From the NCBI GenBank assembly GCA_043228905.1, contig JBHGNT010000017.1:10230001-10294000 (forward strand): a DNA stretch of 64,000 nt, written 5' to 3'. Shown here one piece after another: positions 1-64,000 of the stretch (position 1 is the first letter of the stretch; each line of letters starts with the position of its first letter). The stretch is from Azolla caroliniana. Lineage: Eukaryota; Plantae; Polypodiophyta. Position numbers and translations under genes: made by a program. The notes under the pieces are model-generated. The model was not told the origin of the DNA, did no database searches, and saw only the letters and a program-made list of their open reading frames with translations.

Positions 1-185
1 GTGATGGAGAGAGTCAGGAGTATGTTGGCACATGCCAAGCTGTCCAAGACGTTTCGGGTTGAGGCACTAATGACATTTACATATGTGATAAATAGATCAC
101 CCTCAGTGCCCTTGGACGGAGACACACCACAGAGAGTATGGACTGGTAAGGACGTGTTTTACTGGCACTTGAAGGCGTTCGAGTG
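1..185 (+). mobile_element. Copia (family B-like) integrase fragment; host element that resumes at 3750
   Basis: ORF 1..207 MERVRSMLAHAKL..VINRSPSVPLDGDTPQRVWTGK closely matches the integrase in ORF 9414..11108. Confidence 0.9.
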
Positions 186-3100
186 CAACACAAGGATTAA
201 GGTTTAGGTCAAAAACAGAGAGGGAGAGAGTCTGAGTGAGAGACAAACGGGTGGGGAGAGAGATGCATGTTGTCTTGGGTACAAAGAGTGAACTTTTTTT
301 TTGTTTTTAGATATTATGTTTATACAAGTCAAAAGTGTGCTACGAGTGCGTTCACACTCGTGCAATAATAAAAGGCACGATGGCCCTTTATTCCCAACAA
401 CTCCCACCTAAAGGCAATGTGCCGTGAGATGAAAAAAGAAAGAAAGTCAGCTAAGCCCAAGTATGTACAAAGCTGAACAACATATATCTATCCAACTCCC
501 ATCATCTGTCAGCAATGAGCAAATCACTTAGCTGGAAGACCCTTCGTGAGAAGATCTGTAGGATTATTATTTGTATGTACTTTGACAAGCTCAATGTTCT
601 TGTTGTCAAGTACATATCTGATGAAATGATACTTTACCTCTACGTGCTTCATCTTTGCATGAAAGACGAGATTCCGCTCTAGCATGATAGCACTATGGTT
701 GTCACAATGAAGAATAGGTAACTCTATAATGCCAAGATCTCTCACTAGATATGAAAGCCATAAAGCCTCTTTGCATGCCTCAGTGGCACCAACATACTGA
801 GCCTCTGTAGTAGACAATGCAACACACTTTTGTAGTCTGGAGATCCAAAAGACTGCTCCTCTTGTGAAAGTAAATACATACCTAGAAGTAGACTTCATGC
901 AGTCTACGTGACCAGTATAATTTGCATCCATAAAACCAACGACAGATGCCTTTTGCTTTCCAAAGAAAATGCCCAAGTCCTTTGTGCCTTTGAGGTATCT
1001 CATATGACCTTTCACCTCTTCCCAATGCTTTTTGCCAGGATTTGCCATGTACCTACTAAGCACTCCCACTGCAAAGGCAATATAAGGGCGTGTAGCAACC
1101 ATCGCATATATCAAACTACCAACGACTGAAGCATATCGAAACTTAGCCATTTCAGCCTTCACATCATCAGATGTAGGGTTGTCTTCTGCACTGAACTTCA
1201 AATATGGAGGCAATGGAACCCCAATTGTTCCCCCCCCCTTCCATATCGAAATGTTGCAAAACCTTAGAGATATACTCCTGCTGAGATAGAAAGAGTACCC
1301 CTTTTGACCGGTTTCGGAGTATTCGCATGCCAAGGATGTGATTTGCATCACCAAGATCCTTCATATCAAAGCTGCCATGAAGGCGTTGGTTCAATGAATC
1401 CAAGGCATGAATATCCTTGCCAACAATCAACATATCATCAACATATAAAAGCAAGATAATCAGGTTGCCATTTCTTGCCTTCTTAGTGTACAAGCAATGG
1501 TTCTCTTGACTTCTACGAAAACCTTGACACTGCATAAATGCATCAAATTTATGATACCATTCTCTTTGTGCTTGTTTCAACCCGTAAAATCTCCTTTTGA
1601 GCTTACAAACCATCTTCTCTTTGCCTTTAGCCACAAAAACTTCAGGCTGCTGTATATATATGTCTTCATGCAGATCGCCATGTAAAAAGGTGGTCTCCAC
1701 ATCCATCTATATGAGCTCCATATCTTCAGCTGCAATTAAGCCCATATCTTGACTACAGGTGAGAAGATCTCATCAAAATCAACTCCATATTCTTGCTTGT
1801 ATCCTTTTGCAACCAATCTTGCTTTGTTTTTTGGCGAGGAATCAGAAATGACCTTCATTTTATAAACCCATTTGCATTGAAGTGTTTTTTACCCTTTAGG
1901 CAATTGCACCAAATTCCAATTGTCATTTTTCTCAAGAGATTCCATCTCTGACAACATGGCTTTATACCATTTCTTATTGTCTTGTCTGTTCATTGCTTCC
2001 TTGAAGCAAATCGGTTTGCCACAATCAGTTACCATGACATAATCAGCCACATTGTTTGCATCAAGAACAAATCTGTGAGGCTATCTAGTAACTGTAGATG
2101 ATCTCCTAACCTAATGCTCATTGTTTGGTAGCTGTTGAGCCTGCAATTCATCATTTTTAACTTGTTGTCTAGGCCTACATTTTAGCCTGTAAATAAGCAT
2201 TAACAGCTTGTTGTTCTAGCCATTCCTGCAGATTTGGTGGTTCATCATTATTGGCAAAGGCTGGCTGATCATTTCCAGCCTCATTTTCTGCATTTGTAGG
2301 TAAGTTTACAGCAGGTGTTTGTTGTTGTACAATGGGCACATTTTTCTATCTAAAAGGTATTTCTTCTTGGAATACAACCCTTTGTACTTCCTTGGTCTTT
2401 TCAGGTTGTTTATGCATGCGATTTTCCTGGAAGTTAACATCATTGCTACATACTATTTTTCTTTTCTCAGGATCCCACAATCTTTACCCCATTTCACCCT
2501 CGTCATGGTATCCTAGGAAAATACATTTGCAGAACTTTGGCTCAAGTTTGTTGCATTCTTCTTTACAAATGTGCACAAAAGCCTCATGGCCAAACACTCT
2601 CAAGTGAGCATATGAAGGTGGCTTTCCCAACCACACTTCTTGGGGTATTCCCCTCCCAAAGACCTGTTAGATGACCGATTAAGCAAGTGAACTTTTGTCA
2701 TAACAGCCTCTGCCCAAAAACCATGGGGTAGCATAGCATGAGACAACTTAGTATGGACCTTATCTTGAATAGTCCGATTCATATGCTCTACAACTCCATT
2801 TTTGGGGTGGATTATACGGGGCAGTGAGTTTCCTCTTTATCCCTTTGCTGTCACAAAATGCTTGAAAGTCCTTGGACACATATTCCCCACCATTGTCAAA
2901 GCAAAGACACTTAAGTGTCTTATCAATTTGATTCTCAACTAATGGCAAAAATGTTCGATACTTGTCGAGCACTACATCCTTGCTACGAATAGGGTAAACC
3001 TATACCTTCCGTGTAGCATCATCGACAAAAGTGACTAAGTATTTCTTTCCCCCTAATGATAGCACTTTTTATGAGTTAGGACATACATCTGAATGTACTA

Positions 3101-3749
3101 ACTCAAGCGGGGACGACTCTAGCAAAAGAGACTTTTTATGAGATGTTTGTACATGTTTACCATAAATGCAATGATCACAATGTTCAAAATTAGCATAACG
3201 AAGACATGGCAAGTAACCCAAACGACACAATACTTTCATACCAGTTTCACTCATGTGTCCCAACCGGCCATGCTACAAAGAAACACTAGGCTGCTCAGTT
3301 ATGGCAACAACATGGTCACTCACACTAGATACATGAAGAGGATACTCACTTTTACTACCCTTGGCAATAACTCTTTGTGCATAAGGTGGCTATTATCACT
3401 GTTGCTAGTCATGATTTCTTAGCCCAAACGGAGGACCAAACCTGCTCTATAGAAAACCGTAAACTCTGCTCTATAGAAAACCCTAAAATCGACCCTGCCT
3501 AAAACCCTAAACTTTGCTTTGATACTAGTTTGAAGGTAGCACGAGGATTACGGTTTAGGTCAGAAACAAAGAGGGAGAGAGTCTAAGTGAGAGACAAAGG
3601 GAGAGAGAGAGATGCACGTTGTCTTGGGTACAAAGAGTGTACCTCTTTTTTGGTTTTTAGATATTATGTATATACAAGTCAAAAGTGTGTTATGAGTGCG
3701 TTCACACTCATGCACTAATAAAAGGAATTATGGCCCTTTATTCCCAACA
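186..3749 (-). mobile_element. Degenerate Ty1/copia LTR retrotransposon lacking most of gag and protease
   Basis: Similar LTRs at ~186-399 and 3531-3749; degenerate tRNA-iMet PBS at 3516-3527; PPT at 401-410; RNase H (524..1354), RT YVDD (1167..1706), integrase (2600-2972) and GAG-pre-integrase (3069..3263) fragments. Confidence 0.85.
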
Positions 3750-5184
3750 TCGCCCACGTACATGTAGTAGCAAAGGACAAGAGAGAGAGAGAGATTGGAC
3801 CCAAAGTCCCGACCATGCATATTCCTTGGATATGGCGATGATAGGTTCGACTACCGGGTGTGGGACTTGGTTGACAAGAAGTTCTTCCGGAGTTGAGATA
3901 TAGTCTTCATGGAAGACAAGACCATTGCCGATTGGGAATCAGAGAAGAAGATAGTGGACACTGGGTCGACCAACAAAGATCGGTTGGAAGATCCAAGGCC
4001 ACATCCAGTCGGAAGCCGGATGTTAACCAAAGACCATGATAAACCGGCCAGATTCAGACAAAGAACCAAATTGACCGAAGAAGAATCGGACAGTGGAACC
4101 GGTCAAGACCCCAAATCAGATTCAGACGAAGAACAGACGGAGGAACCGGTTGTCAAAAACCAAGGACGGAGATATCCTCTCAAAGAGAGAAGAAGGACCC
4201 CCCAGAGATTTCTGGATGAAGAGCGAGTACTACTAACCGACAAGGGGGAGCCGGAAAGCTTCGAAGAAGCAAAGAAAGACACCCACAATCGCAAGTGGTT
4301 AAATGCCATGTAGGATGCGATGGATTCCCTGCATGAGAACCACACATTTGAACTAACACAGCTACCGATGGGAAAGATAGTGAGTGCTATGGAACAAGTG
4401 GGTGTACAAGCTCAAACTGCGAGACGCTGGAAATCCACCGAGATACAAATCTCGAATTGTGGTGAAGGGGTTTCAACAGAAGAAAGGAGAGTGGATTTCA
4501 ATGAGATCCCTGCCATGGTAGTCAAGATGACATCCATCTGGAAAATGTTGAGCATAGCGGTGAGCATGGACATCGAGGTTGAACAACTCGATGTTAAGAC
4601 AACGTTCCTTCACGGGGACCTCGAGGAGGAGATTTACATGCAGAAACCGGAGGGATTTTCAAGTAAAGGAAGGAGAACTTGATGTGTTGGTTGAAGAAGA
4701 GCTTATACGGATTGAAGCAAGCTCTCCGACAATGGTACCAGAAGTTCGACTCCTTTATGGCTGACTAAGAATACCACAAGACGCAGACCAACCATTACGT
4801 ATTTGTGAAGAAGTTCGATGGAGGAGACTTCTTGATATTGCCATTGTATGTGAACAACATGTTGATTGTCGAACGAGACCATATCAATATCAAAATGCTG
4901 AAGAAGGCCTTGAGCCAGTCATTCGCAATGAAACATATGGGTCTGGCGAAGCAGATATTGGGGATGCACATAGTACGGGACCGGACCAAGAAGTTGTTGT
5001 GGCAGTCACAGGAGAAGTACGTGACAAAGGTGCTCCAACGGTTCAAAATGACAGATGTGAAGCCGGTCGGGTCGATACTTCCGGCAAATTGCAAGCCGTC
5101 TAGAAAGTAAAGCCCGAAGACAAAGGTAGAGAAGTCGGAAATGATGAAGATATTGTATGCTTCTGTAGTCGAAAGCCTCACGTA
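3750..5184 (+). mobile_element. Continuation of the host copia: integrase C-terminus and RT, with stops and frameshifts
   Basis: ORFs 3909..4313, 4320..4682 (QLDVKTTFLHGDLEEEIYM) and 4805..5110 are colinear with 10400-11610. Confidence 0.9.
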
Positions 5185-5551
5185 TGTTACGAAGGTGCTA
5201 CGACTCTTCTTAGTGCATAACGGAAACGTGATGTGCAAGATCGTTTAGGTTTTAAGAGAGAATGGAAAGAGCGGGAAGGAAACTCAACTCTATAGCATCC
5301 CAAAAACGTTATGTTTCATTATACAGAGAGAAAACCTCTCTCGTCTATCTTCTTCATCTCTACCCTATTTTTTTCTACACACTTTTTTACCTAAGTATGT
5401 AAGTGACTTACATATTCAGCTAATTAGATGTGAGTAGCTAAATAGTTATTTTACCTATATGTTTAATAGTAGCTAATTTCCTAATAGCTACTATAGAAGA
5501 TCTCAGTTACCAATAAGCATCACATGCTTTTGTTGAGCTTGTTTCTTAACA
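5185..5551 (-). repeat. LTR-like segment (3' LTR of copia A, possibly composite)
   Basis: Begins TGTTAC where the host RT breaks off; ends GAGCTTGTTTCTTAACA followed by reverse PPT CTCCCTCTCAAG; left boundary uncertain. Confidence 0.5.
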
Positions 5552-8500
5552 CTCCCTCTCAAGCTCAACATATCCATTCTTGAGATCATCTTCAATCTTC
5601 TTTCCTTCATGCTTTCTAGATATCATACCAATGCTTATAACTCCCATCATGTCCTTGAACTGTGTATGTTTTTCTATGCTCAGTCCCTTGGTAAAAATCT
5701 GAGCAACTTGCTGATTTGTACTTACATACAATAGATCTACTTCTCCACCAATCATTTTTTCTCTAACAAAGTAATAATGCACTTTAATGTGCTTTGTTCT
5801 TGCATGGAACACTGGGTTTTTTGCGAGTTGAATGTTGCTCATATTGTCAAACCAAATTGTGATTGCACCATCTATATACTCTCCCAAATCAGCAAGCAAT
5901 CTTTTGATCCATACTTCTTCACAAGTAGCTATTGTAGCACCTCTATATTCAACTTCAGTACTTAATAATGCAACAGTAGCTTGTTTCTTGCTACTCCATG
6001 AAATAGCTGCACTTCCCAATATAAACATATATCCATTTGTGGATCTTCTATCAGTTGGCTTCCAGCCCAATCAACATTTTTATACCCTTCTAACTTTATG
6101 TCCAAATCAACCTTGTAAAACAATCCATAGTTTTGAGTAGCTTTTACATACCTCAAAATTCTTCTAATGCAATCCAAATGTGGCTTTGTTTTCTGTTGCA
6201 TAAATTGGCTGACTAATTGAACTGCATAACTCAAATAAGGTCTTGTTATAGTCAAGTATATGAGACTGGCCACCACAGACCTGTACATGTTCACATCTGC
6301 TTATCTTGCTCCCAAATCAAATCTCAATTTGCAGTTCTTATTCAGTGGTACATCAATAGGTTTGCATCCAAGCATGCGATACTTCTTCAACACAATTGTA
6401 ACATATTGTTTTTGCAACGTATATATATTCCACTTTTAGATCTGATTATCTCAATACGAAGAAAGTATTTCAGCTCTCCCAAGTCCTTCATATGAAATTG
6501 CATTTCCATATTTTTCTTCAACTTGCGTATTTCATACATAGAATCACCTCTAATGATTAAATCATCTACATAAATCAAAATAACAACAATCCAGTCATTT
6601 ATCCTTTTTACATACAATGATGGATTAGCCGTTGACATTTTGGAAGAATTTTTTTTCAAAGATTCTATTGAGAGATCAAGCTCAACTTAGTTTAGTTAGT
6701 TAGTCAACCATGTAACTTCGTAGTTACCTAGATAGAATCTACTTAGAAGTGTTGACTATAACGCCTTAAATAGGATCTAGTACTTAAGTGGGATATTCTA
6801 GATCCTCCACTCCCAAGTACATTTAATATAGGACTTACACTTTTGTACCTATATTCTACTCACACATGTGCACCTTTGCACATGAGATGTATATATACCT
6901 CATTGTGGGTATTTTTGTATTTGATGATGATAATGCTAATTTAATATAGTTACTCATCCCCCATCTTGTGTTGTTCATAAGTGTTTCTCTCTCTCTCTCA
7001 CACACACACACATACACACACATACACACACATATCACATAATCTTCTGCTTAACTTAATCACATAATTAAGCACTAATTAATCCTTACTTCTTACCTAA
7101 TTATTAACAAATTCTAAAAGTTCTTTGTGCCATGCTCTCGATACTTGTTTTAGTCCATAGAGAGACTTTTTCAGCTTACAAACATATTTTGGATGCTTCT
7201 TATTTTCAAATCCTGGTGGTTGACACATGTACACTTCCTCTTCTAAGTTCCCATGTAGAAAAACATTTCCTACATCCATATGTTGCAAAAACCATCTTTT
7301 GGCTTCACTTACATCAATTTTTGCAACCAGTGCAAATGTCTCATCATCCTTGCATTTGGACATATCCCTTTGCAACAAGTCTTGACTGATGTTTACTTAC
7401 ATTCCCATTTGAATCATGCTTTGTTTTGTAGACCCATTTGCAACCTACCACATTTTTTCCTTTTGGCAATTTTACCAAATCCCATGTTTTATTTTCAGCC
7501 AATGCATCCATTTCTTCTTGCATTGCATTCACCCATTTCTTATCAGCTTTTGCTTCATCAAAACTATTTGGATCAGGGATTTGTACCACTTTAGACATAT
7601 ATATTCATAATGCATAGGCATGTATGTATCATAACTATATATTTCAACACTTTTTTTCTCTTTATCTGATTTTCTCAGTTTTTGATTTGCATCTTTCATT
7701 GTTCTTTCAACACCAAGGATTTCTAAGGCTTGTGTACCTAGCTCAGTATCCAATGATACATCTAAATCTACATCTTCCATGTTTCTAGATCCTTCATCAA
7801 ACATTTCATATTCTAGAATCTTATGTTTTCCTTTTTTATCATCATATTTTTTATGTCTTGCATTCTTTCCACTCCAAGCATTTGAATCAAATTTACTACC
7901 AGAGTTTTCAGATGGTCTAGTACATTCTATTGATGTTGAACTTTTCTGTCCAACCTTATTTCTATTTCCATGGCAATCTCTTCCATTTTCAGATTTATCT
8001 TTGTCTTCATGTTCATTTCATTGTCTTCATTAGTTTCTACATATTATTTTGGGTTGTACCAACTGCCCAACCCATCAAATATTACATCACGGCTTACTAC
8101 AATCTTTTTTGTCAAAGGTTTATAACATCTATAGCCTTTTTGCTCCTCTAAATATCCCACAAAAACGCATTTTTAAGCTTTTGGATCAAGCTTACTTTTT
8201 ACTTTAGTAGGTACATGAACATAAGCAAGGCATCCAACCACTTTTAAGTGTCCTAAACTAGGTTTCTTACCATAGAAACATTCTTTAGGAGTTACTACAC
8301 ATACTCTAGATGTTATGCATCTATTTTAGTATATAGTTTGCTATATTTAAAGCCTTAGCCCAGTATAATGACATATTTTTTTCTGTCATCAAAGCTCTTG
8401 GTATGTTTACCAAATTTCTGTTTTCCTCTTAGCCACCCCATTTTGCCGTGGAGTATATCTACATGTAATTGTCTCCTTATTCCTTGGTTGCATAGAAAAT

Positions 8501-9273
8501 CAGAAAATTCATTGGAGAAGTATTCACCTCCTCCATCAGACTGTAAACATTTTATTATAGTCCCAGCTTGCTTTTCTACCATGCATTTGAACTTACAAAA
8601 GAAATCAAATACTTCACTCTTCTCTTTCATGAAATAAACCCATGTTTGCTTTGAGCAATCATCAATGAATGTTACATAAAACCTATAGCCACCAATTGAG
8701 ACATTTTTTGTTGTATGTACCAAAACCAACAAGGTTTTCCTTATATGTCTTTCATGAGGGAAAGGCAACCTATTTTGCTTTCCATATTGACATGCTTGAC
8801 ATATTTTGCTCATCTCACAATCTTTCAACTTCGGCAATCCAACCACTGCATTTTTTGTCAACATATTTTGCAAAGTTTGCATACTTATGTGTCCCATTCA
8901 TTTATGCCACATTTCTACATCTGAGATTACATTCATTCCTCCTGCAAACATGGATGTAATATTTTTCTAAGCATATCAACATCTAAAATAAACATTCTTC
9001 CTTGGCATTTCCCTTTTGCAATCAACTTTCCTTGTTTCTCTATAAAGCACCCACTTTGCTTAAACTTTACTTGCATTCTTTGCTCTACTATATGTCCAAC
9101 AAAAATAAGATTTTTTGCAAGGTTTGGAACATGTATAACATTCAGCATATACTTTGTTTTCCCCTTTTCTTCCCACAATGGAATATCTCCAACGTGCTTG
9201 ATTGTATGAGTAGTATTATCACCTGTCTGTACATTACCAAGAATCTCTGGTTCTCTTAGACTTTCAAACCAGT
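5552..9273 (-). mobile_element. AT-rich degenerate copia A (protease-integrase-RT-RNase H), truncated upstream
   Basis: ORFs 5546..6070 (RNase H), 6387..6659 (YVDD), 7097..7598 (RT), 8355..8897 (integrase, SDGGGEY), 8933..9178 (protease region). Confidence 0.9.
6666..7109 (+). repeat. Solo LTR inserted in the RT of copia A
   Basis: T(A)TTGAGAG...TTAACA termini; near-TSD GATTC (6661-6665) / AATTC (7110-7114); host RT reads KELLE|SLKK across it. Confidence 0.75.
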
Positions 9274-9413
9274 TTGCTCATCACCGAGGAGAGTGAGCTA
9301 AACTTGTCGGCGACGAGATGACCTGGGTGGTCGACTCCAGAGGCTCATTCCACCTTACCTCGGAGTGGAAATGCTTCTCATCCTACTCAGTCGGTGATCA
9401 CGGCTGTGTCTGA

Positions 9414-11108
9414 ATGGGGAATGAAGGTACGTGCGAAATTGTCGGCATAGGAGACGTGTGGTTGACAACACTAACCGGATGTAAGCTGCTGCTGAAGGAT
9501 GTCCGACACGTTCTGGAGGTTCGTCTGAACCTTATATCAGCCGGTCGACTAGATGATGAAGGCTACACGGGTAGCATTCAGAACGGTGTTATGAATTTCA
9601 GCAAAGGGAGCCTGATTGTGGCTCGGGCCCGGAAGGTAAACACGTTGTACCTGATGAATGCCTGGATATGCCGGGAAGAAGTGAATGTGGCATCCGACAC
9701 TGCCGGTGAGCTGTGGCACAAGAGACTGTGTCACATGAGCGAGAAGGGGATGAAGAGGCTTGCAGAAGACAACCTCATTCCATTGAAGAACGTGCACTTC
9801 GAGAAGTGCACTGATTGTCTGGACGGTAAACAAAACCGGACCTCCTTCCGGTCGAGGCCACCGATGAGACGTAATGCACCACTGGAGTTGGTGCATACTG
9901 ATGTATGTCAAGTGGACACGAAGTCACATTCCGGATCGCAGTACTTCGTGACGTTCATAGATGATCACAGCCGGAAGCTATGGGCCACACCGTTGAAGAC
10001 GAAGGATCAGGTGTTATCCGTCTTCAAAGAGCTCCACGCGAGAGTGGAAAAAGAAATCGACCGGAAGCTGAAGGCGGTTCGAGCAGGTAACGGAGGTGAA
10101 TACCGGGGGCAGTTCGAGGAGTACTGTCGCTCGAAGGGAATTCGGCTCGAATTTACCATGCCGAAGACGCCGGAACTAAACGGGTTGGCCGAGAGGATGA
10201 ACCAGACCATAATGGAGAGGGTTCGGAGTATGCTGGCGCATGCAAAACTACCCAAGAAGTTTTGGGCCGAGGCATTATCGACGGCGACACATGTGATAAA
10301 CAGATCACCCTCAGTACCCTTGGATGGAGACATGCCACAGAGAGTCTGGACCGGTAAGGAAGTGTCCTACCGGCACCTAAAGGTATTCGGGTGTCTTGCG
10401 TATGTGCATGTAGCTAAGGATCGGAGAGGAAAACTAGATCCGAAGACCCGGCCATGCATATTCCTCGGTTATGGTGACGATGAGTTCGGCTACCGAGTGT
10501 GGGACCTGGTCGACAAGAAGGTATTCCGAAGTCGAGATATTATCTTCATGGAGGACAAGACGCTCGCCGATTGGGAGTTGGAGAAGAAGATAATGAACTC
10601 TGAGTCGACCGGTAAGGATCGTTTCTACGGTGAGCAATCCCAACCGGCAAGAGACCGGTTAGCACTCGAGGAACCAGCCGGTTACGGTGAGGATATCGAA
10701 CCGGCAGAAGAAGAAGTAGAGGAAGCTGAAACCGGAACCGGCCAAGACCCTGAATCGGATTCGGATGAAGAGCAAATGGAGGAGCCGGTTACCGAAGCCC
10801 AAAGACGGAGATATCCTCTCAGAGAGAGAAGGGCCCCCCGGAGATTTCCCGATGCAGAGCATGTGCTGCTAACCGATGAGGGGGAGCCAGAAAGCTTCGA
10901 AGAAGCGAAGGATGACACCCACAGCCGAAAATGGTTAAGTGCCATGCAGGATGAGATGGATTCCCTGCATGAGAACCATACATACAAATTGGTGGAGTTG
11001 CCGAAAGGAAAGCGGGCACTCCGAAACAAGTGGTTGTACAAGTTGAAACCGGGAGATGCCGGCAACCCCCCGAGATACAAAGCCAAGATCGTGGTGAAGG
11101 GGTTCTAG
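9414..11108 (+). pseudogene. Copia pol segment (late protease, GAG-pre-integrase, rve integrase, RT start) ending in a premature stop
   Basis: LWHKRLCHMS, HTDVC, FVTFIDDHSR, NGLAERMN and KLDPK motifs; TAG at 11106-11108. Confidence 0.9.
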
Positions 11109-12286
11109 GAGAAGAAGGGCGTGGACTTCGACGAGATATTTGCCCCGGTAGTAAAGATGACCTCAATCCGGATGGTGTTGAGTATAGCGGCAAGCATGGA
11201 CCTCGAGGTAGAGCAGCTAGACGTGAAGACGGCATTCCTTCACGGTGACCTCGAAGAGGAGATCTACATGCAGCAACCGGAAGGATTCGTGGAGAAAGGG
11301 AAGGAGCAACTGGTTTGCCGGTTGAAGAAGAGCCTGTACGGACTAAAGCAGGCTCCCCGACAATGGTACCGGAAGTTCAACTCCTTCATGACCGATCAAG
11401 GGTACCAGAAGACGCAGGCCGATCACTGCGTGTTTGTGAAGAAGTTCGAAGGAGGCGACTTACTGATACTCCTTCTATACGTAGACGACATGTTGATCGA
11501 CACTTCCGGCAAACTGCAGGTTATCCGGTAAGCAAAGCTCGAAGACGAAAGCAAAGAAGGCGAATATGATGAAGGTTCCATATGCCTCTGCCGTCGGGAG
11601 CTTAATGTACGGAATGGTGTGTATCTGACCGGATATAGGATACGTGGTCGGAGTGGTGAGCCGGTTTATGAGCAATCCCGGCAAGGAGCACTGGAACGCA
11701 GTCAAATGGATACTTCGGTACTTAAAGGGCACTTCGAACATGTGTCTCCGATTCGGCCCCAGTAAACCTCAACTTGACGGTTTTACCGATTCGGGCATGT
11801 CGGCTAACGTGGATACCAGCCGGTCAACATCCGGGTATGTAATGACATATGCAGGGGGAGCTGTTTCATGGCAGTCGAGGCTGCAGAAGACGATTGCGTT
11901 GTCAACCAGTGAGGCGGAGTACATGGCAGCTATGGAAGCCGGCAAGGAAATGTTATGGATGAAGGACTTCATCGGAGAGCTCGATATTCGGCAAGATGAA
12001 TACCGACTCAATTGCGATAGTGAAAGTGCCATCCACCTTGCTAAGAATGCGGGCTACCATTCCCGGACGAAGCATATCCAGCGTAGGTATCACTGGATCC
12101 GGGAAAGAGTAGATGACCAGGAGTTCGCGCTGACGAAGATCCACACGGCCGAGAACGGGTGAGATATGCTAACCAAAGTACTGACACCTGACAAGCTGGA
12201 TGCATGTCGGAAGCAGGTTGGACTACTAAGACATCCCATGCCGGAGTGAAGGGGGAGTTTGTTAGGAAACAGGTCCCTCCGGATGG

Positions 12287-12470
12287 GAAGACCCGGTGAG
12301 AACCGGATGAGGAGTACCCGGAAACAGAAGACCCGGTGAGAACCGGATGTGGAGTACCCGGCAAGGGAAGACCCGGTGAGAATCGGATGTGGAGTACCCG
12401 GCAACAGAAGACCCGGTGAAAACCGGATGAGGAGTACCCGGCCAGAGCCGGATGGCGAAGACCCGGTGAG
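12287..12470 (+). repeat. 40-bp CCGG-rich tandem array in the B1 LTR
   Basis: About 4 copies of GAAGACCCGGTGAGAACCGGATG(A/T)GGAGTACCCGGCAAC(A/G). Confidence 0.9.
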
Positions 12471-12998
12471 AAGTGCTCACTGGAAGAAGGGACATATTCG
12501 TAAATATGTTTTCTGAGAGTCAATCGGGGCTATATTTGTATATAGCCGAAAAGTCATATTAGTATAAATATGACTTAGGGCAAACCTTATGATGTTCTTG
12601 TCATTCTTGTTAGCGCAAGATTACAGCGCAACAGTGTACAAGGAGAGAGAGAGAGAGAGAGAAAGAGATGAAGAGTTCGTCTGTTGTAACCGCTGCTTGT
12701 GGCGAAGATAGCAAGCTCGAGGTCATTGCCTCGGTGCTTCACTATTGTACATTCTGATCTAGTGATTGTTTGCAGTCTGTGGACTGCCATGGTTTTTCCC
12801 TAGTTTGGGTTTTCCACGATAACATCCTATGTTCTCTTCTCTTCACTGTGTCGTGCATTCACTATCCGTTTTCTGTGTGTTCATCCTAGGATCGGTTGTG
12901 GCAGAGCGTTGTTCATTCGGAGCTTGTGTTCCTGTCACGTCCCATGATTGTCTCGAACTACTTGTAGGTGTCCAAAATGGTAGATATTTTGATCTTCC

Positions 12999-15175
12999 TG
13001 TTGGGAGACAGGTCCCTTCGGATGGGAAGGGAGAAAAACAGTTAGGCCGAGGCCGAAACCGAATGAGGAGTACCCGGCTACGGAGAGCCAAATGGTACAG
13101 ACCCGGTATGAACCGGATGAGGAGTACCCGGCTACGGAGAGCCGGATGGTGCAGACCCTGTATGAACTGGATGAGGAGTACCCGTCTACGGAGAGCCGGA
13201 TGGTACAGACCCGGTATGAACCGGATGAGGAGTACTCGGCTACGGAGAGCCGGATGGTGAAGACCCGGTATGGACCGGATGAGGAGTACCCAGCTACGGA
13301 GAGCCAGATGGTGCAGACCCGGTATGAACCGGATGAGGAGTACCCGGCTACGGAGAGCCGGATGGTGTAGACCCGGTAAGAACCGGATGAAGAGACATAT
13401 TCGTAAATATGTTTCTGAGAGTCCATCGAGGCTATATTTGTAAATAGACGAAAAGTCATATTAGTATAAATATGACTTAGGGCAAACTTGTTGTTGGTGT
13501 TGTTGTCATTTTCTGTTTTTGCACGAGATCAATGCGCGTAACTGTACAGAGAGAGAGAGAGAGAGGGAAAGAGGTTGTTGCCTCTGTTGTAACCGCTGCC
13601 TGTGGCGAAGATCTGTGAGCACGAGGTCGGTGCATCAATGAACTCACTATTGTATATTCTTACGTAGTGACAGTTTGCAGCCTATGGGCTGTCGTGGTTT
13701 TTCCCCTAGTTTGGGGTTTTCCACGTAAACCTCCTGTATATCTTCCTCTTCTTCTTGTCGTGTTTTATCTCCTGTTTTCTGTGTATGATTCTAAGCTCGG
13801 TTGTGGCCGAGCGTTGCGCAAAGGGAGCGTTGAGTTCCCGTCAAGTGGTATCAGAGAGAAATCGACACAGAAAATGGACGAATCGTTTGGCGGCATGTTC
13901 AAGCTCACCGGCTCCAACTATTCAGTCTGGAAGTCGAAGATGAGGGACATGCTCGTGGTTAAAGATCTTTGGCTACCGGTTCAGTTCGGGGACAAGAGAC
14001 CGGACAAGATCGACGCCACAATATGGGAGGTGATGCACATGAAGACAACGGCGTACATACGGTGCTTCATCGACATGAGCCTATACAACAACTTCAATGA
14101 AGAGAGCAAGGCTCATGAGCTCTGGGAGAAGATTGGCATAATGTTTTAAAACAAAAATCCTGTTAACCAGGTTTCGGTATTCCGGAAGCTAGTAAGACTC
14201 CGGTACCAAGATGGCTCCAGCATGGCGGAGCACATGAATGCCTTCCAGGGGCTGATCCACTAGGCAACGTCATTGGAAGTACCTCTCGCCGATGAGGTAC
14301 TAGCGCTACTCCTGCTCGGTTCCCTCCCGGATAGCTGGGAGACGCTGGTTGTCACTTTGGGCAACGCCGGGCCGGAAGGAAAACGGTTATCCCTAGCAAG
14401 AGTAAAGTCGAGCTTGCTAGATGAGGAGGTGCGTCGGAAAGATAAAGATACGAGCTCCGACTCCAAAGCGCTCATTACCGAATCGGAACGCGGAAGAAAT
14501 AGAAACCGTAGTCCCCAGAACCGGGAGAAGTTGGGGACACGGTCAAAGTCAAGGGGGAGGCCCACTTGCTTCTATTGCAGCAAGCCGGGTCACTTCCAAA
14601 AGAACTATCGGCATTTCCGTAAAGACTAGGAAACCGATGGTACCAATTCGAAGCGGACCCCACAGCGGAAGAGAATCGGACTGGTAAGACACCCCATGCC
14701 GGAGTGAAGGGGGAGTTTGTTGGGAGACAGGTCCCTCTGGACTGGAAGGGAGAAAAACAGTGATGATGAACAAGCTAGGCCGAGGCCGAAACCGTATGAG
14801 GAGTACCCGGCTACGGAGAGCCGGATGGTACAGACCCGGTATGAACCGGATGTGGAGTACCCGGCTACGGAGAGCCGGATGGTGCAGACCCGGTATGAAC
14901 TGGATGAGGAGTACCCGTCTACGGAGAGCCGGATGGTACAGAACCGGTATGAACCGGATGAGGAGTACTCGGCTACGGAGAGCCGGATGGTGCAGACCCG
15001 GTATGGACCGGATGAGGAGTACCCAGCTACGGAGAGCCGGATGGTGCAGACCCGGTATGAACCTCCTGTGTATCTTCCTCTTCTTCTTGTCGTGTTTTAT
15101 CTCCTGTTTTCTGTGTATGATCCTAAGCTCAGTTGTGGCCGAGAGTTGTGCAAAGGGAGCGTTGAGTTCCCGTCA
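12999..15175 (+). mobile_element. Complete gag-only non-autonomous copia (TR-GAG-like), family B
   Basis: LTRs 12999-13843 and 14718-15175; PBS TGGTATCAGAG 13846-13856; gag from 13874 to ~14629 with zinc-knuckle remnant CFYCSKPGH; PPT before 14718; perfect TSD CTTCC. Confidence 0.92.
13050..13390 (+). repeat. 54-bp tandem array in the 5' LTR (also ~14785-15062 in the 3' LTR)
   Basis: Unit ATGGTACAGACCCGGTATGAACCGGATGAGGAGTACCCGGCTACGGAGAGCCGG, about 5-6 copies. Confidence 0.92.
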
Positions 15176-15274
15176 CTTCCATAGAGTGTAGTTGGTTCCA
15201 TCTAGCTTTCCATCAAACAATGGAGGTGGGTGAACGCACAGTGGAGCAGCTACAACATTCGTGGACAAGTCCAT

Positions 15275-15322
<48 letters not shown>

Positions 15323-15385
15323 TGCTACTAGATAGCAACTACCCCTATATACCTAATCTAGATCAACATCTCAGCTCTAATACCA

Positions 15386-16020
15386 TGTTAGAAAGAGTGA
15401 GAGTCGATTAGATAGGTATATAGAGTTACAACCACAGAGATGGATATATATAAAAAAACTTCTATTACATATGAGAGTAGCTAACCATGGTAGTTCACCC
15501 ACGCACTCACACCTTAGAGCTTAGATGGTATTTGGACCAGCTCACTACAAAATTAGTGGGGACTAATGATCAATTCAACCACTGTGTAAGAAAGTGGATT
15601 ATATTCTATATTTGGTCTGAGTATAACATTAAATGCGCAAGTCAGTTGATAGTAGTGGAGATATTCCTTTTCTGTCAACTAAATTGTCATTTAATATGAC
15701 CCAACTCCCTAGATACAGGCTAGTGCTACATAGTACTTATCTTGATGTCAATGGCACATACTTCAAGACTAAATACATCATAACTTGCCCACAAAATATT
15801 CTAGTGGAGTTGATTAGCCAATCCTATTACCTATTTCGCTCTTTCTTAAATCCATTGTCCTACGCATATATGGTTTCTTAGATTAACACCTTATCGACCC
15901 ATATGGTCGAGTTGCACACTAGTTGCTCCTCATTTGGGGCGCTATCACAAAATGTGCACTCTAAGACTACATATGGGGATAGATTTACAACTTGGGGCTG
16001 ATCGTTGATTATATCTAACA
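15386..16020 (-). repeat. LTR flanked by a PBS on one side and a PPT on the other
   Basis: TGTTAGA...TCTAACA perfect terminal inverted repeat; reverse PBS 15374-15385; reverse PPT CGCCCCCTCA 16021-16030. Confidence 0.85.
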
Positions 16021-18701
16021 CGCCCCCTCAATGGTCAACCCATTGTCTAAGGTGTTGTCGTAGCTGTTCTGCTCCAAGTGCCTTTGTGGAGATATCCACA
16101 ACATTTTCTTGCCAAGTCATCAATAAATGTGACGAAGTAGGAGGCTCCGCCGAGTCACTATGTGGCATTGGGCCATAGACATCCAAATCAACCAAGTCAA
16201 GGGGACTCGACTCTCTTAGCTCTCTAGTAAGGAGTGAGGCAACAATCTATTTATTGTATGAGCAATGCTTGCAAAACTTATGGTCAGAGAAGGCTCTAGA
16301 TAGGTGTGTGATGCCAATGTTGGTAAGGTGACCGAGTCGGTCGTGCCATAGCTACGACATGGGGAATGTCTACCAAGAATAGGCCACCCTCTCTGAGTGT
16401 GACATATAATGGGTTGAATGAGTGTATCTTTGGTCCTCTATCGAGTAGGAGGTTCCCCCTGTGGAGTGTCGACCCTCCTAACGAGAAGTCGGCACAAATA
16501 CCATCTTCATCCAGTTGTCCTACTAAGATTAATGGTCTTGAGAGCTCAGGTACATGTCGGACGTTGTGTAGTACAAGGGTAGAGACCCCTAGAAGGTTGA
16601 GCTCTACTGTGTCAATGCTGATTATTGCACAATGTTGTGAAATTTTTACCCAGACTAAGTCAGAATGCCGAGCCGAATATTGTTTGAATTGGGATGAATG
16701 GGGGGTCACATGATAAGATGGGCTTGAATCTAGTAGCCAATTGCTTGACTCTTCAGCCATAAACAAAACTTCTTATTCCACTGAGTGTTCTATGAATAGA
16801 ATGTTTGGGTCATTTATCAATACTTCGGCTGATAAGAAGATGTAGTTGACCTCCTTTTACCAACTACCCTTGTGATCAGCTCTCTTAACCTTATCATTCT
16901 TGCTTTGAGGGCGCAACAATTGGCCTTGATTTGTTCAAGTTTCTTGCAGTAGTTGTAGGTTACATTGATTATCTCAGGACTTGCTCTTGCTTCACATGTT
17001 AGTCAGCTGCCGTGAAGAACTTCTTCCCCGACTGTTCGTTCAGTCGGCCGAACCTTGTACATATAGGCGTCACTAGCCAAATCATGTACGAACAATTTCC
17101 TCTGACCAACTTCTGTCAGGATTGAGGTTGTGACTTCAAAGTACTTTACGGCAGTAGGCAATGTTGCACATAGTTGTGACGAAAGTTTCCCACGAGGGGA
17201 GGAGACTACTCATGAGCAACATTGCTTTCAATTCGTCTTCAATTGTCGTCCCCTGAGTCGAAATCTAGGAGTTTGGACTTTTGTACTCGTTGATGTGTGC
17301 CTAGACAGAATCAGACTCTTTCATTTGAGTTTTGTAGAGGCATAGAATCAGGTATATCTTTGTTGCAGCTACCTTCTTTTCTTAGGTGTTCGAAAACGTT
17401 TTCCATAGTTCAAAGGTTGTCGTACACAACGACACAATGTAATACACAGATTAGAATAGATGCATCTGAATGGTAGCACGGTCAATTCGGTCCAACTTCA
17501 TCCAGTCATTTGGTTTATATCCTTTTGGAGCATTTTCGGTCTCGATGGGTCAATCTGACCCTTGACTATATAAGATAGTCTTGCCATTGCTCCTTCTAGA
17601 AGTTGAAGTTCGATCCCTTGAACTTCCTTCGACTCATCTCTTACGAGCCAAATGTTGATGCCATTCTATGTTGGCTTGGTAACACTTTGTTCGGAATTGG
17701 CTACACACAAGGCTTCGACTATCAGTGGGTTCTGGTCGGAGTGCCTACAACGATTGGCTTAGCCTAATTGGACCTAAATTTGCCAATTGGATTTCGAATG
17801 GCAATTGGGTACTAAACTTGCTCGGAGTGGCTACGGTGAGTGGAGGGACTAAGTTGATTGGTGTTCCCGAATATCACCTAGCCAAATTGAGCACAATTAA
17901 CTACTAACCCTATTCTGATTATCGATTTCAAGGTGCCGATCACAAATTATGCGGCGTTTGTAATGTCAATCTTGCTCTGAGTTACTACAGTGAATAAGGG
18001 GACATCACTGACTAGTCTGCCCGAGTTTCTCTTAGTTGGATGGAGCATAGATGAGGCCGATTTGCTCAAGATCCCACTCTGAGCGACAACCACTAGGAGG
18101 AGTACAATCAACTGGCCTACTTGAAGTGTGGTTTAGTTCAGTGGAGTGTTGATCAATATGGTGTCTTCTCTCTTCACCGGATAAGATCTTGTAAGTTGTC
18201 AATCTAAAGATTTCAGTACGACTAAAAACTTGTAGAGTTATGGACCGTAAATCGACAAGAAAGATAGACTCGGATGATATACAAAAACAATAAACAATAA
18301 AGAATAACATAGAAAGACTACACAGTACACGAGTTTTACGTGGAAACCCTAAAATGGGAAAACCACGGGGAAACAAATCTTCACTATATCACAGAGATAC
18401 AACAAGAGGAAAATGAGATTACAGAAGAGTCTGCATAGTTCTACAACTACATCCACTAAAGTTTGCCCTAGCACCACATATTTATAGATGAGAATATATT
18501 ATTATTAAATGATAATAATAATAAATAATCAAATGACTAGTCGACTTGACTGTCCAACCCGCAAGTCGACAGTTTAGTCAATTTGAGTAGCTGCCTCCCA
18601 TGTCGGTTATCCAGCTGATCCGACTAGCAGACTTTGTCATTGACCATACAGTCGGCTTAAGTAGTCGGCCTTGGTCCTTCACTTGATTCATCCACCCAAT
18701 A
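16021..18701 (-). mobile_element. Old, deleted copia: LTR-like ~18240-18701, leader, gag from 17664, protease, integrase start fused to an RNase H end
   Basis: ORF 16296..16766 WLLDSSPSYHVT (protease); YFVTFIDD joined to ENVVDISTKALG near 16105; GGAAACCC..GGGAAAACCAC LTR motif as in family B. Confidence 0.7.
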
Positions 18702-18724
18702 TTGTTGACCCCCAAGTTGTTACT

Positions 18725-18840
18725 TTGGTCGTTCCGTTCCGGTCAACTATTCATTAAATGAACCGAACTTAACCACAAAACCGTTAGGTAAAAATCCAAA
18801 CCATTAAACTACTAAAACCTAAGTTTCATGGTTCGGTTTC
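18725..18840. mobile_element. AACCG/CGGTT-rich arm, possible DNA transposon/MITE end; second arm ~20272-20555
   Basis: Clustered GAACCGAAC and GTTCGGTT motifs; arms partly inverted; no clear TIR or TSD seen. Confidence 0.35.
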
Positions 18841-19402
18841 AGGAGCACAAGCAAGGCGGGAGGATGCCAGGTGGAATCGGAGGAGAGGACCGGCTACCAC
18901 AGACATAGGCACAATGATCCGACCTCAAGTTGAGCTTGAGGGGGAGTGTTGAGAGAACAAGCTCAACTGGATCTGGATCGGTTGAACAAGCCAGAGCCGG
19001 ATCAGAGTTCAGAATGAAGAATTGGATCAGTGTCTGGATCGGTATTCAGAACCAGGAGCTGGATCGGAGAGACGGACCAGATTGTAACCAGTAGGCCGTT
19101 AGAGGCCTACGAATCTAGCCTTGTACGTAGGTAGATTCCTTGGAGTTAGTGTCAGCCGCTCGTATGAGCATTGAAGTACTTGTCATTACTTCTGTTAGTT
19201 CTTTATGGGCTTGTATAAAAGTGCTCACTGAGCACATTGTATGTACAGAGTAACACAAAGAGTTATTATTTTGAATTGAGTTTATGCTTCCTGCTCTCTC
19301 TGTCTCTCCTGTGTAACGTTTCCATTAAATCTGTGTCTCTATATTTTGTTGCTATCCGGTTGAGCCGGTTTTGTCTTAAGCTTCCGCATATTTACTTTTA
19401 CA
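18841..19402 (+). mobile_element. Family C 3' region, PPT and LTR (18947-19402)
   Basis: CTTGAGGGGGAG then TGTTGAGAGAACAAGCTCAAC...TTTTACA; reverse complement resembles 31442-31837. Confidence 0.85.
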
Positions 19403-20271
19403 TATCGTTTTCTACAAATCCGCATCTTGGTACTTCTCACCACCCGAATCCAAGCTGGTTGTTGTGGACGAAGCAACTGACTCCAGAACATAATGAAACA
19501 TAGTGGAATCCGAACTGGATAGTCTGACTTCCCTCTAGATCAATGGACTGAATCCAGACTGGTTGAGCTGAAACGGTCAACCGGATGTCGAGCCGACGGT
19601 TCACACGTAAAGAGAAAGGGAAGAAAAAGTTGTTGGAGTTGGACGTAGACAAGGAAGAGTCAGACCAGAGCAAGTCACTCAGAAAAGAACAAAGATAGAT
19701 CTTCCGAAGAGAAGTCCGAGTTAGCCAAGAGGGCCATGGAATCGGTGAATCAGAAGTTGCGTCGTTCCACCCGCCAAAAGCACCCCATAATTCATCACGG
19801 ATATAGTTAGTATATGGCGCATCATTATGCGTACATGGTGAAGGTGGTAGCCGTGTGTGAGTTAGAGAGCTACGCAAATGCGGCTAAGGATCTGAACTGG
19901 CAGAAGGCCATGGAGGAAGAGATGCACGCAGTCATGGAAAATGAGACATGGGACTTTGTGAAAACTGAAAGGAGTGAAGTCGATCGATTGTCAGTGGTTG
20001 TATAAAGTCAAATACAATGCCGACGGTTCCGTCAACAGGTACAAGGCCCGACTAGTGGCAAAAGGCTATGCGCAACAGCACGGAATTGATTATGACGAGA
20101 CCTTCGCGCCGGCCGTGAAGATGACGATTGTTCGTGTCTTTCTTGCGGTGGTAGCAACAAAGGGGTGGCATGTACATCAGATGGATATGAGAAACATGTT
20201 CCTGCAAGGTGACCTTGAGGAACAGGTGTATATGGTCCAACCCCCCGGATTTGAGTCTGGAATGAACATTT
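19403..20271 (+). mobile_element. Family C copia integrase-RT linker and RT N-terminal fragment
   Basis: ORFs 19814..20005 and 19974..20276 ([26 protein letters not shown]). Confidence 0.9.
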
Positions 20272-20869
20272 CTTAGGTAAAATTTTAAATTTTCATTATT
20301 TCAAATTTTAATTTTTTAAAATTTTAAAGAGTTTTCCTAAAATGTGAGAATTAGGCTCAAAAATCAAAAGGTTGTTTAAAAACAAAATTTAAGATTTTTT
20401 AAAAAATACAAATTTTTAATTTAAAAAATTTTAAAAACCATCAAACCATTAAAATTGAATCGTTTTTAAAAACTTGAACCTGAACTAAACCGTTTAAACT
20501 GTTACGTAGTTAAGTTGTGGTTTACGGTTCCGTTCGGTTCAAAACGAACCGTTATCGATTATTATTCATTCCATCAATATAACCCCAGTATCCACGCCCG
20601 AGTAGGTATTGGTGGATCTTGCATTCCCAAGATGCATAGTTGTTGCGCACCAACTCCTCAATGGTAGTGCGCTTCCCATGTTCCTTTCCATCTTGTTGCT
20701 AGTAGGTTTGTTTGCTAGTGTGTTCATCAAAGTCAACTACAGAGAGAGCGAGAGAGAGAGAGCCAAGATTATGAATTGTATTATAAAAAATATTCAGTTT
20801 TTTACAACAATGCTCTATGAGCATATTATATACCAAACCCTAATATACCCTCATAAGTAAGTGGGCTTC

Positions 20870-21691
20870 CAAGTTACAGAGTTGGAACTTTCCTTAGTAC
20901 CTATGCCACCTCTAGATGGAGATCGTAGGATTCAAGATTGGATATTACAAAAAGGGAACATTGTTATTCTAATGCATAACATTACAACACATTCAGTATA
21001 TATGTTGTTGCAACCTGTCCCATGGTTTCACGAGCATGCAAATGCATTACACAGAACGTAGTCTTGGTGGAAAATTTGACTTACAAGCTTATGAAGCTCT
21101 GGTCTTCCACTTAAGCAGTAGGTATTCCTATGGAGATGCCTATTGGGTGTGCTCCCGACTGGGTCGAATCTTAAAAAAAGATCGATAGTGTCACCGCATT
21201 TGTGCAAGATGTGGTAGACGATTAGAAACGGTCCCACTTATTATGGACTTGCTCATTCACCGTGACAATATTTGTACAAAGACTAAGTGCATCTCTTTAT
21301 CATAGATTTCTTGACCGAAGGTTTGGTAAACACTTTTTTATATTTGGATAAATTCTGTGCACCCTATGCAACGATGCCTATTTTCTCCAATGGACACGAT
21401 TTTGGGCACACTCGACCATTTGGACAACCCACAATAATAAGGTCTTTGATTGAAACCAACTGCACGAAGTTAGCTTCTTTAAGCAATCCCTTAACCAATC
21501 TCTATTTGATTGTCTGCAACTTAGAGACATCACAAGTCTGCAAATTTACAATCTTTACTTTGAGTGTTTTTAAGCTCTTTAGTGTCTAATCGACACTTGT
21601 ATATTTTTCTTTATTCTTTGTGGGTTTTCACCTCACTTTGAGGTTTCCCATTAGTAATAAAAGTGTTACTAAAAAAAATAAAAAATAAAAA
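20870..21691 (+). mobile_element. 5'-truncated L1-type LINE remnant (ORF2 C-terminal zf-RVT, AATAAA, poly-A)
   Basis: Reading through stops and shifts at ~21065-21250: SSGLPLKQ*VFLWRCLLGVLPTGSNLKKR..CARCGRRLETVP..LWTC; later IWTTHNNKVF; A-rich tail ~21670-21691. Confidence 0.75.
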
Positions 21692-22284
21692 CTAGTGTGC
21701 TTCCACATGTACAAGTTGAGCTTGTTATCTCAGCATTTTCTTAATTAATCATTTTTATTTATTTATTATTATTATTTTATGTGCTACCATGGATAGAATT
21801 TCTTCTCGCACCATATATGGTGACACCTAGTGCACTATAAAATAACAAAAATTAAGGAAGAAATCTACTCAACCAGACCGCAACACATGTGAGAGGCAAA
21901 TCTAACTCCCCCATCGGTGTCTCCATACCCAAATAAGGAAACGGATCATAACATGGGTTCTAAGATAGAGGCAAATGTGTATGAAGCTAGACCTTTACCG
22001 CACTTTCAAAGTCTCTATCTCAAAACAATAAAGAAAAGAGATCCCCCTCACGAAGGTAGTTAGCCTTCTTATGTAGGTTGAAAGGTAAGCCTTTACATGT
22101 TTCACACTTTGTTGCCTTTTTTTATAAAAAGTGGCCAAGTGAGGAAATAATCTAAATTTATCTCAGTATAGGATTCAGTCATGACTCAATCTTCACCCTT
22201 TGTTCTTTATGATTTAGCTCACTACAATTACGGTTATGATCATAACATAGGGAGATGGTGTCACGAGTAGGAAAAACCCCTTAT

Positions 22285-22350
22285 AAGCTTTGGAGTGACT
22301 CGAACCCTTGACCTCCTTAAGGAAAGCACTCATAGAATTCACTATATCTT
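22285..22350 (-). repeat. Degenerate tRNA-derived SINE-like head
   Basis: B-box GGTTCGAGTC on the minus strand; A-box poor. Confidence 0.3.
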
Positions 22351-23638
22351 AACGTTGATATCATGACCCACCCTACAAATATCCAAACTATGTTATGACT
22401 CTTCAATGGATCCAAGGGGTGTTATGGTCCTACAATATTTATGACCCTACAATATTTTCAAGGGGGGACCCTGCTAATTTTCAAGGGGCTCATTCGACTA
22501 ACATATAAATATGACATAATCTATTGTTAGAACCATTTTGGTTCAACACTAGTATTCAAGAACCTTATAGTTTTTGCTCTTGTATATTTCATCTTATGAT
22601 AAAAATAAAATTTATTTATTTTCTCTCTCCCTTGAGTAGAATTTACTAGGGTAAAAGCATACGAGTGGAAACACTATTATAGTTAATTAGCTGGTAAAAT
22701 GGCCATACCTATTTAGCTATTTGTTTAGCTAGTTTTTTGTGGGCAAATCATAAGGATCATTTACAAAATTTTATGCTTTATTAGTTAAATACATGTCATT
22801 TAATTTATGAGAATACTCAAAAATTTGAACTTTGGTTTCTGACGTAGTGGAACTTGGGGAACAGTGCCCTCATCTAAAGTCGACTTGATTGTCACCAAAT
22901 TCCTATTAATCTTGAGTTTGAGTTCGAAATCTAAACAGATGGAGTACTCTGACCATGAACGCTGATGAAGCTCCCACAGCAGCACAAAAACTCTAATATT
23001 GACATTGCACCTTCAGAGCTACAACACACCACCAGTTCAATCCTCGTCCAAGTATGTAGTAGTTTGCACATTAAAAAATCTTTTTTTTTTCCTTTTTGAT
23101 AGTTGTACATTTTGTTCCCTATTCATCTTTTATAAAAACCAATTAGGGCGAAGTCGTTGGAGTCCCAAACAAGGATGTCTCGAAGATTGGGGTGTTGCAG
23201 CGGGTGTGTTGTTTATTGACAAAAATTCTTATTAGGGTTGATTTCTTACATATTTCAGAATAGGGTTTCTGATTTCCTTAAGCACTGGATTTTTTATTAG
23301 GGTTTCTTATTAAGGTTTATGATTAGGGTTTGTGATTTCCTTAAGCGGTTGATTTCTGATTAAGGTTTTTAAATAGGGTTTCTGAATTTTTAAGCGGTTG
23401 ATTTCTTATTGTTGAAAATTTCAGATTTAGTGTTGGGATTTTGCACCAATTCACATTTCTGATTTCAATGGTAGTGTCTGCAAACTTCCCCCAAACTTGA
23501 TTTAGGATTAGGGTCAATGTGGCTGATTTTTTATTTTTGATTCTTCCCTACCAATTATGGTTCTAAATACATATGTCCCAGTAGAGCAGAGGTAACATGT
23601 ATTGATTTTTTATTTCAGGTGGCTCATTCCTCCATATC

Positions 23639-26600
23639 TATAAAAGAATAGTGTGCGGAAGCAATGGAAAACAGAACACAGAAATGCATGTTTAATGGAG
23701 AGCTTAGAATATACACAATACGCGAGAGATACAGAGAGAGAACACACAAAAACTTAATTCAAATTAATACTCAATCTGTACATCGTATGTGTTCAGTGAA
23801 CACTTTTATAAAAGTCCATACGGATTGATAGAGGTACGATGTACTTCACTGCTCACACGAGCGTTTGACACTAACTACGAGATATTAACTCCCTAGTAGT
23901 CTAGTTGCTACTTGGCTTCCGGTTACTGCTTGATCCGGCTAACCGGCTCCCCAGCTCACTGATCCGACTCATCCTTCCGGATGTTGATCCGGCTCAGGCT
24001 TATTCAGCCGATCCGGATCCGGTTGAGCTTGCCGCTTAACATTCCCCCTCAAGCTCAACTTGAGGTCGGATCATAGTGTTAGTCTCCATGGCAGCCGGTC
24101 CTTCCACCTGGCTCCTTCTGGCGTCACTCCACCTCACTCGCGCTCCTCATCCGGTCCCGTCCTGTTTGCCGCAACCCTTCTGATTTTGTGCACCTCGACT
24201 TCCTCGATCGGCTTGTTTGCTCAACATGCCCAATTAAACTCCCTCGCTGTTGTGACTTTGGCGCTTGCCGATTCGCCGATTCCTTCGTGTTGGCATCGAC
24301 TTTCGTTGCCTTGTCGTCCTCTTGGCCTTGAATTGATCCGGTTCTTCCAAATCCGTCTATTGAACCGAATCGGCTTTCTCCGATTCTGTTGCTCCCGATT
24401 CATCTTCCGGTTCGAGGCCCTTCACCACATCAGACCATGTCCGGGTCTTGGCCTTCTTCTTCTGGTCGACTCTGTCCTTCTTGACTCCGCCGCCGTTGCC
24501 GCTTGTTCCGACTTCTTTGGATGTGTCAAGTTCCTTTGTTGACTCGGCTCCTTTCTTCTTCTTGTCTCTCCCTTTGTCGGTTCTTCCCTTACCGGTGCAA
24601 TCGACAGTCTCGTTACCTTTGCCCGTTCTGGTGCCCGTTCTCCCCCTCAAGTGTGGCACGACGAGATGAAGTGTTGCAACTTGTCCGATCTGAGTGGTTT
24701 GGTGAAGATGTCGGCAACTTGCCGATCCGAGTGGTTTGGTGAAGATGTCGGCAAATTGCCGATCCGTATAAACATATCGAAGTTCGACTTCACCGCTCAA
24801 GACACGCTCACGCACGAAGTGATAGTGCACATGGAATACGAGATTCTTGGCGAGTTGCATGCTGTAGTCGGGACAAAGCTTTTGCTTCCGTTTCAGGGGT
24901 GTAGAGATAGGTCGGCATTCCGTCATGTCGAACTTGTACAGCATATTCAACACATAGTTTCTTTGTGAGAGCAATATGCCGTCAGGGGTTCGAATCACCT
25001 CGATCCCAAGGAAATAGTGAAGGTCCCCCAGGTCCTTCTCAAATGCGTCTGACAGCTGGGACTTGACTCAGCTGATTTCATCAAGTCCGGGTCCGATGAT
25101 GACTAGATCATCAATATACAATAAGATGCAAACAGGACAGTCCGGACATTGCCAGATGAACAACGAAGAGTCAGACCTGGAGGCCGCAAACCCCATCTTA
25201 CACAACCGGTGTGTAATCTTGGCATTCCAAGCTCGGGGGGCTTGCTTGAGGCCATAAAGTGACTTCTTCAGCCGGCATACCGTCGACTTGTTCATCTCCG
25301 TCTGGAAACCGGGAGGTTGGGTCTATGCGTATCCTTTCACCACTAACCGAGCCTTGTACCAGTTAACCGAAACGTCGACATTGTACTTAACCTTGTACAC
25401 CCACTTACATCCAATCGGTTTACATTGTCGGGGAGGGTCAACTAGGTCCCATGTGTTGTTGGCATCAAGTGCCCACATTTCCTCCTCCATAACGGCACGC
25501 GAATTTGCGTCCTTTGCCGGTTTTGTGTAGCTCTCCGGTTCACGCACTTCCGCCACCTTGGTCATGTACGCATAGTGATGCACCATGTACTCATTGTACC
25601 CGTACCGCTTTACGGGGTTTTTCTGACGGGAAGACCGACGTAACTTATCGTTACCCGGTTTGAGGCCCTTCTTGGCCGGTGCGGTCTTTGTTGCCGAAGA
25701 TCCGCCTTCATCCTTTCCAGAGTCGGACTTTCCGATCCGACTCAACGCTATCGGTTTCGTATTCTAGCATCTTCTTCTTCCCCTTCTCTTTGCGCGTTAA
25801 CTGTCTCCTCGGTTCCTTGCATGGGGAGAGCACGTCAGAGTTTCCATTACTGGCCGGTTCCTCATCCAACTCGTCATCCCGACTCAGCCACACATTCGGT
25901 CCACTTAACCAAAATGAGATCGAACTCTCTTCTAGAGTGTCGAGGTCTTCATCTTCTATCTGGACTGGTTCAGGCTCACTAGCCTCATCTTCCGGTATCG
26001 GGTCGGGGTCGGAAGTCGGAGCCGGTAAGGCATACCATGATGCCATCTCATCAAACTCAACATCCCGCCGAACTCGGACCTGCTTCGTCCGGGGGTTATA
26101 ACACTTATACCCCTTTTGCTCATGCGAGTAACCGACCAGGATGCATTTCTCCGACTTTGCATCCAACTTCCTCCACTTCTCATCCGGCACATGCACATAT
26201 GCAATACTACCGAATATCCGAAGGTGTCTCAGATTCGGCTTACGCCCGAAATATAGCTCATGCGCGGAGACCTTGACACCGATCCGGTTTTGGATGTAGA
26301 CGGTCGTCGGGACCGCCTCTGCCAAGTAGAAATGGGGCATGCTCTTCTCCTCCAGCATTGCCCTTGCTGCGTCGACAATCGACCGGTTTTTCCTTTCTGC
26401 CACACCGTTTTGCTCCGGTGTGTGTATCTACAGCTGAACTCTCTCCAAATTCCTTTTTGTTGCAGATAACTGTTGAATTGGCCGGAAAAATATTCTTTTC
26501 CGCCATCCGACCGAATGCACTTGATCTTCCTCGTCGTTTCTCGTTCAACCAGGTTTTGCAGGTTCCGGAAACACTCGAAGACTTCGTTCTTCCGCTCAAT

Positions 26601-28771
26601 GCGGTAGATCCATGTGTGCCGGCTGTAGTCGTCAATGAAGGAGACGAAATACCGACTCCCGCCAAGACTAACGTTCTGTGTCGGTCCCCATACATCTGAA
26701 TGAATAAGGTCGAGCTTGTTACAGCTACGGTTTCGTTCGATGGGGAATGGAAGCCGGTGTTGCTTCCCAAGTTGGCACGCTTCACATATTTCGGCCTTCC
26801 GGCCACTGAACTTCGGCAAACCGAAAACAACTTGTTTCGTTTGCAAGTCTTGAAGCCTCCGGTAATTGACGTGGCTGATCCGCTTGTGCCACAGGTCGAT
26901 GTCCGATTCGACATTCTGTCCTTTGGCGAACAAAGCGGTGCTGATGTCATTGGTGTCAAGGATGAACATCGTCCCATCTCTGCGCCCTTGCGCAATGATC
27001 TGGCCTTCTTCCTCGATGAAGCACCCAAGGTGCGTAAACGATCAGACCGACTGACACCAGGTTCTTCGTGATAGTCGGAATGTGTAATACGTTCATTAGC
27101 TTCCCCCTTTGTCCGACGTGGCTCAAAGGGACTTCTCTGACATGCACGATTGGGTGAGGAGTGTCGTCTCCGGTTTCAACGACCCCGGATTGTTCCGATT
27201 TCTCCAAAAAAGAGAACCACTCTTTGTGGCTCGTCATGTGACTCGATGCACCGGAATCAACGTACCACACTTCGTCCGATTTGGAAGTGGTCTTCTTCAT
27301 CGAGTTAGCCTCGTGTTTCATCACCAAGGTTGGCCCTTTACCGGCTTTTCCGGTTTTGGATCCTCCTGATCCTTTTGGGTAATGCGAGTATTGTTGGTTC
27401 TCTTTGTCAGCCTTGCCGGATCCGGATCTGTCTGAATCGGCGTGCTTCTTCCAGCACTCACTTTCTCTGTGGCCCTTTTTACCACAGTACTAGCATTCCG
27501 TGTCGGTCTTTGCTTGCCGGCCTCTGACACCACCTTGACTCCCCCTACTTGTGGAGGGTTCGGAACTGTTATCGGCATGATCTCTATGCCTTCGGTCCTA
27601 CTCTTGCCGTCCGCTACCATTGCGAGCCGACCCGCCTCGTCCACCACGTCCATGGGGCCGGTCCGCCTCCGTGTACAACATCCGGCTGTTGGTGGGTGCA
27701 CTTGTTGACACACCGACGTGGTTCTCCTCCACAAGGAGCATCGACTGTAAGTTGAAAAAGGACGGCGTATTCTCCTGTGTACACACACCAGTTCGGAATG
27801 CTCTGAACTTCGATGCCAGTCCCCCGAGACAGATCTGCACCATCTCGCCTTCCTCGACGTTCACATCGATAGAGGCTAAGGATTTGCATATCTCTTTGAT
27901 CTTCGAGGTGTAATCAGCAACCGACAAGTCGTGTTGTTGTTAGTTGCTCAGCTCCTGTCGGAGTTGAAGCTTCCTGGCTGTGGTGCTTGCGGCGAAAATC
28001 TTCTTTAGATTTCCCCAAGCATCCTTTGGTGTTTTCGCATGCCGAATATAGCTCAGAAGTTGTTCGCCCACACAAGACACGAAGCAGTACAATACTTTGC
28101 TCACCGACTGTTCCCACACCAGGAAATCTCTGGGTGTCCATTCGGGTGTTGGGTCATTTGCTCCGTCAACATAGCTCCAGTAACTGTGCCCGAGCAGGTA
28201 TTGGTGCATCTTGTAGGACCAAGATGCGTAGTTGTTTCTGTCGAGCTTCTCCGTCGGAAGCGACCTAACCATGCCTCTATCCATCGGTATTTACCTGTTC
28301 TTCTTGGTTGGTTTTCTTTTCAAGCTATGTTGGCTGTAGAGGTTCTCAACCCTGGCGCTCGGATACCATGTAAGTGAATAGCATGCAGAAGCAATGGAAA
28401 AAAGAACACAGAAACGCAGGTTTAATGGAGAGCTTAGAATATACACAATACGCGGGAGAGACAGAGAGAGAACACACAAAAACTTAATTCAAAATAATAC
28501 TCAATCTGTACATCGTATGTGTTCAGTGAACACTTTTATACAAGTCCATACGGACTGACAGAGGTACGGTGTACTTCAATGCTCACACGAGCGTCTGACA
28601 CTAACTACGAAATATTAACTCCCTAGTAGTCTAGCTGCTACTTGGCTTCCAGTTATTGCTTGATCCGGCTAACCGGCTCCCTAGCTCACTGATCCGGCTC
28701 ATCCTTCCGGATGTCGATCCGGCTTAGGCTTATTCAGCCGATCCGGATCCAGTTGAGCTTGCCGCTCAACA
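23639..28771 (-). mobile_element. Copia C1: both LTRs present, frameshifted and internally deleted
   Basis: 403-bp LTRs 23639-24041 and 28369-28771; TSD ATATC; PBS TGGTATCCGAGC 28357-28368; PPT 24042-24053; gag (27940..28284), protease WYVDSGAS, integrase, RT and RNase H fragments. Confidence 0.95.
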
Positions 28772-30104
28772 ATATCCTACAGTGCTGAACTTTGCAAAGT
28801 TTTGCGAGACAAAAGAGGACTTTAACAACATATATGCTCTGTCACTAGAGGGTATTGACCCTACTGTTCTAACAAATAAATTGATTAGTGATGTGAACTG
28901 GTTGTCAGTCTATAAAGTGCCCAAAGTGAAAGGCAATGTGAAGCTCAAGCATGTACGACCGGAGTTGTATGACGACTGCATGAGGCTCCACTAGAAAGTA
29001 CATCAAGAGATCCCGGTCAACAACGAGTTGTTCGTTGCATTCATGAGAGCTTTTGCATACAAGTATTGCAAAACAATGAAGGAAGCAACGAACCCTGAAA
29101 TGTACAGGGTAGCTTGGGCTATTTATGGTGAGGCATCGGTAGAACGATGCCAAAAGATGGGGAACTTGCAACAAAAAATGGCAAGATTTTGGAGCATGGT
29201 AGTTGATGATCCAACTGCTGACTACCAACAAACCCGCAAGTATACACCACACAGAAACACAATGAAAGCCAATGTCGATGATATAGATGAGACATTGATA
29301 CCCTGTGAGACATTAGAGGCAACAAAGACTGATTTAGAGAAAGCAACATTGGCTGCTACGATGGAGAGCAAAGTCACTTTTGCAATGACAAAAATCAGAA
29401 ATAAGATTCAAGTAGTTATTGTTTTGCTAGTATGTAACATGTTATAAATAACTTGTACATGAAAAAATGTGCTTAGTGAGGCATTATCTAGAACAAGTTG
29501 CTCAACATGAGCTCGAAATTGAGGGGTTGTTGGATCTCCAATGAAAAATACCACTACAGACAGAGATCCAGGTTCTTTCAGTGAACTTCGACCTTCTAGG
29601 TGTAAATACTGTCACTGATTACAATTTGGAGAACCTCCAAGTAGGTTAATGATTCTTGTTTCTTGTTGTTCTATCTTCCTCATTAGGGAATGAGAAATCG
29701 GTAATTTCTCGATTGCGTTCTAGGAACAATACTCCCGTCAAGAACAAGTAGTTAGCTGCCTTAAGAAGCAACTAAATTTTGTGGAGGGGATGGTACAGAG
29801 CAGACAAGAATTGGACCTCAACTTCTTGCTCCCTTACCAAACAAAGGAGAACCAGGCAACGATATATTGACTATTCAAGCACGTTGCATCGCATGCGGCT
29901 TAAGTATAGAGGACAAAACTACTACTCTGTTGGTACCCCTACGACTATGCTAGCACACATACCATATCGTTTGTTTTCAATATGCATGTCACATTGTTGT
30001 AGTCTGTTTGGGGGATTGCAATATAGCTCTCCCATATGAGTGGACAAAACTGACAGGTAAAATTGTTGCTTGTGTCTATACTCTAGAATAAAGTGTTACA
30101 TCTT

Positions 30105-30590
30105 AGCTAATTAGCTAAGCCATATAGAGTGTGGTAGTTATTTAGTTGTTATGGTTCAGTAGTGTCGAGCTAGTTAGCTACAACCTAGGTATTAGCCAAT
30201 TTGCCCAGCTGTAGGTAATTAGCTACTATCAATCTATAGTCTAGCAGCTAATTAGCTACTATAGCCTATAGTGTAATTAGTTACTACCATACTGCCATAG
30301 TGAAGAAGAATAGTTAAGTGGTAGCTAATTAGCTACTGCCATAGTTAGGAAGAATGGCTAATTAGCTACTACCAATCTATAGCCTAGCAACTATTTAGCT
30401 AAGATGTAGCTAATTAGCTTCGATGTAGCTAATTAGCTACTGCTAATCTAAAGACATCAGCTATTTAGCTAAGCAACATCACAAGTGGTAGCTAATTAGC
30501 TATTGCCATAGTTGGGAAGAATAGCTAATTCGCTAAGATGTAGCTAATTAGCTACTACCAACCTATAGTTTAGCAGCTAATTAGCTAAGT
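30105..30590. repeat. Minisatellite-like cluster of palindromic TAGCTAATTAGCTA motifs
   Basis: Roughly 8 or more exact or near copies of AGCTAATTAGCT at irregular spacing. Confidence 0.8.
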
Positions 30591-33500
30591 TCATAGAAAA
30601 ACACAAGAGAAGCCGCTAAGTAGTTGACATGTTGTAGAATCTCGTGGATTTAGGAGGTTGCATGAGGTGTTTGGTGCCGATGATGCCGCAACCGATGAGG
30701 AGATAGCTGGCAACGTGGCTGAAAGTAAGAGCCCTGCTATCACATCTCCTTCAGATCAACTCCACCCTATTCTTTTGGAAGATTGTACTAAATTAGATAA
30801 CATTGTGAAAAACCATGAAATATTGGAAACATCATGTAAATCTTAGGTTCATAACAACAATGTTTTTGAATACTTGATGCAACATTTCTTTGAATCCCAA
30901 AACCTTGATTCAACCCCACCGAGCCTAACTGTTGATGATGTCCCATCAGATCCCATTGTACTTGAAAAGCTATCGCAAGACACGGATGGAAAGGTTATCG
31001 GAGGAGCACACACTTGCACAATGGGTGAAAGAAGCAAGGCTAAAAGGGCAATTGGCTAGAAAAAGGATGAAGAAGGGGCCACGATTGGGGACAAGGACAA
31101 TTACTTGATCAAGGGGCTCTTGAATTGGAGCTAATTACTACCAATTACTGATTAGTGGGATATGATTGTTAGCTATTTTCCTAGAAAATTATGAAGATGG
31201 CCTATGGTCTATTTGGACAAGTAACACCTCAGATAGGTTGTTGCTTGATTCACATTATGTAATGGAACTCTATGATGGATATTAAGATTATTTTTTTATT
31301 GTTGAATATTTCATGTTCATTATGTTGTTTTGTGAGACTGTTAACTACTTTGTGAGTGTGAATATGTTGGTGATTTCTGATGTTGCAAAGTCTAAAGTGT
31401 TTGAATCTATGGCTGCTAAGGCCGATGGTAGTGTGGAAACTTGTAAAAGATAATGTGCGGAAGCTAGTAGATGAAACTGGTTACACTAGTTAGCAACAGA
31501 GAATAAATATAGGTTTAATGGTAACCATACACGGGAGAGACAGAGAGAGCAGACCAGTCAACTCAATTCAAAATAATAATACTCTGTACATACAATGTTC
31601 TTTGTGAGCACTTATACGGATTGACAGAAGTACTAAAAAGTACTTCAATGCTCATACGAGCAACAGACACTGACTTCCAAAAATATGCCTACGTACTAGG
31701 CCAGATTTGTAGGCCTCTAACGGCCTACCGCTTACAATCCGATCTGGTTCTCCAAAGAAGGCTCTTGGTTCCAGACACCTACCCGGTTCTCCATTCCGGA
31801 TACCGATTCGGATCCGGTTGAGCTTGTCCGCTCAACACTCCCCTTGGCTTCCTCCTGCCATGCTCGCGCCCCTCGACCCGTTCAATTTTGCTTTCCACGA
31901 CTCGTCCGGTCCCGCACACCTCTTCTTCAGAATCAGCTATCTCTGATTCGTTCCAGCTCTTGTCCAAATTGGCTGTCTCCAACTCGTCCTCAATCTTCAA
32001 ACCCTTCACAACATCAGACCATGTCCGTGTCTTGGTCTTCCCGGCTTTGCCTCCCCCTTTTTCGATTGGCTTCATCTTGGGTTCTCCGTTCCGGTGGCTC
32101 CCCCTACGTCCGGTCTCCACTTCCTCAGTCGTCCCATGCACCCCGACTTCTTTAGTCGGGCCGAACTCGAAACCGTTTTCTGCTTCCTCCTTTCACTCCT
32201 CCCCCTCAAGTTCGGCATATCGAGGTATATGCACACCCAGTGCACCGGAAAATTGCCACAACTTCTCCGTCGAAACATGTAGCAATCCACTTCACCGGAG
32301 AGCACGCGCTTGCAGACAAAGTGGTAGTGCACCTCGATGTGCTTAGTCCGGGCGTGAAAGATGGCGTTCTTCTCTAACTGGATGTTGCTGAGGTTGTCAC
32401 AATAGATCGTCGTTGGGTCAGACACCTCCACTTACAGATCCTTTGGAAGCCTCTTGAGCCAGATGGCTTCGCATGTCGCGACAACCGCTCCTCGGTACTC
32501 AACCTCAATGCTCGACAATGCAACTGTTGGTTGCTTCTTATTGCTCTAGGCGACCACGGCGCTTCCATGTGAAAACACATATCCAGATGTAGACTTATGG
32601 TCACCGGCATTTCCGGCCCAATCGACATCCGTATAGCCGACAAGTTGTTCGGCTACACCAGCCCAATATAGCAACCCCCAATCCTTAGTGCTACTGACGT
32701 ATCTCAAGATTTGGTGCACGCATTGAAGGTGCTCCACAGTCGGATGCGCCATAAATTGACTAATCAATCCGATCGGATAACTGAGGTATGGTCAGGTGAT
32801 AGTCGGATAGATAAGGCTTCCGACTATCTGTTGGAACCTTTTCGGATCACATGTCGTTCCAGAGTCGGGGCGAAACTTCACATTCCAGTTCAGAGGAGTC
32901 GAGACGGATTTTCATTCTATCATACCGAATTTGAAGAGCATACTCAACACATAATGCCGTTGACTAATCAGTATGCCCTTTGGGGTGCGGATCACTTCGA
33001 TGCCAAGGAAGTAATGAAGATCCCCAAGATCCTTCATGTCGAATGATGCTGAAAGTTGGAACTTTACGAGACCGATTTCGTCAAGGTCGGTGTTGGCGAT
33101 AACTAAATCATCAACAAAAAGTAAAATACTAACCGGACCGTTCCGACTTTGCCGGATGAAAAGTGAAGGGTCTGATTTCAACGGAGCAAACTTGTGAAAG
33201 ATTATGTGCGGAAGCAATAGAAAATGAACACAGAGAAAATATGCAGGTTTAATGGAGAGCTTGAATATACACAGTATGCGGGAGAGACAAAGAGAGAACG
33301 GAAAAAGAAAACAATTCAAAAAATACTAACTCTATGCATAGGATGTGCTCAATGAGCACTTTTATACAAGCCCTAACAATCGGGCTGACACAAGTACTGA
33401 CAGTACTTGACTGCTCATAAGTGAGCCTCGACACTCACTCCCAAAATTATTCCTTTACAAGGAATATCTCTCTAACGGCCCTTCGGTTTACGCACCGATA

Positions 33501-36500
33501 CGACCTTTCGTTACGCACCGGTTTGTGTACCAGATTACGCATCCGTTTTACACACTGGTTCAGCCTAACCAATCGGTCCCAACCGATCCGATCCTTGGCT
33601 TGCTTAGCCGATCCGGCCGATGTTGAGCTTATCTCTCAACACTCCCCCTCAAGCTCAACTTGAGGCTCTTCGGGATCTTCCGGATCACCGCTCTGGTTCC
33701 TCCTGGCTCCACGCCTCGCTCGCGCTCCTCGGCCTGTTCGACTCCGCGCGCTTTGACCCTTCCGGTCGGCTTGTCTGCTCCAACGTCCCTTCACAGCTCC
33801 CTTGCTGTCGTGGTGTTGGCGCTTCTCCTACTGCCTTCTTTTCCGCTTGGCCCTCGGTTGATTCAGTGTATCTGAATCAAACATCCGAACCGACTCAGCT
33901 ACCTCCAATCGGTTTTTGCTCTCGTCCAAGTTGGTTGTCTCCAACTCGTCTTCGGTCTTCTCGCCCTTGACGACGTCATCTCCCCCATGCTTCAGCTCTT
34001 TCTTTCGGTTGTTCCCCTTATGTCCGCTTCCAGACTCTTCCGCAGATCCGCCCTCGGCTTCTTCAGTTGATCCGAAGTCGAATTTTTCATCCGACTCGGC
34101 GTCATGGTCTTTTCCGCTCCTTTCCTACTCCCTTCCGTGGTCATCCGGGATATCTCTCCCCCTCAAGTTCGGCACGTCGAGGTGACACAGCCCAAGCGCA
34201 CCCGAGAACTCCCACAACTTGTCCAGACCAAGGGGCTTGGTGAAGATGTCGACAGTTTGCCGATCCGTCGAAACATACTGAAGTTCGACTTCACCAGAAA
34301 GGACACGTTCATAGACAAAATGGTAGTGCACCTCAATGTGCTTGGGCCATGCGTGGAAAACGGGGTTCTTCGTGAGCTGGATGCTGATAAGGTTGTTGCA
34401 GTAGATGGTTGTCGGATCAGACACCTCCTCTTGTAGGTCCTTAAGTAGCCGCTTCAACCATATGGCTTCGCATGTCGCGACATCCGCTCCTCGGTACTCA
34501 GATTCGGTGCTCGACAGTGCAACTTTCGGCTGCTTCTTACTGCTCCATGCTATCGCGGCACTCCCAAGAGAGAACGTGTATCTGGACGTGGATTGGCGAT
34601 CAGCGGCGTTGCCAGCCCAATCAGCATCAGTGTAGCCGACCAACTACGAGGTTGTACCGGTTCGATATAGCAGTCCCCGGTCCTTAGTGCCGCTTACGTA
34701 CCGCAGTACGCGTTGTGCACACTGAAGGTGCTCCTCGGTAGGTCGGGCCATGAACTGACTAATCACCCCGACCGGATAACTTAGATCAAGTCGGGTGATT
34801 GTCAAGTAGATAAGGCTTCCGACAATTTGTCGGAACCTCGTCGGGTCGTATACCTGTTTGGAATTGGGGCGAAGCTTGACGGTTCTATCCAGAGGAGTCG
34901 AGACGGACTTATAGTTGGCCATCCCGAATTTGAAGAGCATACTTAGCACATAATGGCGTTGGCTAATCAATATGCCTTCGGGGGTACAGATCACTTCGAT
35001 CCCAAGGAAGTAATGAAGATCCCTCAGATCCTTCATGTCGAATGATGCCACAAGCTAGAGCTTCACGCGGTCGATTTCACCTAGATCGGCGCCGGTGATG
35101 ACCAAGCCATCAACATATAGTAAAATACTGACCGGACCGAGTCGACCTTTCCAGATGAACATGGAACAGTCCGATTTTGATGTTGCAAAGCCCATCCGAC
35201 GCAGTTGCTACATGATCTTCGCATTCCAGGCACGCGGGGCTTGCTTCAGTCTGTAAAGGGACTTCTTCAATCAGCACACCGTCGACGTGTTCTGTCCGGA
35301 GTGAAATCCGAGGGGTTGTACCATGTGCACCTATTCCTCAAGCTCACCTTGCAGGAACACATTCTTTACATCCATCTGATGTAAGTGCCACCCCTTTGCT
35401 GCAGCTACCGCGAGCAACACACGGACGGTCGTCATCTTCGCGACCGGCGCAAACGACTCATCGTAGTCGATGCCGTGTTTCTACGCGTAGCCTTTTGCCA
35501 CTAACCGGGCCTTGTATCGGTTGACCGAGCCGTCGGTGTTGTACTTGACCTTGTACACCCACCTACATCCGATTGGCTTCACACCTTTGGTGTGTCAACC
35601 AAGTTCCAGGTCTCGTTTTCCGCCAATGCGTTCATCTCTTCCTCCATCGCGGCACGCCAATTCGCGTCCTTAGCCGCTTCTGCGTAGCTCTCCGGCTCAC
35701 GCACTTCCACTACACGGGTCATGTACGCATAATGATGCGCCATGTACTCGTTGTATCCGAATCGCACAACTAGGTTCTTCTGGCGGGTAGATCGGCGTAA
35801 TCAGTCATTAGCCAATGTCGAGGTCTTCCCGGCCGACGCGAACTTCGTTCTTGAAGACCCGTCACCACTTCCCTCGGAGTCGGACTCGCGTTGGTCTGAC
35901 TCGTTCCTATCCGTCCCGGAATCCGACACCTTCTTCTTCCCTTTCACTTTGTGCATAAGCCATCTCCTCGGCTTCCTGCGCGGGGAATGCACGACCGAGT
36001 CTCCACTACTCGCCGACTCTTCATCGGACTGGTCAAACCGACTCAGTCGTCCATGCAATCCACTTAACCGAAACGAAATCAGACTCTCTTCGCAAGTCCC
36101 GATTTCAAGCTCATCCGGAGGCATCTCGGCCTCGCTGACCTCATCGTTAGAACTCGGATTGGAGGTGAGGTCCGGAGTCAGAGGCAAGTACCAGGACGCA
36201 GACTCATCAAACACAACGTCGCGGCTCACGCGCGCTTGTTTGGTGCGTGGGTTATAACACTTATAACCCTTCTGCTCGTCCGAGTAACCGACCAAGATAC
36301 ATTTCTCGGCCTTTGCGTCCAGCTTCCTCCGTTTCTCCTTCGGCACATGCACATACGCAATGCTACCGAAAACTCATAAGTGTCGCAAGTTCGGGTTCGT
36401 TCCGAAATATAGCTCGTGCGCCGACGCTTTGTCTCCGATCCAGTTCTAGATGTATACCGCGGTCCTTACCGCCTCGGCCCAGTAGAACTTCGGCAAACTC

Positions 36501-39500
36501 TTCTCCTCCAGCATTGCCCGTGCCGCTTCCACAACCGACCGATTTTTCCTCTCGGCCACGTTGTTTTGCTCCGGCGTGTATCTACAACTGAATTGTTAGG
36601 AAACAAGTCCCTTCGGATGGGAAGACCCGGTGAGAACCGGGTGATGAGTACCCGGAAACGGGAGACCTGTTGAGAACCGGATGTGAAGTACCCGGAAACG
36701 GAAGACCCGGTGAGAACCGGATGTGGAGTACCCGGCAACGGAAGACCCGGTGAGAACCGGACGTGGAGTACCCGGCAACGGAAGACCCGGTGAGAACCGG
36801 ATGTGGAGTGCTCACCGGAACAAGGGACATATTCGTAAATATGTTTTCTAAGAACCTCGGTGCTTCACTATTGTACATTCTGATCTAGTGATTGTTTGCA
36901 GTCTGTGGGCTGCCATGGTTTTTCCCTAGTTTGGTTTTTCCACGAGAACATCCTGTGTTCTCTTCTCTTCACTGTGTCGTGCGTTCACTATCCGTTTTCT
37001 GTGTTTCATCCTTGGCTCGGTTGTGGCTGAGCGTTGTTCCTGTCAAAGTGGTATCCGAGCAAAACGACACAGAAAATGGACGAATCGTTGGGAGGCATGT
37101 GCAAGCTCACCGGCTCCAACTATTCGGTGTGGAAGTCGAAGATGAGGGACATGCTCGTGGTTAAAGATCTTTGGTTGCCGGTTCAATTCGGGGACAAGAG
37201 ACCGGACAAAATCAACGCCACGATATGGGAGGTGATGCACATGAAGACAACGGCGTACATACGGTGCTTCATCGACATGAGTCTATACAATAACTTCAAT
37301 GAAGAGAGCAAGGCTCATGAGCTCTGGGAGAAGATCAGCATTATGTTTCAAAACAAAAATGTTGTTAATTAGGTTTCGGTATTTCGGAAGCTAGTAAGTC
37401 TTCGGTACCAAGATGGCTTCAGCATGGCGGAGCACATGAATGCCTTCCAGGGGCTGATCCACCAGGCAACGTCATTGGAAGTACCTCTAGGCGATGAGGT
37501 ACTAGCGCTACTCCTGCTCGGTTCCCTCCCAAATAGCTGGGAGACGTTGGTTGTCACCTTGGGCAACGCCAGGCCGGAAGGGAAACGGTTATCCCTAACA
37601 AGAGTGAAGTCGAGCTTGCTAGATGAGGAGGCGCGTCAGAAAGATAAGGATACGAGCTCCGACTCCAAAGCACTCCTTACCGAATCGGAACGTGGAAGAC
37701 ACAGGAACCGTAGCCCCAGAACCGAGAAAAGTCGGGGATACGGTCAAAGTAAAGGGGGAGGCCTACTTGCTTCTATTGCGGCAAGCCGGGACACTTCTAG
37801 AAGAACTGTTGGCACTTCCGAAAAGACAAGGAAACCGATGGTACCGATTCGAAGCGAACACCGGACCGAAACGGTAAAGACCGGAGGGGGCCGGATCGGA
37901 CGGGAATGACGGCAATCGTGGCAAGTGAAGAAGAGTTGATGCTCATCACCGAGGAGAGTGAGCTAAACCTTGCAGGCGACGAGATGACCTGGGTGGTCGA
38001 CTCCGGAGCGTCGTTCCACCTTACCCCGGAACGGAAATGCTTCTCATCCTACTCAGCCGATGATCACGGTGTCGCGAAGATTGTGGTTGTGTGTCGCAAC
38101 CGCTGGGGTTCTATGACTCGGGGATGATCGGGGTGAAAACGCGTAATCGCAAACGTTGCGATGACAAGAAGCCGAGAAGGCAAGATAAATGCGACGTTGT
38201 CGCGAAAAGAATTTTACTTGTAAAACAACCACTTACAATATTTATTTGCCAAAAGTTACTTGGCAAGACTTGAACTCACAAACTCTATTTGAGAAGAAAT
38301 GTTTGAGATAGACCACTTCAATCTCTTTGCTTTCTTTTTATTTGTCTTTTTCTTTCACTTTATATATACTAAATTTATCGTACAAAATTTGATTACCAAA
38401 AGAAGTTATTTGAAGAGGATTCAAACTCACGATCTTTTGTTTACAAAGAGGCATTTGAGATACACCACTTTAACTTCTTCCTTTTCTTGTATCCACTTTC
38501 TTTTCTTTAACTCTTGTCTTGATTTATGTAGGCCACCATCTTCTTTGGCGAGCTCTGCATCCCATACGCACGCGAGTTTCTTCACTCACTTTTCCTTCTT
38601 TTCCTTCTCATTCTGCTCCCCTCTCTTTAGACACCATAGGCATGGCTTCTATAGGGTGGTCAACCGCCCTACCGCCGTCTTGAGGCGGTTGTATTTTTAT
38701 TTTTATTTTCTTTATTTATTGATGCTACAATTCAATTTTATAGTTCTATATTTAAGAGATTATAGAAATAGCCCTTATTTAATTTTGACTCCCCCTTTTG
38801 ACATAATTACATTTTTGTCCCAAGTAACATTAATCCTTCCGAAGCTTGTATGTTGGGCTTCTGAACTCCGATTCACGAACCGAAAATTCATTCATGCTCC
38901 TTGTCATAAGCTCCAGGTGGGAAATGTACTTCTATAGATTTTTGACATTGTTTTCACATCGTGAAGTGTCAACTTCACGACACCCACCCCCTCTGAACTT
39001 GCACACCTATGGGCGAGTTCACACCACTTCATTTTGATCCTCTTCGAAAAATTCTTCATCCTCGTTTTCTATGAGACTAGGTTTGGTGTCTTCTCTTCTT
39101 TTAAAAATCTTTATTCTTTTTCCCGCAATTGGTGTCTTAATCCCAGTCCCATCCAACTCATTTAGGTAGTAGGTAGCCTTATCAGTCACCTTCCGTACTT
39201 CGTAAGGCCCAAACCACCATTTTGCGAACTTCCTCATTGTACTGTACTAGTTCTTGAGGCTACTATCCAGTACCAACACCCAGTCTCCTTCTTGGTCTTA
39301 ATCTATTTACTTTGTCAAATCTTGCTTTGTTCTTTATCCGAGCTTCCTTCAATTTCTTAGTAGCCTTTTCTACATCTTCTGCTTGACATTGTAGTTGTCG
39401 GATACGAACTGCTAGCAAGTCTTCTCTACTCATCTTTGACTCCCATGGTAGCATTGCCCATGTATCAATCTTCTCTTCAATCAGCATCATCGGCCTTTGT

Positions 39501-42382
39501 CCTGTCATGAGCTCTATCGGCATATATCCTGTCACCAAATTGAGTGTGGTCCTATCCGCCCACAATGCATATGGCAAGACCTTTGGCCAATTACCTACTT
39601 TGCCTTTACATGCTTTTGCAAGTGCTTTAACTATCGGGCTATGACCTCTTTCTATCTTTCCATTTGCCTCAGGATTATATGTTGTGGTCAATGATAACCG
39701 AATTCCAATTCTATCAAAGAACTCTCTTGCTTCATCAGAATTGAGCTCACCTCTATCAGCCACTATCTTCCCTATACACCCATACCTACATATTATATCC
39801 TCTAATATGAATTGACATACTGCCGATGTGGTCTTCGATCTTAGTTCTCTTCCTTCAACTTGATTTCTAAGGTCTTCTATAGTGAGTACCAAGAACTTCT
39901 TTTGACTTGCCCCCATTGGCATTGCCACTATATCAACCATCCACTTGTAATGTATATTCGGCGAATAGGTTGGGTGCAACTCATCTCTATGCTTAATGTT
40001 GGGGTAGATTTGACAGGTTGGGCATGTCTCGAAATACCTCTTGATTTCGTTGTAGAATCTTGGCCACCAATATCTTTCCTTTATTTTACTAAATGTTGCC
40101 CAGACTCCATGGTGTCCAGCCCACTCCCTATCATGTAATTCCTTTAATATCTGCTCCCGCTGCACTTGGTCACAGATAACCCGTTGTGGATTTCCCATTT
40201 TATACTTTGGGTGCCTCCAAAGATAACCTTGGTGCAAGAAAAATCGGTGTGCCTTCTTTCGGAAATTTGAGAAGTTTCTCCCACTCCAAGTTCCTTCCTT
40301 CCATGGTGCTTGTAGATACTTCCCGATTTCCTTAAACTCTTCATTATACTCTTCTTCTTTAAACTCATGTTCTTCATGTGGCTCACCCCCTCTAATTGCA
40401 TTTATGACCAAAGCTGATTCTTCTTCGTCGCTATCTGATTCTGCCACTTCTTCTTTTTCATATTTTGCTCTGGATAACATATCAACCATTGCATTCTTCT
40501 CACCAGATATATGTCGAACATTTGGGTTGATGGTTTTGATGTAGATACACCACCTAAGCATTGCTTGGTCTGGAATATTGCAATTTGCAATAATCCCCAG
40601 AATTGGCAAGCAATCTGTCTCCACAATCACCTCAGCACCTACCAGATAGTCCCTATCCGTCTTGATAGCAATGATTATCCCCTAGAGCTCTCTCTTCACT
40701 TGCGCATACTTTCGTTGACGTCCGTTAAGTACCTTCGCACCAAATCGAATCGGATGTCTTTCTCCTTCCTCATCTTGTTGGTTTATTACCCACCCGATTC
40801 CAATCGGACTTGAGTCAACTGTAAGGATTATTGGTTGGGTGTAGTCAGGTTGTTTCAATGCAGGAGCTTTAGCCAGATTCTCCTTCAGTCTTTTAATTGT
40901 ATTTGAGTATTCTTCTGTCCACTCAAATGCTTCCCCTTTTCTTAATAGCCGATACAATGGATCTGATATGTGGGCATAATGTGGAATCCACTTGCAATAG
41001 AAGACACATGCACCCAAGAACCTCCGAACTTTAGATACAGAGTTGCATTCTTCTTTCATATTCTATATTGCGTTGATCTTTGTTGGTGTTGGCTTTCTTC
41101 CGTATCTCCCACACATATGTCCTACCACTAGTACTTCTTGAACCCTGAATATTGATTTTGGAGCTGAAAGTGTTAGGTGTACCTCCTCTAGTCTTGAAAG
41201 CACTTTATCACAATCTTCTATGTGATCCCTGACGAACTTCTGAGATCCACTACTATCCAATTCTTCATTCTTCATTCTTTCCTCGCATCCTTTAATGGGT
41301 ATATCATCCAAGAAAGGCATGGTTATGTGAGGAATAAAATCTCGGAAAACTTTGTGCATACCATTCATCATGTGAGCGACCGAGTTGGTCGCACCTTGAG
41401 GTAGGGTACACATTCGAAGTAATCCAATAGGAGTCCTAATGGAGGTGATATCCCAACTACCGACCGCAAGCTGGAACTGGTCATATCCGGAGTAGAGATC
41501 ACCCATAGAGTAGATCGCTCTTCCAGTGAACATCTCTGCAAACTCATCTACTATCGGCCCTACTCCTAAATTCCGGATAGTAACTTGATTCATAGGTTGC
41601 ATGTCTTGAATGAATCGAAGCCACCCATCCTTCTTTTGCACCGTAAACCATCTACTCGAGTATGGAGCGTTTGATGGTTCCAAGATGCCCATGTCCATTT
41701 TCTTTTTTAGAAGCTCGATTAATTGCGGTATCCTTGCTCTTGGCACTGGGATTGGCTTCAGATTCCACGGAATGTGTGGGATCGTGAAGATGACCATTGG
41801 TTCAACTACTTTCGGATTCACACATCCAATTTCTTCAGGGTTGAAGGAGAATGCTTTCCCATGCTGCCCTAGCATTTTTCTGAATTCTGCTTCTTCTATA
41901 GGTGTTACGAAGTCCTCCCCTCCAATTCTTAGTTCTTTAATTGTTTCTTCCGTGAACTTGTGCCCAATTCTCTTTGGATCCCGAAGAATTGGCTCGGTCG
42001 ACACCTCCTTCATTATCTTTTCACTGTCTTCTGGAAGTGGTGTTGCTGTTGGCCGGACCTTCTTCTCCACCGTTTTGTACTTGGTGTTTATTCGAGCTTC
42101 TTCATTTTGAACATACTCCTTGATGGTTTTGAATAGCTCGATGGAATTTACCACAACTTCAACTTCATCATCTTCCGTCATTAGAGACTCCAACTCTCCT
42201 ACTGTATCTTTAAAACAATATTCTTCAAATATATTCACTAATTTTTCTTCTGAATCTATCATACCTCCACCTTGTAATTCTTTTTCTATTTTTCGGAATT
42301 TCTTTCCTTTGAAATCTTCTATTATAGTTGTGCCATCTACCGACGCAACATATAATTTACCGTTATCTTCAATGCTATGAAT

Positions 42383-42445
42383 GGGGCTTCTTACCTCCCT
42401 CAGGCCATCACAGCCCCTTTTTGTAAGGGCCCGCTCTAGAAATCC
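42383..42445 (-). promoter_or_regulatory. Putative -1 ribosomal frameshift signal (G GAT TTC plus downstream stem or pseudoknot)
   Basis: Heptamer immediately before the protease stop; -1 frame is open from there into the RT ORF; GGGCC/GGCCT and GGGGCT/AGCCCC pairings. Confidence 0.6.
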
Positions 42446-44739
42446 TGTACGAAATCCCCCACATCTCGTAGTGGATGATCTCGTAGATTCTCCTTATTCC
42501 TCTCATGATTTGGTCGAACAGTAAGGAACTGTACTAACCTCTTCCCATCCTGGCTTCGAATCCTAGCAAATGCCGCTCCATTATCAATCACATTAGTCTC
42601 CATCCGCACTGTTGTGATGTACAGTTGCCCTAGAATTATTGGATAAAAGGACTTCTCCTGGACGAAGAAGATTTGATCTACTGACACGTCCCCAATTGTA
42701 ACTTTAATATTTGGGCATGCGCCACATAAATCCTGCACAACCTCAGTCGCTGCTCTCACCTTCCAACTGTGGTTCCTTTCTATTGGACATCTCCCACAAT
42801 TGTAGAAATAAGATGATATGATCTTAATCTCGGAGCCGTGGTCGATGAGTGCCACACATGATTCCATCTGATCTCCAATTCTGACAGGAGCCTCGGTTGT
42901 CGCCCGCGCCCAATGTGTGCGGGTGTAATGGCTTCATTCCTCTTCATGACTACATTGTGTGTCAGCACTCCGTACCCCGTCTAACAATGCAGTCTCCATA
43001 TCTTCATCTTCCTCACGTATCATGACGGTATTTTTTCCACCCGTTTCTTCAACCACTTGTCTTTTCCTCCGAATCACATCAATGATCACTTCATGAAATT
43101 CCTTCTTTGCGATCCCTAGTACTTCTCGGAGTGTTAACTCAACTTTACTATCGAGAATCCTTGATTCTAGCACATGCTTTAGGTCGGTGAATGTTTCGAT
43201 GTTGGAGGCGAGTTTGAATGACGGGGCTATCTTTTGCTTACCTTTGTCTTCTTTCATCGCCTCCGCAGCAACTCGTTCAGTTTCTCGTCTCTTTTGTTCT
43301 CGGGTCTCGGGTTTTCTAGAAGGTCCCGCTTCTTCAGTTCTCCTTCGTTTTTCTTCGATTGTCACCTCATGGGCATTCACCCCTACTATCTTGGCGATCG
43401 CAATGAGTGAATCTACTGGGTCATTCCACCCAGTACTACTCGTTATCTCGTCACCAGCCTTTCGTAAGTCTTGTGGCTTGACTCTTTTGTCAGTAGCAGA
43501 CTTTATCACTTTTCCCCAGAATCCTGATTCAATCTAGGGATCATCGACCTTCAATCCGGAAGTAGTCAAAACGTACATTGCCTGAACATTCTTCGACTCT
43601 TCGTCCTCCATCACTTTCTTCATTCCACCTTTGCCAAAGTTGGTTTTTAGGGGTTGTCGGGTCTCCGAGGAGTGGATTCTCCCATTTTGATAGAAGATAA
43701 TGTTTCTTTCTAACGCTTCCTTATGGCTCTGACAATCCCTTTTTTGGTGCTTCGTGTTATCGCACCATATGCATCGGCGGATGAATTCACCCTTTTCTCC
43801 TTCATTGGGCTTTTGTCGAACACCTGAGCTTTCCCCCTTCTCAAGCTTTGTGAACTTGAGTTGTAGATCCCATAATCCCTTTATCAGATCATCAATCGTA
43901 GACTCTAGCTCCTTTCCTTTGCCAACATCCATTCGGGTTCCTGATTCTTGTTTTGGATGTTCTCTGGCTATTGTCTTTATTCTATTGTCATAGCCATCCT
44001 CCATCCTTAGCGCCCTCCTTCTTAGTACTCGACAAGCCTCGAGTACTTCCGCCCAATCGGACACCAAACCGGTTGTGCTTGTCCGGTCTTCAAGAAGGAT
44101 GGTCATATCTTTTCTAAAAGATTTATTTGTCGCTCGGAAGAATAAATCCACCTTCTCTGATTGTAGTAGTTCTCGGTCTCTTACCGATAGCTCATTATAT
44201 CTTTTCTCAAACTCTCTTAGCAATTCTGAAACTAAGAGTCCTTTAACCCCTTTCTCGGTCCATTCGAGAAAGCTCTTCTTTGACATTCGGGTCCGGTCGT
44301 CTAGCATGTATTCATCAAGCAATGCTTGACGGAACCCGGCCCAATCTTCACGAAATCTCTCCGATAATTCCGTTACCCTTGCTCGGACATCAAATGTGCA
44401 TACCCGATTGATGCACGAGACCATTTGTTCTCCGGTTGCCCCTCTACTGGCCATCTCATATTCGTAGACCTCAAGGAACCGAGTGACGTCCTCGCCATTA
44501 AATTTGTTTATCCTCTCGATGACCGTTTGTACAGCGAGCGTTAACTCACTTTCCATCCAGTTCATTGCACTTTGCTCTTGAAGCATCCAATTCATCATCG
44601 TCATCATGAAACTTGCCATCTCTTCATTGAAGCCCTTATTTGCCATCTCTGTGTTGGCACCTTTATCCGCCATTTTCTTTGATTTTCCGACCTTCTCTTT
44701 GTAAAACTTTAAGATCAAAACTCCCCTTGTCAACGACAC

Positions 44740-44756
44740 TTCACTCGGGTTCACCA
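44740..44756 (-). promoter_or_regulatory. Primer-binding site of D, tRNA-Trp-like
   Basis: Plus strand TTCACTCGGGTTCACCA versus recalled plant tRNA-Trp 3' end TTCACGTCGGGTTCACCA. Confidence 0.7.
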
Positions 44757-47700
44757 AATTTGTGTCGCGAAGATTGTGGTTGTGTGTCGCAACCGCTGGG
44801 GTTCTGTGACTCGGGGATGATCGGGATGAAAACGCGTAATCGCAAACGTTGCGATGTCAAGAAACCGAGAAGGCAAGATAAATGCGACGTTGTCGCGAAA
44901 AGAATTTTACTTGTAAAACAACCACTTACAATATTTATTTGCCAAAAGTTACTTGGCAAGACTTGAACTCACAAACTCTATTTGAGAAGAAACATCTGAG
45001 ATAGACCACTTCAATCTCTTTGCTTTCTTTTTATTTGTCTTTTTCTTTCACTTTATATATACTAAATTTATATTACAAAATTTGATTACCGAAAGAAGTT
45101 ATTTGAAGAGGATTCAAACTCACGACCTTTTGTTTACAAAGAGGCATTTGAGATACACCACTTTAACTTCTTCCTTTTCTTGTATCCACTTTCTTTTCTT
45201 TAACTCTTGTCTTGATTTATGTAGGCCACCATCTTCTTTGGCGAGCTCTGCATCCCATACGCACGCGAGTTTCTTCACTCACTTTTCCTTCTCTTCATTC
45301 TCCTTCTCCTCCCCTCTCTTTAGCCACCATAGGCGTGGCTTATATAGGGTGGTCAACCGCCCTACCGCCCTCTTGAGGCGGTTTGTCAACCGCCTCATGC
45401 AAGGCGGTTGTATTTTTATTTTTATTTTCTTTATTTATTGATGCTACAATTCAATTTTATAGTTCTATATTTAAGAAATTATAGAAATAGCCCTTATTTA
45501 ATTTTGACTCCCCCTTTTGACATAATTACATTTTTGTCCCAAGTAACATTAATCCTTCCGAAGCTTGTATGTTAGGCTTCTGAACTCCGATTCACGAACC
45601 GAAAATTCCTTTATGCTCCTTGTCATAAGCTCCAGAAGGGAAATGTACTTCTATAAATTTTTGACATTGTTTTCACATCGTGAAGTGTCAACTTCACGAC
45701 AACAGCTGTATCCGGATGGGGAATGAAGGTACGTGCCAAATTGTCGTCATAGGAGACGTGTGGTTGACAACACCAACCGGATGTAAGTTGCTGCTGAAGG
45801 ATGTCCGACATGTTCCGGAGGTTTGTTTGAACCTGATATCAGTCGGTCGGCTAGATGATGAAGGCTACACGAGTAGCATCCAGAACGGTGTTATGAAGTT
45901 CAACAATGGGAGCCTGATTGTGGCTCGGGCCCGGAAGGTAGACACGTTGTACCTGATGAATGGCCGGTTATGCCCGGAAGAAGTGAACGTGGCATCTGAC
46001 ACTGCTGGTGAGCTGTGGCACAAGAGAATGTGTCACATGAGCGAGAAGGGGATGAAGAGGCTTGCAGAAGACAACCTCATTCCAGTGAAGCAAGTGCACT
46101 TGGAGAAGTGCACTGATTGTCTGGCCGGTAAACAAAATCGGACCTCCTTCCGATCGAGGCCATCGATGAGACGTAATGCACCACTGGAGTTGGTGCATAC
46201 TGATGTATGTCAAGTGGACACAAAGTCACATGCCGGATCGCAGTACTTTGCGACATTCATATATGATCACAGCTAGAAGCTGTGGGCCACACCGTTGAAG
46301 ACGAAGGATCAGGTGTTATCCGTCTTCAAAGAGCTCCACGCGAGTGTGGAAAGAGAAACCGGCCGGAAGCTGAAGGTGGTTCGAGCAGATAACGCAGGTG
46401 AATAACGGGGGGCAGTTCGAGGAGTACTGACGGATGTGGAAGCCAGATCGGAGAGGAAAACTAGATCCGAAGACCCGGCCATGCATATTCCTCGGTTACG
46501 GCAACGATGAGTTCGGCTACCAAGTGTGGGACCTGGTCGACAAGAAGGTATTCCGGAGTTGAGATATTATCTTCATGGAGGACAAGACGCTCGCCGACTG
46601 GGAGTCGGAGAAGAAGATAACGAACTCTGAGTCGATCAGTAAGGATCGTTTCTACGGTGAGCAGTCCCAACCGGCAAGAGACTGGTTAGCACTCGAGGAA
46701 CCAGCCGATTACGATGAGGATACCAAACTGGCAGAAGAAGTAGTAGAGGAAGCTGAAACCGGAACCAGCCAAGACCCCGAATCAGATTCGGATGAAGAGC
46801 AAATGGAGGAGCCGGTTACCGAAGCCCAAAGATGGAGATATCCTCTCAGAGAGAGAAGGGCCCCCTGGAGATTTCCAGATGCAAAGCATGTGCTGCTAAT
46901 CGATGAGGGGGAGTTAGAAAGCTTCGAAGAAGCGAAGGATGACACCCACAGCCGAAAATGGTTATGTGCCATGCAGGATGAGATGGATGCCTTGCATGAG
47001 AACCAGACGTACGAATTGGTGGAGTTGCCGAAAGGAAGGCGGGCACTCCGAAACAAGTGGGTGTACAAGTTGAAACCGGGAGATGTCGGCAACCCCCCGA
47101 GATACAAAGCCAGGATCGTGGTGAAGGGGTTCCAGCAGAAGAAGGGTGTGGACTTCGACGAGATATTTGCCACGGTAGTAAAGATGACCTCCATCCGGAC
47201 GGTACTGAGTATAGCGGTAGGCATGGACCTCGAGGTAGAGCAGCTGGACGTGAAGACGGCATTCCCTCACGGTGACCTCGAAGAGGAGATCTACATGTAG
47301 CAACCGGAAGGATTCGTGGAGAAAGGGAAGGAGCAACTGGTTTGCCGGTTGAAGAAGAGCTTGTACGAACTGAAGCAGGCTCCCCGACAATGGTACCGGA
47401 AGTTCGACTCCTTCATGACCGATCAAGGGTACCACAAGACGCAGGCCGATCACTGCGTGTTTGTGAAGAAGTTCGAAGGAGGCGACTTCCTATTACTCCT
47501 TTTGTACGTGGACGACATGTTGACCATCGGACAGAACCAAGCCAGAATATGGATGCTGAAGAAGGCTCTCAACCGGACCTTCTCAATCAAAGACTTGGGT
47601 CCGGTTGAGAACTAGATGTGGAGTACCCGGCAACGGAAGACCCGGTGAGAACCGGATGAGGAGTACCCGGCAAGAGCCGGATGGCGAAGACCCGGTGAGA

Positions 47701-50700
47701 AGTGCTCATTGGACGGAGGGACATATTCGTAAATATGTTTTCTGAGAGTTCATCGGGGCTATATTTGTAAATAGCCGAAAAGTCATATTAGTATAAATAT
47801 GACTTAGGGCAAACCTTATGATGTTGTTGTCATTCTTGTTGGCGCGAGATTAGAGCGCAACAGTGTATAGAGAGAGAGAGAGAGAGAGAAAGAGACGAAG
47901 AGTTCGTATCTCTATTGTAACCGCCGCCTGTGGCGAAGATAGCAAGCTCGAGGTCGTTGCCTCGATGCTTTAGTATTGTACATTCTGAAATAGTGATTGT
48001 TTGCAGTCTGTGGGCTACCGTGGTTTTTCCCTAGTTTGGGTTTTCCACGATAACATTCTGTGTTCTCTTCTCTTCACTGTGTCATGCGTTCACTATCCGT
48101 TTTCTGTGTTTCATCCTAGGCTCGGTTGTGGCCGAGCGTTGTTCATTCGGAGCGTGTGTTCCTGTCATGAATTCGCGCCGAATTCTCATCTATTGTAGAT
48201 AACCGTTGAATTGACCGGAAAAGTATTCTTTTCCTCCATCCGACCGCAGGCACTTGATCTTTCTTCCGGTTTCCGTTTCAACGAACCCTTTGAGGTCCCG
48301 AAAATAGTCGAAGACTTCGCTCTTCCTCTCAATGAGGTAGATCCACGTGTGCTGCATGTAGTCGTCAATGAAGGAGATGAAATATCGGCTCCCGCCAAGA
48401 CTAACGTTTTGTGTTGGCCCCCACGCATCAGAGTGTATCAAGTCGAGCTTGTTCCAGCTCTGGTTACGCTCGGTGGGGAAAGGAAGTCGGTGTTGCTTCC
48501 CATGCTGGCAGGCTTCACAAATTTGTGCCTTCCAGCCACTAAATTTGGGAAATCCAAACACCACTTGTTTCGATTGCATGTCTGGAAGCCGCTAGTAGTG
48601 GACGTGGCCTATCCGCTTGTGCCATAAGTCGATGTCCGACTCGACTTTAAGTCCCTTCACGAACATTGTAATGCCACCGTCAGTAGAGTCGAGGATGAAC
48701 ATCCTCCCATCTTTGCGCCCTTGCACAATAACACGGCTCTCTTCCTCAATGAAGCACCCGAGGTGTGTAAACTGGACCTCCATCCCTTGGTCGACGGTCT
48801 ATCCGACCGACACCAACTTCTTCGTGATTGTCGTAACGTGTAGCACGTTCATGAGTTTCCCTTTCTGCCTGACATGGCTTAGGGGAACTTCTTCGACATT
48901 CGCGATTGGATGCGGAGTGTCGTCTCCGGTTGCCATTACTCTCGGTTGCATTGGTTTTTCTAGGTACGAGAACCACTCCTTATGGCTCGTCATGTGATTT
49001 GACGCGCCGGAGTCGACGTACCACACCTCGTCCAATTTAGGGGTGGTCTGCTTCATTGAGTTTGCTTCGTGTCTCGTCACGAAGGTAGACCTTTTCCGGC
49101 TTTTCCGGATCCTTCGGCGTAGTGCGATCGCTGCCGGTTTCCTTTGTCGGTATGTCCGGAACCAGATCCGGAACCGGTCCTCTCCGACTCAACGCACTTT
49201 TTCCAGCACTCGCTCTCTCTGTGACCTTTCTTGCCACAGTACCAACATTCCATGTTGGGTTTCCCTTGCCAGTTCTCATCGCCTCGACTCCCCCTGTTTC
49301 CGGAGGGTCCGGAATTGCTATCGGCATCATTTCGGTGCCTCCTTCCTTGATCTCGTCGGCCGCCTCCATTGCACACCGACTCGCCTCTTCCTTCACATCC
49401 ACGGGGCCTATCTCCCTCCGTGTACAACATCTTGTTATCCGTGTGCGTGCTCATTGACGCACCCGCGTGGTTCTCCTCTACCAGGAGCATCGAATGTAAG
49501 TCGAAAAAGGACAGGGTATTCTCCTGGGTACACACAACAGTTCGGAACACCCCGAACATCGACGCCAAACCCTCGAGATGCACCTGGACCATCTCTCTTT
49601 CCTCGATGTTCACATTGATGGAAGCTAAGGAGTCGCATATGTCCTTGATCTTCGAGGTATAGTCAGCCACCAACAAATCGCGTTGTCGTAGGTTACTCAA
49701 CTCCTGTCGGAGCTGAAGCTTCTTAGCTGTGGTGCTCGCGGCCAAGATCTTCTTTAGATTTTCCCACGCACCCTTCGGCGTTTTTGCATCCCGAACGTAG
49801 CTTAATAGTTGTTCGCCCACATTACTCTGCTCACTGACTGTTCCCACACCGGGAAATCTTTGTGTGTCGATTCGAGTGCTGTGTCATTTGCTCCATCGAC
49901 ATAGCTCCAGTACCCGTGCCCGAGCAGGTACTGGTGCATCTTGTGGGACCAAGATGCGTAGTTGTTTCTGTCGAGCTTCTCCGTCGGAAGCGAGCTAGCC
50001 ATGCCTCTATCCATCGGTTTTACCTGTTCTTCTCGGTTGGTTTTTCTTTTCAAGCTATGTCGGCTGTAGAGGTTCTCAACCCTCGCGCTCTAATACCATG
50101 TGAAAGATTATGTGCGGAAGCAATAGAAAACGAACACAGAGAAAATATGCAGGTTTAATGGAGAGCTTGAATATACATAGTACGCGGGAGAGACAGAGAG
50201 AGAACGGAAAAAGAAAACAATTCAAAAAATACTAACTTTGTGCATAGGATGTGCTTAGTGAGCACTTTTATACAAGCCCTGACAATCGGGCTGACACAAG
50301 TACTGATAGTACTTGACTTCTCATAAGTGAGCCTCGACACTAACTCCCAAAATTATTCCTTTACGAGGAATATCTCTCTAACAGCCTTTCAGTTTACGCA
50401 CCGATACGGCCTTTTGTTACGCACCGGTTTGCGTACCAGATTACGCATCCGTTTTACGCAGCAGTCCGGCCTAACCGATCCGGTCCTCGGTTTGCTCAAT
50501 CGATCCGGCTGATATTGAGCTTGTCTCTCAAGAAAACCCCATCCGACACAGTCTCTGCGTGATCTTCGTGTTTCAAGCGTGTGGGGCTTGCTTGAGTCTA
50601 TAAAGGGACTTCATCAACCGACATACAACCGATGTGTTCACTCCGGACTGGAACACGTAAACACTTGTTCCTCAAGATCACATTGCATGAACACGTTTTT

Positions 50701-53700
50701 CACATCCATCTGATGTAGATGCCACCCCTTCGTCACTGCCACCACAAGCAAGACAGGGATAGTCGTCATCTTTGCGACCGGTGCGAACGTCTCATTGTAG
50801 TCGATGTTGTGTTGTTGTGCGTAGCCCTTTGCCACTAACCGGGCCTTGTATCGGTTGGCGGAGCTGTTGGTGTTGTATTTAACCTTGTATACCCATCAAC
50901 AACCAATCGGTTTCACTCCTTTCAGCATGTCCATGAAATCCTACATCTCATTTTCCGTGAGTGCGTGCATCTCTTCCTCCATGGAATTCTGCCAGTTCGG
51001 ATCCTTTGCCGCTTCTGCATAGCTCTTCGGCTCACGCATGGTTGCCACCCTCACCATGTACACATAATGATGCGCCATATAATCATTGTACCCGCACCTT
51101 TTCACGGGGTTTTTCTGGCGGGTGGATCCACGTAATGCCTGATTCACCGATTTCGCGGCCCTCTTGGCCAACGCGGACTCCTTTTTCGAAGGTCCATCTT
51201 CGCTCTTCCCGGAGTTGGTCTCGTTCCGATCTGACTCGTCTCTACCAGTTGCATATTCCGACATCTTCTTCTTCCCCTTTTCCTTGCGTATGAACCATCT
51301 CCTCAGTTCCTACGCAGGGAGAGCATGACAAAGTCTCCACTACTCGCCAACTCTTCATCTGACTGGTCATTCCGACTCAGTCGCTCATGTGGCCCACTTA
51401 GCCGGAATGAGATCGGACTCTCATCTCGAGTACCAAATTCTTCTTCATCTTCTACCTGGATCATTTTGGGCTCACTGGAATCATCCTCCGGAGTCGGGTC
51501 GAAGTCAGGAGAGAGTACCATGATGCTGACTCATCAAATTCGACATCTCCGCTAACTCAAACCTGTTTTGTTTGGGGGAGAGAATGTTGTCCGTTGGACT
51601 AAAAATGTGATATCATTGGGAACCATATATGTAATTACCTAGAAAGAATCGTAATACGAAAAGTAGGTAAAAGTAGGTAAACGAGTGTTATGAAACAGGA
51701 AGCCGAGTCATACGCAGCCGAGGAAAGAATAAGTACACGCGCCGAAGAAGTTGAAAACAATAAACTATATAAGAAAATAAGTTGAGGACAGTAAGGGGGA
51801 CATATAGAAGGATCACAATAGAATCAGACATATAGTCTAGAGAAACAGAATTAATATCGGCATATAGTCCTGAGCATGTAATTCATGATCTATTTAATAT
51901 AACAGAGTTGGGTTTTGATCTGTGTTTCCGTGGTACTTCCGTAACGCCACAGAGTGAGTTTTTTCTATTTCATGCACTAAGTATTGTGTTTCATCGGTGA
52001 AGGTGATGTAAAGTCGTCACCATTTATCAAGAGTAACTTGGGGATTACTCATACCACATCTCTTGGTCCGATTCGACATAGCGATCAAAGGTGTTGCTTC
52101 CAGATAGGCGGTAAAACAATTTGGCACACCTGGTTCAAGCTATCATTCACAGTGAACTTACGAAGTAGTCTCCCCAGTCGCCAATACGACGCCCACTACA
52201 CTAACGGCCCGGATGCCGAAGCTCACATCCACTCCTTCCTAAACACATGGCAGGCCAACCATTTGACACAACGGCTCACCGCCGCAAAGATCGATGCGTC
52301 CAAAATCGCCGAATTTACACTTTCCCTCGACGGCCCCGCCGCACGATGGTATTCTCGCAACGACCCTAGGAAGTTCACCACTTTCCATCATGAAGTCCGC
52401 ACATAGTTTTTGGAGCTTTTCCATCACGAAATCCCTATACGCGAATTGCTTTGCCAATTCTACACTATCGAGCAAGGACCCCATGAAACCGTTGCCCAGT
52501 TCGTCCTCAGATTCCAAGATCTATATCGACAAGTGGCGCGAGATGTCTTGACAAACCACTTGAAGGAAACGTTCCTCACCAACCTTCAGGAGCCTCTTCG
52601 CACAACATTGGCACTTATGGACTTCTCTCAAAACAGCATCACTGGTAGCTCGCGTTCTCGCCCTGGCTTGCACACACCACAGTAATTCCTTTGCCATTGT
52701 TACGGTGCAAGCGGCTCTACCAACAATGGAGGAAACGCACTTATGACATGCCTTACAATGCACAATCTGCACCAGTGCCGGTCACTCTGCTTTGGACTGC
52801 CCTTCCCGACCGCAATGCCCCATCTGCCATTCACGGAACCATGCGGTCGAGCAATGTGAATACAACATGCTGAACGCACAGCCGCAACTACAATTCACCA
52901 AATTGAGCCTTGAACCAACCCTATCCAACCACCCCCACCACCCAGAGAAGCACCATGGCTATGGGAAGACAACCGACCACACTACCACACGGTTAATGCC
53001 CCTGATACGACATGTTGCACCAGGGAAAATCCATATCGGAACGACACTCAGAACCACCCTACCCCTATCACCAAGATCACCAGCACTACTGTCGGGATTA
53101 CAACTACCAACCGAAACGTGGATTCCATCATAATTCAAGTTCCCGATATTTCGGCAATCGTCGATATTTTGATAACCGCCGTCGGGATCAACATCGCGAC
53201 AACACTTGGCATCACCACCACATGGAGCCTCAGGGAAATCCATCCCAAGGCTATACTCCACCAGGACGTGACGACCAACTACAAAATCCAACACCATCCC
53301 CATTCGAGCACTGCGACCCCAGCACATCGGCACTAGTAACTTGTTTTAATTGTAACCAACCCGTCCATTCCGCCAATCAATGTTCTAATGACACCAGGGG
53401 AAAGGCACCCGCCATCAATATGATTACGATGGACGTCCAACAAGTCACCACACGAAGTAAGACCGTGTAATCATCACAATGCGACCATGGTTACGTACCG
53501 CCAACATCAAGCAACAGTAGCAAAAGAATATGATCTCGTTCCGCCATGGCAAAACAAAAGTTTGCGTCACCACAGAAGCACGGAATCCAACTCCGATTGA
53601 TAACAACCCACTTTACGCCGAAGGAGTCCATATGCTAGATGGCCTGACGGACGACGAGATGACCTCTTTTCTTGACGAGCACCCCACAAGCGTGCCACTT

Positions 53701-56540
53701 TTCGAAATCGACGTCCTTTTGGCCGTGGAGCCCTACATCGCCACCGATAGCAAGACCCATGAACTCCACAAACCAGACCCTGCATCACTGAAGGATTTGC
53801 AGCAAGCCCACGATGCGCTTGAACGAGAACTAGTGATATCACAGTGGGTAAAAGCCTCCACCTTGGAAGACATCAACCTCGAATCCCCAAGTGTGCCGTG
53901 CACAGTCAAAATAGCTAAAGACTTGGCCGAGAACGATAGGTTGGCTTTAATAACACTGCTTATGGAGTATCAAGATGTGTTCACTTGGTCTTACAATGAC
54001 ATGAAGGGTCTCGATCCCCAATACTACCAGCATCAAATACATTTGCACACAGATGCTTGGCCCGTTCAACAACGACGTTACCGTATGAACCCCAATTATG
54101 CAGCACGGGTCAAGGAAGAAATTGACAAATTACTCCGCATCGGGTTCATCCGGCCAATCAAACGAGCAACCTAGCTCAGCCCAATCGTCGTTGTTCCGAA
54201 AAAGAATGGACAGATACGGGTTTGTGTGGATTACCGGAAACTAAACACTGCCACAATCACCGACACATTTCCCTTACCTTTCACCGATAACATTCTTGAC
54301 ACGGTAGCCGGTCACGATTGTTATAGCTTTCTGGAAAGGTTCAGTGGTTATAATCAAATCCGCATGGACCCGGATGATCAAGAGAAATCGTCTTTCGTTC
54401 CGGAATGGGGAGTGTTGTAGCAGTAGTCATGATGTTTGGGTTGAAAACGGCCCCCACCACATTTCAATGCATAATCTCAAAGATTTTCGACGACTTCATC
54501 CCCGCATTTATGCAAGTATTCCTAGATGACTTTGCGGTTTACGGCCGTCATACCGAACACTTACAACATTTATGATTATGCCTTGACAGATGTCGCAAAG
54601 CCCGGCTCAACCTCAATCCGGCTAAGTGTGCTTTCCATGTCACAAATGAGGCGTTACTAGGACACATCGTCAGCAAAGAGGGCATCACAATGGATCCCGC
54701 CAAAGTACAGGCCATTTTACACGCCCCAGCCCCGACCACAGCTAAAGCTCTAAATAGATTCCTGGGACAAATACGGTGGCACAGTCATATGCTCCGGTAC
54801 CTAGCCGATTTTGCCACTCCATTACGCACCATGGTTCACACGGTGCCCTTCCGATGGACAAAGCGCGAAGACATGGTGTATCAATCCTTAAAGATCATGT
54901 TGTCTCACGCCCCGGTCGTCCAACCTCCATACTGGACACAACCATTCCACGTCTTCGTGGATGCATCCGATATCGCGATCGGTAGCGCTTTGATGCAACG
55001 AACGCCACCAAACTAGTTTTGACCAATCTACTATACTAGCCGCCGCCTATCACAAGCCGAGAAAAACTACTCCACAACCGAAAAAGAAGCGCTCAACATG
55101 ATTTATAGTATTTCCAAATTTCGGCATTATCTGCTCGGCCGAAAGTTCACTTTTCACGTGGACCACTCAGCATTGTTTTATCTGGTCAATAAGCAGGCAC
55201 TAACGCGAAGATTAGCCCGATGGATGTTACTACTCCAGGAATTCGACGTCGACATTCAGCATCGTTCAAGCTTACAACACGCGGTCGCCGACTACCTTAG
55301 CCGCTTAGAAAGAGGGGAACCGCCGGACCAGGAATATGGTGACTTTCCGGACGCCCCTTTATTCTCTATTCACGACACAACACTGGAGTCGCACCCGGAG
55401 GATGCCTGGAGCAGGGACATGACGTATTTATGCCTCATCAGCCTATCCTTCCCTTGGAACCATTCCAAAAGTGGGGACTGGATTTCTTAGGCCCGTTCAA
55501 ACCACCCGCGGCCCAGACAAGCAACAAATAAAGCGTGGTCGCAACCGATTATTGTACGAAGTGGGTCGAAGCCAAAGCCCTACGTGATAACACGGCAACA
55601 TCCACCATGAAGTTTATTTACAAACAGTTATGGTGCCGCTTCGGTTGCCCAATCGAGCTAGTGAGCGACCAAGGCAGACATTTCGTTAACCACTTAATAC
55701 GGGAATTAACCTCCCATTATGTTGTAGTCCATAAGAAAAGCACCCCCTACTATCCTCAAGCCAACGAACTTGCCGAATCAATGAGTAAAACCTTGCAAAC
55801 CATCCTTAAAAAAATCATCAACGAAAATCGCACAGACTGGGATGACAAGCTCCATAGCGCTCTTTGGGCATATCGCACGACATTCAAGACGAGTATCGGC
55901 TCCATGCCTTTTCGGCTCGCGTTCGGATTGGAAGCAGTAATGCCAATCGAGTCCCAAATCCCCAACCTCCGACTTAAGATTGTCGATCGACTGCCGGAAT
56001 TTGAATCTGAGCGCTAGCGGCTGACTCAATTACTCGAACTTGGTGAACAGCGCATTCACAACATGGCCCAGCTAGAGCACGGTCAGCGGCGCCGAAAAGC
56101 CTTTGTCAACAGACATTTCGGAATCAGGCAGCCAGTCTTAGTTTTCCAAACAAAACTCGAAGCGATGCCGAGCAAGCTTCGATTTCAATGGATAGGGCCC
56201 TTCTGGATTATTGATACGTACCACAGGACATTCCAACTCGGCAAGTTAGCAGGCGAAGCCCTGTCATAGTGGGTCAACGGGTTTCGATTGAAGCCGTACC
56301 GCGGGCCAACCCCACCAAATCCTTTCACCAAACACCACCAAGATTCCGACAAACCTAAGGTAGGTACAACTAACGAACGAGAGGGCATCACGCCAGAATC
56401 ATGGTAACAACCCACCAATTAATCACGGTTTAACAAAAAAAAAAAAAAACCCACCACTCGTTATTTAAAGACACAAAGTGTTAGTACGATAAGCAAGTAC
56501 TAAATGCGGCTAACACGACGCCTGGTCTTTAACTCCCAGT

Positions 56541-58886
56541 ATGGCAAGCAAGATTCTAAATCTAGGGAGGAAAGGTTCGCCTCGGGATTTGAGAAACCCT
56601 CCAAAAAACAGACCTCAACAAGAAAGCTTCCACCTTCGTCAACACTACTCTCAAGCCATCTCTCCTCCTGCACTTACATCCCCTAGCTCTCCAAATCCCT
56701 CTGCTCAAACCCTATCCCACTCTCCTTCGCCTCCCGTTCTGCTTAACTCCTCAACTTCCACCATGCCGTTTGAGGTATCGACCGAACTACGAACCTGACT
56801 CACCCAAAAGGGCCTAGCTGGATACCTGCAGATTTACGATGTTGATGCTCACCCAAGGGCACAGGCCATCACCTCAAAAATCCACCCCAGCACCATCACC
56901 AATGATATCATCCGGTTTTCTCTTTGCCTGCCAAGAGGTGGGGAATATGATGTCGAGGCACCTCCCCAACATATTCTAGAAAAATATTTTGGGGAGTACT
57001 CCCTTTCTGCTAAAACCCATCTCATGCACGATGGCCCCAACGAGCTCTTTGGGGATCTCGCTCATTTTTTCCTTAAGTATGTCTGTATCTATCAAAACTC
57101 GCATAGCATGCCGAAGAAAAAAGCAGGGTTGATCATTCTCGTGCACAAAGGGCGCAAAATCGATTGGGGCAGCATCACAGGGGAAGGTGTCAAAGCAGCC
57201 ATCGCTTCTTTCAAATCGGGGAAACGCTTCTTGCCGGTCCTGGCCCAATACACCGTCGTGCTCTACCCACCCGAAGCTCAGCTTCCACGCCAGCCATTGG
57301 CGCTCCCTGCCCCGCCCCGCCCCCCAAACCTAAACGACGCCACACGGTGCCTCACGAGGAGTGGACTGAGTGCCTCACGCAGGGGATAACATCACACTCT
57401 GAGGACGAGTCCAAGAGACACCGAAGGTCACCTCTCCGCACCCTGATCAAAACACGAGCACATAGGCCGCAACACCTCGCTCTGGAGGACCACAACTGAA
57501 ACGCGGCCACAATGAAACATCCTCACCTAAGCCAGATGCCACGAAACGCCGCCTCACAGACCAGGACAACGCGCATCAACCTGACCCTTTGGGAGCGACA
57601 CCGACTCTGGTGGTAGCACCAGTTACGACACTCGCGGTCATTCCAGGCCACACCGAAAAGGGCCAGGCGTCGAGGTTTTCTATAGACGACGTCTTCATGC
57701 TGCGAGACATGCCTGCCGAATCTTTTGAACTAAGCGCTTTATTGCAACACGGCACGTCATACGAACTCATTGATTTCCTGGCCAAATTACAAGTAGCTAC
57801 TGCGAACCGAATGGCGCAAGAACATGCCGAGAAACAAGTAATTCAAAGGGCCCTTGATAATGAGCCTGCTTCGGACAACGAGCCAAAACTCTAAAAAGTC
57901 GGCAAAAATAGGGGAACAAAGAAATGACGCACCCGTATTGAGCTCCCTGAGCTCAATATGGCGTTAGTCGAAACATACAGAGAGCTCGACCACGAACACG
58001 CACGGCTAAGGATATGGCCGCAAACATTCAAATTGCTCGTCAACAGGCCAAAATAGCAACAGAGCTCTGGCAGAATTCAGAAATGCAACGAGCCGAGTTA
58101 GAGCAGAAGCTCGGTACGGTGCTCTTCGCACCATCGTCCACTCTCCCACCCCCTTCAGACCAAACAACACAAACGGCTACTACCTTAGAACGCGAGGTTG
58201 AGCACAAAAAGCACATACAGGCCTTAGACGATGCCCATGCCAAGTTCAACCACGAAGTCGACAAGATAACAACTGAAACTGAAGCCAGGGTTCAATCAAT
58301 GAACACAACGTATGAAGTAGTTGCGGTCCAATTATGGCTAGAAATTGAGCAAGCTAAACAAGATAACCTGGCTCTTCAAACACTACACGATGAAAGGGAG
58401 GACCGAATCAACATGCTGGTTATGAAGCAACACCAGAAATTGAATCGCAAGATCGACGAAACGCTCGACACCGGATGGAAGAAATGGTCGGCTCAAGCAG
58501 CCGGATTACAGGTTTTACGGGTGGACGCCAAGAATCTTCAGAAAGAAGGCAAAGTATTTTTTTAAATGGACAAAACAAGCATCAGTATGATCCGAGAAGA
58601 CCTCGAGGAGGATTTCCACGCCCTCGCTGATGGACACACAAAAGCTATTTCCGTGCTCTTGGAGGAATTCAACGACGATCAAATGGTGTTGTGGATCGCC
58701 GCCAAGCAAACCATGGACATTACAACAACCGACGGCGACGAAGGACCAAGCAAACCAGTTATAGGCACCTCCCCGAACGATCAGAGCAACGAGCCAAGGG
58801 ACGAAGGAAGCAACGATGTACGGTCTGAACCAGAGACCGTAACAAAACTAGCGGAGGGCATCTTCCACATCCTCCTGGAGGATTAA
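56541..58886 (+). pseudogene. Extra ORF of element E, broken by stops and frameshifts: globular part with KIDWG motif, Pro-rich linker, coiled coil, acidic tail
   Basis: ORFs 56541..56798, 57024..57389, 57589..57894, 58014..58565 and 58566..58886 between integrase and 3' LTR, preceded by an oligo-A spacer. Confidence 0.7.
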
Positions 58887-58953
58887 CTGTCCTTTAGATT
58901 TTCTTTTCTTTTTGAATTTTGCGTTTTTTGTGAGTTCAACGTGCCACGGCATT

Positions 58954-58970
58954 GTCCCACGAGTGTGCCA
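58954..58970 (+). other. Sense copy of a tRNA 3' end (inverted PBS) at the PPT position of E
   Basis: GTCCCACGAGTGTGCCA, then GG, then LTR TGTTG; its reverse complement begins TGGCACAC like the 5' PBS. Confidence 0.75.
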
Positions 58971-60038
58971 GGTGTTGTCCGTGGGAATAAAAATGTAATA
59001 TCGTTGGGAACCGTATATGTAATTACCTAGAAAGAATCATAATACGAAAAGTAGGTAAAAGTAGGTAAACGAGTGTTATGAAACAAGACGTGGAGTCATA
59101 TGCAACCGAGGAAAGAGTAAGTACGCGTGCCGAAGAAGTTGAAAACAATAAACTATATAAGAAAATAAGTTGAGGACAGTAAGGGGGACATATAGAAGGA
59201 TCAGAATAGAATCAGACATATAGTCTAGAGAAACAGAAATTAATACCAGCATATAGCTGTGAGGATGTAATTCATGATCTATTTAATATAACAGAGTTGG
59301 GTTTTGATCTGTGTTTCTGTGGTACTTCCGTAATGCCACAGAGTGATTTTTTTCTATTTCATGCACTAAGTACTGTCTTTCATCGATGAAGGTGTTGTAA
59401 AGTCCTCTCCATTTATCAAGGGTAACTTGGGGACTACTCGTACCACGTCTCTTGGTCTGATTCCACGTAGGGATCGAAGGTGTTGCTTCGAGATAGGCGG
59501 TAACAGAGAGTACCATGATGCCGACAAGGATGCACTTCTCTGACTTCAGGTCCAGCTTTCTCCGCTTCTCATCTGGCACATCCACAGAGGCAAGCAATGT
59601 TATTGAATATCTTAAGGTGCCTTAAATTGGGCTTCCGCCGGAAATACAGCTAATGTGTTGACACCCGATCTGGTTTTGGATGTAGACGGTCATTCGGACT
59701 GCTTCGGCCCAGTAAAACTTGGGCATGCTTTTCTCTTCCAGCATTGCCCGTGTCGCCTCAACAATCGACCGGTTCTTCCTTTCAGCCACACCGTTTTGTT
59801 CTGGTGTGTATCGGCAGCTAAATTCCCTCCGAATTCCTTTCTACTATAGATCATTGTTGAATTGGCCGAGAAAGTATTATTTTCCGCCATCTGACCGCAG
59901 GCACTTCATCTTCCTCTCCGTTTCCCGTTCAACAAGACTTTGCAGGTTCCGAAAATAGTCAAAGACTTCGCTTTTCTTCTCGATGAGGTAGGATCCACGT
60001 GTGTCGACTATAGTCGTTGATGAAGGAGACAAATTATT

Positions 60039-60098
60039 GGCAAGACTCAAACCCATGACCTTCTGATAGATGGGTCGAGCTCCTGACCATTAGACTAT
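60039..60098 (-). repeat. tRNA-derived SINE-like head
   Basis: Minus strand TAGTCTAATGGTCAGG (A-box)...GGTCATGGGTTTGAGTC (B-box) with tRNA-like spacing. Confidence 0.55.
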
Positions 60099-60099
60099 A

Positions 60100-60699
60100 T
60101 GTTATAATATGAAGAATATTATTTTCATTTAAGTTTTATTATAGAAAATTGATGTATATTCCAGATTTCTCTAGAACATTCTAGAAACTTTAGGAGTACT
60201 CTTGAGAACACTATAAAAGGAGGCACAAGGTGCTTTTTTGGAGTTGCAATGCTTGAAAGAGAAGTTTCTCGCATTGGAACAAGGAAATCAACGACTGCTG
60301 GGGGAGCTTCAACAAATCTCCTTAGAGAATCAGCAGACGCAACAACAACATGGGGAACTAGCATTACACGTGCAACAGCTCGAAGCAACCATAGTCGCGA
60401 TGCAACAACAAGGACCCAATACGCAAGGGGTTCATAAAGAACCCAAGGTCGGCCTTCCCATGAAATTTGATGGAACGTGATCGCAATTTAGAGGATTCCT
60501 TAATCAGGTACGATTAGTCATTCAAATGCATCCTTCCCGATATCCCACCGATGCATCACAAGTGGGTTTAGTAGGCACGTTGTTAAGTGGCTCAACTTTT
60601 CCATGATTCATTCCGTTGTTAGAAAAGGAATATCCTTTACTAAACAAATTTGAAGAGTTTTTAAGTGAGTTTAAAGCTTGTTTTGGAGAGACTGACAAC
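60100..60699 (+). mobile_element. Gypsy F fragment: partial LTR and Tcn1/Ty3-type gag N-terminus
   Basis: EPKVGLPMKFDGT*SQFRGFLNQVRLVIQMHPSRYPTDASQVGLVGTLLSG; TATAAAAGG upstream. Confidence 0.8.
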
Positions 60700-63256
60700 T
60701 GTCACGGATCATAAGCTCAAGAGACAAGCAAGAAGATAACCAAATGGACAAGAAAAAAGATAGTATTAAAGGAAAGACTCCATAACTGGTGTTGTTCACC
60801 TTGAATTCCTTCAAGGTGAACTCCTCTATTTATAGTACATGACATGCATACTTGTTGCACGCATGTGAATCTACAATAGAGCATGTAGGTATGCGTGCAT
60901 GTGCCAAGTGTAAATACTACAAGGGAGCAACTATGCACATGATGCTAGCAAAATAATAAGGACCAATTACATACATAACTATGTACTAGATATCTTGGTT
61001 AACTCATAATACTAGATTATAACATGGTCATGTCAAGAGTTCGAATCTTGACATTATCCCCCCTCCTACGCCGCCTTCCCAAATCGGCCGCTAGTTTGTG
61101 GGAATATCGGTGATGAAAATCTTGGATGCCCTCTGGGGCATTTTGTAAAATTGCTGATGGTTCCCACGTGGCCTCAAACATGGGGTAACCCCTCCATAGG
61201 ACGAGGTATTGCAAGTGTCGACGGTGCCAACGCGAGTCAAGGATTTGGTCGACCTCGTATTCCTCCCCTGTCGTCAATTGCACAGGTGGTGGTGGTGGGG
61301 CCTGACATCCTGGGAGTTGTGAAGCATAATGGGGTTCGAGGAGGGACACATGAAAAACATCGTGAATCCGGAAGTGGGATGGAAGGGCGAGCTGGAAGGC
61401 GACGGGATTGATGCACTCGATGATACGGAATGGTCCTTACTTCTTGTAATCAAGTTTTGCACATGGACGAGTAGTAGAGATGTGTCGACGTAACAACCAG
61501 ACCATGTCTCCAACGACAAAGTGTGGAGTGGAAGATCGATGGCGATCAGCCTGCTTCTTGTATCGTTCACTAGCAAGACTAAGCTCCAAGGATAAATCAT
61601 GATGTAGTTCTTCCAAAATGCGAGCGCGATCCTCCGCCGAAGGGTTCATGGAAGTGGTAGGAAGGGAAACGTTGAAGCGAGGATGTAAACCATAGTTGGC
61701 AAAGAAGGGAGTGACGCCAGTCGATGCATGGAGAGAATTATTGTAGGCAAATTCCGCGAGCGAAAGTAAGTTGACCCAATCATCTTGTTGGTAACTAACC
61801 GAGCACCGGATACTGCTCAAGGATTTGGTTGACAAGCTGCGTTTGCCCGTCAGTTTGGGGGTGATAAGCGGAGGACAACTTGACAGAGATTCCTAAAGTT
61901 TGTAGCAGGCACTGCCAGAAGTGAGAGACAAACTGGGGTCCGTGATCCGAGATGACATCATCAGGGAGTCCATGCAAGCGTACCACATTGTTGAGTAGTA
62001 GATGCACCATTCCTTCTCCGGAAATGGTTTTGGAGCATGGAGTGAAGTGAGCCATCTTCATAAACCGATCGACAACGACCAACACCGAGTCATAGCTATT
62101 GACCAAGGGTAGATCAGTTATCAGGTCCATAGAGATAGAGGCCCAAGGATGACGAGGACATGGAAGCGGCTATAGTAAGCCATATGGCCGATGATGAATG
62201 GCTTTGGAGTGAGTACAAACCTCACAACTCTTTACATATTCTTTGACCAACTTCCATGGTTTTGGCCACCAATACCCCCGAGAGATTAGCTCAAGGGTTT
62301 TCACGACCCCGAAATGACCTGCAAGTGGGTCATCGTGGCATCCCGCAACACCTGGGTGCGACATGGGCCCTCTGGGACGTATAAGAGATGATCTCGGAAC
62401 AACAAACCCTCTTGTATGGTGAAGGTGTCAAGATCCTTCCTTTTGGTCGCCTTGGAGGGGTTTTGCAGACTATCTCAAATCTCGTTGGCGAACGCATCGG
62501 TCTTGGATGCATCAGTGATTTGTTGGAGTAAAGAATCATCCTGCAACATACAAGTGGCAAAACGATGCAATTGGTCGGGTTTCAACAAACTTCTAGATTG
62601 TTGAGGATAAGCAACATCCCCAGGGTGGAGTGCAAGGTCAGCTCGGCGAGAAAGGGCATCAGCCTTCCCATGTTGGCCCCCAGGTCGAAATACAATCTCA
62701 AAATCATAGTCAGCGAGAAATGTCGACCAACGGGCCTGCCTTCGATTCAAAGTACGAGTGGTGGAAAAATAAACTAAATTTTTATGATCAGTCACTACCT
62801 GGACACGATGTTGTGCGCCGGCCAAGTAGGGTCGCCATTCTTCAAAGGCAGCAATGATAGCGTGTTTGAGTGAGTCGCACGCATTTTGCGCCTCCGAGCT
62901 CCATAAAAATGAAGTGCCTTTATGGGTGAGAGCGATAAGAGGTTGTGCTAGGGTGGAAAACCCCTTGATGAAGCGACGGTAAAAATTCGCGAAGCCGAGG
63001 AAGGATTGCACATCTTTAAGTCGCCTTGGAATCACCCTCGCCTGAATGACAGAGACCTTCTTCATATCCATGGTGATGCCAATGGGCGAGATGATGTAGC
63101 CCAGAAATTCGATTGAGGTACAGTCGAACTCGCATTTCTCGCCTTTGGCATAAAGGCCATGCTCGCGAAGTTTGGCAAGAACTAATTGGACTTGGCGAGT
63201 GTGCTCCTCCATGTTTGGCGAGAAAATGAGAATATCATCAAGGTAAATGACAACAA
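60700..63256 (-). mobile_element. Chromovirus G (Tcn1-like): RT end, RNase H, integrase, chromodomain, PPT, 3' LTR 60700-61053
   Basis: YLDD in 62475..63269; HPQTDGQT integrase; chromodomain EYEVDQILDSR..YLVLWRGY..ATWEP; PPT AGGAGGGGGGATAA; LTR TGTCA...TGACA. Confidence 0.92.
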
Positions 63257-64000
63257 TGTTGGGAGACAAGTCCCTCCGGATGGGAAGGGAGAAGAACAGA
63301 GATGGATGGCGCAGACCCGGTATGAAGACCGGATGAGGAGTACCCGGCTACGGAGAGCCGGATGGTGCAGACCCGGTAAGGAATGCTCACCGGATGAAGA
63401 GACATATTCGTAAATATGTCTCTAAGAGTCCATCAAGGCTATATGTGTAAATAGTCGAAAAGTCATATCAGTATAAATATGACTTAGGGCAAACTTTTAG
63501 GCATAGTGGTTATTATTTCTTGTCTGCGTGAGATCAGAGCGCGTAATAGTGTACAGAGAGAGAGAGAGAGAAAGAGGTCGTTGCCTCTGTTGTAACCGCC
63601 GCCTGTGGCGAAGATCATCACGAGGTCGTTGCCTCCGTGAACTCACTGCTGTACATACTAACCTAGTGATAGTTTGCAGCCTGTGGGCTGCCGTGGTTTT
63701 TCCCTAGTTTGGGGTTTTCCACGTTAAACATCATGCGTACTCTTCTCTTCCATTGTGTCATTCTTTATTTCCCGTTTTTTGTGTATGATCCTAACCTCGG
63801 TTCTGGCCGAGCGTTGCGTATAGGGAGCGTTCAGTTCTCGTCAAGTGGTATCAGAGCGAAACGACACAGAAAATGGACAAATCGTTTGGCGGCATGTTCA
63901 AGCTCACCGGCTCCAACTATTCAGTGTGGAAGTCGAAGATGAGGGACATGCTCGTGGTTAAAGACCTCTGGCTGCCGGTTCAGTTCGGGGACAAGAGACC
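63257..64000 (+). mobile_element. Copia B3 5' end (LTR 63257-63843, PBS, gag from 63873) inserted in the RT of G
   Basis: LTR similar to 12999-13843 but with only ~1.5 54-bp units; PBS TGGTATCAGAGC; MDKSFGGMFKLTGSNY. Confidence 0.93.

What the first reader, a model, noticed from the sequence alone, without database searches (positions are those of the whole stretch)
58940..58980. Gypsy element with an inverted tRNA primer-binding site instead of a polypurine tract
Seen: no purine tract precedes the 3' LTR of E. Instead GTCCCACGAGTGTGCCA (58954-58970) ends in CCA exactly 2 nt before the LTR TG and mirrors the element's own 5' PBS (TGGCACACCTGGT, 52122). Knowledge: it resembles the last 18 nt of plant tRNA-Arg(UCU) (recalled as GTCCCACCGGGTGTGCCA), the stretch RT copies up to m1A58; LTR elements normally prime the plus strand from an RNase H-resistant PPT. 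Inference: minus-strand cDNA would expose a second PBS, so the same tRNA could prime both strands, with the usual 2-nt integrase-processing spacer. Alternatively this is a one-off template switch onto tRNA.
Basis: partly seen in the sequence, partly recalled or inferred. Interest (0 to 1): 0.85.

Follow-up and report, generated by a model that had tools for sequence, protein, structure and literature searches.

The report
Second tRNA site replaces polypurine tract
A group of plant jumping genes lacks the purine-rich signal that such elements normally use to start their second DNA strand and carries in its place a conserved, hairpin-split copy of a tRNA's 3' end, which likely lets a host tRNA start the second strand as well as the first.

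Summary
Confirmed, and not a one-off. Element E (LTRs 51585-52116 and 58973-59505, 92% identical) has no purine tract before its 3' LTR. It has a 41-nt cassette instead: a tRNA T-arm block (58930-58939), a 4-bp hairpin, a 17-mer ending in CCA (58954-58970), 2 nt, then TG. Contigs of three studies pile up on this motif alone while both flanks diverge. Among loci fetched by integrase, not by motif, 7 of 7 clade members that reach their 3' LTR carry a tRNA-end site there, always 2 nt before TG. The hairpin shows two-sided changes. In three loci the 5' PBS is of another type, so the site is not a copy of the element's own PBS. Two outgroup elements and another Gypsy of this window keep a purine tract. 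Best reading (0.7): a host tRNA anneals to the exposed minus-strand DNA and primes the plus strand. Priming is inferred; the host tRNA was not obtained, so 'Arg(UCU)' is recalled. Ten literature searches found no description. The scan reported the same on other pieces of this genome.

The parts
51580..51584 (+). left target-site duplication GAGAA (one mismatch to the right copy)
51585..52116 (+). 5' LTR of Gypsy element E
   Evidence: 490 of 532 aligned positions identical to the 3' LTR, K2P 0.084; end set by sister contigs
52122..52134 (+). 5' primer-binding site, 13 nt, 5 nt after the LTR end
   Evidence: sister contigs read G at 52128 and C at 52131; same site in L003, L029, L033, L038
52140..52157 (+). 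decayed hairpin and TGAAC block after the PBS; relatives have a hairpin and CG(A/G)AC here, complementary to a tRNA T loop
   Evidence: L003, L033, L038, L006, L058; L029
52215..56340 (+). broken gag-pol: gag, zinc knuckle, RT, RNase H, integrase; no chromodomain found
   Evidence: intact relative L011
56762..58885 (+). broken extra 3' ORF (forward), related to the 976-aa extra ORF of L011; no Pfam family above cut-off
   Evidence: 41% over 158 aa, E 3e-47
58930..58939 (+). T-arm block of the cassette (place of tRNA positions 49-58)
   Evidence: sister contigs read G at 58938
58941..58952 (+). 4-bp hairpin that splits the tRNA match between the places of positions 58 and 59
   Evidence: sister contigs read C at 58952
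58954..58970 (+). 17-mer ending in CCA, same sense as a tRNA 3' end, one base shorter than the tRNA layout; a primer-binding site when read on the minus strand
58971..58972 (+). 2-nt spacer between CCA and the LTR
   Evidence: 2 nt in 10 of 10 cassettes
58973..59505 (+). 3' LTR of E
59506..59510 (+). right target-site duplication GAGAG

Best explanation
E belongs to a clade of plant Ty3/gypsy elements that has no polypurine tract and carries, 2 nt before the 3' LTR, a conserved hairpin-split copy of a tRNA 3' end, which likely works as a second primer-binding site on the minus-strand DNA so that a host tRNA would prime the plus strand. Steps: (1) a tRNA primes the minus strand at the 5' PBS (standard; site shown). 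(2) After strand transfer RT copies U3 and the cassette and RNase H removes the RNA (standard; the DEDD motifs are present in the intact relative L011). (3) The freed minus DNA folds its 4-bp hairpin and pairs with the last 17-18 nt of a tRNA and, across the hairpin, with its T loop and the 5' strand of the T stem, about 27 bp (pairing computed with a stand-in tRNA; binding inferred). (4) RT extends the CCA end through 2 nt into the LTR; RNase H removes the primer; integrase trims the 2 nt (inferred from the fixed spacing). The one-base gap and the hairpin may keep the tRNA-DNA hybrid from being cut before extension (speculation).
For: Position and spacing are those of a plus-strand primer: CCA (CTA in 2) + 2 nt + TG in 10 of 10 cassettes. 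Lineage-wide: summed contig depth rises from 200-1,400 on the flanks to about 30,000 (X1), 9,000 (X2), 6,500 (X3, a second organism label) over 58952-58979, with unlike loose ends on both sides. Unbiased set: 7 of 7 clade loci that run from integrase into the 3' LTR carry it; the eighth long clade locus, L026, ends about 240 nt short. 17-mer identity 0.89 against 0.24-0.33 in the flanks among six families. Without the hairpin the cassette is collinear with ARAGORN-called tRNA 3' ends, 26-27 of 28 nt paired in the close clade. Hairpin: 28 of 32 cells paired, two of four pairs changed on both sides (G-C/U-A/C-G; G-C/A-U), covariation 0.69 against 0.25 shuffled, 0 of 500; a hairpin needs a single strand, which a PPT-type RNA-DNA hybrid is not. 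The 5' PBS of the close clade, a sure tRNA site, has the same build: short PBS, hairpin, CG(A/G)AC (6 relatives). The 3' site stays while the 5' PBS changes type (L081, L041: TGGCGACTCC type; L058: TGGCGACCACG). Controls keep purine tracts: the minus-strand Gypsy of this window, outgroup L077 and L080.
Against: No priming, cDNA end or tRNA binding was observed. The stand-in tRNAs were fetched with a pattern built from the cassette, so the energies show layout only, not significance. An 18-bp tRNA-DNA hybrid is itself an RNase H substrate (established knowledge). Two of 10 cassettes end in CTA (L041, L058). The hairpin count rests on 8 rows with two near-identical pairs, L008 and L011 are out of register in it, and shuffles ignore kinship. 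Seven of the nine other cassettes come from assemblies with one accession prefix and may be one campaign. Contig depth is no copy number.
Confidence: 0.7

Rival explanations
1. The cassette in the element's own RNA is the primer: a tRNA mimic that resists RNase H, is cut just after CCA and primes the plus strand as a PPT does, with no second tRNA.
For: It sits where a PPT sits and needs no new substrate; RT-RNase H cuts precisely at primer junctions (PMC5371799, passages); the + strand folds into a long hairpin in several loci; the fixed one-base gap costs nothing in a perfect RNA-DNA hybrid.
Against: It does not explain why the match to a tRNA resumes for 10 nt beyond a hairpin whose sequence is free but whose pairing is kept, nor the like build of the 5' PBS; in L081 the gap is absent and the hairpin is longer and placed differently while the tRNA match is kept.
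Confidence: 0.17
2. The site binds tRNA, or is a structural signal, for another step (holding the minus-strand primer during strand transfer, packaging, dimerisation), and the plus strand starts from some other RNA remnant.
For: Ty3 uses a second tRNA-pairing segment near the 3' end of its RNA (PMC5371799, section 2 read).
Against: The Ty3 segment is complementary to the tRNA on the RNA; this one has the tRNA's own sense and can pair with tRNA only as minus DNA. No purine tract or other conserved primer candidate lies near the LTR, and the CCA end is fixed 2 nt from TG.
Confidence: 0.09
3. Self-pairing: the 3' motif pairs with the element's own 5' PBS to circularise the RNA or to self-prime the minus strand.
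For: 8 nt (E) to 11 nt (L003) of complementarity.
Against: In L081 and L041 (both LTRs on one contig) and L058 the 5' PBS is of another type and matches only the terminal few bases, yet the 3' site is kept; it leaves the plus strand without a primer.
Confidence: 0.03
4. One-off template switch onto tRNA, a decayed PPT or chance in this copy.
For: The copy is old and broken (K2P 0.084). A template switch onto a tRNA may well be how the cassette first arose in an ancestor.
Against: Shared by many families and at least two organism labels and by 9 independent loci.
Confidence: 0.01

Closest known systems
Canonical LTR-retrotransposon replication, Ty3 of S. cerevisiae (PMC5371799; passages and section 2 read)
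   Same: tRNA at a 5' PBS, RT-RNase H-integrase, bipartite pairing that reaches into the T arm
   Different: [quoted passage not shown] Here no PPT, and the 3' site has tRNA sense.
Plant non-chromovirus Ty3/gypsy: Athila, Tat, Phygy, Selgy (Neumann et al. 2019, PMC6317226; passages and supplementary file 5 read)
   Same: No chromodomain, extra ORF, 5-bp TSD, RT-RH about 41-45% and integrase about 45% identical to angiosperm relatives
   Different: Separate clade in the integrase tree; no aRH; PBS not of the Asp type; the passages read name three kinds of minus-strand primer and no PPT-less lineage. Brassicaceae Athila keep a conserved PPT junction (bioRxiv 10.64898/2026.03.20.713144, passages).
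Helenus TRIMs (Kojima 2024, PMC10886601; abstract and passages)
   Same: tRNA-derived sequence carried by an LTR element
   Different: Helenus is non-autonomous, has the tRNA part inside the LTR as a Pol III promoter, keeps PBS and PPT, and the paper rules out a priming role.
REM1 of Chlamydomonas (recalled only; paper not held; one search empty)
   Same: I recall a report of an unusual, inverted PBS placement near the 3' end
   Different: A chromovirus with another tRNA, recalled as keeping a PPT; unverified, and the one possible precedent I could not read.

Membership tests
Ty3/gypsy LTR retrotransposon | Domain order gag-PR-RT-RH-INT between TG...CA LTRs with TSD | tested here: met
Ty3/gypsy LTR retrotransposon | tRNA-type PBS after the 5' LTR | tested here: met
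   52122-52134, kept in sisters; which tRNA not tested
Ty3/gypsy LTR retrotransposon | Polypurine tract before the 3' LTR (usual, not universal) | tested here: not met
   absent in 10 of 10 cassettes
Athila | PBS for tRNA-Asp/Asn (TGGCGCCGTTGCC) and conserved PPT junction | tested here: not met
   loci L069, L077, L080 have that PBS but lie outside the clade
Athila | Groups with angiosperm Athila in protein trees | tested here: not met
   integrase tree only, 74 rows; angiosperm rows labelled Athila by me from domain content, not from REXdb
Tat/Ogre/Retand | Extra archaeal-type RNase H domain | tested here: not met
   no second RNase H family in the intact polyproteins of L011 and L081
Chromovirus | Chromodomain at the integrase end | tested here: not met
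Phygy / Selgy | 4-bp TSD; PBS Trp or Ala; no extra ORF | tested here: not met
   5-bp TSD with one mismatch, extra 3' ORF
Phygy / Selgy | Place in a tree with REXdb references | not testable with these tools
   reference FASTA too large to read
Primer-binding site for tRNA-Arg(UCU) | Complement to the host's own tRNA 3' end | tested here: inconclusive
   layout matches real tRNAs; no host tRNA obtained
Pol III promoter / TRIMp3 (Helenus type) | tRNA A and B boxes inside the LTR | tested here: not met
   cassette lies outside the LTR, the B-box place is split by the hairpin and varies; no tRNA gene by ARAGORN or Rfam

The most novel reading that the evidence does not exclude
A whole clade of non-seed-plant Gypsy elements has given up PPT priming: host tRNAs prime both DNA strands, the second on a DNA template through a hairpin-split site that opens the T arm, and the two ends can use different tRNAs.
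Probability: 0.68. Interest if true: 0.88.

Novelty: new variant of a known kind. Interest (0 to 1): 0.8.

Why it matters
Alternative primers are known for the minus strand (whole tRNA, half tRNA, self-primer; PMC6317226, passages), but the plus strand of LTR elements and retroviruses is taught to start from an RNase H-resistant purine tract. A successful, many-family clade without one shows that the PPT can be replaced, and gives a natural system to ask how RT tells a primer from a substrate on an RNA-DNA hybrid. It predicts tRNA at both ends of the cDNA, a second target for tRNA fragments, and missed elements in pipelines that require a PPT. Intact relatives (L011, L081) make the test practical.

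Tried and rejected
No whole genome is held, so copies could not be counted. No RNA holder listed. Host tRNA: none in the window or in 22 loci; the one viral hit is no tRNA by ARAGORN; 80 viral loci gave tRNAs of many amino acids; supplements of PMC5389709 and PMC3574835 held no match (one scanned PDF not searched) and that of PMC5605234 could not be read. PMC10211496 prints an 18-nt PBS of this type after an LTR-like end in pepper, without a tRNA name (passage). Viral contigs: no cassette, no integrase relative. MAG G001 holds one cassette only, that of L081. Rfam: nothing meaningful. First alignment used wrong coordinates and was redone; the L041 anchor was off (true end 10319). L029's hit is a 5' PBS on the other strand, and L041's hit at 977 lies in gag; both were dropped. 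For 6 of 8 long outgroup loci the 3' LTR start could not be placed, so their state is unknown. A G-U wobble bias among cassette variants leans towards tRNA pairing but is confounded by methylation decay and was not tested formally. The 52171-52183 stretch that looks tRNA-like is not kept in relatives. L081's target duplication is not clean. The Atlas gave no answer for the extra ORF. Literature: searches found no description of a PPT-less, tRNA-primed plus strand; subscription papers, Repbase Reports, the REM1 paper and Neumann's Additional file 1 were out of reach and may bear on novelty.

Full report
OBSERVATION. The window is a nest of decayed LTR elements. Element E runs from 51585 to 59505 on the + strand inside a minus-strand Copia. 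Its LTRs are 51585-52116 and 58973-59505, identical at 490 of 532 aligned positions (K2P 0.084), with GAGAA on the left and GAGAG on the right. Between them lie a PBS at 52122, broken gag, RT, RNase H and integrase, and a broken extra ORF that ends at 58885. Before the 3' LTR there is no purine tract: the longest purine run in 60 nt is 3. GTCCCACGAGTGTGCCA occupies 58954-58970, followed by GG and TG. The mirror with the own PBS is 8 nt here.

IT IS A LINEAGE TRAIT. Summed depth is 200-1,400 on the flanks and about 30,000 (X1), 9,000 (X2), 6,500 (X3) and 5,900 (X4) over 58952-58979. Depth is no copy number, but the loose ends on both sides are unlike each other: many families with different LTRs and different upstream DNA share only this stretch. 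Most depth reads G at 58938, C at 58952, A at 58961, G at 58962 and C at 58964, so this copy is a decayed variant.

For a set not chosen by the motif I fetched loci by integrase: the best 80 of 461 confirmed metagenome stretches and 3 from genome contigs. Of these 83, 16 have 2.9 kb or more after the integrase (L083, a weak 38-aa hit, left out). Eight of the 16 fall in E's clade. Seven carry the site directly before a TG-starting LTR (L003, L005, L008, L011, L038, L041, L081); the eighth, L026, ends about 240 nt short of the place. Two more loci show the cassette upstream of an LTR (L034, L058). L005/L038 and L008/L011 are near-identical pairs. In an integrase tree of 74 rows the 8 rows labelled for the motif lie in one clade of 34 rows (98/93) that also holds 3 of 5 Adiantum nelumboides rows and is apart from angiosperm Athila-like and aRH-bearing rows. 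Named relatives by RT-RNase H are Riccia, Marchantia and Adiantum at 47-53%: a non-seed plant host is likely but was not identified. The 8 long loci outside the clade have no cassette; L077 and L080 (Asp-type PBS) share a G7A tract followed by TG about 1.4 kb before the LTR end; in the other six the LTR start could not be placed. The second Gypsy of this window has an ordinary purine tract.

ANATOMY. In the close clade the cassette has three parts: a 10-nt block like tRNA positions 49-58, a hairpin of 3-4 bp with free sequence (GGAC/GTCC, GCGC/GCGC, GTAC/GTAC, GGG/CCC, GTGC/GCAT here), and the 17-mer. Among six families the 17-mer is 89% identical, the flanks 24-33%. The hairpin pairs in 28 of 32 cells and two of four pairs change on both sides (8 rows, kin not independent). 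Read on the minus strand, the cassette pairs with 26-27 of the last 28 nt of an ARAGORN-called tRNA, with one tRNA base unpaired and 13-14 DNA bases looped out between the places of A58 and position 59. That tRNA is a phage stand-in found with a pattern built from the cassette, so it shows layout only. In the sister subclade, L081 and L041 have 15 nt of match without the gap and other hairpins. The spacer is 2 nt in 10 of 10; two end in CTA.

The 5' PBS tells two things. First, in the close clade it is short and is followed by a hairpin and CG(A/G)AC, the complement of a T loop: the same build as the 3' site read on the minus strand. Second, it changes type while the 3' site does not: TGGCACGCC type in E, L003, L033, L038; TGGCGACCACG in L006 and L058; TGGCGACTCC type in L081 and, decayed, L041. 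L081 and L041 have both LTRs on one contig, so the 3' site is neither a copy nor a partner of the element's own PBS.

MECHANISM. Shown: no PPT; a tRNA-sense site at the PPT place with fixed spacing; conservation; hairpin; RT, RNase H and integrase motifs present in the intact L011. Inferred: once RNase H has cleared the RNA, the minus DNA offers this site to a host tRNA, which pairs through acceptor stem and T arm and primes the plus strand; the 2 nt are trimmed by integrase. Confidence 0.7. The main rival (0.17) is that the cassette RNA itself survives RNase H and primes like a PPT; it does not account for the tRNA match resuming beyond a hairpin. A docking role with another primer (0.09), self-pairing (0.03) and a one-off event (0.01) fit worse. 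The names Arg(UCU), Arg(CCU) and Arg(UCG) for the site types are recalled; no host tRNA was seen.

KNOWN SYSTEMS. Ty3 primes the plus strand from a PPT and has a bipartite PBS for the minus strand (PMC5371799; passages and section 2). The plant survey lists three kinds of minus-strand primer and, in the passages and supplementary file 5 that I read, no PPT-less lineage (PMC6317226). Brassicaceae Athila keep a conserved PPT junction (bioRxiv 10.64898/2026.03.20.713144; passages). Helenus carries tRNA sequence inside its LTR and keeps a PPT (PMC10886601; abstract and passages). E is a Gypsy non-chromovirus but fails the tests for Athila, Tat, Phygy and Selgy. Searches found no description; the REM1 paper, Repbase Reports and some supplements were out of reach.

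EARLIER SCAN NOTES. Searches list at least 12 unreviewed notes on other pieces of this genome with the same reading, and one on a fungal element. They are not independent support. My family-wide result and the split cassette were noted before I saw them; they gave me the Ty3 review as a lead.

VERDICT. Real, lineage-wide and, as far as my searches reach, undescribed: a new variant of LTR-retrotransposon replication. Interest 0.8; priming itself awaits cDNA end mapping.

Noticed in passing
window:51507-51525 and 59506-59521: The host Copia at E's insertion site lacks part of its integrase region relative to sister copies at 25806-26412 and 35965-36568, and a 15-19-nt copy of nearby upstream sequence stands at the break: likely repair with filler DNA before E inserted.
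   Followed up: partly
window:38069-45701 (minus strand): A second Gypsy with LTRs 94% identical has a normal purine tract before its 3' LTR and a PBS region starting TGGTGAACCC; used as a control.
   Followed up: partly
L081 (G001 contig C10): A complete Gypsy element with a 2444-aa ORF lies on a 79-kb contig filed in a Chloroflexia MAG: likely plant DNA in a bacterial bin.
   Followed up: partly
window:52122-52157; L003, L006, L029, L033, L038, L058: The 5' PBS of the close clade is short (11-13 nt) and followed by a hairpin and CG(A/G)AC, whichever tRNA type the PBS is: a bipartite PBS mirroring the 3' site.
   Followed up: yes
L011:6958-9888; window:56762-58885: Forward extra ORF of about 976 aa with a conserved N-terminal domain and a long coiled-coil-like part, no Pfam family above cut-off.
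   Followed up: partly
L011:1-700: The flank holds a decayed small-GTPase-like (Rab-like, by eye) reading frame on the minus strand.
   Followed up: no
window:12219-15171, 36553-36856, 63257-63378: Tandem arrays of 54-nt and 40-nt units inside LTR-like repeats of another element family.
   Followed up: no
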